This document shows positions 1 through 64,000 of a DNA stretch of 64,000 bases, in pieces. The notes beneath the pieces are model-generated. The model saw nothing but the letters and a program-made list of their open reading frames with translations, was not told the origin of the DNA and searched no databases. The translations under genes and the position numbers were made by a program. Each line of letters begins with the position of its first letter. Positions within the stretch are counted from its first letter, which is position 1. Source of the stretch: SAR86 cluster bacterium (lineage in GTDB: Bacteria > Pseudomonadota > Gammaproteobacteria > Magnimaribacterales > TMED112); the NCBI GenBank assembly GCA_003331605.1, contig QOPD01000003.1, positions 11,716-75,715 of the forward strand. Reading direction: 5' to 3'.

Positions 1-252
1 GCACCAAGACGAAAAACCACACATATGAATAGGCATAGCATCCCACCAGTCAAACCCTCGTTCAGTAATTTTGAAAACAGGATTGGTTGTTTCATGGATC
101 AGAATGATCATGGCGAGTAAGTATCTAAAATAAACCTTGATTTTCTCCGAAGCATTTCTGAAAGCAAAGGGCAGGTAAATCGCAGCACTTATAAAAAAAA
201 CTACATTCAATAAGTGCCAAGGATCTAGTAAGGAAAAGGGTTCGGGCGTCAT
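1..252 (-). CDS. TIGR02206/YwaF (TMEM164-like) membrane protein, runs off the window (only the 5' part is present)
   Basis: Not in the ORF track. My translation from the ATG at 252 (ATGA overlap with the GMC stop) is MTPEPFSLLDPWHLLNVVFF...FDWWDAMPIHMCGFSSWC. It is open to the window edge and shares the EPF start and PxHMC motif with 1931-2632. Confidence 0.85.
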   Translation of the reverse strand, partial: MTPEPFSLLDPWHLLNVVFFISAAIYLPFAFRNASEKIKVYFRYLLAMIILIHETTNPVFKITERGFDWWDAMPIHMCGFSSWC

Positions 253-1931
253 TTTAATTCCTGTTTGATCATATCAGATGCCTTCTCAGCTATCATTATT
301 GTAGGCGCATTTGTATTGCCACCAACAAGAGTTGGCATAATTGATGCATCTACTACTCTAAGATTCTTTACTCCTTTGACACAAAGCTTGTCATCCACTA
401 CTGACATTTCATCATGCCCCATTTTGCAGGTGCCCACAGGATGATAAATTGTATCCGCTCTTGTTCGAATAGCTGATTCGATGGCTTTATCATCATTAAT
501 ATTTATTGGATATCTGATGTTTTGGTATTGCGCCAAAGGTTCGGAATTCATAATTTCCATCATTATCTTATAGCCTTTTACCATCGTATCAATATCTTCT
601 CGATTGGACAGATAGTTTGGATCAATCAATGGATCGTCATTTGGATTCTTCGATCCAATTTTTACAGTTCCGATAGATTTTGGTCTCAGCAAGCACATGT
701 GACAGCTGAAACCATTGCCCCATACCTCAGCTCGACCATGATCTTCAACCATTCCAACAACAAAGTGAAGCTGAATATCGGGTATTTCTAGGTTTTTCTC
801 AGTTTTTAGAAAAGCTCCTCCTTCTGCGAGAGGAGAAGTAAACATGCCAGAGTTATTTAAAAAGAGTTTGAGCAATTCTAATGGGGCTCTGAGAGTAAAC
901 TTTCCAGACCTAAAAGGTGCTCCCATTAAATCCCAACTATCTACTCGATGTGAGGTTATATAATCCAAGTGATCTTGCAGGTTTTCTCCAACACCTTTTA
1001 GATCAACAACACAATCAATGTCTTTTGAATTTAGATAGCTTTGATCACCAATACCTGAGCGAAGCAGTATAGTTGGTGAGCCGTATGCTCCACCACTTAA
1101 GATAATTTCTTTATTGGCATTTACCTCAAATGATGATCCTTTCTTTATGCAGGAAACCGAATGTGCAACCAAGTTTTCGAAATTTACTTTATCAACTGTT
1201 GTTTCTGTCAGGATTGAAAGATTTTTTCTTTTTCTTGCTTCGGTCAAAAAAGCAACTGCCGCACTACATCTTCTTCCATTTTTTTGAGTAACTTGATAAA
1301 TTCCTACACCTTCCTGCTCCTCACCATTAAAGTCATTATTTTCTTTATATAGTTTGGAGCCTGCTTCAACAAAAGATCTAGTGAAGGGATTGTCATGTCG
1401 AAGTCCGGCAACGTTCAATGGACCGTTTTGTCCATGCAAATCGTTAGTGAAAATCTCATTATTTTCAGACTTTTTAAAATATGGTAAGACATCGTTATAG
1501 CTCCATCCATGGTTGCCAAGGCTAGACCAATGATCGTAATCCCATTTATGACCACGAACGTAAAGCATGCCGTTTATAGAGCTCGACCCACCAAGTGTTT
1601 TTCCTCGTGGTTGGAATCCTTTTCTGTGTTCTTGAATATTTTGGGGCATTTGGTAGGTTCCACCCAAGTTATCACTGACTCTCGCCGAACCTTCTTTTAT
1701 GGTTACGGTTGAAAATTCTTTTTGAGGCACTGTATCGTACTGATAAGCATATTCCGATTCTTCCCCTTCATTGACAAGAAAAGCATACATAGCAGGGATA
1801 TGGATTAATGGCGATTTGTCAGGAGGCCCAGTTTCAATTAAGCACACAGAAACATCAGGGTTTTCAGTTAGCCTGCTAGCCAATACACAACCAGCTGAAC
1901 CACCACCAACAATTACGTAATCGTAATTCAT
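249..1931 (-). CDS. GMC-family FAD oxidoreductase (choline dehydrogenase/AlkJ-like)
   Basis: GGGSAG FAD motif, PRGKTLGGSSSING, catalytic YHPVGT and GNTNAP. Confidence 0.93.
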   Translation of the reverse strand: MNYDYVIVGGGSAGCVLASRLTENPDVSVCLIETGPPDKSPLIHIPAMYAFLVNEGEESEYAYQYDTVPQKEFSTVTIKEGSARVSDNLGGTYQMPQNIQEHRKGFQPRGKTLGGSSSINGMLYVRGHKWDYDHWSSLGNHGWSYNDVLPYFKKSENNEIFTNDLHGQNGPLNVAGLRHDNPFTRSFVEAGSKLYKENNDFNGEEQEGVGIYQVTQKNGRRCSAAVAFLTEARKRKNLSILTETTVDKVNFENLVAHSVSCIKKGSSFEVNANKEIILSGGAYGSPTILLRSGIGDQSYLNSKDIDCVVDLKGVGENLQDHLDYITSHRVDSWDLMGAPFRSGKFTLRAPLELLKLFLNNSGMFTSPLAEGGAFLKTEKNLEIPDIQLHFVVGMVEDHGRAEVWGNGFSCHMCLLRPKSIGTVKIGSKNPNDDPLIDPNYLSNREDIDTMVKGYKIMMEIMNSEPLAQYQNIRYPININDDKAIESAIRTRADTIYHPVGTCKMGHDEMSVVDDKLCVKGVKNLRVVDASIMPTLVGGNTNAPTIMIAEKASDMIKQELK

Positions 1932-2632
1932 TAAGCCTTTTTAAATTTATCCCAAAACAGAAATGGCAGATAAGTTATGAAAAAAACTATTAGAGCCAGT
2001 GGTGCGACACCTAGCATATGAAACGGTGGGTCTGGCATTAAATCCATTACAGATTCACCATCTGGTCTTTCCATCAAGTACCAATAATTTGCTTCACCGC
2101 CAATTAGAAAATTTATGCCATACATAGGAATCAGTAAAAAAATTGTAATTACTGCCATTTTAAGAAAATTTTCAAGTTGTGGCCGATATTTCAAAACAGC
2201 TAAGGCAAAAAATATTCCCAGCAATATTTGGTTATGACCATAAAAGAACATGAAGTACTCAATATCGGGCCATGCATAATCAAGGTCTGGTGTGAGAATG
2301 GCCATAGTAGCACCTCCTATTCCCCAATAGAAAGGAAGCTCAAAAAACATTTGATTTCTATCTTTGCTTAGTAAAAAAATACCAATTAGAACTGCACTAA
2401 AGTTGCACATATGAAGAGGTAGGTACTCTTCCCATGGTTTATCAAATCCGAAAATATAAATGAATGGTTTGGTTGCTTCAAAAACTAATAGTGAAAGTCC
2501 AATTGCTTTGGTTAATAAAGATTGTGAGCTGTTATTAGAAAAATTTGCAGCGACACAAATCGCGATAATTATTATCGTTGACCATATCAAAGTTTGCGTG
2601 TGCTGATCTCCAAAAAGTACAAATGGTTCCAT
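1931..2632 (-). CDS. TIGR02206/YwaF (TMEM164-like) integral membrane protein
   Basis: Multi-TM protein with LPLHMC, LTPDL, FFYGH and NYWYL motifs. Confidence 0.8.
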   Translation of the reverse strand: MEPFVLFGDQHTQTLIWSTIIIIAICVAANFSNNSSQSLLTKAIGLSLLVFEATKPFIYIFGFDKPWEEYLPLHMCNFSAVLIGIFLLSKDRNQMFFELPFYWGIGGATMAILTPDLDYAWPDIEYFMFFYGHNQILLGIFFALAVLKYRPQLENFLKMAVITIFLLIPMYGINFLIGGEANYWYLMERPDGESVMDLMPDPPFHMLGVAPLALIVFFITYLPFLFWDKFKKA

Positions 2633-2714
2633 ATACTCTCCCTTGTATTTACTAATCTAAATAATACAACTTGAGCTGCTAGAAGCAAAATATTATTCAG
2701 AAGCAGAGTATGAT

Positions 2715-3320
2715 TTAAGGATACTTAATTGAACAACCGTATGGCCTTGTTTTCTTATTTGTAATTTCTTTATTATCAGCAATGCTATTTATTGCTAAAC
2801 GTACATAATTTTTGGCCAAAGAAAGATCGGTGCTAAATAATGCTCCGGTCATTCCTAGATCGTCAATTGCACCATCGTATCTCAAGACCTCATTTTTATC
2901 GATGATATACATATGAGGAGTTGTTTTTGCATCATATTTTTTTCCTACCACTCCCTCTGTATCAAACAGTACATGTGTTGGAGAAGCATTTCTATTAGTA
3001 GTAAGCTTTATTGATTCTTGATTGGTTACATACCCCTGTTTATTCGGTGCTGAAGAGATAATGGAGAGCCATATAACATCATCTGCGGTATATTCTTTTT
3101 GCAATGATTGCATATTTTCTGTTTCATAATGTCTTTTTACAAAAGGGCATTCATGATTTGTCCACTCTAGAATGACGGTTTTACCAGAAAAATCACTCAA
3201 TGAAATCAATTCACCATATTCATTCTTTAACGTAAATCCTGGTGCAGTGTTATCAATCTTTGCAGAACTAAATAGTACTAAATTTAGTAAAAAAACGAAT
3301 AAAATCTTAAATTTCATCAA
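2715..3320 (-). CDS. Exported redoxin (AhpC/TSA-like thioredoxin fold)
   Basis: Signal peptide, APGFTL, LEWTNHECPFV, C-terminal YGCSIKY. Confidence 0.85.
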   Translation of the reverse strand: MMKFKILFVFLLNLVLFSSAKIDNTAPGFTLKNEYGELISLSDFSGKTVILEWTNHECPFVKRHYETENMQSLQKEYTADDVIWLSIISSAPNKQGYVTNQESIKLTTNRNASPTHVLFDTEGVVGKKYDAKTTPHMYIIDKNEVLRYDGAIDDLGMTGALFSTDLSLAKNYVRLAINSIADNKEITNKKTRPYGCSIKYP

Positions 3321-5241
3321 TCATCCTTAGCAAGTAACTCTCGGTTAATACTTCATTTAAAAGTATAGGCTCATTTAGCTTTGCGTGCCATAAGACATAG
3401 GTAGGTACGCCTGATCTCTGATATTTTTGTAGTTCTTTAAATATGGACTCATCTCTGTTTGTCCAATCAGCTTTTAAGTAAGTAATTCCCTTGATCTTAA
3501 ATTTTTCTTCAACTGTATTTGTGAAAGCAATCGCTTCATTGACTTGGCAAGTTATGCACCACGCAGCAGTAAAGTTTATGAAATATGGGCTGTCTGATAA
3601 TCTTAATTCTTGTTCGTATTCAGTTTTCCATGTGTTTACAGAGTCTGTCTGCAATTCTTTTTTTTCTAGATTCCAATCAAAGATTGTTAAATATCCAGTA
3701 ACAAGTAGAAAAACCACCCCAAACTTGAAAGCTATGTTGATTGTTTGAGATATGATCCAAATAATTAATCCACCAACAAACCATGCAATAAGCACAACGA
3801 TAAGAGAGTCAGCGCTAATTTGTAAAGATAGTACCCACAATAACCAAAGAGCTGCACCAATCATCATCAAACCGAACAATTGTTTAAGTTGCTCCATCCA
3901 AATGCCTGGTTTTGGTAAGAACCTAATCAAATCAGGCTTTATAGCAAATAGAAAGTATGGAGCAGCAAAGCCTATTGCCAGCGAGAAGAAAATGCTTAAA
4001 GAAATAATATCAGGTTGGACTAATGCAAAGCCCAAGGCTGCTCCCATGAAAGGTGCTGTACATGGAGATGCCACGATCACCGAAAGCGCCCCAGTAAAAA
4101 ACGACCCCACTAATCCTTGGGAGTTATTTTTATTCTCAAGCTTTGAAAGCGTTGATCCCAGAGAAATATTTCCAAGCAGTATCAGCCCAACTAAAAAAAT
4201 TAAAATGCTTAACGAGGAAACAACTATTGGTGATTGTAATTGGTAACCCCATCCAATTAATTCACCAGAATTTTTTAACACCAACAGCGTTACGGCAATA
4301 CCCATAAAAGTTAGCACTACACCCAGTACGTAAACCAAGGCATTAATAGCCACAGATGTATTGGATTCTTCTGCGCTTTTAACAAGTGAGAATGCTTTTA
4401 GTGCCACTACTGGCAATACGCAGGGCATCAAATTGAGGATCAAGCCACCTATAAAGGCGAAAACTATAGCCATAATGAGGTTTAACTGATTGGCTGAATA
4501 ATTTTCTGCAAAGGGTACGTCAATAGTATAGTAGTTTGCCCCAGCTTTAAGAATCCCTTGAGCAGGACCTGTAAAATCAGGGTACAGTTCAACATTCAAG
4601 GTATTATCTATTTGTAACTGAGAGCTTGAAAAATCAAATTCTTTGTCACTGATTGGGAAATAGTAGCTCTCTTCATCAATGTCGTTAAAAGAGAATGCAA
4701 GTTTTTGCTGCTCTTTTTTGATTTCTAAATCTGGTGGAGCCCTTAAAGGCAATCTTCCTAACCATCTCGATAACAAGCTAGAATTCTGTGTGACATTTAA
4801 AAACTGATTTTTTAAAAGCAAGACCAGTTCTGTCTGCTCAGGAATGCATATTTCATCGCAGACTAAAAACCTTGTTTTAATTGTAATTTCTTTATCTTCA
4901 AGATCCTTTAGGTCAATTGTAAAAGGGAAGACCACTTCATCCGTATAACCATAGGTCATTAAAGGTGGGTATGGAATTTTTTCTGGGCCAGGCCAAGAAA
5001 TGTCAGAGATATTGAAGGCATTTCCCTCTGTAAAAATAAATTCAACTGGACCCCCTGAATCACCAGGGTTAATCCAGTATGTGTGCCAGCCTGGAGTTAG
5101 TTTGAATCTATAGCCAAGCTGAACTTCACCTGGTGTTTCTATGTAATTATTGAAACCAATAATAGAAATTTCAGCATTATCGGTTCTAGCAACCTCAGCA
5201 TGAATTGCTAAGTTTAAAAGTATTGCCCAAAAAATTCTCAT
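3307..5241 (-). CDS. dsbD: Protein-disulfide reductase DsbD family
   Basis: WHTYWxNPGDSG and CDEIC, TM domain NLMPCV/SPCTAP, C-terminal WCITC. Start moved to the ATG at 5241 because the upstream TTG lies at the edge of a hairpin. Confidence 0.88.
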   Translation of the reverse strand: MRIFWAILLNLAIHAEVARTDNAEISIIGFNNYIETPGEVQLGYRFKLTPGWHTYWINPGDSGGPVEFIFTEGNAFNISDISWPGPEKIPYPPLMTYGYTDEVVFPFTIDLKDLEDKEITIKTRFLVCDEICIPEQTELVLLLKNQFLNVTQNSSLLSRWLGRLPLRAPPDLEIKKEQQKLAFSFNDIDEESYYFPISDKEFDFSSSQLQIDNTLNVELYPDFTGPAQGILKAGANYYTIDVPFAENYSANQLNLIMAIVFAFIGGLILNLMPCVLPVVALKAFSLVKSAEESNTSVAINALVYVLGVVLTFMGIAVTLLVLKNSGELIGWGYQLQSPIVVSSLSILIFLVGLILLGNISLGSTLSKLENKNNSQGLVGSFFTGALSVIVASPCTAPFMGAALGFALVQPDIISLSIFFSLAIGFAAPYFLFAIKPDLIRFLPKPGIWMEQLKQLFGLMMIGAALWLLWVLSLQISADSLIVVLIAWFVGGLIIWIISQTINIAFKFGVVFLLVTGYLTIFDWNLEKKELQTDSVNTWKTEYEQELRLSDSPYFINFTAAWCITCQVNEAIAFTNTVEEKFKIKGITYLKADWTNRDESIFKELQKYQRSGVPTYVLWHAKLNEPILLNEVLTESYLLRMIDEI

Positions 5242-5248
5242 AATGAAA

Positions 5249-5266
5249 GGGCGACTTTCGTCGCCC
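5249..5266 (-). terminator. Hairpin after ibpA (probable terminator/stabiliser)
   Basis: GGGCGAC-tttc-GTCGCCC perfect 7-bp stem with only a short U tract on the minus strand. Confidence 0.6.
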
Positions 5267-5273
5267 AAAGATA

Positions 5274-5690
5274 TTATTCTATATCAATTACTCGAGGTTT
5301 TTTATGATCAGGAAGAACCTTCTCTAAATCGATTGTTAGCAATCCATTTTTTGAGGCTGCTCCTATTACCTCAAGATCTTCTGCTAAAGTAAACTTTAGC
5401 TTAAAGGATCTTTTGGCTATTCCTCTGTGCACTGTTTCGGTATTGGAATTTGTTTCCTCACCATTGTTGTGCGTGATTGTTAAGATGCCATCGCATAATT
5501 CGATATCAACATCTTTTTTATCAATTCCAGCAAGAGCAATCTCTATCTGAAATTTTAATCCATCCTTATAAATATTATAAGGTGGGTATGAGGACTGAGA
5601 CTCATTTGAAATTCGTTCCAGCCTATCTACGAGAGTTTCAAAACCTAATACACGGTTTGAAAACATAGGATCAGTAAAATTTATTAACAT
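5274..5690 (-). CDS. ibpA: Small heat-shock protein Hsp20 (IbpA-like)
   Basis: YPPYNI, HRGIAKRSF, NGLLTIDL. The ATG at 5690 is preceded by AAGGAGG. Confidence 0.92.
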   Translation of the reverse strand: MLINFTDPMFSNRVLGFETLVDRLERISNESQSSYPPYNIYKDGLKFQIEIALAGIDKKDVDIELCDGILTITHNNGEETNSNTETVHRGIAKRSFKLKFTLAEDLEVIGAASKNGLLTIDLEKVLPDHKKPRVIDIE

Positions 5691-5747
5691 AATGTCCTCC
5701 TTAAAGCGACAAGTTAAAAACGTTGACCTCACCTGAGCATCAACGTT
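5688..5747 (-). promoter_or_regulatory. ROSE-like RNA thermometer in the ibpA 5' UTR
   Basis: Upstream 8-bp hairpin AACGUUGA/UCAACGUU, then UGUCGCU pairing with AGGACA around a bulged G (ROSE U(U/C)GCU signature). Confidence 0.7.
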
Positions 5748-5796
5748 AGTAAATCTATTGATATTTCATTTATTTTCAATATTTTTTGTAAATTAT

Positions 5797-5847
5797 GTTA
5801 AGTTTAAGTTACATTTATGCTATATATAGATAAGTAAACGTTACATT
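5797..5847 (+). promoter_or_regulatory. Two imperfect 19-bp direct repeats, putative operator of the XRE regulator
   Basis: GTTAAGTTTAAGTTACATT (5797) and GATAAGTAAACGTTACATT (5829) match at 15/19 positions and are 32 bp apart. Confidence 0.45.
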
Positions 5848-6105
5848 ATGAGCAAACCGAACAATCACAAATTCTTTGTAAATTTTTTAGCTAGACATAG
5901 AAGATTAGCAGGGCTAACCCAAGCTGAGCTTGCAAAAGCAGTGCTTGTATCACGTAAGAGCATTAATTCAATTGAAAATGGAATCTATATTCCTTCGACA
6001 TATCTTGCATTAAAAATAGCTATGGTATTAAATTGTGCCGTAGAGGATATTTTTAAGATACACGATGGAACTTTTCCTCTATTAACATTATCTAAAGAAA
6101 CATGA
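5848..6105 (+). CDS. XRE/Cro-family HTH transcriptional regulator
   Basis: LTQAELA..VSRKSINSIENG.Y.PS..LALKIA HTH_3 pattern. Confidence 0.9.
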   Translation: MSKPNNHKFFVNFLARHRRLAGLTQAELAKAVLVSRKSINSIENGIYIPSTYLALKIAMVLNCAVEDIFKIHDGTFPLLTLSKET

Positions 6106-6596
6106 AGAAACTAAATTCAATAATCTCAATCCTCGTAATTTTATCTTTTGTAGGCTGTGCTACTGGAGGTTTTCAAGCTGATGTTGTTGCTCGAGATGCA
6201 GCAGGCAAGTCCCAGTATGTTCAAACCGGAGTTGTTACTCAGGTTAGGTCAGTCGTAATAGAAGGAGACAGAGATGTAGGAGCAACCTCAGGTACAGTTT
6301 TGGGTGCAATAGTTGGATCTGGGGCAGCGGGCAGAGCAGCTGGCGGTGATGGAGAAACTTCTGAGCAAATTGGTGCAATAGTTGGCGGTCTTGTAGGTTC
6401 TGTAGTTGGCTCCGAGGTTGGCGAATCAATTTCCAGAAAAAAAGGCGTGGAAATAATCATAAAATTAGACAGCAATAATAGAGAGGTAGCTATTGTTCAA
6501 GAAGCCTCTGAGGATGAAGCTCAAGAAGTAATAGCTGGCGATAAAGTAAGAATAATCAGATCCGCTGGTAGATCAAGAGTTGTACCTTATAATTAG
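6102..6596 (+). CDS. slyB: Glycine-zipper outer-membrane lipoprotein (SlyB-like)
   Basis: Lipobox FVGC followed by GxxxG zipper helices. Confidence 0.75.
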   Translation: MKKLNSIISILVILSFVGCATGGFQADVVARDAAGKSQYVQTGVVTQVRSVVIEGDRDVGATSGTVLGAIVGSGAAGRAAGGDGETSEQIGAIVGGLVGSVVGSEVGESISRKKGVEIIIKLDSNNREVAIVQEASEDEAQEVIAGDKVRIIRSAGRSRVVPYN

Positions 6597-6599
6597 TGG

Positions 6600-7034
6600 G
6601 TGCCCGAAACTAGTTTAAGAAATAAAGCTTTAGATTTCCTTGGCAGAAGAGAACACTCTGTCAAAGAATTAAGGAATAAGATATCAAAATACTCTGATAA
6701 CTCAGAAGAGGTTGAAGAAGTCATATCTGAGCTTATTAAAAATAATCTTCTTTCAGATGAAAGGTACGCTCAAGCTTTAATTCAGCAAAAGTACCAAAGC
6801 GGCTACGGGCCAAATCATATTGAAATGTATCTTCGAGAGAAGGGCATAGAACATGAATTATTTAATTTGCATAGCGATGAATTCGACTGGGTTGAGTCAT
6901 GCAAAGATTTAGCGAAAAAAAAATTAAGATCAAAACTGCTTGAGGGCAAAGAAAAAGAAAAGATTTTAAGATTTTTGTCCTACAGGGGATTCAACTATGA
7001 AATAATAAAATCTGCTCTCAATGATTTAGATTAA
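6600..7034 (+). CDS. recX: Regulatory protein RecX
   Basis: LGRREHSxxEL, LSDERYA, RFLSYRGF. Confidence 0.9.
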   Translation: MPETSLRNKALDFLGRREHSVKELRNKISKYSDNSEEVEEVISELIKNNLLSDERYAQALIQQKYQSGYGPNHIEMYLREKGIEHELFNLHSDEFDWVESCKDLAKKKLRSKLLEGKEKEKILRFLSYRGFNYEIIKSALNDLD

Positions 7035-8599
7035 TGGCATTAGCAAATAAATATAGACCTAAAAGTTTTTCAGAAGTAATTGGTCAAGAGACCACAGTAA
7101 ATGCACTAAGAAACATAATTAAGAATAAAAATTTCCATAATGGCTATATTTTTTCTGGAACTAGAGGGGTTGGGAAAACTACTCTTGGTAGGCTATTTGC
7201 AAAAGCACTAAATTGCACAAATTACGATAGCGAAAAAGGTGAAACCTGCAATGTTTGTAGCGTCTGTGAAGAGATCAACTCAAACTCTCATTTAGATTTG
7301 ATCGAAATAGATGCTGCTTCAAGAACAGGTGTTGACGACATGCGAGACTTATTAGAGTCAGTGCAGTATCGACCATCTAGTGGTAAATTTAAGATATATT
7401 TAATTGACGAAGTGCATATGTTGTCGATTCAAAGCTTTAATGCTTTGCTAAAAACTCTTGAAGAGCCACCTGCCCATGTAGTTTTTATTTTAGCAACTAC
7501 CGAGGCACATAAAATTCCAAAAACAATAGTATCAAGATGTCTGCAATTTAATTTAAAGTTGGTCTCAGATGAATTGATTTCTCAAAATTTAAAAAGAATA
7601 TTTGAATCAGAAGGCATTAGTTCAGATGACAAGTCTGTCGATCTTTTGGTTGAATTAGCAAAAGGATCGGTAAGAGATTCATTGACGATGGCTGACCAGG
7701 CTGCTTCACATTGCGACAATAAGTTATCAGAAAATGAAGTTTCAAAATTACATGGGGTCCTAAATATATCTTCCACTACAAAGTTAATTGAAATGATTCT
7801 TTTGAATGAATCAGCTGAAGTAGTGAATGAACTTAAAAGATACTCAGAGCTTGATGTGAATTATGAGATTTTATTTGATAGAGCTTTAAAGCTTTTTCAT
7901 GACAAGATCATGGAATCCGTTGTGAACAAAGATTCTAAAGCAGATGAGTTGAACCTTTTTTATCAATTTTTCTGCAATGGGCTTGTTGATGCAAAGCAAA
8001 CAAGCAGTTTTAGAGATTGCTTTGATATTGCTGCCCTTAGATGTCTGACATTTAACTCAAATGACGAAAGCGAAGTAAAAAAAAAGCATGAAAATGCAAC
8101 GAACTTAATTGAACTAGAGTCTGAACCTGAAGTAACCCAATCTCAACACGAACACGATGATATTGAGTTAAAAGAGGTAAAAGAACCTCCAAAAAATTTA
8201 CAAAAGTTGGTATCCAGCAACTGGCTAAATATATTTGATGGACTAGATTTAAGAGGAGCCTCCAGAGCATTTTTTGCAAATATGCAATTAGACAATGTTG
8301 ATGGGTCCAAGTTAACTTTTAAAGGTTCAGAAACTTTTGTAAGTGGGATTAACGAAAGCAATATTAACGATTTAGTTGAGGCATTGCATAAAGCAGGATA
8401 TCCAAAATATGACATTGCAATTATTGAAACAAAAGAGGCACAGGTTACACCCTCTTCCAAGTGGCAAGAAGCTAGAAATAAAGAATTGGATGATTTTAAA
8501 GAAGAAATATTAAGAAGTGATTTGGTGCAAAACTTAAATAATAAATATGGTGCAAACATAAATAGAGAAAACTTATCAATTAAAGACCATGAAGAGTGA
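7034..8599 (+). CDS. dnaX: DNA polymerase III subunit gamma/tau
   Basis: KYRP, GTRGVGKT, four-Cys Zn motif, IDEVHML, SRC. Confidence 0.97.
   Translation: MALANKYRPKSFSEVIGQETTVNALRNIIKNKNFHNGYIFSGTRGVGKTTLGRLFAKALNCTNYDSEKGETCNVCSVCEEINSNSHLDLIEIDAASRTGVDDMRDLLESVQYRPSSGKFKIYLIDEVHMLSIQSFNALLKTLEEPPAHVVFILATTEAHKIPKTIVSRCLQFNLKLVSDELISQNLKRIFESEGISSDDKSVDLLVELAKGSVRDSLTMADQAASHCDNKLSENEVSKLHGVLNISSTTKLIEMILLNESAEVVNELKRYSELDVNYEILFDRALKLFHDKIMESVVNKDSKADELNLFYQFFCNGLVDAKQTSSFRDCFDIAALRCLTFNSNDESEVKKKHENATNLIELESEPEVTQSQHEHDDIELKEVKEPPKNLQKLVSSNWLNIFDGLDLRGASRAFFANMQLDNVDGSKLTFKGSETFVSGINESNINDLVEALHKAGYPKYDIAIIETKEAQVTPSSKWQEARNKELDDFKEEILRSDLVQNLNNKYGANINRENLSIKDHEE
8077..8091 (+). other. 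Putative dnaX recoding (frameshift/slippage) site
   Basis: A9G run containing in-frame A AAA AAG; TGA in the -1 frame at 8089-8091. Confidence 0.65.
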
Positions 8600-9191
8600 A
8601 GAGGGCTTATTGTTTGAACTAATTTCTGCATTTAAAGTTTTACCTGGTGTAGGTGAAAAGACTGCGCAAAGAATGGCGTTTCACCTTTTAGAAAAGAACA
8701 GAGAAGGTGCAAAAAAATTAGCAGTAACAATATCTAGAGCTATTGTGGATATACACAATTGTGTGATTTGTAGAGATCTTACCGAAAATAGAGTCTGCAG
8801 AATTTGCTCGAGCAATAAAAGAGACCAAGAAGCTATTTGTGTGGTAGAAAATCCAAGTGATGTGATAGCAATTGAAAAATCTGGCAGCTATCAAGGCAGG
8901 TATTTTGTTTTGATGGGTAGATTGTCGCCTATTGATGGCATTGGTCCAGATCAACTTGGTATACCTAAGCTTTTAGAAACTATTGCGAGTAGTAAAATAA
9001 AGGAAATCATTTTAGCTACTAGCCCGACTGTTGAAGGAGATGCCACCTCTTTTTACATCAAGGATAATGTCCAAGATCATGAAATTACTGTTACTAGGAT
9101 AGCGTACGGAGTTCCAATGGGAGGAGAATTGGAGTATGTTGATAACACAACTTTGGGAAGAGCAATTTCTGGAAGAAGAGAAATAGAATAA
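8589..9191 (+). CDS. recR: Recombination protein RecR
   Basis: LPGVGxKTAQR HhH, C4 zinc finger, Toprim [11 protein letters not shown]. Confidence 0.97.
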
Positions 9192-9757
9192 TGAGCATTA
9201 AATCTGATATTTGGATCAAGGAGCAATCATTAAAGAACGATCTCATCCACCCATTTCAGGAAAACCAAGTCAGAGAGGTTGATGGAAAAAAAATTATTTC
9301 ATACGGTGTTTCTAGCTATGGCTACGATGTGAGATGCGCAGATGAATTTAAAATTTTTACCAATACTTTTTCATCAGTTGTTGATCCAAAAAAATTTGAT
9401 CCTAAAAGTTTTGTCGATATCAAATCAAATGAATGTATTATTCCGCCAAACTCTTTTGCTTTAGCTAGAACAATAGAATATTTTAAAATCCCACGTTCAG
9501 TTCTAACTCTTTGTCTTGGAAAATCAACATATGCAAGATGTGGAATCATAGTTAATGTGACTCCACTTGAGCCCGAATGGGAGGGGCACGTCACATTAGA
9601 ATTTTCAAATACAACCAACTTGCCAGCCAAAATATATGCAAACGAAGGTGTTGCCCAGATGATATTTTTTGAATCAGATCAGGTTTGTGAAACAAGCTAC
9701 AAGGATCGAGGTGGCAAATATCAAGGGCAGACAGGCGTTACCCTTCCAAAAACTTAG
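9191..9757 (+). CDS. dcd: dCTP deaminase
   Basis: [27 protein letters not shown]. Confidence 0.96.
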
Positions 9758-10412
9758 GCTTCTTATTAATCTTTAATGTATTAATTTTTCCATTTTTTAG
9801 TTCTACTAGGCTTTTAATAACGAAATAATCAAGCTCAGGAGCTAGATAGTAAATAATTTTGCTAGCTGTATCGGCTGTTGCAGAGACTTTTACACAATTA
9901 AATTCGCCAAAGCTTGTTTTAATCCTTTCCCTGCCTTCAACTGCATAAGTTCTTGTGATGACATTCCCTTTATCATTATCAATGACATCAAAACTAAACC
10001 TGGCTATGTTATTTTTAATATTGAGCCTCATCTGTAGGTCGCTACCAAGTTGATCAAGAATCTTATTTTGCTTAGTTATATTGAAACCCAATTCCTCAGA
10101 AACAACTTCTGTGTCTGAGAAGTCCACTGCAAAAAAACTTGGATTTACACCTGGTATATTATTTTTTACTTCTGTTCTTATAGAGGTAACTTCTGAATCT
10201 GATATATTTAATTTTGATTTTTGTGAGTATTCAAATATCAACAAGGGTCGTAACTTAAAACTCGATTGTGCTGTGCTACCATCAACTATGAACTTTCTGG
10301 TCATCTTAAAATTACCAAACTCGTGATGAGAGAAGGTAAACTCTGCTTCAAAGCTCTTAAAAGCATTGCCACTAAGTGAGAAGCCAAGTAAAAGTAAAAA
10401 AATTATTTTCAT
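9738..10412 (-). CDS. Exported hypothetical protein, DUF3108-like
   Basis: Signal peptide, ExIxTxFGxFxC pattern, position downstream of purN. Confidence 0.55.
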
Positions 10413-10963
10413 ATTATTAGTGTGCCAATTGTTTCTGGATAAATTTTATTTTCCAGCGACTTTACCCTTTCCATTAGACTTTCAATAGATTCATTGGGTT
10501 CAATTTCAATGCGTTCTTGTCGAATTATTGGGCCTGCATCTAACACCTCCGTAACGTAGTGGATCGTTGTGCCATGATATTTATCTTGATTCTCTAATGC
10601 TCTTTGATGCGTATCAAGACCAGGGTATTTTGGTAATAGAGATGGATGTATGTTGATTATTTGGCCTTCCCAATTTTGCACTAAAAATTTAGATAAAATT
10701 CTCATATACCCTGCCAAAACTATGTAATCAAAATCTTGAGTTTCTAAGTAATCACTTATTTTTTTGTCAAATTCATATCTATCACTAAAATTTTTGCTAT
10801 TGAGAACATAGCACGCAATATTATGGTCTTCAGATATTTTTATACCTGCCGCATCAGGGTTATTACAAAACGATCCCGTTACTTTATAGCCATACGTTTT
10901 TTGTTGATGAATGATTGATTCAAGATTGGATCCTGTACCAGAAAAAAAGACGATTATTTTCAC
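10409..10963 (-). CDS. purN: Phosphoribosylglycinamide formyltransferase
   Basis: SGTGSN, LAGYMRIL, NIHPSLLP. Confidence 0.96.
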   Translation of the reverse strand: MKIIVFFSGTGSNLESIIHQQKTYGYKVTGSFCNNPDAAGIKISEDHNIACYVLNSKNFSDRYEFDKKISDYLETQDFDYIVLAGYMRILSKFLVQNWEGQIINIHPSLLPKYPGLDTHQRALENQDKYHGTTIHYVTEVLDAGPIIRQERIEIEPNESIESLMERVKSLENKIYPETIGTLII

Positions 10964-11952
10964 TTCAATATAAACTTTTTCTCAGAGGGATCTGTAATGG
11001 CCCCAATTTCAATGTAGTCATTTTCTTCAGCTAGTAGAGTATCGGCCTCTTCACTATTAAGAATTAAGCAAAATCCAATGCCACAATTAAATACATTAAA
11101 CATTTCAGTATCTGAGATATTGCCAAGCGATTGTATTTTTTGAAAAATTGGTGGGAATTCCCAGCTCTTGCTTTCAATTTCTAAACTATTGGGAGTTGGA
11201 ACTCTGCTTAGGTTTTCATCCAGACCACCACCAGTAATATGTGCCATGCCTTTAATATTGTATTTGGATAATAAGTCCAAAATTTCTCTGACATAAATTC
11301 TTGTTGGGGTTAACAATTCCGATATTAATTCCTGTGAAGGTTGAGTAGCCTCTAAAACACTATGAATTAAAGAATAACCATTGGAGTGAAATCCGCTGGA
11401 TGGAATTCCGATAATCTTATCACCTGACTCAATTAGTTTGCCATCAACAATTTTTTCTTTTTCATTGATACCCATTGCAAAGCCAACCAAATCAAAACAA
11501 TTGGGAGCATAGTGATTTGGCATTTCTGCAGTTTCACCGCCAACCAAGTCGCATTCCGCGAGCCTACAGCCTTCAATTATTCCTGTAATGATCTCTTTTC
11601 CTTTTGATCGATCAAGCTTTGATACACCATAGTAATCCAAGAAAGCCAAAGGCCTTGCTCCACTAACAATTAGATCATTTACACACATTGCTACAAGATC
11701 TATCCCAATAGATGAAAAGTCTCCCATTTTTACAGCGAGGTTTAACTTTGTTCCCACTCCGTCACATGCAAGAGCATAGACAGGATTTTTAAAAGCAGTT
11801 GGTGGTTGGATATATCCAGAAAATCCTCCAATATCGCCTATTGAGTATCTGTGTTTGGTTCTGGATGTTGAGTTTTGAATATCTTTTACAAAGCTCTGAC
11901 CCTCTTCAATATTTACACCAGAATCTTTATAGTTATGTCCCTTTTTTGTCAT
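10960..11952 (-). CDS. purM: AIR synthetase
   Basis: DGVGTK, GGETAEMP, HITGGG. Confidence 0.97.
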   Translation of the reverse strand: MTKKGHNYKDSGVNIEEGQSFVKDIQNSTSRTKHRYSIGDIGGFSGYIQPPTAFKNPVYALACDGVGTKLNLAVKMGDFSSIGIDLVAMCVNDLIVSGARPLAFLDYYGVSKLDRSKGKEIITGIIEGCRLAECDLVGGETAEMPNHYAPNCFDLVGFAMGINEKEKIVDGKLIESGDKIIGIPSSGFHSNGYSLIHSVLEATQPSQELISELLTPTRIYVREILDLLSKYNIKGMAHITGGGLDENLSRVPTPNSLEIESKSWEFPPIFQKIQSLGNISDTEMFNVFNCGIGFCLILNSEEADTLLAEENDYIEIGAITDPSEKKFILK

Positions 11953-11972
11953 AAAATAGTTAATCTTTCTTT

Positions 11973-12908
11973 ATGGATGATATGAGTTTAACAAGGTTTT
12001 TAAGAATTGCACTTGCAATATCATTGATGAGTTTTAATTGCTTTGGGCAATCATCAAATAATTTCTTATTAATTTATGAGGATTACGAAAACATAAAAAA
12101 CATAGAAAACTTAATTCAAAATGTCGATGAAAAGATTTTTACTAAATATGGTGTAAATTTAGACTCAATAGCTAGCTCTACGGACTTGGATGCCCAACGA
12201 TTTTTCATCGGCTATCAAGTGAGAGTTTTTGATGATGTTAGGCTTATAGAGCTTAAGTTTAATAAGGAAAAAATCGAGGAATATTTTTTAGAAAATTCAA
12301 TTCCATTTTTAGCAAATACATCTGATGTAAAAATCTACATCGCAATTAACGATGCTTTTCTTCCGATGAATAATACTTTTGTATACGAGAGTGGAGAGTT
12401 TCAAAAAGAACTAGAAGTTACCAAACTCTTGGCTGGACTTAATCAAAATGTCAGAGTCAATTTTGAACTAATAGATAATTACCCACGAGATGAAGCAGAA
12501 GAAAAAAAATTAATTGCAGATTTAGAAAATATGAATATTCCTAACTGGAATTTGTTGATGATTGATCGATTTGATCTGAGTAAGTGGTCTTTTAAATTCC
12601 CAAAATCGAATGAAATATTAATTTCTGACTCTATGAGCTTTCAAAATATCCTTTCAAGAAACCTTTTTTATACGCTTGAAAAGAATGTCTCACTAGATAG
12701 AAATAGTTATAGTGTCAAGTTTAGCTTTGACTTATCAAAAGAGGAGCTAACTGAATTATTAGAAACGTTTTTGACTAGTACAGAAATACTGTCTTTTCAT
12801 GTGTCTAGTTTGCAGGGTAACTACATTGAAATTAAATATGATAGCTATCTGGATGAAGAGGAAATTAATAAAGTTTTAAATCTTAAAGGTTTGGTAGCAA
12901 CAAAATGA
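11973..12908 (+). CDS. Exported hypothetical protein (DUF2066-like by position); start may be 11982
   Basis: Long ORF with a signal-like N-terminus between purM and hda. Confidence 0.55.
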   Translation: MDDMSLTRFLRIALAISLMSFNCFGQSSNNFLLIYEDYENIKNIENLIQNVDEKIFTKYGVNLDSIASSTDLDAQRFFIGYQVRVFDDVRLIELKFNKEKIEEYFLENSIPFLANTSDVKIYIAINDAFLPMNNTFVYESGEFQKELEVTKLLAGLNQNVRVNFELIDNYPRDEAEEKKLIADLENMNIPNWNLLMIDRFDLSKWSFKFPKSNEILISDSMSFQNILSRNLFYTLEKNVSLDRNSYSVKFSFDLSKEELTELLETFLTSTEILSFHVSSLQGNYIEIKYDSYLDEEEINKVLNLKGLVATK

Positions 12909-13612
12909 ATGATGTGACGTCAAAAAATCAATTCTTTTTTGACTTTGGAAGAGATTTTGATGCTAAATTTGAAAACTTTTTTTTCACTCAAGAAAATAAG
13001 ATCATTCAGTCAGAAATTTTAAATTTGCTTTCCTCAGAAGATAAGCAAGATATCTTGTTATTTGGAAGCCCTAAATCTGGCAAAACATTTTTACTTAATT
13101 CAATCTTAAATGAGGATGCAGCTGCTACAAGATCCTCGATATATGTCGATTGTGCTAAAATTGGCACCAATCAAAATATATTTGAGAGGATTTCGTCCAA
13201 AACATTAATATGCATTGATAACATTGATCAAAGCGACAGATCTAATCAAGTTGAAATATTTAATTTAATAAACGAGACAAAAGATTCAAACACTAAACTT
13301 ATCGTATCAACAAATACACATTTATCTAAGCTAGAGGTGTTTGCTGATTTAAAATCCAGACTGCAGCAGATTAAATTCTTTACACTCCACCTAATATCAG
13401 ACCAAGATGTTAACCGTGCTTTAGAGTTTATAGGCACAAAATTAAATTTAAATTTCAATGATGATATTTACACATTTTTAGCAACAAGGATTAGAAGAGA
13501 TTTTTCTACGATGAAAGATACTTTGATAGCGCTAGATAAATTTATGTATGCTGAAAAAAAACAACCGTCTAAAAAGACGGTTGCTGATTTTCTGAAACAA
13601 TTTAAAAATTAA
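12905..13612 (+). CDS. hda: DnaA regulatory inactivator Hda
   Basis: QFFFDF clamp-binding-like motif, FENF, Walker A GSPKSGKT, DLKSRL. Confidence 0.82.
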   Translation: MNDVTSKNQFFFDFGRDFDAKFENFFFTQENKIIQSEILNLLSSEDKQDILLFGSPKSGKTFLLNSILNEDAAATRSSIYVDCAKIGTNQNIFERISSKTLICIDNIDQSDRSNQVEIFNLINETKDSNTKLIVSTNTHLSKLEVFADLKSRLQQIKFFTLHLISDQDVNRALEFIGTKLNLNFNDDIYTFLATRIRRDFSTMKDTLIALDKFMYAEKKQPSKKTVADFLKQFKN

Positions 13613-15456
13613 TCTGAATATACACACCCGTAACAATAAATGTGGATATTATCTAGGTAATTTTTCTGAAAGGATTGTTTTGGACTTAAGCCTAAGAAAG
13701 ATTTAACTATTTCTATCGTATTTGAGATAGTAAAAGCAAAGCCACTACCAGATGGGGCAGGGGGCTTAACATAATCAACCTTAAATTCTTCAACCTCTGC
13801 TAGATTGGCAGCATATGCAAGGGCATCTTCTAGATTTCCAATTTCATCCACTAGGCCAATTTCAAGCGCTCTTTCTCCAGAGTAAACCCTACCTTTAGCA
13901 ATCTCTTTCACAACCTCAAGGGGGATATTGCGATCAATTGATGTTTGAGTTGTAAATTTGACGTATATTGAATTTATTCCAGACCTTACTATGTCTTCAA
14001 TTTCTATTGGCCAGTCTTGTCTCATCATATCAAAAGCACCCCATTTGGTTGTAGAGTAACCATCAATGCCAATTCCCATCCAATCGTATATTCTTTCAAC
14101 AGAAAACAGTGTTCCATAGACCCCAATAGAGCCTGTGATGGTATCACTTTCAGCGTAGATCTTATCCGCTAAAGACGAAACCCAGTACCCACCTGAAGCG
14201 GCTAGTGACCCCATTGAAACAACAACAGGAATACCTTTTTCTTGCGCCTTTTCAATTTCCCAACGAATGTAGTCTGAAGCTACAACTGAGCCTCCAGGTG
14301 AATTAACTCTTAAAACAATGGCTTTTGTATCTTCATTTTCATGTGCATCTTTTAGCATCTCTACAATTCCATCAGAGCCTGCTGTTCCTAGCATAACATC
14401 ACCACCCATTATGGCTCCCTCTATTGCAACCACTCTGATGACATTATCAGATTTTGCTGGTTTATCTTTGGGAAGTGTTTCAAGATAATCTCTAAAATAG
14501 ATAGCATTTAGCTCTTCTTCGTCATCTTCAAGAGCTCCAAACTTTTCAATCATTCTTGCATCAAAATCATCATCTTCTTCAATGATATCAACGAGGCCCC
14601 AATCAAGAGCAGCAGTCCACTCATCGACCTCACCATTAACGAGCTGTTCCCACGAATCATCGGCAATCCATTGCAGATCAATATCTCTTTGTTCCTGCAC
14701 AAAGCTTTTAAACTTACCCCAAAGAGGTGTATAAAATTCAAGATTAGCTTTTGCTTCTTCACTCATTGAATCTCTAGTAAATTGTTCTGGACCTGTTTTA
14801 AAATCTCCAGCTGCAAAAATTCGAGGAGTAATTAAAAATTTGTTAAAAAAGTTTTTATAGTATTCTCTTGGGCCGCCAAAACCATCTATCGCAAATGCAG
14901 AATACGTTTGTGAACTTATTTCAGATCCTGCAGAAGCAAGCACGTAACTTGCATCACCCAAGTAGTTGCTTCTAACAACAATTTCTTTCCCCGCATCAAC
15001 TGCTTCTTTTATTTTTTCTGCAATGGCCAAAACGTAAGGTATTTGAATGCCTAGGCCTGAAGGGTCAAATATCATAGCATCAACGTTTTCATCATTTTTA
15101 AAATCTTCAAAGAATTTAATCATATCTCGGTACTGATACACTCTTGTACTTTCACTTGCACCCAGAGACTCCTCCAATGCCTGCTCCCACCATTCAGCTT
15201 CAACTTTACCAGGCTCTTGATCAACAACAATGCCTGAAGGTTTAAAGACCACAACTTTGCCTTCTGAATCTGGTTTATCTGAATCTGTCCATAATGGACT
15301 GATGAGGCTATTAAGAATGCCTACTGCCACTAATAAAAAAATACCTGTAGCGAATGTAAATCTAATCGCTTTCCAGAAAAAATCTCTTCCTACTGTTATG
15401 TAAGACCAAACGGTACCTAGGAAACTGCCTAGTTTTGTAAAAAATTGATTGTTCAT
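13609..15456 (-). CDS. sppA: Signal peptide peptidase SppA (long form, S49)
   Basis: RVNSPGGS, AASGGY, TITGSIGV. Confidence 0.92.
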   Translation of the reverse strand: MNNQFFTKLGSFLGTVWSYITVGRDFFWKAIRFTFATGIFLLVAVGILNSLISPLWTDSDKPDSEGKVVVFKPSGIVVDQEPGKVEAEWWEQALEESLGASESTRVYQYRDMIKFFEDFKNDENVDAMIFDPSGLGIQIPYVLAIAEKIKEAVDAGKEIVVRSNYLGDASYVLASAGSEISSQTYSAFAIDGFGGPREYYKNFFNKFLITPRIFAAGDFKTGPEQFTRDSMSEEAKANLEFYTPLWGKFKSFVQEQRDIDLQWIADDSWEQLVNGEVDEWTAALDWGLVDIIEEDDDFDARMIEKFGALEDDEEELNAIYFRDYLETLPKDKPAKSDNVIRVVAIEGAIMGGDVMLGTAGSDGIVEMLKDAHENEDTKAIVLRVNSPGGSVVASDYIRWEIEKAQEKGIPVVVSMGSLAASGGYWVSSLADKIYAESDTITGSIGVYGTLFSVERIYDWMGIGIDGYSTTKWGAFDMMRQDWPIEIEDIVRSGINSIYVKFTTQTSIDRNIPLEVVKEIAKGRVYSGERALEIGLVDEIGNLEDALAYAANLAEVEEFKVDYVKPPAPSGSGFAFTISNTIEIVKSFLGLSPKQSFQKNYLDNIHIYCYGCVYSD

Positions 15457-15567
15457 AATTCCTCGTTAATTAGTTATTAGTAATACTGCAAATCAAAAAA
15501 AAAGTTTCATTCAGATGCAAAAAATCAATTGTAAAGCCATAAACAATACATATAAAGTAAAAACTCT

Positions 15568-16002
15568 ATGAAAAAATATCTCATATTGGCTTTATTTCTT
15601 TTTTCTTGCGAAAGGCCTGAATTTTTATTTACCGATGGGGAAGGGGCAAAATTTGCAGATTATGAGGATCAAATAATTTTTTTGAATATCTGGGCTGATT
15701 GGTGTCCACCCTGCATCATAGAGTTCCCATATTTAAATGACATCAACGAAGATCCAAATGTAAGCGTAATTGGGTTTCACTTTGATCAATTTGACATCTT
15801 ACCTAACGAGGAAGTGAATAGGCTGATGAATAAATTTAACGTTGAGTTCAAGAATTTATCTACCGATCCAAGAAATTTATGGAGCTTAGATCTTCCAGAC
15901 AGTGTACCAACAACGTACATCATTAAAAATGGAAAAATACTTGACGCCATAACTTACCCACTAACTCCAGAAAAGCTTAAAGAGCTTGTTGCAACTAATT
16001 GA
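15568..16002 (+). CDS. TlpA-family thiol-disulfide oxidoreductase lipoprotein
   Basis: Lipobox LFSC, WADWCPPC, VPTT. Confidence 0.85.
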   Translation: MKKYLILALFLFSCERPEFLFTDGEGAKFADYEDQIIFLNIWADWCPPCIIEFPYLNDINEDPNVSVIGFHFDQFDILPNEEVNRLMNKFNVEFKNLSTDPRNLWSLDLPDSVPTTYIIKNGKILDAITYPLTPEKLKELVATN

Positions 16003-17350
16003 CCTTTGACTTAATTAAGCCCGTTTTAAGTTTGGTAGAAATTTCATCACCTTTCTTAACTGCTTTAGAATCTCTGACAATATTGCCTGTTTCGTCATAA
16101 GTGATTGAATAACCTCTTTCCAATACATTCTCAGGATTTAAATTATTTAATTGGTCTTTAAAAGAAGCAATTAAGCCTTGTTTGGCATTAAGCTTATTTT
16201 TTAACACCCTTGATAGATCTTTTACACCTTTAGCAATATCCATTCTTAATTGTGTAACTCTTTTGCTAGGATTGTTTGAATTTAAAGCAGCTGCATAAAA
16301 ATGAGACTTATCTTTATTTAGCTGCAGCAGTTTTCTCATAGCAAATGACATCTGTTCTGACTTTTGATCGAGTCTTTGATATTGGTCATGTATTTTTTGT
16401 TGTGGCGATCTTAATAGCTTTTGATTTAGCAAAACCTTTTCCTTGTAGTGTGTGAGCCTTAATCTAAATATCTTGATTAAATTCGCTGAAGCTCCTTCAA
16501 AATAATTTAATAATTGAGAGGCACCGTTACTTACAATTTCTGCGGCTGCAGTAGGTGTTGCTGCCCTGATATTTGAAACAAAATCCATTAAAGTGAAATC
16601 TGTCTCATGGCCTACACCACTAACAATTGGGATTTTTATTCCACTGACATATCGACAAAGATCTTCATTATTAAAACTCCATAAATCCTCAATTGAGCCG
16701 CCACCTCTACAAACAATTATGGCGTCGATCTTTTCTTGGCCTTGATATTGTTCAATCATTTCTAAAGATTTTTTTATTGAATTAGCAGAACCTTCGCCTT
16801 GCACGACCGCTGGAAAAATAGTTGATTGAATATGTGGAGCTCTACGTTGCAGTGTTGCAATCACATCTTTTATAGCTGCTCCGTGTGGGGAGGTTATTAT
16901 AGCAACTTTATTAATTAATGCAGGTAATTCATTTTCTGTCTTGGCATTAAAGAGCCCCTCACTATTAAATTTATTTTTTAGTAGCTCAAACTTTCGTAAT
17001 AACTCGCCGTAGCCAGCAAGCTCCATTTTATTAACTATCATTTGATAGCGACCTGTTTTATGCCAAATAGATAACTTGCCTTGCATAATGACTTGGTCAC
17101 CCTCATTTGGTTTAAACCCAAGGTTGATATTTTGCAATCTAAACATCGAACAATTCAAAACAGATTCTGTATCTTTAACGGAGAAGTACCAATGACCAGA
17201 TGAACCATATTCTTTAAAGTTTGATATTTCTCCAACCACCCATAAGGGGGGGAATGCTTCATTAATGAAATCATTAACGGTTTTGTTTAGTTCCGTAACA
17301 CTTAAAATTTCTCTTTCATCAAAATTGGTAGTGCTAGAGTAGTCTTCCAT
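15995..17350 (-). CDS. xseA: Exodeoxyribonuclease VII large subunit
   Basis: GEISN, SGHWYF, RGGGSIEDLW, GHETD. Confidence 0.96.
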   Translation of the reverse strand: MEDYSSTTNFDEREILSVTELNKTVNDFINEAFPPLWVVGEISNFKEYGSSGHWYFSVKDTESVLNCSMFRLQNINLGFKPNEGDQVIMQGKLSIWHKTGRYQMIVNKMELAGYGELLRKFELLKNKFNSEGLFNAKTENELPALINKVAIITSPHGAAIKDVIATLQRRAPHIQSTIFPAVVQGEGSANSIKKSLEMIEQYQGQEKIDAIIVCRGGGSIEDLWSFNNEDLCRYVSGIKIPIVSGVGHETDFTLMDFVSNIRAATPTAAAEIVSNGASQLLNYFEGASANLIKIFRLRLTHYKEKVLLNQKLLRSPQQKIHDQYQRLDQKSEQMSFAMRKLLQLNKDKSHFYAAALNSNNPSKRVTQLRMDIAKGVKDLSRVLKNKLNAKQGLIASFKDQLNNLNPENVLERGYSITYDETGNIVRDSKAVKKGDEISTKLKTGLIKSKVN

Positions 17351-17378
17351 AACAATTTATTATATTCTATTGTCCACT

Positions 17379-17455
17379 GCGAGTTTAGCTCAGTTGGTTA
17401 GAGCACCTGCCTTACAAGCAGGGGGTCGTAGGTTCGAATCCTACAACTCGCACCA
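17379..17455 (+). tRNA. tRNA-Val(TAC)
   Basis: Cloverleaf, acceptor GCGAGTT/AACTCGC, anticodon TAC, encoded CCA. Confidence 0.97.
17441..17451 (+). repeat. Direct repeat copy 1 (tRNA-Val 3' end) CTACAACTCGC
   Basis: Identical to 18784-18794. Confidence 0.75.
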
Positions 17456-17463
17456 ATTATTTT

Positions 17464-17904
17464 ATGACCCAAAAAGAAGTTGAACAATATATTGACTTTC
17501 ACCGTGAAAATGGTGGAACAGGAAAAATATTTCAGTTTACATACAAGAATTACGAACCTGGCACGCTTACTCTAGAGGGTAATTTTACAGAGGCATGTTT
17601 AAATCCAAATGGAACTGTACAAGGCGGCATGATGACTTCTATGCTGGATGACATAACTTCATTATTATTGATCATGGAAGCAAAAGGGAAGTTGTACCCT
17701 GCGTCCACAGACCTGCACACACTCCATCATAGATCTCTAAACCAAGGGAAGATTATCGCAAAGGGGACGATCATGAAAAAAGGTAAAACTATAGCAACAG
17801 TTAAAGGCGAAATTTTTGATCAAGATGACAAGCTCATTACAACTCTTATGCATACAGCATATCTTTTTGAACTAGATCGATCGTTATACGAAAAAGCAGA
17901 ATAA
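17464..17904 (+). CDS. PaaI-family hotdog thioesterase
   Basis: NPNGTVQGG...LDD motif. Confidence 0.85.
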   Translation: MTQKEVEQYIDFHRENGGTGKIFQFTYKNYEPGTLTLEGNFTEACLNPNGTVQGGMMTSMLDDITSLLLIMEAKGKLYPASTDLHTLHHRSLNQGKIIAKGTIMKKGKTIATVKGEIFDQDDKLITTLMHTAYLFELDRSLYEKAE

Positions 17905-17929
17905 AAAAAAGCCCGCTTGAGCGGGCTTT
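17903..17929 (-). terminator. Intrinsic terminator of the rhodopsin gene (possibly bidirectional)
   Basis: AAAGCCCGC-ttga-GCGGGCTTT with an A tract on its left. Confidence 0.85.
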
Positions 17930-17949
17930 AAGTTAGATTTAAAAAAAGC

Positions 17950-18660
17950 CTAGCCTTTTTTAACTCCGGAATCCATCATAGCTGCATACCAGATAACAAG
18001 TCCGAATAAGAATTTGTTAACTAAGTCAGCAAGGTTATAGATTGTGTTTAGAGCATTAGCATCAACACCACCACCTAAATAACCCAGGAAGTAACCGATT
18101 GGGTATATTGACCAACCAATTGTTACGATCCATTTAATTCCGTTGAAAGCAAAGCTTAGTGCTTCGTTTCCAGCTGCGTCTTTAATTTTTGCAGCTTCAC
18201 CTGCAAAGACATAGTAGATAATGTATATCCAAGCAGCCATTGATACAACAAACATTAATGTTGGATCTGCGAAACCTGCTTCACCTAAAAACCCTGTAAT
18301 CAGCATAACTAATGAAGCTGCTAATAAGTTCCAGAAAACTCCAAGACTTACTGCTACTACAGCTGAAAGGATTAAGTAAAACTCTACAATCTGCATAGGA
18401 ACAGTAACCAACCAGTCAATATATCTATAGACTGTAGGTGATTCACCTGTTGCTACCCAAACATCTCTCATGTATAAGTAATGCCAAAAAGCGACAAAAC
18501 ACACAAGAGCTGCAACGGTTAAAGATGTCTGCCAAGAAGCTTTAACTGTGCTTCTTTCCATGAAAAAGAACAAAGCACCTGCAGCCATTATGGCAGTTGC
18601 AATCCAAAACGATACACCGACATAGTCGACAACACCGTTTGAAACTAAAGAATAATCCAT
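17950..18660 (-). CDS. Proteorhodopsin, DTE proton pump, Gln105 (blue-tuned type)
   Basis: WHYLYM (His75), RYIDWLVTVPMQIVEF (D97/T101/Q105/E108), DLVNK retinal-binding Lys. Confidence 0.96.
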   Translation of the reverse strand: MDYSLVSNGVVDYVGVSFWIATAIMAAGALFFFMERSTVKASWQTSLTVAALVCFVAFWHYLYMRDVWVATGESPTVYRYIDWLVTVPMQIVEFYLILSAVVAVSLGVFWNLLAASLVMLITGFLGEAGFADPTLMFVVSMAAWIYIIYYVFAGEAAKIKDAAGNEALSFAFNGIKWIVTIGWSIYPIGYFLGYLGGGVDANALNTIYNLADLVNKFLFGLVIWYAAMMDSGVKKG

Positions 18661-18783
18661 TAGATTTTCCCCCTTATATTAAGTAAATTTACTCTACGGC
18701 AATAATTGTACAGACCAAAATGAGAAATTCAACTTTCTTTACAGTATAAAAAAGTTGTAAATATTGTTATTTTGTACCAGAAT

Positions 18784-18794
18784 CTACAACTCGC
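18784..18794 (+). repeat. Direct repeat copy 2 CTACAACTCGC (att-like scar)
   Basis: Exact copy of the tRNA-Val 3' segment; abuts tRNA-Asp. Confidence 0.7.
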
Positions 18795-18872
18795 GGTCCG
18801 GTAGTTCAGTTTGGTTAGAATGCCTGCCTGTCACGCAGGAGGTCGAGGGTTCGAGTCCCTTCCGGATCGCCA
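18795..18872 (+). tRNA. tRNA-Asp(GTC)
   Basis: Acceptor GGTCCGG/CCGGATC, anticodon GTC, CCA. Confidence 0.97.
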
Positions 18873-18880
18873 TTAAGATT

Positions 18881-19309
18881 ATGATTGCTGAGATAACACT
18901 CCAAACACTTTTAGCTGCAATTGTTGGAGCTATTTGGGCAACGCCCTTGGTCGTAAGTCCAGCTGCCAGAAACAGCCTGGATAAAGAAGCTCTGAAATTC
19001 TTTCTGAAATCTTATTTTTTTAGATTTAATATTTTTCTGATCCTAATGCTGGCTTTATATTTGGGCGTGGTTTATTTCTTTATGTTGCCTGAGTATGAGC
19101 TTATCTGGAGCGACACTAAAAATCTTACCATCCTAATTATTCTTGGACTCAATGTTTTAAATATGTTTATAGGACTTATTATCGATAATACTAAGATTGA
19201 TAGCTCTAGTAATTTTTTTAAATTCATACATGCTTTTAGTGTGGCTATTTTGGCTTCTACCTCATTTGTTGCTCTTTATTTTCTTATCGAAAAGTTTTTG
19301 ACGCTTTGA
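18881..19309 (+). CDS. Hypothetical four-TM membrane protein
   Basis: True start is the ATG at 18881; the track ORF extends back through the tRNA. Confidence 0.7.
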
Positions 19310-19449
19310 AAAAAATCAATCTTCCGGCAAAGATATGTCCTGTATGTAATAGAAGTTTTGATTGGCGAAAAAAATGGAGCAGAGATTGGGAAAATGTGAT
19401 TTACTGTAGTCAAAGGTGCAAAAGATCAAAAGATGGATCTGTTAAATAA
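19306..19449 (+). CDS. DUF2256-family small Cys-rich protein (47 aa)
   Basis: Below the ORF-track cutoff. TTG start; [40 protein letters not shown] matches the family pattern CxxCxRxFxWRKKW...YCSxRC. Confidence 0.88.
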
Positions 19450-20956
19450 AAAATTCTTTTTACCCGTTCTGTTTTTTCTTTACATAACCATTCTCTTTTT
19501 AACTTTAACTGACTATGACGAGGGTGCATTTGCTGCAACCTCGCTTCAGATGCTTAGAGAAAGCCAATTTTTTATTCCCTATCTTGGAGATGGTTTAAGG
19601 CTTGAAAAGCCAATTCTCACTTACTGGATACAGGTAAGTTCGATTTCACTTTTTGGAGCATCTGAATTTGCTTTGAGGTTGCCATCGTTGATTGCAGCTT
19701 TTTTATGGGCTTATATCTTTGGAAAATTTATTAAGAACAAAATTCCTGGTAAAAGCCAAAGCAACTACATCTTCATATTGCTTACTCTTCCTGGGATTCT
19801 AGCAATGTCTGTGGTGGCAACGGCTGATGCATTTTTAAACCTTTTTATATGTTTAGTGATGATAAATATCTATAACTACTCTGATGCTAAAAAAGAAAAA
19901 TTCTTATTGAGGGCTGCATTTTATTTAGGTCTGGGCTTTCTAACAAAAGGTTTCGCAATTCTAGCAATTATTGGGCCAGCATCCTTGCTATATTTTCTAA
20001 TAAGTAAAAAATTAGATAGATTTTTTTCTGCTATCTTTAATGTGAAGGCTTGGATTATCTTTGGGTTAATCGTCGTACCTTGGTTTCTTGTACTATTTTT
20101 GAGAGAAGGTGCTAGCAGTGTAGAGTATCTTTTATTGGGCCAATCGTTTGGCAGGTTTTCAGACACCATGGAGAGCCATTCAGGAAGTGTTTTTTACTAC
20201 CTACTGCTCTTACCATTTTTAGTTTTTCCATATTTTCTAAATTTCTTAAATGGGCTAAGAAGAAGCTTTGCTGAAAAAAAACCCATCGATCTATTTTGCC
20301 TAATATGGTTCTTATGGGTACTAGTATTTTTTTCGTTTTCCTCAACAAAACTTCCACACTACCTTGTTTATGGTTTAACACCTGTTGTGTATTTTATTGA
20401 AAAAAACACAGCTTTATTAAGCAACCGAACCTATAGCTTAAATAACTTTCTAGCCCATACCTTGATGTTGTTATTTTATTTAAGCCTACCTTTTTTATTT
20501 GAATATGTTTATAACCTTGATCCCTCGATGGAAGCATCACCTTTGTTTATCAAAGAATTCTCAGGCAACTATCTTTTTATTGGTTCATGTATTCTTGGGG
20601 TGCTATTAATTTTCATTCTTCTTAGAGCTAAATATAAATATGTTAAGGGGCTACAATTTATGGCCTTATTTCAAGCATTCCTCCTAACCATTTTTGTCAT
20701 TCCTTCAGCTGTAACAGTAATGCAAGCAGATCTTAAATCTTTAGGTATATATGCAAAAACAAATAACATCAGCTTTGCCGTAAATAAAATAAATAAACCA
20801 ACCCTATCTTTTTATTCAAGCACAAATTATCTAAGAGATATTGAGGATAGTGAATATTTTATAACCCGAATCGACAAAGTTGATATTCAGAGATATGAGG
20901 TTATCCAGAAAAGAGGAAACTATATTTTGTTAAGGCAGAAGTATGATGAAAACTAG
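19433..20956 (+). CDS. ArnT/PMT-like GT-C membrane glycosyltransferase
   Basis: [28 protein letters not shown]; many TM helices. Confidence 0.88.
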
Positions 20957-21638
20957 AACAAGATATTTTTTGCTGGCCTTAACAATTATACTTATTTCGT
21001 TAAAACTATTTCCTGCTCTTGATTTATATGCTCTGAAATCTTTGAATAAATTGTTTTTTGATGAACGAACCTTTGCAGTAATAACTGATATGGGAAATGC
21101 ATTTTTTATTACGGCATTTATAATTCCTGCACTTATTTGTTATTCAAATTTTAATAGCAAAATTAATTCTGTTTCAGCAAGTATTTTGGTAATCCCCAGC
21201 TTGGCATTTGGCCTATTCATTCAGCTAGTAAAAAGCTTAGTTAACGCCCCAAGACCTGCAGGAGTTAGCGATATTAATATAAATTTTCTTGAGCCTGTTT
21301 TTCAATCAAATTCATTTCCGAGTGGACACACAGCATCAATTTTTATCGTTTGTTTAATTTGGTTAAAAGTTGCACTTACAAATACTAGAGGATATCAGAT
21401 GCATTATTTTGTTATTGTGCTTTGTGCTTTAGTTATTTCATTGACCAGGGTCATTGTCGGCGCACATTGGCTATCAGATGTACTGGCAAGCATTTTATTT
21501 GCTTGGTTATTTACGGAATTATTTTTAAAGCATTTTCTGAAAATCAGCAGATCAAAGATCGCAGTCTATAGCTCATGGGGAATTATATTGTGTGCTTGGT
21601 ATGGAGTATTTTTTATGGAGGTATTTGATTATATCTGA
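20943..21638 (+). CDS. PAP2 lipid phosphatase
   Basis: KxxxxxxRP, PSGH, TRxxxxxHxxxD. Confidence 0.9.
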   Translation: MMKTRTRYFLLALTIILISLKLFPALDLYALKSLNKLFFDERTFAVITDMGNAFFITAFIIPALICYSNFNSKINSVSASILVIPSLAFGLFIQLVKSLVNAPRPAGVSDININFLEPVFQSNSFPSGHTASIFIVCLIWLKVALTNTRGYQMHYFVIVLCALVISLTRVIVGAHWLSDVLASILFAWLFTELFLKHFLKISRSKIAVYSSWGIILCAWYGVFFMEVFDYI

Positions 21639-22159
21639 TGAGCTTTGACCTAGTTTTCTCAATCTGGCTTGCCGAAATCAGGGTATTAGAAACATTTTTT
21701 TCTTTTATTTCTGGACGAGTTTTTTCATTTTCTTTGTTTGGCATTTTTGCGCTTTTTATGCTGTATCAGAAGAGATACAAAGACCTTGTTTTTGTTTTTT
21801 TAGCACTTATTTTTGGCGACTTGATAGGGGCACAGCTTAAAGATTTAATTCAGGAGCCAAGACCCTGTTTTGGAAATTTTGAAGTATTTTCTAATCTTAA
21901 TATTGTTGAGCAACCCTGTGGTTCAAGATTAACTGGAATGCCCTCCAATCATGCACTTAATTTCTTCCTTTTTGCCACAGTGCTTTATCTATTGACGCGA
22001 CAAAAAGTACTAAGCGTAGCGTTATTCTTGATTGCATCTGCAGTGGCGCTATCAAGAGTTTTTTTAATCAAACATTTATTAAGTCAAGTGATCATTGGGG
22101 CTGCTTTAGGTATAATGCTCGGCATAACTTTCTATAATATTTATAAAAGAATAAGATGA
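21638..22159 (+). CDS. PAP2 lipid phosphatase (variant motifs)
   Basis: KDLIQEPRP, PSNH, SRxxxxxHxxxQ. Confidence 0.82.
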   Translation: MSFDLVFSIWLAEIRVLETFFSFISGRVFSFSLFGIFALFMLYQKRYKDLVFVFLALIFGDLIGAQLKDLIQEPRPCFGNFEVFSNLNIVEQPCGSRLTGMPSNHALNFFLFATVLYLLTRQKVLSVALFLIASAVALSRVFLIKHLLSQVIIGAALGIMLGITFYNIYKRIR

Positions 22160-23124
22160 CAAAAAATTTAGACATCTCAATTATTTCACCAATTTATAAT
22201 GAAGTAGAAAATATCGATCCCTTTATTAAGTCGGTTGAAGAAACAATGTCCGCCCAGAATTGGTCTTGGGAGCTAATACTTATTGATGATGGGAGCAATG
22301 ATGGCTCTCTTGAAAAACTTAAATCCATCAGCAAAGAAAAAACAAACATAAGGGTATTGGCTCTTTCCAAAAACTTTGGTCAAACGCCTGCCATTCAAGC
22401 TGGCTTTGATAATGCTAATGGTAAGCACTATGTAACACTTGATAGTGATTTGCAAAATGATCCCAAGGATATTCCCTTGATCATTAATAAACTTATTCAT
22501 GAAGATTTAGATCTAGTTGTGGGATGGAGGAAAAAAAGAAAAGATAATTTCTTTATGCGGAATCTGCCATCAATGATTGCAAACAACTTAATAGGAATGA
22601 TCACCAAAGTTAAATTAAATGATTATGGATGTAGCTTAAAAGCGTATAACTCGGAAATACTCAAAGAAGTTAAGCTTTATGGAGAAATGCACAGATTTAT
22701 TCCAGCTTGGATGGCCACAAAAATACCACCTCATAAAATAGATGAAGTTGAAGTAAGTCATCATCCCAGAATTGCAGGAGAGTCAAAATATGGCATCTCC
22801 AGAACTTTCCGAGTGTTCTTAGACCTTATCTCAGTGTACTTTTTTATGAGGTTTTTCAGCAGACCAGGCCATTTCTTTGGTTTAATTGGTTTAGTCATGA
22901 GTTTTTTTGGACTACTTATTTTAGGCTATTTGGTCTCACTAAAATTATTTTATGGGTTGGATATTGGCGATAGACCACTTTTAATAGCCGGTACAATTTT
23001 ATTGGTTGTTGGCGTGCAATTTATTAGTCTTGGTGTCATAGGAGAGATCTTAAGTCGAACCTACTTTGCATCTAGCAAAGAAAAGTCATATTTCATTAGA
23101 TGGGATTCAAATAATAATAAATGA
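22156..23124 (+). CDS. GT2 polyprenyl-phosphate glycosyltransferase (ArnC/GtrB-like)
   Basis: DDGSND, NFGQT, DSDLQ, two C-terminal TMs. Confidence 0.9.
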   Translation: MTKNLDISIISPIYNEVENIDPFIKSVEETMSAQNWSWELILIDDGSNDGSLEKLKSISKEKTNIRVLALSKNFGQTPAIQAGFDNANGKHYVTLDSDLQNDPKDIPLIINKLIHEDLDLVVGWRKKRKDNFFMRNLPSMIANNLIGMITKVKLNDYGCSLKAYNSEILKEVKLYGEMHRFIPAWMATKIPPHKIDEVEVSHHPRIAGESKYGISRTFRVFLDLISVYFFMRFFSRPGHFFGLIGLVMSFFGLLILGYLVSLKLFYGLDIGDRPLLIAGTILLVVGVQFISLGVIGEILSRTYFASSKEKSYFIRWDSNNNK

Positions 23125-24119
23125 AAATTGCAGTCATAGGGTCTGGCAAGTTTGGCAGAGTTCTCGCTCAAATTTTGGGCGAAAATGGTCATGAAGTGAT
23201 CATTTACTCAAGAAGGCAGACTGAAGTAAATTCGATTAATAAAGATAAGAAGAGTAGCTCAGGCTTTAAGTTTAATAATGCAAGCAACATTTGGGCAACC
23301 AATGAAGTAGCAGATTTAAGTTCCGCAGTTTATATTTTAATTTCCGTATCTAGTAAAGATTTCAGGGAAGTGATGGGTTCTGTAGTGCCTGGAATGTCTT
23401 CTCAAGTATTTGTAAGTTGTGTCAAGGGTTTTGAAGAGAGTACAGGCAAACTGATGACCGAAATTCTTAATTCTGATTTTGGTATTTCTGAAGATAGATT
23501 AGTGGTCTTAAGTGGTCCAAATCTATCAAAAGAGTTAAGTAATTTTGAGTTAACCGGTACGGTTTTGGCAGGGAAAAATAATGATATTTTACAGGAGCTT
23601 GCTGAGGTCCTGAAAAATAACTATTTCATACCTTATTTAAATAACGACATGAATGGAGTTGAAATGGGTGGTGCATTAAAAAATATCTATGCGATAGTAT
23701 CTGGCTATTTTCATCAAAAAGGCGTTGGTGAGAATACAATAGGACTGCTCTTAACAAAATGTCTTGAAGAAATGAGATTATTTAGCCAAGCAAAAGGAGC
23801 AAACTCTTCAACATTCTTGGGCCTGTCAGGAGTCGGAGATTTCTTTTCAACTGCTTTATCAAAAGACTCGAGAAATTATAGGTTTGGCGCTTCGCTAGCT
23901 AAAGATCTCTCTGTTGAAGAAGCATTAAAAGAAGTTAACGATACAGTTGAAGGTTATCAAACCTCTTTAATTGTTTTTGAAGAAGCTCAAAAGGTAAATC
24001 TTAATTTAGAAATTCTTAATTTCCTCATTTCAGTTTATGAATCTGCAAAAAGTCTTGAGGAGGCTAAAGAAATATTTAGAGGTAAGTTAATCGAAGAAGA
24101 CATCAAGCTTAAAGGCTAG
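23121..24119 (+). CDS. gpsA: NAD(P)H-dependent glycerol-3-phosphate dehydrogenase
   Basis: GSGKFG, SGPN, GALKN, GVGD, SRN. Confidence 0.93.
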   Translation: MKIAVIGSGKFGRVLAQILGENGHEVIIYSRRQTEVNSINKDKKSSSGFKFNNASNIWATNEVADLSSAVYILISVSSKDFREVMGSVVPGMSSQVFVSCVKGFEESTGKLMTEILNSDFGISEDRLVVLSGPNLSKELSNFELTGTVLAGKNNDILQELAEVLKNNYFIPYLNNDMNGVEMGGALKNIYAIVSGYFHQKGVGENTIGLLLTKCLEEMRLFSQAKGANSSTFLGLSGVGDFFSTALSKDSRNYRFGASLAKDLSVEEALKEVNDTVEGYQTSLIVFEEAQKVNLNLEILNFLISVYESAKSLEEAKEIFRGKLIEEDIKLKG

Positions 24120-25846
24120 ACAGAATAGTCTTCATCCCCCAAGTCAGAAGAAAGCTCGTAGTCAAAACCAGTAGAAGTTTTGATATTCGTTCTAGAGATA
24201 TCCAAATCCGTTAAATCCAGGACATCTTTATCAAACTCATAGATAGGTTCGACTTCATTATTGATAGCTGCTAATTTATTTTGAGCTCTGGATTCTAAAG
24301 TTTTTTCTTGTAGTCCTTGCCATTTGCTGAGTTCAGAACTGCTATATCTTTTGTTAATAAGCTCTAATGTGAGGTCTTGTGAAATAAGAGCAGACGTAGC
24401 ATTGTTGCCGCCAAACCCTTTTGAATTCAGGAACACAATATCTTTTTTATCTTGAAATTCTCTATCCTCCATGAAATAGTCTAGATTTTCTGTGAATACA
24501 TCATCGGCAAGTTTTGGAATTGTGCATATCCCCGAAAGTTTTTGGCTATCTAATGCACCTAAAGCCGACCATACCTGGTCCATGCCTGCTGTTCCCATAG
24601 TATGTCCTAACTTGGATTTTACTGAGGTAACAGGCATATCTCTTACCTGAAATTCTTTGGCAAAAGTCGACATTATATGTGATTCAGTAATTCTATTTAG
24701 TGGGGTGCCTGTACCATGTGAAATAAAACAAGATTGATTTTGAAGCACTTTTTCGCCAAAAACTTTCTCAACATCTTTAAAAGTTTTGCCAACTGAAAAG
24801 TAATTGCCTGCACCAGGTCCTGAAATTGATTTTTTATTACCGTCAGCATTGATATTTACATTTAAGAAAGCTCCTCTAATGTTGGCACCTGTTTCTAGTG
24901 CTAATCTATCGCTCATTAATATTGCAAAGCCTGCTGATTCTCCACAAACCATTCCCATATTATCTCCAAATGGCCGACAGAAGTTTTTATAGTTAAGATC
25001 TTCACCTTCACCTAACAGCGCTTGTAGGTTTTTCATCCTTTCATCAGTTGCCATAGCTCCCATTGCACTAAACCCTATGTATGCCGGTGGCCCTAAGATT
25101 GCCTCTGCAGCGCCAACAATAACTAGCTCACTTTTTCCGCTTTTTATAAGCTCTACTCCAGCATTGAGATTATACAAAGAGGTAGCGCATGCCCCTATAA
25201 AGTGACCAGTTATTCCAAGACTACCTGTAACGTAAGCATTTATAAAATCTGCTGTCATTTCAGGTAGAGTAAAAGAGATATGCTTAGAGGTTGCTCTTTG
25301 TCCTAAAGGGTGAGATGCAAAGAGACCATCCCCTGAGTGCCTGTCCATATTCATAACAGCACAGCCAGCAAAGCAACCAACCTTATCTCTGCCATAGTTA
25401 TCAATGTTTTTCTTTAGGTCTAGACCTGTATCAGAAATTGCATCAGCGATTCCTAGAATAGACATTCCTAATGCCTTGGGATGTTGTCTGGAAGCATAGT
25501 GCTTAACAGGGTCGAGTTGAAAAGGTAGCTGGGCACATGCATTTGCTGGCATCTCATAGTCATATGTCCAAAAGGTTTCCCTAAAAAACTTGTAATCAAG
25601 TTGTCTCATTAGGGTATTGTTTAAAACCTCTTCCTCCTTGCTCTTAACAAACTGATCAATTTGAGAGCTATCTAATGTTTCATCAATGAGACCACACAGA
25701 TACAGTACAGATTTAAGGTAATTTGTTTTCTCTTCATCTGACTGAAAGTCATAAGTCATCCTTGAATAACTTAGGTTATGTGATGCTCTGCCAGCAGGGG
25801 TAATGCCCCCAAAGCCAACCAGACATGGAATGGGTTTATTGCTCAC
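24116..25846 (-). CDS. Beta-ketoacyl synthase, FabY-like
   Basis: VGFGGI..AGR.S.H N-terminus, GACAT, HGTGTP, KxxLGH, NSKGFGGNNA. Confidence 0.8.
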   Translation of the reverse strand: MSNKPIPCLVGFGGITPAGRASHNLSYSRMTYDFQSDEEKTNYLKSVLYLCGLIDETLDSSQIDQFVKSKEEEVLNNTLMRQLDYKFFRETFWTYDYEMPANACAQLPFQLDPVKHYASRQHPKALGMSILGIADAISDTGLDLKKNIDNYGRDKVGCFAGCAVMNMDRHSGDGLFASHPLGQRATSKHISFTLPEMTADFINAYVTGSLGITGHFIGACATSLYNLNAGVELIKSGKSELVIVGAAEAILGPPAYIGFSAMGAMATDERMKNLQALLGEGEDLNYKNFCRPFGDNMGMVCGESAGFAILMSDRLALETGANIRGAFLNVNINADGNKKSISGPGAGNYFSVGKTFKDVEKVFGEKVLQNQSCFISHGTGTPLNRITESHIMSTFAKEFQVRDMPVTSVKSKLGHTMGTAGMDQVWSALGALDSQKLSGICTIPKLADDVFTENLDYFMEDREFQDKKDIVFLNSKGFGGNNATSALISQDLTLELINKRYSSSELSKWQGLQEKTLESRAQNKLAAINNEVEPIYEFDKDVLDLTDLDISRTNIKTSTGFDYELSSDLGDEDYSV

Positions 25847-26690
25847 TACAGTTTTTCTCCATTGCGTTTACTGTGTTTAGTATCAAAGTATTTATTGTCA
25901 TTGGGCCAACCCCTCCAGGGACTGGTGTATAAGCTGAAACTATATCTTCTATCCCTTTCATGTCAACATCTCCACATTTCTCAGAAGGGTGATACCCTGC
26001 ATCTACCAACACAGAACCTTTCTTGAGCATTTTACAATTGATAAATTTAGGAATACCTACTGCAGCGACCACAATTTCGGCATCGCAAATTAACTTTTCT
26101 AAATTTTTTGTTTTTGAATGTGCAGTAATAACAGTAGCATCGGCGTTGAGCAATAAGGCAGACATTGGTTTTCCTAAAATCTGACTTCTACCAATTACAA
26201 GAGCAAGCTTCCCACTACAATCGATTTGGAAATTTTCTAATAAGCGCATTATTCCATAAGGTGTACAGGATTTAAAAGCTTCAAGACCCATTGCCATATT
26301 TCCATAGCCATTGGTGGAAACTCCATCTACATCTTTATGCAAGGCTATCGCATTAAAGCATTTTTGTTCATCGATATGTTTGGGGGCAGGATGTTGCAAA
26401 AGTATGCCATCGACCGAACTGTCTTGATTTATGGCTTCAATAAGCTCTAACAGTTCTTCCGTTGTTGCCTGTTCTGGAACATGATGTGTCATTGTTTTAA
26501 CCCCTAGAGATTTGCATGCTTTCTCTTTCATGGACACATAGGTTTTTGATGCCGGATCTTCTCCAACAATTATTGCTGCAAGGGCAGGGGGTCTCTTGAA
26601 TTTATCAGTCAGAATATTTGCTCGTTTAGCAATTTCAAGATTGCTTTTTTCAGCAAGAGATTTTCCATCAAGAATAATAGGGTTTACCAT
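25836..26690 (-). CDS. folD: Bifunctional methylene-THF dehydrogenase/cyclohydrolase
   Basis: YxxxK, KDVDG, PVPGGVGPMT. Confidence 0.96.
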   Translation of the reverse strand: MVNPIILDGKSLAEKSNLEIAKRANILTDKFKRPPALAAIIVGEDPASKTYVSMKEKACKSLGVKTMTHHVPEQATTEELLELIEAINQDSSVDGILLQHPAPKHIDEQKCFNAIALHKDVDGVSTNGYGNMAMGLEAFKSCTPYGIMRLLENFQIDCSGKLALVIGRSQILGKPMSALLLNADATVITAHSKTKNLEKLICDAEIVVAAVGIPKFINCKMLKKGSVLVDAGYHPSEKCGDVDMKGIEDIVSAYTPVPGGVGPMTINTLILNTVNAMEKNCSEQ

Positions 26691-26739
26691 TAAAATTTTT
26701 GCTTGAAGTTAAAGCACATAGTTTATATGATTTCCCTTT

Positions 26740-26816
26740 CGGGGCATAGCGCAGTCTGGTAGCGCACCTGGTTTGGGACCAGGTGGTCGCAGGTTCAAAT
26801 CCTGCTGCCCCGACCA
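26740..26816 (+). tRNA. tRNA-Pro(TGG)
   Basis: Acceptor CGGGGCA/TGCCCCG, anticodon TGG, CCA. Confidence 0.97.
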
Positions 26817-26893
26817 GCGCCAGTAGCTCAGCTGGATAGAGCAGTAGCCTTCTAAGCTATTGGTCGGGGGTTCGAATCCTCCCTGGCGCGCCA
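26817..26893 (+). tRNA. tRNA-Arg(TCT)
   Basis: Acceptor GCGCCAG/CTGGCGC, anticodon TCT, CCA. Confidence 0.97.
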
Positions 26894-26899
26894 ATTTCT

Positions 26900-28300
26900 T
26901 TAGATTCCTATGCTCTTATACGAGTTAACCAACTTTTGAATGGAATAGATGTAAGCGGTTGTTCTTAGTGAGGGGTAATTATTTGTATTCCATATTTCAC
27001 TCATATTTTCATAAGCTTCAGTCATCATGTCTTCAAGCCCAGATCGGACTAGGTCTATTTCAGAACTACCAGCATTAAATATCGATTTTTCTCGCTGAGA
27101 GACCCTCGATCCAGTGGTATTTTCAATAATATTAATCAAAGAAGCATTCTCATATTGTTTTCTCCTTTTTTCCATTCTGCCAAATCTCATATGTGATAGG
27201 TTTCTTACCCATTCAAAGTAACTGACTGCAACACCACCAGCATTCGCGTAAAGATCTGGGATGATTAAAACCCCTTTTTTATTTAAGTAGTAATCTGCTC
27301 TTGATGTTAAAGGGCCATTGGCACCTTCGCAGATAATTTTTGCATTAAGCAAGTTATGGTTTTCTTCAGTAACAGTTCCTTCTTGTGCTGCAGGTATAAA
27401 AATATCACATTCGGCAGCAAAAACCTCTTCTTTAGATTTTAGTTGTTTAGGGTTGGGGAAATCTTCTTTTTGTCTTGATTCAGCCATCCATGATTTGATC
27501 AAATCTAGATCGAGGCCTTTAGGATCATAAAAAGCTATGTCCTTTTCAATAATTCCAATAATACTACACCCATACTCTTTTAGACATCCTGCTGCGTGGA
27601 AACCCACCTTACCGAGACCCTCAACAATTATTTTCTGTGAGCTGAGTTTTCCCTTAATAGCAGATTTCTTAACATCCTTACTATTAAAGAAAGCATTTAG
27701 AGCATAAAAAATTCCTCTACCAGTTGCTTCGGTTCTACCATTGACACCTCCCATTCCAATAGGTTTACCAGTAACGCAAGCAAATGCGTTTATTTCATGA
27801 GGGTTTAGCCTTCTATATTCATCAGCTATCCATGCCATCTCTCGTTCACTTGTACCCATATCAGGAGCGGGAACATTTAAGCTAGGTGAGATTAATCCTC
27901 TTTTTGATAACTCTTCAGTAAAACGTCTTGTGATTTTTTCTAAATCTTCCTCATCGTATTTTTTTGGATTTATTTTTAAGCCTCCCTTTGAGCCTCCAAA
28001 AGGAACATCAACTACAGCATTTTTATATGTCATTAAGGCTGCCATAGCTTCAATTTCCGATGCAGTTACGTTTGGAGCATATCTTATACCACCCTTTACA
28101 GGTTCTAAGTGTTCTGAATGAACAGCCCTGTAGCCAGTAAATACCTCGATTCCTTTTTTTAGTTTTACCCCAAACCTTACTGTATATGTATTGTTGCAAG
28201 ATCGTATTTGCTCTGCTAAACCTGGCTCAATGCCAAGTAGATCTACGGCATTATCGAACATCTTAGTAATGCTCTTTAAAAATAGATTATTTACCCCCAT
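26900..28300 (-). CDS. gdhA: Glu/Leu/Phe/Val dehydrogenase (glutamate dehydrogenase)
   Basis: KGGIRY, PFGGSKGG, VPAPD, NAGGVAVSYFEW. Confidence 0.9.
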   Translation of the reverse strand: MGVNNLFLKSITKMFDNAVDLLGIEPGLAEQIRSCNNTYTVRFGVKLKKGIEVFTGYRAVHSEHLEPVKGGIRYAPNVTASEIEAMAALMTYKNAVVDVPFGGSKGGLKINPKKYDEEDLEKITRRFTEELSKRGLISPSLNVPAPDMGTSEREMAWIADEYRRLNPHEINAFACVTGKPIGMGGVNGRTEATGRGIFYALNAFFNSKDVKKSAIKGKLSSQKIIVEGLGKVGFHAAGCLKEYGCSIIGIIEKDIAFYDPKGLDLDLIKSWMAESRQKEDFPNPKQLKSKEEVFAAECDIFIPAAQEGTVTEENHNLLNAKIICEGANGPLTSRADYYLNKKGVLIIPDLYANAGGVAVSYFEWVRNLSHMRFGRMEKRRKQYENASLINIIENTTGSRVSQREKSIFNAGSSEIDLVRSGLEDMMTEAYENMSEIWNTNNYPSLRTTAYIYSIQKLVNSYKSIGI

Positions 28301-28360
28301 GTTATTACCCCTTGTTGGTGATAATGATATAATTTTTTTTTCTAAAACACACGAAAAAAT

Positions 28361-28438
28361 GGTGGGCGTAGCTCAGTTGGTTAGAGCGCCGGTTTGTGGC
28401 ACCGGAGGTCGAGGGTTCAACCCCCTTCGTCCACCCCA
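28361..28438 (+). tRNA. tRNA-His(GTG)
   Basis: G-1 present, acceptor GTGGGCG/CGTCCAC, anticodon GTG, CCA. Confidence 0.96.
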
Positions 28439-28548
28439 ATTTACATCATGTTTTCAGAAAAGAAACCCAAGTTTCATCAAATAATTAAGAAGTTTTGAGA
28501 TTTTAGCTGATATATTGATTTATATATAATCTGCACTATATTAGAAGT

Positions 28549-29139
28549 ATGTTTGAAAATAATTTAGTACCAATGGTTGTTGAGCAATCATCTCGCGGTG
28601 AAAGGGCATTTGATATATTTTCCAGACTTCTTAAGGACAGGATAATTTTTATTGTTGGCGGAATTGATGACTACGTCGCTAATCTGGTTGTGGCTCAATT
28701 GCTTTTCCTTGAGTCTGAGGATCCAAAGAAAGACATTTATTTATACATTAATTCCCCTGGAGGGGTCATCACATCTGGTCTTTCTATTTTAGATACAATG
28801 AATTATCTAAAATGTGATGTTTCAACAGTTTGTTTCGGCCAGGCGGCGAGCATGGGCGCTGTACTTTTAGCGGCCGGTAAGAAAGAAAAAAGGTTTGTGT
28901 TGCCAAATAGTAGAGTAATGATACACCAACCACTCGGGGGGGCACGGGGACAAGAAACGGATATTCAAATCCAAGCAAAAGAAATAAAGACTCTTAGAGA
29001 AAGATTAAATGGTATCTTGGCTAACTGCTCTGGTCAGTCGATTAAGAAAATTGAAAAAGATACTGAACGTGACTTTTTCATGGATGCTCAAGCTGCAATT
29101 AAATACGGTCTGGCGGATAAGGTATTAGAAAAAAGGTAA
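28549..29139 (+). CDS. clpP: ATP-dependent Clp protease proteolytic subunit
   Basis: NSPGG, AASMG, MIHQP. Confidence 0.98.
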
Positions 29140-29141
29140 AG

Positions 29142-30374
29142 ATGGAGATTGAAAAATCTAAATTAAATTGTTCTTTTTGTGGAAAGGATCAAGCAAAAGT
29201 AAAAAAGCTGATTGCTGGACCTAATATCTATATTTGCAATGAATGTGTAGATCTATGCAATGACATACTCTTAGAAGAGGATTTACAAGAATCAAAGTAT
29301 GAAACAAAGGATGTTAAGCCAAAAGAAATTTTTAAATATCTCGACCAGATTATAGTAGGCCAGAACGAGGCAAAAAGGCGTTTATCTGTTGCTGTTTATA
29401 ATCACTATAAAAGAATTAATACCAAAGATGATCCGGAAGTAGAAGTACAGAAGAGCAATGTTTTATTACTGGGCCCAACAGGCTGTGGAAAAACATTACT
29501 GGCTCAAACTTTGGCAAAATTTCTTGATGTCCCTTTTGCTATCGCTGATGCAACCTCTTTAACCGAGGCCGGATACGTCGGCGAAGATGTAGAAAATATA
29601 ATCCAAAAGCTTTTGATCAATGCAGATTACGACATCACTAGAGCACAAAAAGGAATCATTTATATCGATGAAATCGATAAGATTTCCAAAAAAGGAGAGA
29701 ACGTTTCAATAACGAGAGATGTCTCGGGTGAAGGAGTCCAACAAGCACTACTAAAAATTATTGAAGGAACTACTGCTTCTATACCTCCACAGGGAGGAAG
29801 AAAACATCCCCAACAAGAATTCTTACAAGTGGATACAAAAGATATTCTATTTATTTGTGGTGGAGCTTTTAATGGCCTAGAGTCTCAAATTCAATCAAGA
29901 CTTTCAAACAACGCAATTGGTTTCAACTCTGAGATCATTGATAAGGACAACATAGATAAAGGGAAAATGTTTAAAGAGGCTAAATCACAAGATTTAATTA
30001 AATATGGAATTATTCCTGAATTCATTGGCAGGTTTCCTGTGGTTGCAGCTCTTGAAGAATTATCTGAAGAAGATCTGGTAAAAGTAATGTCAGAGACAAA
30101 AAATTCTATCAGTGACCAATTTAAATACTTGTTTGAATTGGATGGCATTAAACTTGAATTTACCGCGGATGCTTTTAAAGCAATTGCAGAAGAAGCTAAG
30201 AAAAGCGCCTCAGGAGCTAGAGCACTCAGAGCAATTTTTGAAGATATTCTTCAGGATTCGATGTTTGAGTTACCATCATCAAGCTCCCCAGTTGAGAAGA
30301 TTGTCATTGACAAAAATGTCGTTCTGAATAGGGAAAACCCTCTCAAATTAATGGCAAAAAAAATTGCAAATTAA
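29142..30374 (+). CDS. clpX: Clp protease ATPase ClpX
   Basis: CSFC zinc domain, [14 protein letters not shown] loop. Confidence 0.98.
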
Positions 30375-32687
30375 ATGTCAGAAGAAATTAAGGTCACTGT
30401 AAAGATGCCTATGATCCCCTTGAGGGATGTAGTGATTTTCCCTAATACAGTTTCTACATTATTTGTTGGTAGGGAAAAATCTATTTTCTCATTAGAGGAT
30501 GCTCTGAGAACAAATAAGAAAATATTTTTAGTTGCTCAAAACTCGCCCTCAAATGAAGAGCCAACCATTGCAGATCTACCAAAAGTTGGCACCATTTCAA
30601 CTTTACTTCAAATGATTAAGCTACCGGACGGTACTGTGAAGATTTTAGTAGAAGGCTTACAAAGAGCAACTTTAAATGATGTTTCAATTGATAAAGGTTA
30701 TTTTGCAGAGATTATTAAAATTGATGAAACAACTGAGGATTCAAAGTATGAAAGAGATTTGCTCGGTACAATAAAGAATCAATTCACTGAATTTGTTTCG
30801 GTTTCAAAAAAAGTATCTGTTGAGGTAATTAATCAGGTTCAATCAATGGCCAACCTTGCCAAGGTAATAGATGTCATATCTTCAAATATTCATTTATCAA
30901 TAAAAGATAAGCAAGAAATTCTTGAACAAGAAAAGGTTATAACGAGAGGTGAATTCTTATCGAGCTTGATTGAATCTCAGATTGATTTGATGGAAGTTGA
31001 ACAAAGAATAAGAGGTCGCGTCAGAAAACAGATGGAGAAGTCGCAAAAAGAGTATTTCTTAAATGAGCAAATTAAAGCTGCGCAAAAAGAACTCGGAGAA
31101 ATAGGAGACGAAAAAAATGAGCTTGAAGAGCTTCAGTCTAAGATTGAAGAGACCAAAATTTCAAAAGAAGCTTTGGAAAAAATAAACACAGAGTTTTCCA
31201 AGCTTAAACAAATGTCTCCAATGTCAGCAGAGGCAACTGTAGTAAGAACTTTTATTGAAACACTGCTTGAAGTGCCTTGGCACAAAACTACAAAAATCAA
31301 TGTAGATCTTAAAAAAGCTAAAGACATTCTTGATGAAGATCACTATGGGCTGAAAGAGGTTAAAGAGAGAATCCTTGAATATCTGGCTGTTCAAAAAAGA
31401 GTAAAAAAAATGAAAGCACCAGTGCTTTGTTTTGTTGGTCCTCCTGGTGTTGGAAAAACATCCCTTGGCGAATCAATAGCTAGGTCGGTTAACAGAAATT
31501 TTGTTAGATTGTCTCTTGGTGGGGTGCGTGATGAAGCAGAGATAAGAGGGCACAGAAAAACTTATATTGGTTCTATGCCCGGTAAGATAATTCAAAAATT
31601 GACAAAAACAAAAGTAAAAAATCCATTATTCCTTCTGGATGAAATTGATAAAGTGGGAATGGATCATCGTGGTGACCCAAGTTCAGCTTTGTTGGAGGTA
31701 TTAGATCCTGAACAAAATAATACCTTTAATGATCATTATTTAGAGGTAGATTATGACCTTTCGGAGGTAATGTTTATTTGCACAGCTAATTCATTAAATA
31801 TACCTCCACCTTTATTAGACAGAATGGAAATTATTAGATTGCCTGGCTATATCGAAGATGAAAAATTAAATATTGCAAAAAACTATCTGGTTCCACGCAA
31901 TCTAGAAAAAAATGGTTTGAATGAAAAAGAAGTATCCTTCAGTGTTAATTCAATTTTGAAAGTTATTAGAAACTATACTCGCGAAGCTGGAGTCCGTGAT
32001 TTAGACAGACAAATTAATAAAATTTGTCGAAAAAAAGTTAAAGAAATTTCACTGGATCAGCCTTCATCAGTCAAGATTGACAACAGAGCTATTCGAAATA
32101 TTTTGGGGCCGGAGCCGTACAAATTTGGTCTATTCGATGCAGAGGATTCAAAAGGGCAGGTAAATGGCCTAGCTTGGACATCTGTTGGAGGTGAATTATT
32201 AAAAATCGAAGCAGCAGTCATTGCGGGAAAAGGAAGAATAATCAAAACAGGCTCACTGGGCGATGTGATGCAGGAATCAATTCAAGCAGCGTTGACGGTT
32301 ACTAAAAATATTGCGCTTTCAAAAAAAATAGAAAAGGATTTTTTTGAAAAGCATGATATCCATATTCACGTGCCAGAGGGAGCTACTCCGAAGGACGGCC
32401 CAAGTGCAGGCATCACAATGTGTGTTGCGATAGCGTCTGTTGTGCTTGATAAATCAATTAAATCCAATTTGGCAATGACTGGAGAAATTACTCTAGCTGG
32501 TAAAGTTTTAAAGATTGGTGGCCTCAAAGAGAAACTCATTGCTGCAAAAAGAAGTGGCATTACCAATGTAATTATTCCAAAAGAGAATGTTGGTGATCTT
32601 GAGGAAATTGAATCAAATGTGCTTAAAAACCTAAATATTAAGCCAGTAGAAAATATCTCCGAAGTCTTGAAAGAGGCCCTAATTTAA
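30375..32687 (+). CDS. lon: Lon protease
   Basis: GPPGVGKT, PKDGPSAG, GLKEK. Confidence 0.98.
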   Translation: MSEEIKVTVKMPMIPLRDVVIFPNTVSTLFVGREKSIFSLEDALRTNKKIFLVAQNSPSNEEPTIADLPKVGTISTLLQMIKLPDGTVKILVEGLQRATLNDVSIDKGYFAEIIKIDETTEDSKYERDLLGTIKNQFTEFVSVSKKVSVEVINQVQSMANLAKVIDVISSNIHLSIKDKQEILEQEKVITRGEFLSSLIESQIDLMEVEQRIRGRVRKQMEKSQKEYFLNEQIKAAQKELGEIGDEKNELEELQSKIEETKISKEALEKINTEFSKLKQMSPMSAEATVVRTFIETLLEVPWHKTTKINVDLKKAKDILDEDHYGLKEVKERILEYLAVQKRVKKMKAPVLCFVGPPGVGKTSLGESIARSVNRNFVRLSLGGVRDEAEIRGHRKTYIGSMPGKIIQKLTKTKVKNPLFLLDEIDKVGMDHRGDPSSALLEVLDPEQNNTFNDHYLEVDYDLSEVMFICTANSLNIPPPLLDRMEIIRLPGYIEDEKLNIAKNYLVPRNLEKNGLNEKEVSFSVNSILKVIRNYTREAGVRDLDRQINKICRKKVKEISLDQPSSVKIDNRAIRNILGPEPYKFGLFDAEDSKGQVNGLAWTSVGGELLKIEAAVIAGKGRIIKTGSLGDVMQESIQAALTVTKNIALSKKIEKDFFEKHDIHIHVPEGATPKDGPSAGITMCVAIASVVLDKSIKSNLAMTGEITLAGKVLKIGGLKEKLIAAKRSGITNVIIPKENVGDLEEIESNVLKNLNIKPVENISEVLKEALI

Positions 32688-32823
32688 TGCATTCAGACCA
32701 TCTAAAGTCAAGAAATACTTAGAGAATAAAGTTTATTTATTTGTCGCATTTTGCTTGATTTATTAATTTTAAAGCACTAATGTAATCAAAAGCCTTTCTA
32801 TAAAGGCATTATGAGGAGATTTT

Positions 32824-33099
32824 ATGAATAAGGCTGATTTAATTGATGTTGTTGCCAGTGAAACTGGTAGCACAAAAGTTGACGCTGCTAAAGCATTAGA
32901 TGCTGTCGTGAATGCTGTGACAGGTGCACTTGCAAAAGGTGACTCTGTATCACTGGTAGGCTTTGGAACCTTTTCTGTAAGACAGAGAGCTGCAAGAGAG
33001 GGAATTAACCCACAGAACCCTTCCCAGAAGATTCAAATACCTGCAGCAACTGTTCCTGTATTTAAAGCAGGAAAAGCATTAAAAGCTTCAGTAAACTAA
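32824..33099 (+). CDS. hupB: DNA-binding protein HU
   Basis: MNKADLI, GFGTF, located after lon. Confidence 0.93.
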   Translation: MNKADLIDVVASETGSTKVDAAKALDAVVNAVTGALAKGDSVSLVGFGTFSVRQRAAREGINPQNPSQKIQIPAATVPVFKAGKALKASVN

Positions 33100-33111
33100 T
33101 AATTAACTGAT

Positions 33112-34962
33112 TTGATCAGTTTCTTACGGGATAGGCTACAAGGAATTGTAGCCTTTTCTTTTCTAGGCATAGTTGCCCTAACATTTATGTTTTTGGGGCT
33201 GCCTACTTTTACCCAAAATTTCAATACCAATGATTACGCCAAAGTCGGCGAATATGGTATCTCTCAATCAGAATATTTTCGTACTAGAAACATAGTTGAA
33301 GAAAACATAAGAGAGCAATTTGGCCAACAGATTGACCTTGCTCCATTGAATGATTTTATTGATCAGCAAGCAAGAAGCTCTCTCATTGAAAAATATACAT
33401 TAGTTAAGTTCTTTGATGAGCTTGGTTTAGAGATACCCAGCAGTTATCTTGAAAATGAACTGGCAAAAAATGAAGTTTTTCAAGTAGATGGCCAGTTCAA
33501 TCAAGATGCGTTTAAAAATTATTTAATTAACTTCAATTTATCTAAAGATGATTTGGTTAATGACTTTGCATCAGATCTAAAATTAAATTTGACTGTTGCT
33601 CTTTTGAATTCAACCGCCAATATTTTTAACAGCTCATTAGATCAATACCTTGAACTGCTAACCGAGAGACGTTCCATTCAATTTTTTGAATTAAGCAAAG
33701 ATAACGTCATTAAAGAATTTGATGTCTCACAAGACGAGCTTAATACTTTTTACCAAAGTAATTTAGATTTTTATCAAGTTCCTGAGAAAAGAACTTTTGC
33801 CACAATTAAATTTTCAAAAGAAAATTTAGCCATAGAAGTCAGTGATGAAGAATTAGATCAAGCGTATGAATCATACTTGCAAACAATTCCGGCTGGTGAA
33901 AAAAGAGTTTCTCATCTGATGGTTATCTCAGATAACTATGAAACAAACCAAGAATTTACAGAAAAAGTTAACTCAATAGAAACGGTATTAACTGCTAATA
34001 ATTTTGAAGACTATGTTGTTACCGATTCAGAAGATGAAGGCACGCTAGATATTGGTGGTGATCTTGGTTTTACAGATGGCCAAATATTTCCAGCTGAGTT
34101 TGAGCAAGTTATTGCTAGCTTAGATGTAAATGCAGTTTCAAAAGCAGTTTTTTATGAAGGCAATGCTCACTTTTTAAAAGTAACCGAAATAGACGAACCC
34201 ATTGTGCTTAGCTTTGATGAAAAAGCACAAGATCTTAGAGATGAATTGGAGGATATCAAGTTTGAAGATTTATCTTTAAGCATTTTAAGCAATTTATCGG
34301 GATCATCTCTTGAGCTAACAGAAGCTGAAAATGTATATGGGATCTCATCTGAATTATTAACAGACATTTCTTTTGGAGATAATGGTCTATCGGCTGGAGA
34401 TCAATCCACAGTATTTACTGCAGCATTAAAGCAATGGACAGATCCAATTGAAGAGAGACAAGATAGTTTTAAAATTGCTTATGTCGTCTCTTTAATGCCT
34501 GCCAAAACAATTCCACTTGAAAGTGTGCTTGAAGAGGTAAGAGGTGTGGTAGTAGATCAAAAAAGAAACGAATATTTAGAAGATGTCTTTGCTGACGATG
34601 GCTTAAGTTTCGATGAAGCTGGACTTAAAGAGCTATATGCCATTGATAATTTTAAGATAGAGGAGTTTAAAAATATTAATAGAACCACCTCTTTACTTGC
34701 AAACGACCTGGTCAATTTAGTTTTTAATGAGCCTATGGTTGGCACGGTTGAAAAGCAACTTCTTGGCGATAAGCTTTTTGTCTTCAGTGTGCTAGCCAGA
34801 AACCAAGGAGATAAAAGCTCTGTTCCCGTAGAAGATCTTGAAGCTATTAAAAATGAATCGCGCTCTAGTCAATTACAGTCTGTATTTAATACACTAAGAC
34901 TGGAGTATGGTTATGATGATAAATATTCTGTAAATACCATCATTGCTAATCAAACTTCATAG
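33112..34962 (+). CDS. ppiD: Periplasmic chaperone PpiD (SurA N-terminal + parvulin)
   Basis: N-terminal TM anchor, GGDLGF parvulin motif, located after hupB. Confidence 0.85.
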   Translation: MISFLRDRLQGIVAFSFLGIVALTFMFLGLPTFTQNFNTNDYAKVGEYGISQSEYFRTRNIVEENIREQFGQQIDLAPLNDFIDQQARSSLIEKYTLVKFFDELGLEIPSSYLENELAKNEVFQVDGQFNQDAFKNYLINFNLSKDDLVNDFASDLKLNLTVALLNSTANIFNSSLDQYLELLTERRSIQFFELSKDNVIKEFDVSQDELNTFYQSNLDFYQVPEKRTFATIKFSKENLAIEVSDEELDQAYESYLQTIPAGEKRVSHLMVISDNYETNQEFTEKVNSIETVLTANNFEDYVVTDSEDEGTLDIGGDLGFTDGQIFPAEFEQVIASLDVNAVSKAVFYEGNAHFLKVTEIDEPIVLSFDEKAQDLRDELEDIKFEDLSLSILSNLSGSSLELTEAENVYGISSELLTDISFGDNGLSAGDQSTVFTAALKQWTDPIEERQDSFKIAYVVSLMPAKTIPLESVLEEVRGVVVDQKRNEYLEDVFADDGLSFDEAGLKELYAIDNFKIEEFKNINRTTSLLANDLVNLVFNEPMVGTVEKQLLGDKLFVFSVLARNQGDKSSVPVEDLEAIKNESRSSQLQSVFNTLRLEYGYDDKYSVNTIIANQTS

Positions 34963-35719
34963 CCTGGATATTGTATCCACCATCGACATAAATAGTTTGA
35001 CCAGTTATACCGCTCGACATATCACTTAACAAGAAAGTTGCTGTATCGCCAACCTCTTTGGCTGTAATGTTGCGTCTCAATGGTGTTTCAGAGCCATGTT
35101 TGTTAAGCATGGATTTGAAGCCTTTTATTCCTGATGCTGCCAGGGTTTTTATGGGACCTGCAGATATCGAATTTACTCTTATACCTTTTGAGCCTAATGT
35201 TGCTGAGAAATATCTAACGCTTGCCTCTAGACTTGCTTTTGCCATGCCCATAACATTGTAATTAGGTGTAGCTTCTTGAGACCCAACATAGGTCAACGTT
35301 AGTGCGGAAGCATTTTCAGAAAAAAATGGCACAGCTTCTTTAATAAGCCCAGCAAAACTGTACGAGCTTATATCGTGCGTAATAGCAAAACCTTCTCTAG
35401 TGATACAGTCTTCAATATTTCCAGCAATCTGATCAGAGGGAGCGAAACCTACTGAGTGAACAATACCATCAATTTCACCCCATTCTTCCGCAAAAAAATT
35501 AACCAAACCTTTAATTTCTTTATCCGAACTTAGGTCACATTTAAAGGTGAGGCCTCCTCCATTATTGGAAGAAAATTCATTGATAAATTTTTCGAATCTT
35601 TCATTCTGATAGCTGTAACCTACTATCGCACCATGTTCATGCAAAGAAGCTGCAATTGCTGCTGCAATAGAATATTTATTTGCTAAACCTACTATGAGAA
35701 TTTTTTTGCCGTTTACCAT
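34946..35719 (-). CDS. fabI: Enoyl-ACP reductase
   Basis: SIA, YNVMGMAK, SAGPIKTLA. Confidence 0.96.
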   Translation of the reverse strand: MVNGKKILIVGLANKYSIAAAIAASLHEHGAIVGYSYQNERFEKFINEFSSNNGGGLTFKCDLSSDKEIKGLVNFFAEEWGEIDGIVHSVGFAPSDQIAGNIEDCITREGFAITHDISSYSFAGLIKEAVPFFSENASALTLTYVGSQEATPNYNVMGMAKASLEASVRYFSATLGSKGIRVNSISAGPIKTLAASGIKGFKSMLNKHGSETPLRRNITAKEVGDTATFLLSDMSSGITGQTIYVDGGYNIQAMKFD

Positions 35720-35821
35720 ACTCGCATTATAGAGGATTATTTTTTTTACAGAAAATTTTTTAAGTTTATGTAAAAATATAAAAAAATAAAAATTTGACCA
35801 AAATGTCTATAAATCGTTAAT

Positions 35822-35862
35822 TTATGACATAAATGTGACATTTTTGTGACAAAAAATTGTCA
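35822..35862. promoter_or_regulatory. 11-bp-periodic TGACA array (Pho-box/OmpR-family-like)
   Basis: TGACA at 35825, 35836 and 35847, plus inverted TGTCA at 35858. Confidence 0.5.
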
Positions 35863-35918
35863 ATTTCTGCCAAAAAAGCGATGATATAAGCATAGCTAAC
35901 TTTTAAGAGGTAAATTAT

Positions 35919-38582
35919 ATGAATATATTAAGATTTTTACTGAGCCTTGTTCTTCTGGTTTCCATCAATAGCTATTTAGCAGCACAAGAGGCTGAAGAAG
36001 AATCAGTTGAAGAAGTGGTTGTTACGGGATCTCGTATTGCAACCAGTGAGTTCGAAGGCGCTCAACCTGTTTTGGTGATTGATCAAGAAGATATCCAAAA
36101 AACAGGTGAAATGTCAATCTCAGATGTTCTGAGAGAGACACCAATAAATACATACGGTTCTTTTTATGAAAGATCCGGTAGCTCTGCTGGTTCTCAGTCT
36201 ACATTGGCTTTAAGAGGTTTAGGTAGTTCAAGAACATTAGTTCTTATTGATGGCAAAAGGTTGCCAGGTTCTCCAAAATTAGGTGGTGATTCTGCTAACT
36301 TAAATCTTATACCTACAGCAGCTATCGAAAGAGTGGAAATTTTAGCTGATGGCGCATCAGCTGTTTATGGTTCTGATGCTATTGGTGGTGTTGTGAATGT
36401 TATCACTAAAAAAGGATTTGATGGTATGAGTTTCTCAGGAACATTATCTTCACCAGAGCAACCTGGTGGTGGTGAAGAAACCTTCTCATTCGTTGGTGGT
36501 ATGACCAATGATAATTCTCAAGTTACATTTACTTATGAGCACCAAGAAAGAGGAATTATCTTTCTAGGTGATAGGCCATATGATGCAGGACGAGCACCTA
36601 CAGATGGTGATTACTCATCATCATTTAACGTTTCCACATATGCTTACAACTACAGATTGCTAGATGACTGGACAGCTCCAGACGGACGTGTATTTAAAGA
36701 GGGCACGTACTTTCCTGATGCATCTTGTGCAGGCGACTCAAGATTTGTTGAAAATGGCGCCACCTATACATGGGGTAACAGCCCAACAGATGGAGTGAAA
36801 AATACTGTATGTCTCTATGATTATACAAAGATTATGGCGCAAAATGCTGGTAAGAAATTTGATGCTTTTACAGTTAATACAAGCACAAATCTAGGGTGGT
36901 CTAACTTTTACTCAAGAATAGTAACATCTAGAAACGAAGCATATGGTAGATATGCTCCTCCAGCAGCTTTTGTAAGCACATTCCCTGCAGGTATTGGAGA
37001 AGTAAGAATTCCAGCTTCCGATGGTTTTGCTGAAACTACAGCCGTGCTTGGAGTGGATGCTCAGCTAAGAAAAAGATTTATCGAAATTGGCCCTCGAGAA
37101 AGTTTCTGGACAGACTGGACAGCAGATGCTGTCGCTGGTTTTAACGGTACATTCAATGGCCTAGACTGGGACGTATCTTTGCAGTACAACAAAACAGATT
37201 ACGATGATTATGATTGTTGCTATCTGCAAACTCCTGAGTTTGTTGCCGTCAGTGCTGGCATCCAAGCAGATGGTATATATAACGGATGGACAAGTCCATT
37301 TGATCCAGAAGCTGTAGCTTACTACACAGCTTCCCCAACTGAGACTGCGACCAGTGACTTCAGAAACCTTTCAATGAGTGTAACTGGAGAACTATTCCCA
37401 GGCACACAATTTGCTGCTGGCTATGAAAGTGCCAATTTCACCTACCAAAACCTTTATGATAAGCAGAGTGAAGCAGGTAACGTTGGTGGTTCATCTGGTA
37501 ACTCTGACTCTGGAGCCAGAGACTATACAGCTATATATTTTGAAACTTCTACAAGCCTTCTAGATGGTAGAGGTGAAGTTCAATTGGCTGGAAGACAGGA
37601 TGATTACTCTGATTTTGGTTCAAACTTCTCATATACAGTGAAAGGTTTATTTTCTGTCATGGAAAATCTTACTGTAAGAGCTTCACTAGGAACAGGTTTT
37701 AAAGCACCTGGCCTGGGTTCTATGTTTGGAGCTACATCCTACAGCGCTGAATATCATGTTGATTATTTATACTGTGAAGCTAATGGCATTGCTAGAGCAG
37801 ATTGCCAAGAAAATCAGGTAAATACTTATATCGCTTCAAACCCAAATCTTGGTCCTGAAGAGTCAGAATCAATGAATTTTGGTGTCATTTATGATTTTGA
37901 ATTATTTGGAAATCATTCGGTTGCTCTTGATATTTTTGAGACAACTGTGAGCGGCATTATTACTTCAATAGAGGTTCAAGATATTATAGATGCAACAGTA
38001 CTAGGAAAAGCAGATCAATTAAGTAGCCAAGGCGCTTACTGCACAAGAACTGGAAGTGCTACTGGTCCATTGGAAGAATGTTTTATCAACCCAATCAATG
38101 GTAATGATATTTCTGTTGGAGGTTTTGATGTCAAATGGCAAGGAACATTTAACACTCCAGTCGGAGATGTTGATACTGGTCTTGTTTATACACAAATGAC
38201 AAAAAATGAAGCAGAAGCTTTCTTTAATGGTCCTGTTGTGGATTACGTTGGACTTCCAAGTTCACCAGAATTCAGATATAAGTTTGATGTTGGCTACAAT
38301 CTACCAATGCTTCAAAATCTTAGATTAGGTGTTGAGTATGAATACATTGATAGCTATGCAAATAATACGGATGCTGATTACAACCCAGTAGGTGAAGTTG
38401 ATTCATGGACACAAGTTAACTTAAGAGCAAATTATCAAATGCTTGATAACGTTGGCTTAAGGTTAGTGGTAAGAAACTTAGATAATGCTGATCCAGTATT
38501 TTTCACTAATGGCACATATGATCGATTCTTGCACAATAATTACGGAAGAGTCGTAATCTTTGGGTTCAACGTATCCTACTAA
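35919..38582 (+). CDS. TonB-dependent receptor
   Basis: TonB box EEVVVTG, plug LRGLG/IERVEIL.DGASAVYG, C-terminal aromatic residue. Confidence 0.95.
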   Translation: MNILRFLLSLVLLVSINSYLAAQEAEEESVEEVVVTGSRIATSEFEGAQPVLVIDQEDIQKTGEMSISDVLRETPINTYGSFYERSGSSAGSQSTLALRGLGSSRTLVLIDGKRLPGSPKLGGDSANLNLIPTAAIERVEILADGASAVYGSDAIGGVVNVITKKGFDGMSFSGTLSSPEQPGGGEETFSFVGGMTNDNSQVTFTYEHQERGIIFLGDRPYDAGRAPTDGDYSSSFNVSTYAYNYRLLDDWTAPDGRVFKEGTYFPDASCAGDSRFVENGATYTWGNSPTDGVKNTVCLYDYTKIMAQNAGKKFDAFTVNTSTNLGWSNFYSRIVTSRNEAYGRYAPPAAFVSTFPAGIGEVRIPASDGFAETTAVLGVDAQLRKRFIEIGPRESFWTDWTADAVAGFNGTFNGLDWDVSLQYNKTDYDDYDCCYLQTPEFVAVSAGIQADGIYNGWTSPFDPEAVAYYTASPTETATSDFRNLSMSVTGELFPGTQFAAGYESANFTYQNLYDKQSEAGNVGGSSGNSDSGARDYTAIYFETSTSLLDGRGEVQLAGRQDDYSDFGSNFSYTVKGLFSVMENLTVRASLGTGFKAPGLGSMFGATSYSAEYHVDYLYCEANGIARADCQENQVNTYIASNPNLGPEESESMNFGVIYDFELFGNHSVALDIFETTVSGIITSIEVQDIIDATVLGKADQLSSQGAYCTRTGSATGPLEECFINPINGNDISVGGFDVKWQGTFNTPVGDVDTGLVYTQMTKNEAEAFFNGPVVDYVGLPSSPEFRYKFDVGYNLPMLQNLRLGVEYEYIDSYANNTDADYNPVGEVDSWTQVNLRANYQMLDNVGLRLVVRNLDNADPVFFTNGTYDRFLHNNYGRVVIFGFNVSY

Positions 38583-38599
38583 GATTGTTGTTATTATTT

Positions 38600-38625
38600 A
38601 AGGGAGGCTTTTGCCTCCCTTTTTT
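38600..38625 (+). terminator. Intrinsic terminator
   Basis: AAGGGAGGC-tttt-GCCTCCCTT followed by a T tract. Confidence 0.9.
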
Positions 38626-38626
38626 A

Positions 38627-39358
38627 CTAAAAATTATCTTTTCTAATACGCAGTTCTTTAAAACTTTCTTCAGGTGAAAGATGTTTCAGGTCACTAGGAG
38701 TTTTTTGCATAAGAAATAAGTTAATTTTCTTTTCAATCTCAATAGAAGAGGGCAAAGATATTTCTCCTTTATTTAGCTTTACTTCAACATTTTTTTTGTA
38801 GTTGCTTATTTCCTCATCAGAAATTTGCTGCTCTGCGAAAGCTAAGTTTGCAAGGGTATACTCATGTGTGCAGTAGACTTCAGTATCGTTTGGTAATCGA
38901 ACAAGCTTTTGCAAAGAATTAAAAAGTTGCTGATACGTGCCTTCAAACAATCTGCCACAACCTCCTGAAAAAAGAGTATCACCACAAAAAAGCACGTTTT
39001 TTTCATGACAATGGAAACTTATATGGTCGAGTGTATGACCTGGTGTTTCAATAACATTAAACTCATAGCCCAAAGTAGAAAATTGATCATTCTCTATTAA
39101 TGCCACATCAATTCCTTCAATAGCCAAGTTATCTGGACCATACACATTACCTTGCATGACTTTTTTTAGTTCTTTTACACCACCAGTGTGATCATAGTGG
39201 TGGTGTGTTATTAAAATATCCTCTAGTTCAAGATTCCTGTTTTGTAATACGTTTAATACAGCATTCGCGTCGCCAGGGTCGATAACAGAAATTTTGCCTT
39301 CTTTTTCAATAGACCAAATATAATTATCTATGAATGCAGGGATGTGAAAAATTTTCAT
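38627..39358 (-). CDS. gloB: Hydroxyacylglutathione hydrolase (glyoxalase II)
   Basis: DNYIW, THHHYDH, GDTLF, KDNF. Start moved to the ATG at 39358. Confidence 0.94.
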   Translation of the reverse strand: MKIFHIPAFIDNYIWSIEKEGKISVIDPGDANAVLNVLQNRNLELEDILITHHHYDHTGGVKELKKVMQGNVYGPDNLAIEGIDVALIENDQFSTLGYEFNVIETPGHTLDHISFHCHEKNVLFCGDTLFSGGCGRLFEGTYQQLFNSLQKLVRLPNDTEVYCTHEYTLANLAFAEQQISDEEISNYKKNVEVKLNKGEISLPSSIEIEKKINLFLMQKTPSDLKHLSPEESFKELRIRKDNF

Positions 39359-39377
39359 TACTTTATAATTTACTTCA

Positions 39378-39812
39378 ATGAATATAAAAGTATATACAGA
39401 TGGTGCCTGTAGACGCAATCCTGGTCCAGGAGGTTGGGGCGTTTATATCATTAATGGCAATCAAACAGAGGAACTTTACGCTGGTGACCCTTCTACAACC
39501 AACAATAAAATGGAAATGCAGGCTGCAATCAGCGCCCTAATGCATTTAAAGAACACCAACTCATCTATAGAGCTTTACACAGATTCAAACTATTTAAGAC
39601 AGGGCATAACAGAATGGATCTATAATTGGAAAAAAAATAACTGGCGCACTTCATCCAAGAAGCCGGTGGCTAATAGGGAATTATGGATTGAACTGGATAA
39701 GCTTAACAGTCAGATGAACGTAAATTGGAATTGGGTTAAAGGACATGCAGGTGATCCAGGCAATGAAAAAGCGGATGAATTAGCAAACAAAGGAGCAGAT
39801 AGTGTCAGCTAG
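39378..39812 (+). CDS. rnhA: Ribonuclease HI
   Basis: TDGAC..NPGPGG, TDS, WVKGH, NE.AD. Confidence 0.97.
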   Translation: MNIKVYTDGACRRNPGPGGWGVYIINGNQTEELYAGDPSTTNNKMEMQAAISALMHLKNTNSSIELYTDSNYLRQGITEWIYNWKKNNWRTSSKKPVANRELWIELDKLNSQMNVNWNWVKGHAGDPGNEKADELANKGADSVS

Positions 39813-40500
39813 GATAGTAACTTTTGATACAGAAACAACAGGACTCGACTACAAGTCTGGTGATAGAGTTATTGAGATTGGATTGGTTGAAATTATTGGC
39901 AGAGAAAAAAGTAAGAAAACTTTTCAGACATACTTAAACCCTGAAGGAAAAGAAATTAGCGAAGGAGCTAAAGCCATTACAAATATTTCCGATAGTGACT
40001 TAGTAAATGCACCAAAGTTTGCAGAAGTGGTAGATGATTTTATTGATTTCATCAAAGGTGCTGAGGTAGTTATTCATAATGCAGAATTCGATGTTGGCTT
40101 CATTAACAATGAGTTAAAAATCATTGGCCACTCTATCAAAGACATTAGAGATATTTGTACAGTTTTTGATACATTAATTCATGCTAGGAAGGTTTATCCA
40201 GGTCAAAAGAATTCTCTTGACGCGCTATCAAATAGATTGGATGTAATTGGTTACGATAGACAATTTCATGGCGCATTGCTCGATGCGCAGATATTGGCAG
40301 ATGTTTACTTAAATCTAACTGGTGGACAAGTGAAGCTTGAGTTAAGCTCTGAACATAAAGAAGTTGAGAATAATATATCTACAGATACAGACATAAAATT
40401 TAATGTCAAAAAATTTACAGCGAAAGGTGAGGATCTATCTAGTCATCAAAAAATATTATTGGCAATGTCAGAAAAGAGTGGGGAGAAAATAAATTGGTAA
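39802..40500 (+). CDS. dnaQ: DNA polymerase III epsilon subunit
   Basis: DTETTG, HNAEFD, HGALLDA, TGGQ. Confidence 0.96.
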   Translation: MSARIVTFDTETTGLDYKSGDRVIEIGLVEIIGREKSKKTFQTYLNPEGKEISEGAKAITNISDSDLVNAPKFAEVVDDFIDFIKGAEVVIHNAEFDVGFINNELKIIGHSIKDIRDICTVFDTLIHARKVYPGQKNSLDALSNRLDVIGYDRQFHGALLDAQILADVYLNLTGGQVKLELSSEHKEVENNISTDTDIKFNVKKFTAKGEDLSSHQKILLAMSEKSGEKINW

Positions 40501-41885
40501 AAACAAGGTTTGCTCCTAGCCCAACAGGTTATTTGCATATAGGAGGTGTCAGAACAGCTCTCTTTAATTATATTTATGCTAGAAAGTACAAAGGGCAATT
40601 TCTTGTCAGAATTGAAGATACCGATGCCGAACGCTCGAAAGAGGAATTCGTTACTGCAATACTTGATGGATTGGATTGGCTAAATCTGTCTCCAGATGTA
40701 GAACCAATCAAACAAAGCACAAGGTATGGCATCTATAAAAAGAATGCCCTTGAACTCCTTAACAATGGTTCAGCTTACAGATGTAATTGTTCACAGGAAA
40801 GGCTAGCAAATTTAAGAGCGGAGCAAGAAAAAAATGGATTAAAGCCAAGCTACGACGGGTTCTGTCGAGATAAGAGTATTGAAGATATTAATTCAGCTAT
40901 AAGAATTAAATCTCCCAAAGAAGGGGAAACTATAGTAAATGATGAGGTTTATGGAACAATTCATTTTCCGAACAAAGAGCTTGATGATCTGATTATTCTG
41001 AGAAGTGATGGCTCACCAACCTATCATTTTTGTAATGTCATTGATGATAATGAGCAAGGGGTAACCCATGTGATCCGTGGAGAGGATCATCTACCAAACA
41101 CACCTAGACAAATTCAAATAGTAAATGCACTTGGTTACAAGGGTTTTAGTTATGCCCATTTGCCACTAGTTTTAGGGGAAGATAGAAAGAGACTATCAAA
41201 AAGACATGCAGCAACTGATTTAATGACATACAAACAACAAGGTTATTTGCCAGATGCTCTAAAGAATATGCTGATACGATTGGGCTGGTCCAAAGTTGAG
41301 CAAGAAGTTTTTGCTATATCTGAAATATTAGACAGCTTTAACCTTACAGACATACAAAGGGCCGGAGCAGTATTTGATATTGGTAGGTTAAATTTTATCA
41401 ATCAAGAACATCTAGCTTTAAAGAACGACGTTGAATTGTTGCATTTAATTAAACCTTTTGCAGATAAAATTGATTTGGATCTTGATTCCCATCACGACCC
41501 TAAAAGGCTCATAAGGCTATGCGTGGGAAGTGGTAATAATCTAGAAGAGATTGCACATTTTCTAATACCATTTGTTAGAAACTATGATGAGTATTCAGAT
41601 GATTGTTATGAAAAATTTTTAATTGGATCAGAAAAAGTTTTAGATTTTTTTAATACTCAAATTAGCACATTAGATGAATGGAGCGAGACAGCAATCAATG
41701 AGGTTATTGATAGAGCTAAAACAGAGTTAGATTTACCAATGCCAAAAATAGGTATGCCCATGCGTGCTGCATTGCTTGGTAGAACCAAATCCCCACCGCT
41801 TGATGCAACCATCTACTTATTAAAAAAAGAACAGGTGTTAGAGAGAATTGCTCAGACTCTTAAAAAAATTACTGCTGAATGCTAA
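40494..41885 (+). CDS. gltX: Glutamate-tRNA ligase
   Basis: RFAPSPTG, HIGG, RLSKR. Confidence 0.96.
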   Translation: MVKTRFAPSPTGYLHIGGVRTALFNYIYARKYKGQFLVRIEDTDAERSKEEFVTAILDGLDWLNLSPDVEPIKQSTRYGIYKKNALELLNNGSAYRCNCSQERLANLRAEQEKNGLKPSYDGFCRDKSIEDINSAIRIKSPKEGETIVNDEVYGTIHFPNKELDDLIILRSDGSPTYHFCNVIDDNEQGVTHVIRGEDHLPNTPRQIQIVNALGYKGFSYAHLPLVLGEDRKRLSKRHAATDLMTYKQQGYLPDALKNMLIRLGWSKVEQEVFAISEILDSFNLTDIQRAGAVFDIGRLNFINQEHLALKNDVELLHLIKPFADKIDLDLDSHHDPKRLIRLCVGSGNNLEEIAHFLIPFVRNYDEYSDDCYEKFLIGSEKVLDFFNTQISTLDEWSETAINEVIDRAKTELDLPMPKIGMPMRAALLGRTKSPPLDATIYLLKKEQVLERIAQTLKKITAEC

Positions 41886-43572
41886 CTTTTGCATTTGGTC
41901 TTCTAAGATCAGCGTAGCCATAGTTTTTTCCATCGATAACGTGAATGCTTTGTGTGCTACCAATGGTGTCAGAGATTTCTATCGTATGGCCATATAAAGT
42001 TAAGATTCTTTTCGTGTCCTCGTTGATTGTTTTTTCAATCAGCAGATTATTATTTTGTGAGTCTTGGTGAATTCTTGGTGTCATGGTTGCCTCACCTATA
42101 TCCAAATTAAAATCCAAAACATTTAAAACAACCTGTAGGTTTATATTTGGGATTTGCGACCCACCTGGAGATCCAGTTATTAATTTAATTTCATTGTTTT
42201 TATCAAAGATAATTAATGGTGCCATAGTGCTCATAGGTCTTTTGAAAGGCTCTAATTTATTGGCTGGGGAGCTGCTTCTTCGTAAAGAATCATTTCTACC
42301 ATATTCATGAGCAAAGTTGTTCATTTGATTGTTGCCCAATATACCTGTACCTTCAATAGTTACTCCTGATCCAAAAGAGTAGCCAAGCGTATAAGTGACT
42401 GATACTGCATTTCCTTCTTCATCAATAATTGAATAATGAGTGGTATCCTTAGATTCAACATATTTCTTATCTAGGTCGTGCGTTCTGGAGGTTAATTTAT
42501 CTACGTTGGTTGCACGTTTAAGTTTAATATTTTTACTTTTGAGCTTGGCATATTCTTTCGAGAGTAACTTTTCCATAGGTATTTCATTAAATCTTGGGTC
42601 ACCAATATATTTTGATCTACTCTGCTGGCCATATTTCATAGCTTCAGCAAGTAGATGAGTATATTTAGCTGAGTTTGGTTGAAAATTTGTTAAGTCAAAA
42701 TTTTCAAGTACATTCAAGGAAGTTAATATTGCAACACCACCACCACTTGGAGCTCCCATGGTGAATATCTTGTTGTCGCGATATTCTATGGATATAGGCT
42801 CAGTAAATTCAACTTTATATTGCTCAAGATCAGGTTTTCTTATCAAACCTCCATTAGCAATCATTGCTTGCTCTATCTTTTCTGCAGTTTCACCTTTGTA
42901 AAACCCATCTCTACCATTCTTTTGAATTAGTTCTAAGGTTCTTATTAAATCTTCATTAAATATTTTTCCTCCTATGACGGCTTTATCATTTAAATATATG
43001 TTTTTTGATTCATCATCTAGCGTAAGAAACTCAGTATCTTGCATCGCCCAATATAGGTCTTGAGTGATAGGCACACCTGCATTAAGCAAGTCTATCGTAG
43101 GCTGAATAAGTTGAACTAATGGCATGGAGCCATAGGTTTCATGAGCTTTAATTAATCCTGCAACCGTACCTGGGACAGCAATTGCCTTATAACTCCTTCT
43201 TGTTTGATTGTAATCGTGAGTATTTAACGACTTATCTAAGTATACTTCAGGGCTAGCCAATTCTGGCGCCATAGATCTGAAATCTAGAGCGACTGTGACG
43301 TCATTTTTGGCATCGTAGATCAACATAAAGCCACCACCACCAATATTACCTGCTCTAGGGAGGGTTGCTGTCAATGAAAAACCAACGGCCACTGCAGCAT
43401 CAATTGCGTTGCCTCCTTGTGAAAGTATGTCAGCGCCAATATCAGACGATAGGTAGTTTTGTGAAACTACCATTCCTTTGTCAGATTGAGTTGGGTGGTA
43501 GGGGTGTGGATAATCTAAATAGCTAGCTGTAAAAACATTAAAAGAAAGAAACAGAACAAGTGCTAACCTCAT
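41869..43572 (-). CDS. ggt: Gamma-glutamyltransferase
   Basis: GGNAIDAA, autoprocessing DTTHYS, GSPGG; signal peptide. Confidence 0.94.
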   Translation of the reverse strand: MRLALVLFLSFNVFTASYLDYPHPYHPTQSDKGMVVSQNYLSSDIGADILSQGGNAIDAAVAVGFSLTATLPRAGNIGGGGFMLIYDAKNDVTVALDFRSMAPELASPEVYLDKSLNTHDYNQTRRSYKAIAVPGTVAGLIKAHETYGSMPLVQLIQPTIDLLNAGVPITQDLYWAMQDTEFLTLDDESKNIYLNDKAVIGGKIFNEDLIRTLELIQKNGRDGFYKGETAEKIEQAMIANGGLIRKPDLEQYKVEFTEPISIEYRDNKIFTMGAPSGGGVAILTSLNVLENFDLTNFQPNSAKYTHLLAEAMKYGQQSRSKYIGDPRFNEIPMEKLLSKEYAKLKSKNIKLKRATNVDKLTSRTHDLDKKYVESKDTTHYSIIDEEGNAVSVTYTLGYSFGSGVTIEGTGILGNNQMNNFAHEYGRNDSLRRSSSPANKLEPFKRPMSTMAPLIIFDKNNEIKLITGSPGGSQIPNINLQVVLNVLDFNLDIGEATMTPRIHQDSQNNNLLIEKTINEDTKRILTLYGHTIEISDTIGSTQSIHVIDGKNYGYADLRRPNAKVSIQQ

Positions 43573-45032
43573 CAGTTAATTATGGCTGGTAAGGCATAGG
43601 TTGCAAACAATGTTACTACAACGATGCCAGCAATATTGATATAAAAACCAGCTTTAATCATATCAGCAATTTTAAATTTTTCAGATCCATAGACTATAGC
43701 ATTTGGTGGTGTAGCCACTGGCAGCATAAACGCACAGCTGGCTGCTAATGCTACTGGTATCGCTAGCTGAGCTTTATCAAAACCTAAACCTAAAGCAATG
43801 GCGAACATGATTGGCACAAAAGTTGCTGTTGTGGCTTGGTTGGAGGTGACCTCGGTAAGAAATACGATCAACGTAACAATAATGAATATTAAAAATAAGG
43901 GATTGACATCACTGAATACTGAAAAAACTGAGCCAATCCAATCTCCCAGACCAGTTGCTTTAATTTGTGCTGCTATTGATAAGCCACCACCAAAGAGAAT
44001 GAGAATTCCCCAGGGTAAATTTTTGGTGGCGCTCCATTCAAGCAGACCTGCGCCTTTTGCTGATGGAGTAATGAATAGTGCTAATGCTGCAATGATCGCA
44101 ATACCATAATCGGTTAGACCTTCCAGTCCAGGTACCATTATTAATATTTTCCTAAAAATCCATGCGAAAGCTGTGCAGCAGAAAATAATAAATACTCGAC
44201 GTTCGTCTTCTGACACTTTACCAAGTTTGGCATACATATTTTGGAGTTCTTTCTTGGTTTCATTGGTGCCTGATATATTGGTTGGGAAGGCAACATTGGT
44301 TAATAACCACCAGCCTATGAAAAGCATAATGAAAGATATCGGTGTAGCGAGCAGCATCCAATCTAAAAATCCGACTTCAATCCCTTCATCTAGTAGCAAA
44401 CCAACAACCAGCACATTAGGCCCTGTGCCAACTATGGTTGCCATACCACCAATGGTTGCTGCGTAAGCTATCCCAAGCAGTAAGGCCGTTTGAAAATTAT
44501 TGAACTGGAGTATCGACTCTTGATTGGTTGTTGTTTGAACCACAGTGGCCACAGCCAAAGCAATTGGCAAAAGCATAAGTGTGGTTGATGTATTGAAAAT
44601 CCACATGCTCAGCAAGCCGCTGACCAACATAAAGCCACCTATTAAGTATTTTGAATCTGTACCCACTAACAGCAGCATCTTTAGAGCCATCCGTTTGTGT
44701 AGATTTACCTTCTCTATCGCTAAAGCAAGGATAAACCCACCTAGAAATAGAAATATATTGGCGTGTGCGTAAGGATTCGCTGCCAATTGAAAGGCATCTT
44801 TTGATGGAATATCACCAAATACACCCAATAATGGAAAAAGCGCTAAGGGGAGGAGGGCAGTTGCCGGTAAAGGAATTGCTTCGGTTGCCCACCATGTTGC
44901 CATTAAGACAACTACAGCTGCTACGTAGATTGCCTCTTTACTAAGAGAGTCAGTAGCAGGAAGGAATAGAAAAAATAGGAATAAAAAAAAACCAGCCCAA
45001 AAACCTATTGTCTTTGGACTGGTTTGTATCAT
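43572..45032 (-). CDS. DASS/SLC13 Na+:dicarboxylate(sulfate) symporter
   Basis: WWATEAIP, TEVTSN, MLPVATPPNA. Confidence 0.9.
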   Translation of the reverse strand: MIQTSPKTIGFWAGFFLFLFFLFLPATDSLSKEAIYVAAVVVLMATWWATEAIPLPATALLPLALFPLLGVFGDIPSKDAFQLAANPYAHANIFLFLGGFILALAIEKVNLHKRMALKMLLLVGTDSKYLIGGFMLVSGLLSMWIFNTSTTLMLLPIALAVATVVQTTTNQESILQFNNFQTALLLGIAYAATIGGMATIVGTGPNVLVVGLLLDEGIEVGFLDWMLLATPISFIMLFIGWWLLTNVAFPTNISGTNETKKELQNMYAKLGKVSEDERRVFIIFCCTAFAWIFRKILIMVPGLEGLTDYGIAIIAALALFITPSAKGAGLLEWSATKNLPWGILILFGGGLSIAAQIKATGLGDWIGSVFSVFSDVNPLFLIFIIVTLIVFLTEVTSNQATTATFVPIMFAIALGLGFDKAQLAIPVALAASCAFMLPVATPPNAIVYGSEKFKIADMIKAGFYINIAGIVVVTLFATYALPAIIN

Positions 45033-45043
45033 TCTAAGCTAGA

Positions 45044-47995
45044 TTAATATCTAACTCTGAAATCAAAGTAGAAGTCTCTTCTTGTACCTATGTCAAGGTC
45101 TCCCATGAAACCATATCTATAGTCGGCAAGCGGAGGTCTTCTGTCATGAAGGTTATTGACACCAAATCTCATTCTGACGTCGTTAGCATTGAGCTCAAAG
45201 TTGTAGTCTAAATAAGCATTTAGTCTCTTATAAGCTGCAACAGGTCTTAACCCTACATCTGGCTCAAGCACTATACCTCTACCTGTCTCAACAAAACCTA
45301 GTGCCCAATTACCTTTTTTGAACCTCAAAGTAGTTTTAGTTTTCTTCTTAGGATTCATCTCAATCTGAAGAAGATTACCAAGACCACCAAGTGGATAATC
45401 AGCTTCATCAATAAGACCTGAATCATAAGCTGCGGTTATCTCGTCAGCCAATCCAGCTGCATCTTGGGATTTCTTTCTTGTGTATGAAATTAAGTGCTTA
45501 AGTTCCAATGAACCCCAGTCGAAATCTGCATCATATATAAATGCGCCATCCCAACCAGCAACTCTTCTAGGCCCAAGGTTAACATAATTATTGTAAACGC
45601 TTGTTGCCTGACCGAATGGACATGCAAAACCTAAAGCTTCCATTACTGCGACTTCTTCTTCGTTAGGATCGTCTCTTGTTACAGCACTAAAGCCATCGCA
45701 ATCACCTTGCAATCTTCTAACTAAGTCGATGAGCATTGAGTTCTCTTCACCTAAAAGACCAACCGTTCTGTCTGAAACAATTTCCCAAATATCATACGTC
45801 ACGGTAAAATCGTTAAATTGCAAGACGACACCTGCTGTCTCATTAGAAGCCAACTCAGCTTTAAGGTCTCTACTTCCTACAGTGTTTCTAATGACACCAT
45901 ATCTACCATCACTATCCCAAAGAGTTGAGGATCCTAATCCCGCAGCTGTAGCTGCTCTATCAATATATACCGCAGCCCAGTCGTATCTAGTGTTAACTCT
46001 AGAGACTGTTAGCTCATTGATTGTGTATAAGTTAGGAGCTCTAAAAGTCTCTTGTGATGATGCTCTGAAAAGAATATTATCAGAGACAGTCCAACCTAGT
46101 GCATATCTTGAAACGCCTTCACCTTCAAAGTCGTTGTAAGCTTCGTTTCTATATGCAATTTGCAGATCCAATGCTTGTACTGCTGGCACATTCATTTCTG
46201 GTGATACCAGAGGAACACCTAACTCAACAAAATAGGAGTTAACTGTTCTTTTACCATCATTGTCTGGAGTTGGTGAGGAACCAACAACGTTTGATATGAA
46301 TGGATATGTGTAATCTGCTCTTGAACTCAAAGCACCACTGGATGATCTTCTGGTGTAAGTATTAGTTCCATCAAGGTTGGGATCTCTATCATCGAAGAAA
46401 CTATCGCTACGCCATTCAACACCTAAAAGCGCACTCACATTACCCGCAGGAACACTAAATAGATCTGGTCTTGAAACCTTAAAGTCAAATGTGTTTAATG
46501 TTCTCCCATTGTTTCTAAATACATTGATTCTTGCGGTATCCATAATTGCTTCTGAAGCTCCTGGTGTAAAGTCATCGTAAGCAGTTGGATCACCATCACT
46601 GTCGGGTCTGCCAAGAACTCCACCACCGTTGAAAGGGTTATAGAGTCCAGATTGTAGCAATGCATCGAACGCGGATGCACTTACCCTGTTATAAATTGTA
46701 TTATCAGAAAGTTCTTCATTATAGACATAGGCTGTATCGTAATCCCAGCCAGATGAAAGCTCTCCTCTGAAACCTAGCACAACTCTTAAATTCGATTTTT
46801 CACTATGAACAACTCTAGGTCCAAAGTCATTCAATCTATAGTTATCAAGCTGCAATGTTTTCCCAGTGAAGTTATTAGGATGGCTTGCTGGCACAACAAA
46901 TTTTTGTGCTGTCAATGGACTTGCTTGCTCTCTATCAGAGGTGTAGTCTGAATCGTAATAACCGAATTCCATAAACATTTCGTGACCGTTGTCTAATTCG
47001 GAGTTAACAAAAGTAAATACATTTCTTCTCTCCAATGCACCCAAATAATCCTTATCTGCGTACCAGTTGAATAGTATATTGCCTGCAGAATCGCTGGCTG
47101 CACAAACACCATCACTAAGCTGTAATATACATCTTGGATCGGTCCCAGGGTAGATGATAAATTCGCCGGAGCTGTCTGTATAATCTGCTCTTCCTGACAT
47201 ATCAAATTGTGCCCATGGTGAATTACCTGAGCAGTCTGTTCTGCCACCTAAAGAAGCATCGAAAACATTCCGATCACAAAAACCCATTACCTCGTCTTCA
47301 GAAGCTCTAATTCTATCTCTATCGTAAAAAGATGCATATGTAGATACATTTGTTTTGCCAAAATCTTGGCCCCACTTCAAGGTAACTGTGTGATCATCTC
47401 TGTTGTAGTGTTCAAAGTTTTTGTATCTGACTCTCATTTCGAAGCCTTCGAAATTTGTGTCTAGGACGTTATTAACTACTGAAGCCACAGCTTCCGAACC
47501 ATATATAGCGGCAGCACCATCACGAAGAATTTCAACTCTATCTAGAAGGCCTAGCGGCAAGATTTGAGTGTTAACACTTTCTACTGGCACAAAACTTCCA
47601 CCAATTTCTTCAGTCTGGTAACTTGCACCTGATACTAATCTTCTGCCATTAAGAAGTACGAGAGTATTACCGGTACCTAAAGATCTGATATCGAATGATC
47701 CAACATCACCTCTTGCACCGTTAATTCCTCCTGTGTCACCGGTTTCACCAAATTGGTTAATTCCTTGTTCAGGTAAGCTTGCTAGCAGGTCATCACCAGA
47801 ATCGACACCAAGGTCTTCGATGTCTTCAGCTGAGATTACAGTTACAGGAAGTGCTTCATTGATTTTGGCACCCTTGATCTGTGTACCAACTATTACAACT
47901 TCCTCTACGTCGTTTTCACCACCTGATTCTTGAGCGTTAAATGCTAAAGAAAAAGACAGCAATATTAAAATTAAATACTTAATTTTTGAAATCAT
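45044..47995 (-). CDS. TonB-dependent receptor
   Basis: EEVVIVG, NTLVLLNGRR, RVEILRDGAAAIYG. The ATG at 47995 has a GAGGGG SD. Confidence 0.93.
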   Translation of the reverse strand: MISKIKYLILILLSFSLAFNAQESGGENDVEEVVIVGTQIKGAKINEALPVTVISAEDIEDLGVDSGDDLLASLPEQGINQFGETGDTGGINGARGDVGSFDIRSLGTGNTLVLLNGRRLVSGASYQTEEIGGSFVPVESVNTQILPLGLLDRVEILRDGAAAIYGSEAVASVVNNVLDTNFEGFEMRVRYKNFEHYNRDDHTVTLKWGQDFGKTNVSTYASFYDRDRIRASEDEVMGFCDRNVFDASLGGRTDCSGNSPWAQFDMSGRADYTDSSGEFIIYPGTDPRCILQLSDGVCAASDSAGNILFNWYADKDYLGALERRNVFTFVNSELDNGHEMFMEFGYYDSDYTSDREQASPLTAQKFVVPASHPNNFTGKTLQLDNYRLNDFGPRVVHSEKSNLRVVLGFRGELSSGWDYDTAYVYNEELSDNTIYNRVSASAFDALLQSGLYNPFNGGGVLGRPDSDGDPTAYDDFTPGASEAIMDTARINVFRNNGRTLNTFDFKVSRPDLFSVPAGNVSALLGVEWRSDSFFDDRDPNLDGTNTYTRRSSSGALSSRADYTYPFISNVVGSSPTPDNDGKRTVNSYFVELGVPLVSPEMNVPAVQALDLQIAYRNEAYNDFEGEGVSRYALGWTVSDNILFRASSQETFRAPNLYTINELTVSRVNTRYDWAAVYIDRAATAAGLGSSTLWDSDGRYGVIRNTVGSRDLKAELASNETAGVVLQFNDFTVTYDIWEIVSDRTVGLLGEENSMLIDLVRRLQGDCDGFSAVTRDDPNEEEVAVMEALGFACPFGQATSVYNNYVNLGPRRVAGWDGAFIYDADFDWGSLELKHLISYTRKKSQDAAGLADEITAAYDSGLIDEADYPLGGLGNLLQIEMNPKKKTKTTLRFKKGNWALGFVETGRGIVLEPDVGLRPVAAYKRLNAYLDYNFELNANDVRMRFGVNNLHDRRPPLADYRYGFMGDLDIGTRRDFYFDFRVRY

Positions 47996-48106
47996 ATTGA
48001 GATCCCCCTCATTACTTAAACTATTCAACAATAAAAATGGCTATTTATCAAGTTTTTAAACGATTTTTGGGGTTTTCAGAAACTTAATTTAGAATAGTTT
48101 TTCTTT

Positions 48107-48182
48107 GGGGCCATAGCTCAGCTGGGAGAGCGCAACACTGGCAGTGTTGAGGTCAGGGGTTCGATCCCCCTTGGCTCCACCA
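48107..48182 (+). tRNA. tRNA-Ala(GGC)
   Basis: Acceptor GGGGCCA/TGGCTCC with G3-U70, anticodon GGC, CCA. Confidence 0.97.
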
Positions 48183-48202
48183 TTTATTTGGTGTATTTAA
48201 CG

Positions 48203-49576
48203 CTATTCCACAAATTTTGAAAGCCCTAAGCGGCGCTCTAGGTAGTCAATAATTTTTTCAGCCAAATCAAGCTTAGTGATATTTTCAATGCCTTCTAAAC
48301 CTGGGGAGCTGTTGATTTCAAGGACCTTAGGACCTTCTGATGATCGTAAAATGTCGACACCGGCTATATTCAAACCCATAGCTTTAGCTGCCTTTCTAGC
48401 AATTGATCTTTCTTCTTTGGTAATTCTTACTTTTCTAGCTATCCCTCCAGCATGCAGGTTTGACCTGAAATCGTCTTCTGTGGCTGACCTCATCATGCTA
48501 GCAACGACTTTGCCCCCAACTACTAACAGTCTTAGATCTGAGCCTCCAGCGTCTTTAACAAAATCCTGGACAATAAATGGTGCATTTAATCTTTGAAATG
48601 CGCTGATAACACTAGTTGCAGCTTTTTTTGTTTCTGCCAGAATGACACCTTTCCCTTGAGAGCTTTCTAGCAACTTTACTACCAATGGAGCACCAGTAGT
48701 TAGATCAACTATGTGTTTGGTATCACGGGGAGAGTTGGCGAAAGCTGTATCTGGCATTGGGATTTGATGCAGAGCCAACATTTGATGAGCTGCTAATTTA
48801 TCTCTTGATAGACCAATTGATGAGGATGAATTAAGACAAAATGTACCTATTGCTTCAAATTGACGCACAACAGCCATACCATAACGAGTTATGGATGAAC
48901 CTATTCGCGGAATAATGACGTCGTAATGAGGTAATGGTTTACCATCGTAGTGGACCTCTGGCTTGTCTGACTCAATATTTAAATAACACCGTTTGGTGTT
49001 TAATATTTCACAAAAATGATCGTATTTTTCAGCAGCTTCAATTAATCTTTGGTTGGAATAGTTATTTGGCTCAAGACTCAATATGCCAATACGTAAGCTT
49101 CGTCTGTAATCGTAATTTTTAGCTTTTTTATAACTATCAAAGCTAAGTTCGCCTTGTAAAAAACTTTTGTCTGCTGATATTTGGTATCCATCCAAAGCAT
49201 TTCTACCAATGATCATCTTGTATTTCATATTCTCTCGATTGGTTAAAGTTATTGGGACAGTTTTTTTAACTCCCCCAATGACAATGTCTGTTTCGATGAC
49301 GTATCTAAGTTCAGTTATGCCATTCGATGAAGTGACATTTCGTTGATCAATAATTTTTGCCGAACAAAAAATTGAAAATCTTTCATCCGAAGTAATGGGA
49401 TTGATGCCAAAACGCACCATCTGATTATTTGAGCCGAAAACCTGAATATTGAACGCATGAAGTGCAGATGTTTCAGCACCCGTATCTGTTTTAGCAATTA
49501 AGGCGGGTAAATTGAGTTTTGGTAAACTTATCCACTCTTCCCAACCAACAAAGTTATTTTTTTTCATCCAATTCAA
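48203..49576 (-). CDS. rimK: Fusion of a RimB-like retropepsin-type protease and a RimK alpha-L-glutamate ligase
   Basis: N-terminal GWEEW...AKTDTGAETSALHA...IGR; C-terminal ATP-grasp with IPRIG, FRSNLHAGG, EINSSPGLEGIE. Confidence 0.9.
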   Translation of the reverse strand: MNWMKKNNFVGWEEWISLPKLNLPALIAKTDTGAETSALHAFNIQVFGSNNQMVRFGINPITSDERFSIFCSAKIIDQRNVTSSNGITELRYVIETDIVIGGVKKTVPITLTNRENMKYKMIIGRNALDGYQISADKSFLQGELSFDSYKKAKNYDYRRSLRIGILSLEPNNYSNQRLIEAAEKYDHFCEILNTKRCYLNIESDKPEVHYDGKPLPHYDVIIPRIGSSITRYGMAVVRQFEAIGTFCLNSSSSIGLSRDKLAAHQMLALHQIPMPDTAFANSPRDTKHIVDLTTGAPLVVKLLESSQGKGVILAETKKAATSVISAFQRLNAPFIVQDFVKDAGGSDLRLLVVGGKVVASMMRSATEDDFRSNLHAGGIARKVRITKEERSIARKAAKAMGLNIAGVDILRSSEGPKVLEINSSPGLEGIENITKLDLAEKIIDYLERRLGLSKFVE

Positions 49577-49623
49577 TTTAATTAGAAGATGGGTATTATA
49601 TACATAATTAGAAAAAAAACATT

Positions 49624-50106
49624 ATGTCCGAAATCTCGCCAATAGGCTGGCTACACACGATAAGTGGTACGCTTGCGTTAGTGCTTGCTGCAAGGATAAT
49701 TTACAAAGATAAATTTATATCAGCCACTAATATTTTGGGCCAAAGTTATCTATTTTTAACTGCTATATCTGCTGGTACTTCACTTTTTATTTTTAACAAT
49801 GGTGGCTTTAATCTGGCACACCTTTTAGGTGTAATTACTCTACTAGCAATTGGAGGAGGGGTGTTTGTTGAAGCATTTAAGCAATTTCCATTTGCTAAGT
49901 ACTTACAGGCAATAAGCTATTCTGGAACTATTTTATGTAGTTCCATCCCAGCAATATCAGAAGTTTTTACTAGATTACCAGCCAGCAATCCGCTCGCTAC
50001 CAGCATATTTGATCCAATTTTGATTGTAAGTTTTGTGGTGTTATTTATTTTGTATCTAGTTCTAGTGTTTAACCAAATACACTGGCTTAAAAACCAAAAA
50101 TTTTAG
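49624..50106 (+). CDS. Hypothetical membrane protein (DUF2306-like)
   Basis: About five TMs, GWLHT and AHLL His motifs. Confidence 0.6.
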   Translation: MSEISPIGWLHTISGTLALVLAARIIYKDKFISATNILGQSYLFLTAISAGTSLFIFNNGGFNLAHLLGVITLLAIGGGVFVEAFKQFPFAKYLQAISYSGTILCSSIPAISEVFTRLPASNPLATSIFDPILIVSFVVLFILYLVLVFNQIHWLKNQKF

Positions 50107-50683
50107 GATCTGTTACTGAATCAAACGATTGGGCAACATCACATGAATTAAAGGGAATATCTTTAAGACCAACCTCAAAGTGTAGGTGTCTTTTATTGCT
50201 ACGTCCTGAATTACCCATCAACGCAATTTTATTGCCTTTTGTTAATTGTTCACCTGTGGACACGCTAATGGTGTTGGGTCTTAGGTGAGCATATCGAGTG
50301 AAGAATTGTCCGTGATCGATCACAACATGGTTGCCCCAACCACTACCACACTCACGCAATAGATTATTTCTTGTAAATGGATGCTCCTCGGGACATCCCT
50401 TTCTGACGTAAACAACTTTTCCTGCTAAGACAGAGTAAACGGGCACATCGTCAATCCGTCTATTTTCATTAATGAAATCAATGCCTTCATGTATTGCAGG
50501 AGAGTTATCAATGCCTTCAAATTCAAGTCTATCAGTGTATTGAGTTACATTAAGAAAGAAGTCCTCTTTAATTAAGGCTGTACTTGTGGTTTGAATTGGA
50601 GCAACCTCTTGTTCCTTAGAAGAATAATCACACTCTTCTGGGATAGTTAAAAAAGAGATTGTAAAAAGAAGGTATCGAAACAT
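50087..50683 (-). CDS. M23-family metallopeptidase
   Basis: HEGID, YAHL, GNSG, HLHFE. Confidence 0.88.
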   Translation of the reverse strand: MFRYLLFTISFLTIPEECDYSSKEQEVAPIQTTSTALIKEDFFLNVTQYTDRLEFEGIDNSPAIHEGIDFINENRRIDDVPVYSVLAGKVVYVRKGCPEEHPFTRNNLLRECGSGWGNHVVIDHGQFFTRYAHLRPNTISVSTGEQLTKGNKIALMGNSGRSNKRHLHFEVGLKDIPFNSCDVAQSFDSVTDPKIFGF

Positions 50684-50708
50684 AAAAAAAGGCGGGTTTC
50701 CCCGCCTT
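50684..50708 (-). terminator. Intrinsic terminator of the TBDR gene
   Basis: AAGGCGGG-tttc-CCCGCCTT with U7 on the minus strand. Confidence 0.85.
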
Positions 50709-50715
50709 ATTTTAA

Positions 50716-53088
50716 TTAAAAGCTAACTGAATATCTAAGACTTACCGTTCTTGGAGGAATCCATTGAACATAGTCTCTTGGTCTCCATGATGGAGAATCA
50801 ATAGCATATCTAAATGCTTCTGTTCTTTCATCGAAGACATTATCAATTGATAGTTGTAAGCCAGCATCTCCCAAGTTAACTCCAGCATTGAAGTTAATCT
50901 TAGAATATTCTGGAGACATCATATTCTCTGTTTGAGCAAAAGTTGCATAACTTTCACCGTAGTTTAACCAATCAACTCTTGCAAAGGCTGGATTGCCTAA
51001 GAAGTTTGTTTCGTAAGTTAAACCAACATTGAATTGACTTTCAACTGTTCCAGGAAGTCTGTCACCAGCTTTAGCATCAAAGCTTGGTAGGTCAACAGTT
51101 GTTTCAGCTGACATAAATGCTCCTGCGAAATCCAGATACAGGTTCTCAGCAAGATCAAGTGTGGCATCTAGTTCAAGACCTGATGTTTCAGCTGCACCAC
51201 CATTGTATGTGAATGACCATCCACATGCTGGAGCAATACCAATTTGGATATCCTGCCAATCAATCATGAAGTAGGTAGCATTAATAGAGAATCTAGATGT
51301 TCTATATTTCCCACCAAATTCAGTATTTTGAGCATTGTCAGAAGTAAACCTTCTTTTAAAAGACGAGGCTTCTGGATCGTTCTCACAGAAATATGGTAAG
51401 TTAGCATTGTTGCCACCAGGCCTGTAGCCTGCAGAGCTAACAGCAAACAAGGTTAGATCATCATTTGGTGTATAGCTAACAGTGAATTTTGGTCTTGTGT
51501 CAGCTTCTGTACCGGACAACTCGTTACAAGTTACACCATCGGCAAAATCGCCCTGACCATCGCCATCATTGTCACACCCGTTACTACCAAGATAGAACAC
51601 ACCAAATTCAGAACCTTTATAACTGCCTTCAAGCATGTATCTTCTTAACCCAGCTGTAAAAGTAAAGTCTTCCCATGCATAAGAAACCTGACCAAATACT
51701 GACTCTTCTCTAGCTCTGTCAAAATATCTCCAGCTACCGTAGTACATATTTGGATAACCCAATGAGTCGTTACAAAACGGTGGACAGTAAGCTGAGCCAT
51801 CGTAATCAGGAGCGCCCATTATAATTGATGTGATGTAATCAAATGCATCTGCGCTAGGGCCAAATTGTGTTTCAACTATTTGGTTAGGCTTTCCTTCATA
51901 ATCCTCAAAAAAGTAACCAACGGTCCACTCAAAGACACCAGGGTTGGAGTTTACTCTAAATTCAAAACTAGAAGTTTCTGAATCTGAAGTCACGACTAAT
52001 GGACCTGCATAAAGGTCATCCATATCAATTCTGCTCCATTCGGTATCTGAGTCTTCTCTGTCTTGATAATTAGCTAAAACTGCTACAACATTAAAGTCAT
52101 CTGCTTGATAATTTAATTGTGTTGCGAGGACTTTGGTTCTAACTCTATGTATTTCATCTGAAAAGTCTGCGAAGGCTAGAAGCGGATTGTAGTTGCTTAA
52201 GCCAGGAAGGTCTGTGTAATCACCAAGCTCAGCTGCAATACCAGCAACTCTTGCACAATTTTCATAACCATCCCAGTTGTACCACCAGCCAGCACCATCG
52301 GTATTACAGCCAGAAACAACTAAGTCTGCATTACCAGGCTTGTCACCATTTCCTTTTTCTTTCATACCAACATCGACTCGGTCGTTCACAATGTATCTGA
52401 CCATACCGTCAAGTCTGTCAAAGTTAAATCCAAGGGTCAGAACTGTTCTTTCATCGTTTTGAGTACCAACACCTTTTTTTCCAGTCATGACGTTTTGATA
52501 AATTCCAGGATCTATTGCTGAGGAGTAAACTGCTCTTAGTGCAACATTATTGCTCAACGGAACATTCACCATGGCGTTGTAATTTTCTATTGCTTCAACA
52601 GCAAACTCTTTATCACCAAGCTCAACTGATAGTTTGGATTCAAACTTTTCAGTGTTTGGTTTATTTGTGATGTATCGGATTGTTCCACCAATAGCATTTG
52701 AACCATACAGAGTTCCTTGTGGGCCTCTCAATACTTCAATTCTGGCAACATCAAAAATGTTCATTGTTGAACCTTTAATTTCATCAATATAAACAGAAGA
52801 TGTCCCAGGTGATCTCTGAGCTGAACTAGTGTTTAGTCCTCTAAAAGAAAAGTATCTTGAACCACCAGGAGTTGTGACCCCAGATAGTGATCTTAAAAAA
52901 TCTTCAGGTGTAGTAATTCCTCTTACTTCGATATCCCCCTCTGTAATAACCGAAATATTCATTGGAATTTCTTGTACCGTTTCTTCTTTTTTATTAGCTG
53001 TAACAACTACTTCTTCGTAGTTGCTTTCTTCTTGTGCTTCAAAAAAGAATGCAAAAGTAACGAGATATGCAAAAATTAGCCTTTTCAT
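50716..53088 (-). CDS. TonB-dependent receptor
   Basis: EEVVVTA, IEVLRGPQGTLYG, C-terminal F. Confidence 0.95.
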   Translation of the reverse strand: MKRLIFAYLVTFAFFFEAQEESNYEEVVVTANKKEETVQEIPMNISVITEGDIEVRGITTPEDFLRSLSGVTTPGGSRYFSFRGLNTSSAQRSPGTSSVYIDEIKGSTMNIFDVARIEVLRGPQGTLYGSNAIGGTIRYITNKPNTEKFESKLSVELGDKEFAVEAIENYNAMVNVPLSNNVALRAVYSSAIDPGIYQNVMTGKKGVGTQNDERTVLTLGFNFDRLDGMVRYIVNDRVDVGMKEKGNGDKPGNADLVVSGCNTDGAGWWYNWDGYENCARVAGIAAELGDYTDLPGLSNYNPLLAFADFSDEIHRVRTKVLATQLNYQADDFNVVAVLANYQDREDSDTEWSRIDMDDLYAGPLVVTSDSETSSFEFRVNSNPGVFEWTVGYFFEDYEGKPNQIVETQFGPSADAFDYITSIIMGAPDYDGSAYCPPFCNDSLGYPNMYYGSWRYFDRAREESVFGQVSYAWEDFTFTAGLRRYMLEGSYKGSEFGVFYLGSNGCDNDGDGQGDFADGVTCNELSGTEADTRPKFTVSYTPNDDLTLFAVSSAGYRPGGNNANLPYFCENDPEASSFKRRFTSDNAQNTEFGGKYRTSRFSINATYFMIDWQDIQIGIAPACGWSFTYNGGAAETSGLELDATLDLAENLYLDFAGAFMSAETTVDLPSFDAKAGDRLPGTVESQFNVGLTYETNFLGNPAFARVDWLNYGESYATFAQTENMMSPEYSKINFNAGVNLGDAGLQLSIDNVFDERTEAFRYAIDSPSWRPRDYVQWIPPRTVSLRYSVSF

Positions 53089-53135
53089 GCCTTTGAAAAT
53101 ACCATTTTTTTAATACTTTTTCTACTTTTTAGTAG

Positions 53136-53870
53136 TTAATTATTTTGCTGGCTATAGGTTTCCCAAGCAATATTTTGAAGAAATAAAATATCTTCATCAG
53201 AAAGTTGATTAAGGTAATTGTATTTAAGGCCAACTGGGGTTGAGTTAGTCAAGTAAGCAAAAATTGTATATGCAGCCAGATAATGCCCTTTTAGTGCAGG
53301 ATGTGAGCCATCAGGGTGATGCAATTTTATATCACTTCTTTTTGCGTAGGCTTTTTCAAATGCCAATGCAATTGGAAGCAATAAAGAACCTGTTTCCATG
53401 GCAGCCTGCCTATGAGTTGCAATTACCTCTTCAAGATTATTTTCTCGGTAGCGACGCTCGTAAGGCAGATAGTCATGAAACATATAAAGAGCAGTTTTTA
53501 TGTCGGCATTTTTTGCCTTAGAAGAAAATTCTTTGACTGTTTCAATGTATTTATTTTTGAATTCTGAATTCGAAAATTCAAAACTACCAGCTTGCATAAT
53601 AATTAAGTCGTATTTTTCTTTAACACCCAAGTTTTTGTGGTTTAATAAGTGATCAAAATTATGGTGATGCAATCTAGCAGCTGAAATGGTCGAAGATTTA
53701 AATGTAAAGGTCTTTTCAGGATATGCTTCTTCAAGCATCCTTCTAACATGATTGTGCAAGCTGTCGTTATAGTAAAAATAACTGTTGCCAATGAATAAAA
53801 TATTTTGTGGAACTGAATGGGCATGAAGACCAATCACAAATAGAAGAAGAATCCTCAAAAATGTTTTCAT
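53136..53870 (-). CDS. Exported SGNH/GDSL-like hydrolase
   Basis: FIGNSY and DGSHP motifs. Confidence 0.7.
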   Translation of the reverse strand: MKTFLRILLLFVIGLHAHSVPQNILFIGNSYFYYNDSLHNHVRRMLEEAYPEKTFTFKSSTISAARLHHHNFDHLLNHKNLGVKEKYDLIIMQAGSFEFSNSEFKNKYIETVKEFSSKAKNADIKTALYMFHDYLPYERRYRENNLEEVIATHRQAAMETGSLLLPIALAFEKAYAKRSDIKLHHPDGSHPALKGHYLAAYTIFAYLTNSTPVGLKYNYLNQLSDEDILFLQNIAWETYSQQNN

Positions 53871-54289
53871 TTAATATCCTTATGAAATGCGGTGAATACC
53901 ACTGAAGAAACAATTTCTTTAACCTCATTTGTGACAATAACATCCCACAGCGAAGTTGTTCTGCCCAAATGTTTTGAGGTTGCTTTAGCATAAACAAAAC
54001 CTGAAGTAGCTGATTTAAGGTGGTTGGCATTGAGGCTGAGACCGACAGGGATTTGTTTGGTTAGATCAAGTGTTAGTGCTGTTGCAAAACTAGCAACACT
54101 TTCTGCTAGCACACAAGATGCTCCGCCGTGCAGCAAACCAAAAGGTTGTTTTGTTTTTTCATTAACGGGCATTTTTGCACAAAGGTAGTTTGTGCCAATA
54201 TCATAAAATTCGATTTCAAGATGTTTATCCATATTGATGGAAGAACCTTCTAGATCCTCTATAGATATTTCTTTGAACCATATCGACAT
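53867..54289 (-). CDS. Hotdog thioesterase (YdiI/MenI-like)
   Basis: QPFGLLHGGAS..LAE, NANH. Confidence 0.9.
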   Translation of the reverse strand: MSIWFKEISIEDLEGSSINMDKHLEIEFYDIGTNYLCAKMPVNEKTKQPFGLLHGGASCVLAESVASFATALTLDLTKQIPVGLSLNANHLKSATSGFVYAKATSKHLGRTTSLWDVIVTNEVKEIVSSVVFTAFHKDIK

Positions 54290-54457
54290 AAGTAAACATT
54301 ATATACGATGCATATTTGTTTTTATTTTATACTTATACCCAATAATTAGCACATAAAAAAAGGCTTAAAATTATATTAATCAAAAAAAAATTTACAAAAA
54401 TGCATTTTCTGCATAAAAAAACTATCTTTTTTTAAAAAAGCACCTAAACTACGAATT

Positions 54458-55477
54458 ATGAAAGTTGGACTAAATGGTTTTGGCCGCATCGGCAGAAACA
54501 TACTTAGAGCATATTTGGAAAGAGGTGACAGCAAATTTGAGATTGTTGCAATTAATGATCTTGCTGACACAACAACGAATGCTCATCTTCTTAAATACGA
54601 TTCAGTGCATGGCACGCTAGACTACGATATTTCTTCAAGTGAGGACTCAATATCAGTAGGTAACCAAACCTTTAAGTGTTTTAGTGAAAGAAATCCAGAG
54701 GATTTGCCATGGAAAGAATTGGGAGTGGACGTTGTTTTTGAGTGTACAGGAATCTTCACTACCAGAGAAAAGGCTTCTCTTCATCTTAAAGCTGGAGCTT
54801 CAAAAGTAATTATTTCAGCGCCTGGCAAAGACGTTGATAGAACTGTTGTATTTGGAGTAAATCATGAAGAACTTGCATCCAACGATGCAATTATTTCCAA
54901 TGCGTCTTGCACAACAAATTGTCTCGCTCCATTGGCCAAGGTTATTAACGACAACTTTGTAATAACCAACGGATTGGTAAATACTATTCACGCTTATACA
55001 AATGATCAAAGTTTGTTGGACGTTTATCATTCAGATTTGCTTAGAGCCAGAGCAGCTGGCCAATCAATGATTCCAACAAAAACAGGTGCTGCAACTGCAG
55101 TTGGAGAAGTTATTCCAGAGTTAAACGGAAAGCTTAATGGCCTTGCTGTTAGGGTACCTGTTGCCAATGTATCCTTATTAGATTTTACATTTAATACAGA
55201 AAAAGATTTTACAGTAGAGGAGCTTAATGCTGTACTTGAAGAAGCATCTTTGAATGAGCTAAGTGGTGTATTGGATGTGAATTCAGTTCCGCTAGTAAGC
55301 ACCGATTTTAAAGGAAACACCAATTCAAGTGTCTACGATAAATTGCATACACAAAAAATAGATAAAAATACAAAGATTTTAGCTTGGTACGATAATGAGT
55401 GGGGCTTCTCCAATCGTATGCTAGATCTAACAAGTTATGTTGTTGAAAATTTAGCAACACAAGATATCGCTGCCTAG
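54458..55477 (+). CDS. gap: Type I glyceraldehyde-3-phosphate dehydrogenase
   Basis: GFGRIGR, ASCTTNC, HAYT (Thr, unlike Epd), WYDNE. Confidence 0.95.
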   Translation: MKVGLNGFGRIGRNILRAYLERGDSKFEIVAINDLADTTTNAHLLKYDSVHGTLDYDISSSEDSISVGNQTFKCFSERNPEDLPWKELGVDVVFECTGIFTTREKASLHLKAGASKVIISAPGKDVDRTVVFGVNHEELASNDAIISNASCTTNCLAPLAKVINDNFVITNGLVNTIHAYTNDQSLLDVYHSDLLRARAAGQSMIPTKTGAATAVGEVIPELNGKLNGLAVRVPVANVSLLDFTFNTEKDFTVEELNAVLEEASLNELSGVLDVNSVPLVSTDFKGNTNSSVYDKLHTQKIDKNTKILAWYDNEWGFSNRMLDLTSYVVENLATQDIAA

Positions 55478-55575
55478 GTTATTTACCTCAGAATGTCTGG
55501 CCCAACTTCCATTCTGTAAGACTTCTAGGTAGCGATTCCCCTTTTTTTATTAAGTTTGCACCCTATAGATAAACA

Positions 55576-56565
55576 ATGATTAAAGTCGCAGTTGCTGGTG
55601 CAACAGGAGTAGTGGGCACATTACTAGCTAATTACTTAACTAAGGAAAATTTAGAGCTTGACCTCTATGCATCTGAGGCAAGTGTTGGAAAGACAGTTAA
55701 TATCAAAGGCAAAGAGTTTTCTCTTAAACCTTTAGTAGAGATTAATGACACCAAATATGACTATATTTTCTTAGCTATATCAGCGGAAAATACAAAAGCT
55801 CTTAAACGCAGCATCACTTATCCCACAAAATTTTTAGATTTATCTTCAGCCTATAGACAAGACCCTGATACACCTCTTTTACTGTATGGTGTTAATCATC
55901 AGGATTATTCCAACGAAAATTTTATCGCATTACCTAACTGTGTGGTTGCTCCTGTGGCCAAACCAATAAAAATTATCTCCAATGTTAATTTAGTTAAAAA
56001 TATATTTATATCAACTTATCAATCCATAAGCGGTGCAGGCCGAGAAAAAACACATAAGCTTTTAGATGACACAACTAAAGATCTAGAGGCTCTAAAAGCA
56101 CTGGAGAGTAAATTTGATTTTTCCGATAACTGTATAAATCAAATCAACTCATTCAATGTTGTTCCTGCTATAGATGATATTTATGCTGACGGTAGTACAG
56201 GTGAGGAAACTAAGATAAAAGATGAATTAAGTAAGATATTGAAACTTTCAGACGTCACAACAATAGCAACATGCGTAAGAGTCCCTGTTATTCGAGGACA
56301 TTGTGCCAGCATTAATATTGTTAGCAACGAAGCTATAAATCTTACAAATATAAAGGAGCAATTTTTAAACGATCCTGAGTTAAATTTTGACGACGGCGTA
56401 ATTCCATCTCCAAGACAAAATGGTAATTCTGAAGTGATTTCCATTGGTAGGCTCAGAGTTTTTCAAGATTCTCCAAATGTAATAAGTTTTTGGGTGGTGG
56501 GCGACAATCTTAATATTGGTGCGGCCGGGAATGCTTATCGAATTTTTAAATACATCAATGACTGA
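55576..56565 (+). CDS. asd: Aspartate-semialdehyde dehydrogenase
   Basis: GATGVVG, PNC, QSISGAG, RVPV..GH, DNL..GAA. Confidence 0.9.
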   Translation: MIKVAVAGATGVVGTLLANYLTKENLELDLYASEASVGKTVNIKGKEFSLKPLVEINDTKYDYIFLAISAENTKALKRSITYPTKFLDLSSAYRQDPDTPLLLYGVNHQDYSNENFIALPNCVVAPVAKPIKIISNVNLVKNIFISTYQSISGAGREKTHKLLDDTTKDLEALKALESKFDFSDNCINQINSFNVVPAIDDIYADGSTGEETKIKDELSKILKLSDVTTIATCVRVPVIRGHCASINIVSNEAINLTNIKEQFLNDPELNFDDGVIPSPRQNGNSEVISIGRLRVFQDSPNVISFWVVGDNLNIGAAGNAYRIFKYIND

Positions 56566-57772
56566 TCTGATCGTACAAAAATTTGGTGGAACTTCGGTTG
56601 CTAATTTAGACCGAATTGAAAAAATTGCTGAAATTATAAAATCCTCTGCAGAAATTAATAATGTAGTTGTGGTAATTTCAGCTATGGCCGGCGAGACCGA
56701 TAGGCTATTTAGCCTTGGTCAAAAATATTTTAACCAAGACAACATTCGTGAGATGGATGCGCTGCTTTCTACAGGTGAAGTTGTCAGCTCATCCTTGCTT
56801 GCAATGTGCCTATCAAGCTTAGGGCTTAAAGCCAAATCATTTAATGCTTCTCAGCTTAAACTAATGACCAAAAAAGATAGTTCAAATAAATTTGCAACGA
56901 TACTTTCAATTGATACAGCTTTGATAAAAAATGAAATTGCGCATGGTGTTATCCCTATAATTACTGGTTTTCAGGGTGTCGATGAAAAAGGAGATTTTAC
57001 AACCCTTGGTCGTGGTGGGTCGGATACCACAGCTGTGGCAGTAGCAGCTGAACTCAAGGCCAAAGAGTGCCAAATTTATACCGATGTCAAAGGGGTATTT
57101 TCTGCAGATCCAAATAAAGTGAATGATGCCAGAGTTTTGGAATATGTAACTTCTGAAGAAATGTTAGAGCTTTCAGGTCAAGGAGCAAAGGTACTAGCAT
57201 TGCGTTCGGTTGAGCTGGGCCATAAATATAAAGTACCAATTAAAGTCTTATCGAGCTTTGAGCAAAGCCAAGGGACAAAAATTATTTATAATGAGCCCAC
57301 AGATATGGAACAGTCAGTAGTTACAAGTATTACATCAGAACCTAACCAGGCCAAATTTACTATTTACGGGGGCAAGAGTGGTAATGATTTTTCCTCTTCC
57401 GTTCTAAATCTGATGGCACAAAAAAATATTTTTGTTGATGTTATTGTGATGAATTACGAGCTAAATGGAGCAATTGACTTTTCATTCACAGTGCAACAAG
57501 GTAATTCAGTTGAGGTTGAATCTATTCTTAAAGAAAATAAAGGCCAACTTTTTGATGATTATATTTCTGAATCAGATTTATCAAAAATTTCGGTAGTTGG
57601 TGTCGGCATGCGTTCACAAACAGGGGTGGCTAGTCGCGTTTTTAGTTGTCTAGAGGGCAGTAAGACGTCACTTAAACTTGTAAGCACATCTGAAATTAAA
57701 ATAACCTTGGTCCTTGAAAGCTCCTTAGAAAAAACGACTGTTGAATCCTTGCACAGAGAATTTTTTAAGTAA
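56558..57772 (+). CDS. lysC: Aspartate kinase
   Basis: VQKFGGTS, LGRGGSD, ACT domains. Start is the ATG at 56558. Confidence 0.95.
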   Translation: MTDLIVQKFGGTSVANLDRIEKIAEIIKSSAEINNVVVVISAMAGETDRLFSLGQKYFNQDNIREMDALLSTGEVVSSSLLAMCLSSLGLKAKSFNASQLKLMTKKDSSNKFATILSIDTALIKNEIAHGVIPIITGFQGVDEKGDFTTLGRGGSDTTAVAVAAELKAKECQIYTDVKGVFSADPNKVNDARVLEYVTSEEMLELSGQGAKVLALRSVELGHKYKVPIKVLSSFEQSQGTKIIYNEPTDMEQSVVTSITSEPNQAKFTIYGGKSGNDFSSSVLNLMAQKNIFVDVIVMNYELNGAIDFSFTVQQGNSVEVESILKENKGQLFDDYISESDLSKISVVGVGMRSQTGVASRVFSCLEGSKTSLKLVSTSEIKITLVLESSLEKTTVESLHREFFK

Positions 57773-59117
57773 ATTTCTGCTTTCTTTGATGCATTAACCT
57801 CTTAAAGAAACTTAGGTTAGATTCATTATTGTTAAGTTGTTCATCAACTGCTAAATCTTGAAAACCACTATCGGCTGGCAGCCAGGGTTTTGTTTTGGAA
57901 AAACCCAAGTTTTTGTCAGCTCCAATCCAGGGCATAGGGGTCCTGCAACCATCTCTTCCTTTAAACTCTGGCCAAAACCTTTTTCCAAATGGATCACGAA
58001 CATCAGCATAGTCCAATTCGCTTTCATTGAGGCCAAGCTCTTCTCCTTGGTAAATGCATACATTCCCCTTAAGCGAAAGTAGTTTAGCCATAAGTTCTTT
58101 TGGTGTTTTTATAGATCGTGAAGCAATACGAGTTGAATCATGATTACTAAATGCCCAACAAGGCCATGAATGTGGATTGGTTTTAAAAAAATTATCGACT
58201 ACATTATCGACGTAATCGTAATTAAATTCTTCAGATAAGAATTCAAAACTGTAGGCCATATGTAAACGATTTTCAGTGGTGTAGTCACCCATAACTTGGT
58301 TGAAGTTGTCTGCAACGATTTCTCCAACTGAAACAGCATTGTACTTATCAAGGAGGGCACGAATTTTTTGGAGGTAGGGCAGCATCTCAGGTCTTGAGTT
58401 ATCGTAGATGTGGTATTGCGTGCCATAAGGATTGTCCTTATTAAATCCTAGAGGTCTAATTTTTTCTGATTCTTTTGGTGGATTGTCTCTTAAGTTAGCA
58501 TCATGAAATAAAAAATTTATCACATCAAAACGAAAGCCATCAACACCCAAATTCAACCAATAATGTAATTCATCAAGCATTTGATTTTGAACTTCAGGAT
58601 TATGGAAATTTAAATCTGCCTGTTGTTCTAAAAAGTTGTGTAGATAGTAGGCTTGTCTCTTTTCAGACCATTTCCATGCGGATCCACCGAATACCGATAA
58701 CCAATTGTTGGGTTCTGAATCATTTAATCCATCAGCCCAAACATACCAGTCACTATAATCATTTTTCTTGGCGGAATTGCTACGTAGAAACCACTCGTGA
58801 TGTGTAGAGGTATGGCTTAGAACTAAATCAATCATAATCTTTAAGTTCTTTTTCTTAAAAACCTCTACAAGCTCAAGAAAATCTTTGTTGCTTCCAAATA
58901 GTGGGTCAACAGTTCGATAGTCTTGAACGTCATAGCCATAGTCGAATTGTGGCGACTTAAAGAAAGGTGAGATCCATACGTAGTCTACGCCAAGATCTTT
59001 AATATAATCAGCTTTATTAATAATGCCTCTTAGATCTCCAACCCCATTGCCAGATGTGTCGCAAAAACTTCTGGGGTAGATTTGATAAATAACCTTATTT
59101 TTCCAATTGTCAGCCAT
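57765..59117 (-). CDS. GH13 alpha-glucosidase
   Basis: YQIYPRSF, catalytic FRFDVIN / VGE / NHD, GRDGCRTPM. The ATG at 59117 is the likely start. Confidence 0.92.
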   Translation of the reverse strand: MADNWKNKVIYQIYPRSFCDTSGNGVGDLRGIINKADYIKDLGVDYVWISPFFKSPQFDYGYDVQDYRTVDPLFGSNKDFLELVEVFKKKNLKIMIDLVLSHTSTHHEWFLRSNSAKKNDYSDWYVWADGLNDSEPNNWLSVFGGSAWKWSEKRQAYYLHNFLEQQADLNFHNPEVQNQMLDELHYWLNLGVDGFRFDVINFLFHDANLRDNPPKESEKIRPLGFNKDNPYGTQYHIYDNSRPEMLPYLQKIRALLDKYNAVSVGEIVADNFNQVMGDYTTENRLHMAYSFEFLSEEFNYDYVDNVVDNFFKTNPHSWPCWAFSNHDSTRIASRSIKTPKELMAKLLSLKGNVCIYQGEELGLNESELDYADVRDPFGKRFWPEFKGRDGCRTPMPWIGADKNLGFSKTKPWLPADSGFQDLAVDEQLNNNESNLSFFKRLMHQRKQKFT

Positions 59118-59247
59118 AATGCACAAATTTTTTTATTTCATTAAATTTTTTTGGTAATTAATTTGAAAAAATCATGTAAATATTGCCAAAATGTCACAAA
59201 AGGACTGATTTCATTGCTTTTTGTAAATTTAATCATATCATAAACAC

Positions 59248-59324
59248 GGCCTTAAAGATGTTGATTAGTGGCTTAGTTTTTTCGACATTCCTCCTGAGCT
59301 GCTAAGATTTTTAAGGCTTTTTTT
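59248..59324 (+). ncRNA. Candidate small RNA / structured leader
   Basis: Nested 10-bp and 12-bp stems with G-U pairs, pyrimidine-rich anti-SD loop, U7 tail, upstream TTGCTT-16-TATCAT. Confidence 0.55.
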
Positions 59325-59382
59325 CAAATTTTTAAATCCTTACCAAACTTTATTTTATATAATTTACTATTCGGAGAGGACA

Positions 59383-60312
59383 TTGACCAATAATAAATTA
59401 TTACTTGATTTAGGAGGAACTAATTTAAGAATTGGCTATGGTGATCAAGAGAATCTTTCAATAGACAAAATCACTAAAATCAAGATATCAAATGACAGTG
59501 AAATCCTTGCAATTATAAAGAAACAATTAGCTGAAAGGCCAGCCAATGAAATTATATTTTCCGCTGCAGGCCCAAAAAGTGGCAATTCAATTGTAATGAC
59601 AAACAGATCATTGAATCTAGATGGTGCTGAACTTTCATCATCCTTGGATGTAGACAGCTGTTACATGCTTAATGATTGGGAATCTATAGGGTATTGTTTG
59701 CCTTTACTGCATGATAGCGACCTTGTATCTATTAAATCTGGAGATAGAAATACCAACCAAACTAGTTTAGCAGTAGGTCCAGGTACTGGACTTGGATTCT
59801 CTATTTTAAGATACATTAATCAGGTTCCTTATGTGTTTGCAACTGAGCTGGGCAACGCTAAAAGTTTCAATAATTATTTGCGTGAAGTTTTTGAAATTGG
59901 TGATCAAAATAATTTCCCTGTGCTTGAGAGTTTTTTATCAGGAAAGGGCATTACCAAGATATATCAAGCTAAATCTGGGCTAATCAAAACATCTGAGGAA
60001 ATCGTAGATAGTTATGGCAGCGATGATCTTGCAACTGATATGTTAAATAATTTTGGTAAGTCTATGGGCAGAGTGTTAGCTGATTTAAGCTTAACTTCAA
60101 TGGCGACAGGAGGCATATATTTTGCTGGAAGTCTAATGAGAGTTCTTTCGCAGCTTGATGTTATTACTGCGTTAAAAGATGAATTTGATGATCATGTATC
60201 AGAACATCATCAAAGTATACTAAAAAATATTTCTATAAATTTAATTACCAAACCACATACGCCCTTGTATGGGAACTTAAATTATTCAATCGTAAGGAGG
60301 CTACATGAATAG
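59383..60312 (+). CDS. glk: Glucokinase
   Basis: DLGGTN, LND, GPGTGLG; TTG start with GGAGAGG SD. Confidence 0.88.
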   Translation: MTNNKLLLDLGGTNLRIGYGDQENLSIDKITKIKISNDSEILAIIKKQLAERPANEIIFSAAGPKSGNSIVMTNRSLNLDGAELSSSLDVDSCYMLNDWESIGYCLPLLHDSDLVSIKSGDRNTNQTSLAVGPGTGLGFSILRYINQVPYVFATELGNAKSFNNYLREVFEIGDQNNFPVLESFLSGKGITKIYQAKSGLIKTSEEIVDSYGSDDLATDMLNNFGKSMGRVLADLSLTSMATGGIYFAGSLMRVLSQLDVITALKDEFDDHVSEHHQSILKNISINLITKPHTPLYGNLNYSIVRRLHE

Positions 60313-61915
60313 TTTGGATTACACTATCGTTGGAATCTATGCAGTTGCATTAATTGCTATCGCAACATTTATTTCTCTCAATAAGTCAGGAGAGAAGAAA
60401 ACAGCTGAAGATTACTTCTTAGCTGGTCGCTCCTTACCATGGTGGGCTATTGGAACATCTTTAATTGCCGCAAATATTGCTGCAGATCAGATTATTGGCA
60501 TGAATGGAGATGCTTATGCTATGGGTATTGCCATTGCAACATATGAATGGACTGCTGCTATAGCTTTGATAGTTGTGGGTAAATTTTTGCTTCCCGTCTA
60601 TTTAAAACAGAAGGTTTTTACAATGCCTCAACTTCTGTCCCAAAGATACGATCAAACTGTAAGCATAATGTTGGCCATCTTAATGTTGATAATGTATGTA
60701 ATGGTCATTTTGCCAACCATACTTTGGTTGGGTGCGAAAGCGGTAAACAATCTTACAGGACTTGAGCTCATTCCAGCAATGATTCTACTCGGATTGTTAT
60801 CACTGGCTTACTCTTTGTATGGCGGTCTGAAGGCAGTGGCTTTTACAGATATTATACAAGTGACACTATTAATATTTGCTGGTCTTTTTGTTTCCTATGT
60901 TGGGCTAAATGCGATATCAGATGGTGCTGGAGTGGTAGAAGGCTTCATGATTCTGCAAAGTGAATTTCCTGAAAAGTTTGATGCTTTATTGCCTTATGCA
61001 TCGCAATCTGAAAACCCTGAAGCATATGGTAATTATGTTAGATTGCCAGGTATATGGGTTCTGATTGGTGGTATGTGGATAGCACACTTTTATTATTGGG
61101 GAACAAACCAATACATCACTCAAAGAGCTTTGGGCGGCAAAAGCTTAAACGAAGCTCAGAATGGCTTAATGTTTGCTGGTTTTTTAAAGCTTTTAATGCC
61201 TGTAGTTGTTGTTTTGCCAGGTTTAATCGCGGTATCGCTTGAAGGGAGTGCCATACCATCTCTTGAAGGAGATAGATCCAGAGCATATCCTTCAATGCTT
61301 TCATTGCTACCAAATGGAATCTTAGGGCTTACTTTTGCTGCATTGGTTGCAGCCATAGTTTCTTCTCTTGCCTCATTAACTAACAGTTTAAGTACAATCT
61401 TCACTATGGATATTTATAGAAATTACAACGATGTTGGTGATGATCAACTGGTAGGAGTTGGTAGAAAAGTTGGTTTAGTTGGTCTCGCAATATCTATATT
61501 TGTTGCACCTATTTTTCTTGGTAGTTTAGATTCTGCTTTCCAATACGTTCAAGAATATATGGGATTGTTTAGTCCCGTAATCTTATTTGTCTTTCTTTCA
61601 GCAATATTTTTCAAAAATTCCACTTCGAGATCAGTATTATGGGGTTCACTTGTTGCATTAGTGGCTGGAGTTGTCCTTAAGCTCTATGTGGCAAACACAC
61701 AAGAATCATTAATTGAACCGTTTATGCACCAAATGGCAATTTCATTTTTTCTTGCTTTTGTTGTCAGTGCAATATTGTCTCCATCAAGTGAAAATGCTAA
61801 AACATTTAAATTAGAAGCTAGTGATTTTCAAACATCCAAATTATTCAATGTTGGCTCAAGTTTAATACTAATAGTGATTGCTGGTATCTACATTTATTTT
61901 GATGGCTCGTTTTAA
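60305..61915 (+). CDS. Sodium:sugar symporter (SSS, vSGLT-like)
   Basis: YFLAGRSLPWW, YGGLKAVAFTD, NQYITQR. Confidence 0.92.
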   Translation: MNSLDYTIVGIYAVALIAIATFISLNKSGEKKTAEDYFLAGRSLPWWAIGTSLIAANIAADQIIGMNGDAYAMGIAIATYEWTAAIALIVVGKFLLPVYLKQKVFTMPQLLSQRYDQTVSIMLAILMLIMYVMVILPTILWLGAKAVNNLTGLELIPAMILLGLLSLAYSLYGGLKAVAFTDIIQVTLLIFAGLFVSYVGLNAISDGAGVVEGFMILQSEFPEKFDALLPYASQSENPEAYGNYVRLPGIWVLIGGMWIAHFYYWGTNQYITQRALGGKSLNEAQNGLMFAGFLKLLMPVVVVLPGLIAVSLEGSAIPSLEGDRSRAYPSMLSLLPNGILGLTFAALVAAIVSSLASLTNSLSTIFTMDIYRNYNDVGDDQLVGVGRKVGLVGLAISIFVAPIFLGSLDSAFQYVQEYMGLFSPVILFVFLSAIFFKNSTSRSVLWGSLVALVAGVVLKLYVANTQESLIEPFMHQMAISFFLAFVVSAILSPSSENAKTFKLEASDFQTSKLFNVGSSLILIVIAGIYIYFDGSF

Positions 61916-61936
61916 ACCTAGCTAGGAAGTTATATT

Positions 61937-64000
61937 ATGAAAAAAATCTTTGCTTTACTGTTTTTGCTCCAAATCTCAATAGCCTCCGAGGTTAATTGGG
62001 ACCGACCCAATTTTTGCCCTACAGGCGATATTGCCGAAGTCGAAAAAATTCTTCAATCAATGACAATTGAAGAAAAAGTTGGTCAGGTAATCATGGCAGA
62101 CTTGGATTTTGTTGTGCCATCCGATTTAAAAAAATACCCATTGGGAGGTATATTGAATGGTGGCAATACTTCTCCTCGCGGAAAATTAAAATCCACTCCA
62201 GCTGAATGGAAATCACTGGCCCAAGAATTTCACGATGTCTCAACAAATCGTGGTGGAGCCGAAATTCCTGTTTTATGGGGAACTGATGCGGTGCACGGCC
62301 ACAGCAATGTCATTGGAGCAACAATTTTTCCTCATAATATTGGTTTGGGAGCAACACAAAATACGGAATTATTGGAGTTGGTCGGTGCTGCTGTAGCTGA
62401 AGAGGTATTGGCTACAGGGCTATTTTGGACATTTGCTCCTACGGTTACTGTTCCACAAGATTATCGTTGGGGACGAACCTATGAAGGATATTCTGAAAGC
62501 CCAGAATTAGTAGCAAAATTAGGCAAAGCATTTGTTTATGGTTTGCAAGGGTCTGGCGATGAGTTCCTTGCTGAAAATCGAATTATTGGCACAGCAAAAC
62601 ATTTTCTCGGTGATGGGGGTACTTTTTTAGGAGTTGATCAAGGAGACACAAAAACAGATGAAGATTCATTAAGGTATGTTCACGGCACCTCTTACTTCGC
62701 TGCACTTGATGCCTGTGTGCAAACAGTGATGGCTAGCTTCAATTCATGGAATGGTTCTAAGCTGCATGGCAATGATTACCTTCTGACCGAAGTGCTAAAA
62801 AATAAAATGGAGTTTGATGGTTTTGTTGTAGGTGACTGGAATGGTCATGGGCAAGTTCCAGGGTGTTCGAATGCCAATTGTGCCGCTTCGTTTAACGCAG
62901 GCGTTGATATGTTTATGGTTCCTGAGGATTGGAAGGATTTATATAGAAATACCCTTAGACAAGCAAAGAACGGCGAGATAACTCAGGAGAGGCTTGATGA
63001 TGCTGTAAGACGTATTTTGCTAGTTAAAGAAAGAATGGGAATGTTCGATGGCCGACAACCTAAGGACACAAATTTCACAGAAGTTGGATTGCAAAAGAAT
63101 CGTGATGTATCTCGCCAAGCAGTAAGAGAGTCTCTAGTTCTGTTAAAAAACAATAACAACATATTACCCATCTCAAGAAGCGCTAAGATTCTAGTGGTTG
63201 GTAGTGACGCTGACTCTTTAAGAACACAAACTGGAGGTTGGACTCTTGACTGGCAAGGCGCAAATAATAACAATGATGATTTTCCAGGCAGCATTACTTT
63301 CTTGCAGGCTTTAAAAGAAATTACCCAAGGAAATGTTGATTATGTGGAAAATATCAGTTCTGTCAGCAAGTTTGACTACGACATTGCCATTGTTGCATAT
63401 GGAGAGCAGCCTTATGCAGAAGGAGTAGGCGATAGAAAGAATTTATCTTTTAACAGAACAGCGCAAATAGGTGCCCTATCATTATTAAAAGAGAAGGGTG
63501 TGCCAACGGTATCATTGTTTTTTTCCGGACGACCTCTATGGATGACAAGGGAAATCAACTTGTCAAACGCATTTGTAGCTGCTTGGTTGCCTGGAACAGA
63601 ATCTAGAGGAATGACAGACGTGTTGTTTATGAACGATATCGATGAAGTCAACTACGATATTAAAGGTAGGCTACCATTCAGTTGGCCTAAAACACCTTTT
63701 CAAGCAAATTTAAATTACTTTGATCCAGCCAGCGATCCCTTATTTGCTTTTGGTTATGGATTAAGTTACCAAGATAATGTTGAAGTGCCTTTATTTGATG
63801 AGAATGTTGATGAAGAACAGTTTTTTGGCAACGAAATTGATCTTTTGATTGGCTCGGTCACGGATAGATTTATTGGCTACATTCAAGAAAATAATCTGGC
63901 TCAAGTTCAGGTTGAAAACCAAACAAGCTCACAAAATTCATTGGTTACAACTGACTTAATAGATTCAGACAAACAAGACGATACATTAAGACTTGTTTTC
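61937..64000 (+). CDS. Exported GH3 beta-glucosidase / exo-beta-glucanase, runs off the window
   Basis: Not in the ORF track. MKKIFALL signal, EEKVGQ, DAVHGH, FPHNIGLGA, KHFLGDG, nucleophile VGDW, WLPG. Confidence 0.93.
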   Translation, partial: MKKIFALLFLLQISIASEVNWDRPNFCPTGDIAEVEKILQSMTIEEKVGQVIMADLDFVVPSDLKKYPLGGILNGGNTSPRGKLKSTPAEWKSLAQEFHDVSTNRGGAEIPVLWGTDAVHGHSNVIGATIFPHNIGLGATQNTELLELVGAAVAEEVLATGLFWTFAPTVTVPQDYRWGRTYEGYSESPELVAKLGKAFVYGLQGSGDEFLAENRIIGTAKHFLGDGGTFLGVDQGDTKTDEDSLRYVHGTSYFAALDACVQTVMASFNSWNGSKLHGNDYLLTEVLKNKMEFDGFVVGDWNGHGQVPGCSNANCAASFNAGVDMFMVPEDWKDLYRNTLRQAKNGEITQERLDDAVRRILLVKERMGMFDGRQPKDTNFTEVGLQKNRDVSRQAVRESLVLLKNNNNILPISRSAKILVVGSDADSLRTQTGGWTLDWQGANNNNDDFPGSITFLQALKEITQGNVDYVENISSVSKFDYDIAIVAYGEQPYAEGVGDRKNLSFNRTAQIGALSLLKEKGVPTVSLFFSGRPLWMTREINLSNAFVAAWLPGTESRGMTDVLFMNDIDEVNYDIKGRLPFSWPKTPFQANLNYFDPASDPLFAFGYGLSYQDNVEVPLFDENVDEEQFFGNEIDLLIGSVTDRFIGYIQENNLAQVQVENQTSSQNSLVTTDLIDSDKQDDTLRLVF

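Follow-up and report, generated by a model that had tools for sequence, protein, structure and literature searches.

A variable gene slot between tRNA-Val and tRNA-Asp holds proteorhodopsin in a SAR86 genus and adjoins a short repeat of the tRNA-Val 3′ end

SAR86 bacteria belong to the most abundant surface-ocean heterotrophs, and proteorhodopsin was first found in this group. In the SAR86 genome considered here (939,359 bases in total), a proteorhodopsin gene lies between two tRNA genes, and a short segment of the first tRNA recurs immediately before the second. A preliminary description of this locus read the repeat as the scar of a tRNA-targeted integration event that had brought phototrophy to the lineage, with the integrase since lost and the scar perhaps preserved as part of a promoter. 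This raises the question of whether the repeat indeed records the arrival of proteorhodopsin, or whether it owes its presence to other causes. All coordinates given below are positions within the window, which is the whole 64,000-nt stretch of DNA that was analysed.

The left anchor of the locus is tRNA-Val(TAC) (17379-17455, plus strand; ARAGORN), which is preceded by the conserved left-flank gene xseA coding for the large subunit of exonuclease VII (15995-17350, minus strand; Pfam Exonuc_VII_L, E 1.2e-93). Starting 8 nt past the CCA of tRNA-Val is a gene for a hotdog-fold thioesterase of 146 aa (17464-17904, plus strand; Pfam 4HBT, E 2.1e-9). This gene converges with one for a blue-type proteorhodopsin of 236 aa (17950-18660, minus strand; Pfam Bac_rhodopsin, E 6.3e-45), and the two are separated by a GC-rich, terminator-like hairpin (17908-17929), for which the terminator scan reports nine pairs, including six GC pairs, and a subsequent T-run on the minus strand. 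The right anchor is tRNA-Asp(GTC) (18795-18872, plus strand; ARAGORN), which is followed by a conserved right-flank gene for a DUF4149-like membrane protein (18881-19309, plus strand; BLASTP). In agreement with the preliminary description, the thioesterase and proteorhodopsin genes are the only ORFs between the two tRNAs.

The repeat is present as originally reported. An 11-mer, CTACAACTCGC, is found at 17441-17451 in the 3′ end of tRNA-Val and again at 18784-18794, flush with tRNA-Asp. If one indel is allowed, the match grows to 15 of 16 nt, with the first copy reading GAATCCTACAACTCGC (17436-17451, plus strand) and the second reading GAATCTACAACTCGC (18780-18794, plus strand; sequence match) and ending one base before tRNA-Asp. 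The first copy comprises the end of the T-loop, the 3′ strand of the T-stem and the 3′ strand of the acceptor stem, and its start falls within the T-loop, the crossover point of one class of tRNA-targeting integrases. This span from T-loop to acceptor end favours an att site. However, the repeat stops at acceptor position 72 and lacks both the discriminator base and CCA (together ACCA) and any downstream flank, which speaks against one. Likewise, its 11 exact nucleotides compare poorly with the approximately 40 nt of a typical att site, as given in the accessible part of a preprint (bioRxiv 10.1101/2020.12.28.424599).

The 11-mer is not a common sequence, as it occurs only twice in the entire genome and both times at this slot, and this uniqueness again favours integration. 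The count in the window is also two, even when up to one mismatch is permitted, compared with a mean of 0.32 in 100 shuffles, five of which contained at least two. In 1024 comparisons of the 30-nt upstream regions of the 32 tRNAs with every tRNA, it was the sole match of at least 9 nt, excepting the abutting tRNA-Pro/tRNA-Arg pair with the T-loop motif that it carries, and the runners-up were 8-mers (n=13). Local alignment of the 3′-terminal 40 nt of tRNA-Val with the 45 nt immediately upstream of tRNA-Asp, assessed with 2000 shuffles, yielded p<0.0005 for this genome. At the 14 sites compared in families f2, f3 and f4, p ranged from 0.18 to 0.95 for 13 and was 0.04 for one empty f4 site, and by this test the resemblance between leader and tRNA-Val is significant in this genus only.

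Copy 2 occupies a distinctive position. It consists of the last 4 nt of a −10-like hexamer plus the 11 nt leading up to tRNA-Asp, such that the 11-mer fills the space between this hexamer and the first base of the tRNA. The hexamer belongs to a pair of promoter-like blocks delineated by column conservation (18749-18783, plus strand), which are a −35-like AAAAAGTTGTA and a −10-like TTTGTACCAGAAT. Across the genus (37 distinct sequences), conservation is 0.9-1.0 in both blocks, 0.4-0.8 in the spacer and 0.5-0.99 per column in copy 2, and the proposal that the repeat overlaps a sequence conserved in the manner of a promoter or leader therefore holds. The specific promoter put forward, TTGTAA (18755-18760) and CAGAAT (18778-18783) with a 17-nt spacer, is located correctly, but by our own count it agrees with the consensus at just 8 of 12 positions, and it is absent from the promoter scan, whose threshold is 9. 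A promoter function for the conserved blocks is nonetheless what their conservation suggests.

Ancestral states add a further consideration. The 11-mer is ancestral in the genus, which is compatible with integration in a stem lineage, and the ancestral state of copy 2 is CAAAATCTACAACTCGC, with a repeat of 14 of 15 nt. The −10-like hexamer had the ancestral form CAAAAT, and thus the GAAT extension of the repeat, which had been counted as part of the scar, is partly a derived change. In family f3, comparison by eye shows a TTGCA-17-ATxATT layout before tRNA-Asp whether the site is empty or occupied, and from this comparison the promoters of the different families might be orthologous. The repeat of an att-flanked island should mark the junction of the insert with the pre-existing flank. 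Here, the repeat instead lies downstream of the conserved −35/−10-like blocks, in a layout that recurs at the empty f3 sites.

Across the SAR86 order, the tRNA-Val/tRNA-Asp interval is a variable gene-insertion slot. Empty sites, which together with sites holding other cargo had been expected among relatives, were found in other families only, namely in f3 (G043, 59 nt; G073, 81 nt) and in f4 (G059, 88 nt; G063, 85 nt). The flanks of the empty G043 site are syntenic with those described above, with xseA on the left and, after tRNA-Asp, a gene for a DUF4149 protein to which the DUF4149-like protein of the window is 29% identical (BLASTP, E 3e-8); xseA adjoins tRNA-Val in the metagenome contig L170 as well. 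In genera g14 and g21 of f3 (seven genomes in total), the sole occupant of the slot is proteorhodopsin, and genes for a PhoD phosphatase or PHP-domain proteins fill it in f4. Variation of the slot and the existence of empty sites are both points in favour of an integrative element, but such a repeat is missing from the occupied f3 and f4 sites and, in other families generally, from sites that contain proteorhodopsin and from empty ones alike.

Within the genus, the arrangement is uniform wherever it is assembled, with tRNA-Val, proteorhodopsin and tRNA-Asp occurring in this order at all 23 loci where ARAGORN detected both tRNAs. We examined 54 genome and metagenome stretches with the genus-type tRNA-Val end. 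The complete series from tRNA-Val through thioesterase and rhodopsin to tRNA-Asp is present in 33 of these, its start is seen before the contig ends in 13, and five terminate no more than 14 nt from tRNA-Val. Directly after tRNA-Val, two stretches have a TonB-receptor gene and one has unrelated genes. In the only TonB contig reaching far enough (G027), this gene heads a sugar-uptake cluster that extends up to the thioesterase gene and adds about 8 kb. The 9.8-kb variant encodes a TonB receptor, RraA, GH3, an SSF symporter, glucokinase, the thioesterase, DUF4345 and rhodopsin. No recombinase ORF or remnant was detected in any slot variant, even this largest one, and the two PF00589 proteins of the genome (299 and 289 aa) are encoded elsewhere, on C4 and C1. 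In addition, the base composition and GC content of the slot are not deviant, and the 22-nt tRNA-Val end is not matched exactly by any viral contig, all of which weighs against an integrative element.

No empty site was found in the genus, where 25 of the 29 other genomes have a rhodopsin match and the non-matching ones that were checked have no assembled locus. Genomes without a rhodopsin match were considered as candidate empty sites and rejected, given that the contigs of G007 and G025 end at tRNA-Val and that G014, G023 and G018 are also without xseA. No matches were obtained when metagenomes were scanned for a genus-type site devoid of genes (Val end, 0-30 nt, TTG, 30-60 nt, Asp start), a pattern that covered spacers of 33-93 nt containing TTG. 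Reads and contigs over the locus revealed neither transcript ends nor a deletion joint, and the contigs stop at the tRNA genes. An apparent joint of 17404 to 18826 with GATC in between was traced to a different tRNA gene from other organisms and is not a deletion.

The clearest evidence for turnover comes from the thioesterase gene. Its product had been called a PaaI thioesterase, of which the general assignment stands: it passes the generic hotdog thioesterase model TIGR00369 (48.6 bits versus a cut-off of 36.6) but fails the NCBIfam PaaI equivalog TIGR02286 (17.2 bits versus 118.9). PADLOC gave no match for three alleles of this protein. Between this genome (G000) and G010, the flanks and proteorhodopsin gene are 90-99% identical in DNA, compared with 55-64% for the thioesterase gene, whereas the latter is 83-93% identical between G000 and G001. 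At the protein level, identity to G010 and G001 is 56% and 90%, respectively, for the thioesterase versus 99% and 85% for proteorhodopsin. The identity breakpoints in the alignment fall exactly at the ACCA of tRNA-Val and at the thioesterase stop codon and shared terminator. Divergent cassettes thus occupy one syntenic position with sharp breakpoints and conserved flanks, as in a replacement flexible islet. The thioesterase gene behaves as a swappable cassette, and homologous replacement is the form of exchange that the data show.

Proteorhodopsin itself has a more ambiguous history. A light-driven proton pump is marked by Asp, Thr and Glu residues together with the retinal lysine. The protein has D82, T86, Q90, E93 and K216, which we take to be equivalent to D97, T101, position 105, E108 and K231 of green proteorhodopsin, and the glutamine at the tuning position assigns it to the blue type. 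D82, T86, E93 and K216 are conserved in all 57 aligned sequences, and the Bac_rhodopsin fold with carboxylate donor and acceptor and retinal lysine predicts a proton-pumping proteorhodopsin. RNA-library contigs from three runs span 17998-18692 with zero differences. The proteorhodopsins of the genus form one clade (support 100), a monophyly that, like the uniform arrangement, speaks against the scar reading. This clade is not placed beside the f3 rhodopsins of the same slot and joins those of f4 weakly (support 44). Such a placement would suit an integrative element, and it suggests that the stem lineage may have gained the gene or had it replaced. The rhodopsin tree also conflicts with the family tree, with f2 nested in f3. 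In g21, a genus of a sister family, the slot holds a Q-type (blue) proteorhodopsin in three genomes and an L-type (green) in two, drawn from two deep clades. The rhodopsin region of g21 shows a moderate drop in similarity relative to its flanks (0.53-0.77 versus about 0.75), which on its own is suggestive of rhodopsin exchange. A homolog search says nothing about donors, because only genus-like proteins (at least 79% identity) are present among the best 120 matches listed.

We favour, with moderate confidence, the explanation that this is an old slot whose contents are exchanged by homologous recombination, and that constraint on the promoter or leader of tRNA-Asp maintains the 11-mer, which does not record how phototrophy arrived. 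By this account, the tRNA-Val(UAC)/tRNA-Asp(GUC) interval would be a flexible gene slot that has persisted for a long time in the SAR86 order. In it, the genus (probably of the CHAB-I-7/TMED112 family) would have held a hotdog thioesterase and a blue-type proteorhodopsin since before its radiation. Turnover of the contents would require no site-specific integrase, with the conserved tRNA genes and the shared terminator presumably serving as anchors for recombination. Before tRNA-Asp, the 11-mer would be retained as part of the promoter or leader, and its identity to tRNA-Val would be old and, in all likelihood, either a coincidence or the result of limited local copying. Chance, local copying and, least likely, an att site are its candidate origins.

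It is also conceivable, yet in our judgement unlikely, that the tRNA-Val end was truly copied by a process needing no integrase. The source could be a tandem second tRNA-Val that once abutted tRNA-Asp, or a patch from 1.3 kb upstream introduced by templated repair or gene conversion, and either event would be unrelated to the arrival of proteorhodopsin. The statistically unusual match and its flush contact with tRNA-Asp would be accounted for, and spacerless tRNAs do exist in this genome, where tRNA-Pro ends at 26816 and tRNA-Arg begins at 26817. Moreover, copy 2 fits a tRNA-Val sequence specific to the genus, and a copy would therefore postdate that divergence. The tRNA-Val acceptor stem GCGAGTT/AACTCGC is unique to genus g1 in an alignment with four other genera from three families, in which mean column identity is 80%, and the exact 25-nt 3′ end matched only 11 stretches from marine Gammaproteobacteria MAGs; tRNA-Asp has a mean column identity of 93% among five genera of all four families. 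Against such copying, alignments reveal no similarity to tRNA-Val upstream of AAT in copy 2, and the missing ACCA is again a difficulty. The two copies also lack covariation, as genomes with CCTTC in tRNA-Val retain CTAC in the leader. Finally, the g21 leader CACAAGCGTTCGC matches most letters of the 11-mer by eye, although the tRNA-Val end of g21 is unrelated.

An integrative element that entered the tRNA-Val 3′ end in the stem lineage with the thioesterase and proteorhodopsin genes, leaving a 14-15-nt copy as a decayed attR that was co-opted for tRNA-Asp after loss of the integrase, is improbable given the missing ACCA, the position behind the −10-like hexamer and the other evidence above. 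We attach equally little credence to its more specific form, in which the copy would be the fossilised attR of an element resembling a tycheposon. This element would have delivered a blue proteorhodopsin, with the thioesterase, into the tRNA-Val gene of an ancestor of the most streamlined family in SAR86, and the scar would later have been domesticated as core promoter and leader of tRNA-Asp, a role that would explain why it survived the loss of the integrase and of the CCA end. Accordingly, the arrival of phototrophy by this route, as first proposed, is unlikely.

Williams is said to have classified the sublocations of att sites in tRNA genes in 2002. Tycheposons of Prochlorococcus are tRNA-targeted integrative elements with remnants in genomic islands, and partial tRNAs left there by degraded elements lend the integrative reading a precedent in another streamlined marine bacterium (bioRxiv 10.1101/2020.12.28.424599). 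As far as the accessible part of that preprint describes them, the Val/Asp slot resembles them in having cargo beside a tRNA gene, in belonging to a streamlined marine bacterium and in the partial tRNA 3′ copy beyond the cargo. It differs in having no integrase or fragment of one, and in that its copy is only 11-15 nt long, lacks the CCA end, lies inside the promoter region of the next gene and is absent from other occupied sites.

Another parallel is offered by replacement-type flexible genomic islands, which are reportedly exchanged through homologous recombination between conserved flanks in Alteromonas (PMC4898812) and in the streamlined Methylophilaceae (PMC10872708). Judging from the portions of these papers available, the shared features are a fixed syntenic position, divergent cassettes in very close genomes, sharp breakpoints and the absence of mobility genes. 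Unlike those islands, the Val/Asp slot is tiny (one to three genes in most genomes), has two tRNA borders, carries a phototrophy gene and can be traced in three of the four families of the order.

The tree conflict and the presence of blue and green types within one genus are in keeping with known proteorhodopsin transfer and spectral switching. Divergent proteorhodopsins of SAR86 subgroups were reportedly described by Sabehi in 2004. Unlike in known cases, exchange here is tied to one defined slot between two tRNA genes. Our literature search, which covered openly accessible texts including parts of SAR86-related papers, yielded no mention of this slot. Depending on the lineage, this small two-tRNA slot contains no gene at all or houses a blue or green proteorhodopsin, a phosphatase or a sugar-uptake cluster, which makes it a concrete locus for the study of niche-adaptive gene exchange in streamlined genomes without mobile elements.

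One observation on the 11-mer deserves separate mention. For the Val/Asp pair, such a match is improbable by chance, and it is flush with both the end of the acceptor stem and the start of tRNA-Asp. Since the 11-mer is ancestral in the genus, a real copying event may have taken place in the stem lineage.

The tRNA-Val(TAC) gene (17379-17455) and the tRNA-Asp(GTC) gene (18795-18872), both called by ARAGORN, enclose an interval with a repeat at its two edges. The repeat noticed earlier is confirmed by the sequence and the ARAGORN positions. The first copy, GAATCCTACAACTCGC, is read in the sequence at 17436-17451, and the second, GAATCTACAACTCGC, occupies 18780-18794, with its last base directly preceding tRNA-Asp. 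The exact core, an 11-mer, occurs twice in the window and twice in the entire 939-kb, 11-contig genome. When the 30 nt before each of the 32 tRNAs were compared with every tRNA (1024 comparisons), the 11-mer was the sole match of at least 9 nt apart from the abutting Pro/Arg pair, and the longest remaining matches were 8-mers. That pair, tRNA-Pro(TGG) and tRNA-Arg(TCT) (26740-26893), has zero spacer, with the joint at 26816/26817. A local-alignment shuffle test gives p<0.0005 for the likeness of the tRNA-Val end to the tRNA-Asp leader, a case that was picked from a very large scan.

Within the interval, a 146-aa hotdog-fold thioesterase (17464-17904) is followed by a GC-rich hairpin (17908-17929) and, on the opposite strand, a 236-aa proteorhodopsin (17950-18660). 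The preliminary description called the thioesterase PaaI, a name that is not upheld, as the protein scores below the PaaI equivalog cut-off and passes that of the generic hotdog domain alone. In the proteorhodopsin, the D/T/E residues and the lysine are retained and the tuning position carries Q, residues whose roles we assume for this protein. RNA-library contigs from three runs span the gene without differences. The GC content of the interval (0.37-0.40) is similar to the genome-wide value of 0.36. The tRNA-Val CCA and the thioesterase start codon are 8 nt apart (17455-17464), and 5 nt apart in the related genome G010. The 8-nt gap leaves no room for a promoter or ribosome-binding site, which suggests that the gene is co-transcribed with tRNA-Val and has a nearly leaderless mRNA once the tRNA is processed. 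One RNA-library contig (run X16, 17377-17489) crosses the tRNA-Val end, a weak hint of such co-transcription.

A rhodopsin match is present in 25 of the 29 other species genomes of the genus, and the order Val-rhodopsin-Asp holds in all 23 genus loci where both tRNAs were detected. The locus is not assembled in the four match-less genomes, nor in G025, which has only a broken rhodopsin fragment; the contig stops at tRNA-Val in G007 and G025, and the left-flanking gene xseA is missing as well in G014, G023 and G018. Among 54 genome and metagenome stretches carrying the genus-type 25-nt tRNA-Val end, 33 contain the full Val-thioesterase-rhodopsin-Asp series, 13 contain its start, and five stop no more than 14 nt past tRNA-Val. 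In two others (G027, L170), a terminator and then a TonB-receptor gene come straight after tRNA-Val. The stored L170 stretch stops within this gene, while G027, a single genus member, continues through RraA (RraA-like), GH3, sodium:solute symporter and glucokinase genes up to the thioesterase; this 8-kb sugar-uptake cluster (L174, G027:C30, 6334-14274) has no repeats at its far end. The remaining stretch, the 1663-nt metagenome contig L138, begins with the tRNA-Val 3' end and carries unrelated genes (an ORF of 269 aa, an MGMT-like ORF and a third ORF); it could come from another lineage or from a rearrangement, or be chimeric. Genus rhodopsins form a single clade with support of 100, and a deep clade of the genus has an extra DUF4345 gene between thioesterase and rhodopsin. 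Assembly breaks are frequent at tRNA-Val, as in G007, G025 and the five short stretches, and DNA-run contigs halt at both tRNAs, as expected if co-occurring strains diverge just past the tRNA.

The claim that the tRNAs bound a slot is correct and extends to the SAR86 order, where relatives have empty sites and other cargo. From genome sizes, numbers of genera and the tree published in PMC11582366, we infer that the four coded families are CHAB-I-7/TMED112 (f1), Magnimaribacteraceae (f2), 'Suzuki'/D2472 (f3) and RedeBAC7D11 (f4), with f1 and f3 as sisters and f2 and f4 as sisters. A tRNA-Val form common to f2 and f4 agrees with this name matching. The Val-Asp pair is found in f3 and f4 with varying content. 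Empty slots measure 59 nt (G043), 81 nt (G073), 88 nt (G059) and 85 nt (G063), and an empty f3 site shares the window's flanks, with xseA to the left of the slot and a DUF4149-type protein to its right. Rhodopsin is the sole occupant, oriented as in the window, in f3 genera g14 (G052, G058) and g21 (G072, G199, G108, G123, G129). Occupants in f4 are a PhoD phosphatase or a PHP-domain protein, and seven more f4 loci have a PhoD-like ORF before tRNA-Asp on stretches that end before any tRNA-Val could appear. In G033 (f2), rhodopsin lies straight after tRNA-Val, shares its strand and is separated from tRNA-Asp by 8 kb of housekeeping-type genes. The f4 genera g4, g7 and g9 place rhodopsin 0.2-1 kb from tRNA-Gly(GCC) (L092-L095, L099-L101); no tRNA was found near rhodopsin in g11, nor within 4 kb of it in the other f3 and f2 genera. 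With three of four f4 genera showing the tRNA-Gly context, rhodopsin adjoins tRNA genes in three contexts order-wide.

The clearest event of content change involves the thioesterase, a one-gene cassette swapped by homologous replacement between conserved anchors. Aligned with G010, the window's genome has 90-99% DNA identity across xseA, the tRNA genes, rhodopsin and the sequence downstream, and only over the thioesterase gene does the value fall to 55-64%. The left breakpoint coincides exactly with the tRNA-Val ACCA, and the right one with the stop codon/terminator. Compared with G001, the thioesterase gene is 83-93% identical. Protein identity to G010 and G001 is 56% and 90%, respectively, for the thioesterase, and 99% and 85% for the rhodopsin. 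Both thioesterase haplotypes are present in metagenomes (L142 versus L125, L163 and L136). In g21, the slot holds a Q-type rhodopsin in G072, G199 and G108 and an L-type in G123 and G129; the rhodopsin tree places the two types in separate deep clades, and rhodopsin identity is only moderately below flank identity. No recombinase gene or fragment was found in any slot variant. Two PF00589 proteins of about 290-300 aa are encoded elsewhere in the genome, and from their number and size we take them to be the Xer pair. The slot is an instance of the flexible genomic islets, a known kind of locus whose content is exchanged by homologous recombination. No description of it was found in the openly accessible papers searched.

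Comparison of 37 distinct genus sequences reveals two near-invariant, promoter-like blocks before tRNA-Asp, AAAAAGTTGTA and CATTTGTACCAAAAT. The 17 nt separating TTGTA(A/T) from CAAAAT are variable, and the 11-nt leader past CAAAAT shows intermediate conservation with its middle two positions free. The ancestral genus state reconstructed by Fitch parsimony on the rhodopsin tree is CAAAATCTACAACTCGC, and therefore the exact 11-mer is ancestral in the genus. It is kept in six of 33 complete stretches, has one position changed in nine and more in 18. In f3, an A-rich tract and then TTGCA-17-ATxATT precede tRNA-Asp in empty and rhodopsin-occupied sites alike, and therefore the f3 insert lies upstream of that promoter. 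Judged by eye, the window genus appears to have the same layout, with g21 closest: g21 has AAAAAGTTGCA, the leader CACAAGCGTTCGC and a tRNA-Asp with the T3/A70 pair of the window genus. This T3/A70 pair, an AAAAAGTTG(C/T)A block and much of the leader are common to g21 (L058/L084, G072) and the window (18749-18872), and the g21 tRNA-Val is unrelated in sequence to that of the window genus. Lateral exchange involving the slot's right-hand part may account for the likeness.

Our tentative reading, held at somewhat less than even confidence, is that the 11-mer is a chance match retained by constraint. A 12-mer from the tRNA-Val D-arm reappears in the 9.9-kb interval of G027 (L174), by coordinate arithmetic inside the rhodopsin ORF, and therefore matches that long can arise by chance. 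Three points favour a real copy of the tRNA-Val end: the 11-mer match is improbable for the pair formed by tRNA-Val and the tRNA-Asp leader, the repeat is flush on both sides, and it matches a genus-specific tRNA-Val distinct from that of all other families. We consider a local copy made without an integrase unlikely. The scar of an integrase that brought phototrophy here, as first proposed, is unsupported and decidedly improbable: no slot variant has a recombinase, the second copy ends at acceptor position 72 without ACCA, the repeat does not come close to the roughly 40 nt of a typical att site (bioRxiv 10.1101/2020.12.28.424599), the copies do not co-vary, leader likeness to tRNA-Val lacks significance at 13 of 14 f2, f3 and f4 sites (p 0.18-0.95; p 0.04 at one empty f4 site), and, if the promoter is orthologous, attR would be expected upstream of it and not past the -10 element.

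Fitch parsimony also indicates that 'GAAT' acquired its G later, by a change within the -10-like hexamer. Elsewhere in the genome (G000:C3:1110-1139, C10:58870-58898), the sequence ahead of tRNA-Thr(TGT) is TAGAAT plus 9 nt, and that ahead of tRNA-Val(GAC) is CGAATCCT. Hexamers ending in GAAT before tRNA genes resemble the T-loop motif, which explains part of the 'GAAT' extension of the repeat in the preliminary description.

Follow-up and report, generated by a model that had tools for sequence, protein, structure and literature searches.

A hairpin between divergent sugar-utilization genes

The spacer between two divergent genes of a SAR86 sugar locus contains a long hairpin followed by a run of U, and the question it raises is whether this element is a small RNA gene in its own right, a cis-acting signal for one of its neighbors, or a leftover of something since lost. 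We addressed this question computationally from the window, i.e., the whole 64,000-nt stretch of DNA that was analyzed, and from the genomes of relatives and assembled RNA libraries. Four genes define the locus.

57765..59117, - strand: GH13 (alpha-amylase family) gene, Pfam Alpha-amylase 6.7e-115, divergent from glk
59383..60312, + strand: glucokinase gene (glk), TTG start, Pfam Glucokinase 8.3e-38
60305..61915, + strand: sodium:solute symporter gene, Pfam SSF 6.2e-57, overlapping the 3' end of glk
61937..64000, + strand: GH3 glycoside hydrolase gene, Pfam Glyco_hydro_3 4.1e-74 and Glyco_hydro_3_C 1.8e-30, running past the window end

The GH13 gene scores under all NCBIfam equivalog cut-offs, and the N-terminus of the glk product, LLLDLGGTNLR, is kept throughout the genus. 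The hairpin is located in the 265-nt GH13/glk spacer. By crude ORF calling, the genome has a median intergenic gap of about 0, and this spacer ranks within the 30 longest (at least 250 nt) of its 919 gaps. Streamlined marine bacteria possess few regulatory proteins and are believed to depend on control by RNA. The genome studied here (0.94 Mb, with a completeness estimate of 97.5%) belongs among the smallest of free-living bacteria; searches of it found no genes for Hfq, ProQ, or CsrA and no CAT_RBD (BglG/SacY-type) antiterminator domain, and no regulator gene adjoins the locus among the ORFs scanned.

The elements of the hairpin are as follows.

59248..59324, + strand: predicted 77-nt RNA, from fold and conservation
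59248-59259/59307-59318, + strand: outer stem, with its core at 59249-59258/59308-59317 and an extra G-U pair at 59248/59318
59260-59264 and 59306, + strand: internal loop of the predicted fold
59265-59276/59294-59305, + strand: inner stem of 12 bp in the predicted fold
59277..59295, + strand: apical loop of 17 nt, UUUUUUCGACAUUCCUC running into stem CU (unpaired 59277-59293)
59288-59295, + strand: anti-Shine-Dalgarno-like (anti-SD-like) sequence UUCCUCCU
59318-59324, + strand: U7 run

The positions that the initial annotation of this DNA had given for the stems, loop, U7 run, promoter-like hexamers, short ORF, and nearby loop complements all match the sequence, with the single amendment that the outer stem is one pair longer. 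The 77-nt + strand RNA has a predicted folding energy of -25.1 kcal/mol (z -4.33), and none of 200 shuffled sequences (0/200) was as stable. Rfam 15 returned no credible match at 58900-59700 with E-values up to 10, yielding four noise hits of 12-18 bits, and scans of the whole window and the rest of the contig at gathering scores returned tRNAs only. One of the noise hits, sR18, overlaps the hairpin and was rejected, as it is an archaeal snoRNA model that scored 12.2 bits where its gathering score is 45. The hairpin stretch is single-copy in the genome, and both results are consistent with the earlier suggestion of a novel sRNA.

A hairpin directly before a U run also has the form of an intrinsic terminator, and we compared it to the terminators of the same genome in a survey of 220 spacers of at least 35 nt. 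The hairpin ranks seventh by energy in this survey, and it shares with the ordinary terminators a GC-rich stem base directly before the U run. In contrast, the ordinary terminators have GC-rich stems of 7-9 bp with loops of 3-5 nt and T6-T8, and they follow genes, whereas the hairpin combines 24 pairs with an internal loop and a conserved apical loop of 17 nt, and the spacer upstream of it holds no co-directional gene.

Distribution among relatives

A BLAST search of the spacer against 60 relatives retrieved two real homologues, one in the closest carrier of the hairpin, G010 (88% identity over all 303 nt), and one in the most distant carrier, G028 (77%), where the match starts exactly at the hairpin. 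With a covariance model built from the sequences of this genome (G000) and G010, the same three genomes were the only carriers found among the 30 species genomes of the genus (3/30), each with one strong match, and 121 genomes from three other families of the order gave 0 matches. The model also gave two weak hits, at G013:C6 (E 0.0014) and at G000:C1 (E 0.08), which resemble coding sequence and were set aside by inspection alone. An exact scan with a 19-mer of the loop retrieved seven loci from metagenome_contigs, four being true copies close to G000 or G010 and three being chance matches, and five loci from genome_contigs, two of them true (G010 and G028) and three of them chance matches that the model rejected; viral_contigs gave 0 matches.

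The surrounding gene arrangement is far more widespread. Among the 30 genomes of the genus, glk is present in 24 (25 loci), followed by the symporter gene in 25/25 loci and accompanied by the GH13 neighbor in 24/25, the one locus without it (G027) being left out of the spacer comparison. Carriers have a GH13/glk spacer of 265-268 nt; of the other loci, three have one of 156-158 nt and 18 have one of 67-107 nt. No comparable hairpin before a T-run was found in the 21 non-carrier loci of the genus that keep the GH13 neighbor. In two other families of the order, glk lies behind another gene with no spacer in all 21 loci considered (of 23, with L084 and L093 excluded as contig-end fragments). The narrow set of carriers and their longer spacers mark the hairpin as an addition specific to this lineage, within a gene order that is otherwise conserved.

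Signs of a mobile or repeated element were not found, there being no second copy in any carrier genome and no loop match in the viral contigs. A 12-nt perfect inverted repeat does flank the module in this genome (59160-59171 and 59319-59330); it was considered as a sign of a mobile element and rejected, being absent from G028.

Conservation and base pairing

Between G000 and G028, whose glk proteins are 73% identical, 64/79 columns of the hairpin and U-tail are identical (81%), compared to 54/113 columns (about 48%) of the flanking spacer, taken as 59118-59205 and 59326-59349 (one-sided Fisher p 2e-6), and 31/76 four-fold sites of glk (41%; p 2e-7). The comparison of G000 to G010 runs the same way, with 74/79 identical columns in the hairpin, 91/113 in the flank (p 0.007), and 79/107 at four-fold glk sites (p 0.0003). 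The conserved block has sharp edges at 59248 and 59325, i.e., it begins at the first stem base and ends just past the U-run, and variation in the seven-sequence alignment is greatest in the columns just outside the hairpin, over 6-7 nt on its upstream side and 6 nt on its downstream side.

Pairing was assessed on a model-guided alignment of seven sequences (six distinct) from three lineages. Standard pairs occupy 98.6% of the 144 pair cells, with two cells broken, compared to 31-66% when the partners were slid by 1-3 columns as a control. Compensatory changes were sought in the homologues, and two pairs were found to be changed on both sides, both of them in G028 only (A-U to G-C and G-U to U-A), while in four more pairs a change on one side exchanged G-U for Watson-Crick or the reverse. 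In the covariation control, which has low power with only three lineages, 11/500 column shuffles reached the observed values. On these alignments, whose power is low, the structure of the hairpin is kept by purifying selection. The apical loop is identical at 16/17 positions in both G010 and G028, and given three lineages, this loop conservation by itself would lie within what the 81% identity of the hairpin leads one to expect.

These comparisons bear on the idea that the hairpin is a non-functional remnant, for instance of an insertion that has decayed or of a terminator whose gene has been lost. Its presence in only 3/30 species at one copy per genome and the 12-nt flanking inverted repeat of this genome would suit such an origin. 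However, a remnant should not be 81% identical beside neighboring spacer and synonymous sites at 41-49%, nor show compensatory changes, and the flanking repeat is not kept in G028; we regard this explanation as very improbable.

Which strand is used

In each of the three species it is the + strand that folds more stably, with z-scores of -4.3, -5.2, and -4.4 across the carriers, and the contrast between strands is large in this genome only. Here the - strand of the same stretch folds at just -11.7 kcal/mol (z -1.05), whereas in G010 and G028 the + strand folds at -28.3 and -24.0 kcal/mol and the - strand at -24.8 and -20.1 kcal/mol (z -4.8 and -2.9). The three stem substitutions between G000 and G010 all give G-U pairs on the + strand and would give C-A on the -, and 17/144 pair cells of the alignment are G-U or U-G on the + strand. 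As such, the initial observation that several G-U pairs work on the + strand only is strongly supported for this genome, but it does not extend fully to G010 and G028, whose - strands fold nearly as well. All seven sequences (7/7) have U7-U8 after the GC-rich stem base, a conserved U-run that is meaningful on the + strand only. We consider it well supported, if not proven, that the + strand is the working strand.

The opposite arrangement would have the element work as a - strand RNA that is part of a GH13 leader, or as a DNA inverted repeat bound by a regulator of the divergent promoters. The - strand folds of G010 and G028 would fit it, as would a - strand promoter-like sequence, TCAACA-16-TATGAT, that overlaps the 5' arm. 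As a - strand RNA, however, it should not have lost its fold in this genome while the + fold was retained, nor should the G-U cells stand as C-A on its strand and the conserved U-run have a role only on the other. As a DNA site it would have arms 17 and 46 bp apart, unlike usual operators, and no regulator gene was seen beside the locus among the ORFs scanned. Both forms of this explanation seem to us distinctly improbable.

A conserved promoter-like signal and the promoter of glk

If the hairpin is a stand-alone small RNA gene, a promoter should directly precede it. The signals concerned are the following.

59214-59219 and 59236-59241, + strand: promoter-like signal P1, TTGCTT, 16-nt spacer, TATCAT, from conservation
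59358-59363, + strand: glk -10 TATAAT, downstream of the hairpin
59373-59380, + strand: glk SD GGAGAGGA, downstream of the hairpin

The base of the hairpin lies 7 nt downstream of the P1 TATCAT, and this distance is 6-7 nt across the homologues. The -35 TTG(C/A)TT, the -10 TATCAT, and their 16-nt spacing are present in 7/7 sequences, whereas the bases between the hexamers, and those separating the -10 from the hairpin, vary freely. Against the sigma-70 consensus, P1 matches at 8/12 positions in this genome and 9/12 in relatives, and a consensus scan, which in this AT-rich DNA found six matches against 11.7 expected in shuffles, did not list it. The weight we give to P1 thus comes from the conservation of its hexamers and not from its consensus match; the sigma70-like signal first pointed out here is present and conserved, and what does not hold up well is its likeness to the consensus. 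Together, the fold, the identity comparisons, and the hexamer conservation support the earlier description of a separate, structured unit on the + strand that has a promoter-like signal at its head and a terminator at its end.

The initial annotation had offered as an alternative that the hairpin is an attenuator for glk, the symporter gene, and the GH3 gene. In 21/25 loci of the genus, an exact TATAAT lies 25-34 nt before the glk start, with TATACT in three more, and in the carriers the glk TATAAT lies 34 nt downstream of the U-run. The glk gene thus has a promoter of its own and a leader of about 13 nt whether the hairpin is present or absent. Because glk retains its TATAAT downstream of the hairpin, a role of the hairpin as a glk leader or attenuator is unlikely. 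With an RNA that would have its 5' end at the base of the stem, no upstream sequence is available as an antiterminator partner, no CAT_RBD domain was found that might serve such a switch, and no riboswitch model of Rfam matched at 58900-59700. These results weaken the attenuator proposal.

RNA-library contigs and readings in cis

Among 23 runs, 18 are recorded as RNA libraries, and four of these were examined as assembled contigs, which carry neither strand nor transcript ends. The hairpin is covered in two of the four runs, both from one study, by contigs at 58933-59323 and 59114-59341. Both continue leftward into the 5' end of GH13, past the predicted RNA start, and the one that starts inside GH13 ends at 59323, one base short of the end of the U-run. 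The hairpin sequence is therefore present in RNA libraries, contiguous with the left spacer, with DNA carry-over possible, and this continuity with the GH13 side is not what a 77-nt RNA on its own would produce. Compatible with it are a cis-antisense reading, in which a GH13 leader crosses the hairpin, and an insulator reading, in which + strand transcription comes in from the left and stops at the hairpin.

In three runs, the contigs over glk have their left ends at 59393, 59396, and 59419. Between these and the hairpin, runs X1 and X2 have no contig over 59342-59392, a very AT-rich stretch in which contigs cannot prove absence.

An insulator would be a cis-acting terminator that shields glk, the symporter gene, and the GH3 gene from P1 or upstream transcription, or that acts as a conditional attenuator. 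The hairpin with its U7 has the form of an intrinsic terminator 34 nt before the glk -10, the contig from within GH13 ends one base short of the end of the U-run, and the T-rich tail could in addition act as an upstream A/T element for the glk promoter. Against this reading, there is no co-directional upstream gene in the spacer, and lysC, the nearest upstream + strand gene, has its own terminator-like site at 57885-57906. It does not explain why 21 other loci of the genus do without the hairpin, 18 of them having spacers of 67-107 nt, nor why 24 pairs and a conserved 17-nt loop are present in a genome in which a stem of 7-9 bp suffices, and its conditional form would want the upstream antiterminator partner or the BglG/SacY-type domain that were not found. 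We judge a cis-acting terminator role to be rather unlikely.

A cis-antisense RNA would arise if the GH13 mRNA started to the right of the hairpin, in which case the + strand RNA could pair with the complementary GH13 leader. The contigs that link the GH13 5' end unbroken to 59323 and 59341 agree with such a leader, the conserved, A/T-rich TTTTATATAAT box, which the GH13 start would share with the glk promoter, may be readable as a -10 on both strands, and a perfectly complementary target needs no chaperone, fitting the absence of Hfq and ProQ. On the other hand, the contigs are strandless and possibly derived from DNA, and the consensus scan found no - strand promoter to the right of the hairpin, its sole - strand match (59264-59237) lying within the element. 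In G010, moreover, the GH13 frame is split though the hairpin is intact. Antisense control of GH13 is in our estimation quite unlikely.

The loop and its possible targets

The feature of the hairpin that most readily suggests a function is the anti-SD-like UUCCUCCU, of which UUCCUC is unpaired in the loop and the last C and U form the first two pairs of the inner stem. A search for two short motifs did not find the 16S 3' end in the assembly, and the organism's anti-SD is assumed rather than read. The four-base SD core occurs in 168/926 crude start regions.

The initial annotation had proposed that the RNA pairs in trans with AGGAGG sites. When the loop was paired against the 926 crude start regions, the best site reached -20.4 kcal/mol, the tenth -16.2, and 87 sites were at or below -12, while 30 shuffled loops averaged -19.9 for the best site, -16.2 for the tenth, and 99.9 sites at or below -12. 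Genome-wide pairing is thus no better than for shuffled loops and does not bear the proposal out. Exact complements of 10-12 nt to the loop were found at no called gene start in the genome; they lie inside or antisense to called coding ORFs, with one in an uncalled stretch.

Two local complements had also been pointed out, one of them early in glk and the other being the SD of the symporter gene.

60294-60300, + strand: symporter SD AAGGAGG, from sequence

Among the 926 start regions, glk ranks 154, the symporter gene 102, GH3 319, and GH13 427. The glk complement AGGAGGAA (59412-59419) consists of codons of the invariant DLGGTN motif and reads GGGTGGGA in G028. Neither it, at a rank of 154/926, nor the symporter SD, at 102/926, is supported as a target. 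The three best pairing sites, which are leads only, are start regions of the form SD-AUG-A-rich that belong to small proteins whose signal-peptide-like N-termini are hydrophobic and rich in Lys.

Short ORFs within the hairpin

The hairpin contains a 15-aa ORF, MLISGLVFSTFLLSC, at 59258-59305, and a leader peptide or a dual-function RNA encoding it had been considered possible. The peptide is hydrophobic, and all seven sequences share its ATG (59258). Against this, the ORF has no SD, and its ATG, at a distance of 10 nt from the RNA's predicted 5' end, is part of the stem. Compared to G010 there are four base differences, of which three change a residue (L6S, V7A, and C15Y; 3/15 residues), and in G028 a one-base insertion removes the stop so that the frame continues past the terminator. 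We find a coding role barely credible.

Two other ORFs were examined and rejected, a 40-aa ORF at 59183-59305 that has an early stop in G010, and a 7-aa - strand ORF behind an SD-like complement of the loop, whose length varies among the carriers.

A candidate small RNA and its relation to known RNAs

The reading we prefer, with a probability of about 0.5, is that the hairpin is a stand-alone, Hfq-independent small RNA gene, young and restricted to its lineage, whose + strand RNA acts in trans. Transcription would start from P1 at about G59248 and would stop at the U-run ending at 59324. The product would be a 77-nt RNA consisting of a single long, interrupted hairpin that is paired from its 5' end and presents a 17-nt apical loop. 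Since no gene for Hfq, ProQ, or CsrA was found, this RNA would act through its open loop without a chaperone. Judging from anatomy, the most likely mode would be that the CCUCC and U-rich parts of the loop pair with ribosome-binding regions and block translation.

Several known RNAs present comparable loops. The pyrimidine-rich loops of RsaE/RoxS and of the RNAIII hairpins in Firmicutes, and of ChiX in enterobacteria, pair with SD regions, and ChiX works in a sugar-utilization circuit and is Hfq-dependent. The hairpin described here has no sequence or covariance-model similarity to RsaE/RoxS, RNAIII, or ChiX, and ChiX needs the Hfq for which no gene was found in this genome. A closer parallel comes from the Alpha-r14/NfeR1-type sRNAs of Alphaproteobacteria, which have anti-SD motifs in hairpin loops (PMC10746234). 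NfeR1/alpha-r14 are the best-described sRNAs with anti-SD loops and the nearest functional analogue; the likeness consists of a stand-alone gene, which is a candidate here, a CCUCC-type motif presented at an unpaired hairpin region, and proposed occlusion of the ribosome-binding site (PMC10746234). They have three hairpins, each with an identical CCUCCUCCC, a class-wide distribution, and tested targets (PMC10746234). In contrast, the SAR86 element has one hairpin with its motif partly in the stem, occurs in three species, and has no enriched target and no Rfam match.

A non-coding RNA of SAR86 whose original source is reportedly Shi et al. 2009 also has to be compared. Dupont et al. 2012 (PMC3358033) place that abundant RNA in a SAR86 'glycolysis and glucose uptake' region and see in it an indication that carbon assimilation is under RNA-based control. 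The two are alike in that each would be a small RNA set amid genes for glucose uptake and glycolysis in a streamlined marine gammaproteobacterium, and they differ in that the published RNA is drawn as common to two divergent SAR86 genomes while the hairpin is found in 3/30 genomes of the genus and 0/121 of other families (PMC3358033). The narrow distribution of the hairpin argues that they are different RNAs, a separation made by distribution and not by comparison of their sequences. Titles and abstracts of the literature on SAR86 small or non-coding RNA and on psRNA metatranscriptomics showed no other such element, and a term search of a psRNA review (PMC13414033) gave no mention of SAR86.

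The claim made for the hairpin is a modest one, covering three species, a candidate transcript, and candidate targets. To our knowledge, very few small RNA genes of uncultured lineages have been tied to a locus with evidence of selection. A small, sharply bounded candidate in a glucose-uptake and glycan-hydrolase locus could serve for testing how riboregulation works in the absence of chaperones and how young sRNAs are born. More speculatively, and to our mind unlikely in this full form, the hairpin may be a young chaperone-independent RNA whose loop copies the anti-SD and ties the sugar locus to the translation of mRNAs with strong SDs, or which acts as an antisense of the GH13 leader. If this were true, some 110-190 nt of additional spacer would have been enough to give a streamlined, regulator-poor genome a new means of controlling carbon use.

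Sequences flanking the hairpin module

In the SAR86 genome under study (G000), the promoter and hairpin module in the spacer between the divergent GH13 and glucokinase (glk) genes is flanked by a perfect 12-nt inverted repeat, which is extended by a 19-nt repeat of 74% identity at 59150-59168/59329-59347.

59160-59171 and 59319-59330: perfect 12-nt inverted repeat

The repeat may represent a decayed insertion end. Since G010 and G028, the two relatives of the same genus that also carry the hairpin, have a weaker version and none, respectively, it is more probably a chance product of AT-rich DNA. Separately, AATGTCACAAAA, located upstream of the promoter-like signal P1 (window 59190-59201), shows 83% complementarity with the apical loop in its 5' half (59278-59289); this upstream stretch is only partly retained in G010 and is not retained in G028.

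Genes adjoining the hairpin

On its far side, GH13 meets an aspartokinase ORF, and the 3' ends of the two overlap by 8 nt (57765-57772), making them a convergent pair without a spacer; a weak terminator-like site lies within GH13.

56516-57772 (+): aspartokinase ORF
57765-59117 (-): GH13
57885-57906 (+): weak terminator-like site

The hairpin of G010 is intact and adjoins a GH13 homologue whose coding sequence is broken into two ORFs, 214 and 211 aa long, that overlap each other; tblastn covers only residues 1-219 in a single frame.

L003 (G010 locus) 1797-2441 and 2419-3054: halves of the GH13 homologue

This split reflects either a frameshift, i.e., a pseudogene, or an assembly error.

In two other genomes of the genus, G011 and G004 (loci L040, L041, and L061), the GH13/glk spacer is 156-158 nt long and holds, before the glk -10, a common sequence block with no relation to the hairpin; a second lineage-specific element may occupy the same position. 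The first glk codon is Leu, an apparent TTG start (window 59383), in 23 of the 25 genus loci (L037-L061), preceded by a Shine-Dalgarno sequence of the GGAG or GGGGA type; conservation of this non-ATG start is unusually strong.

RNA-binding proteins and other hairpin sites

Six-frame searches of the whole G000 genome, rated 97.5% complete, found no Hfq, ProQ, CsrA, or CAT_RBD domains, and the 16S rRNA 3' end was not found in the assembly. Two strong hairpin and T-run sites lie elsewhere in the genome, in long divergent spacers of 319 and 500 nt.

Contig C4, about 194650-194740 (+): strong hairpin and T-run
Contig C7, about 32700 (-): strong hairpin and T-run

Both are without a co-directional gene upstream, and they may be riboswitch platforms or additional orphan RNA units.
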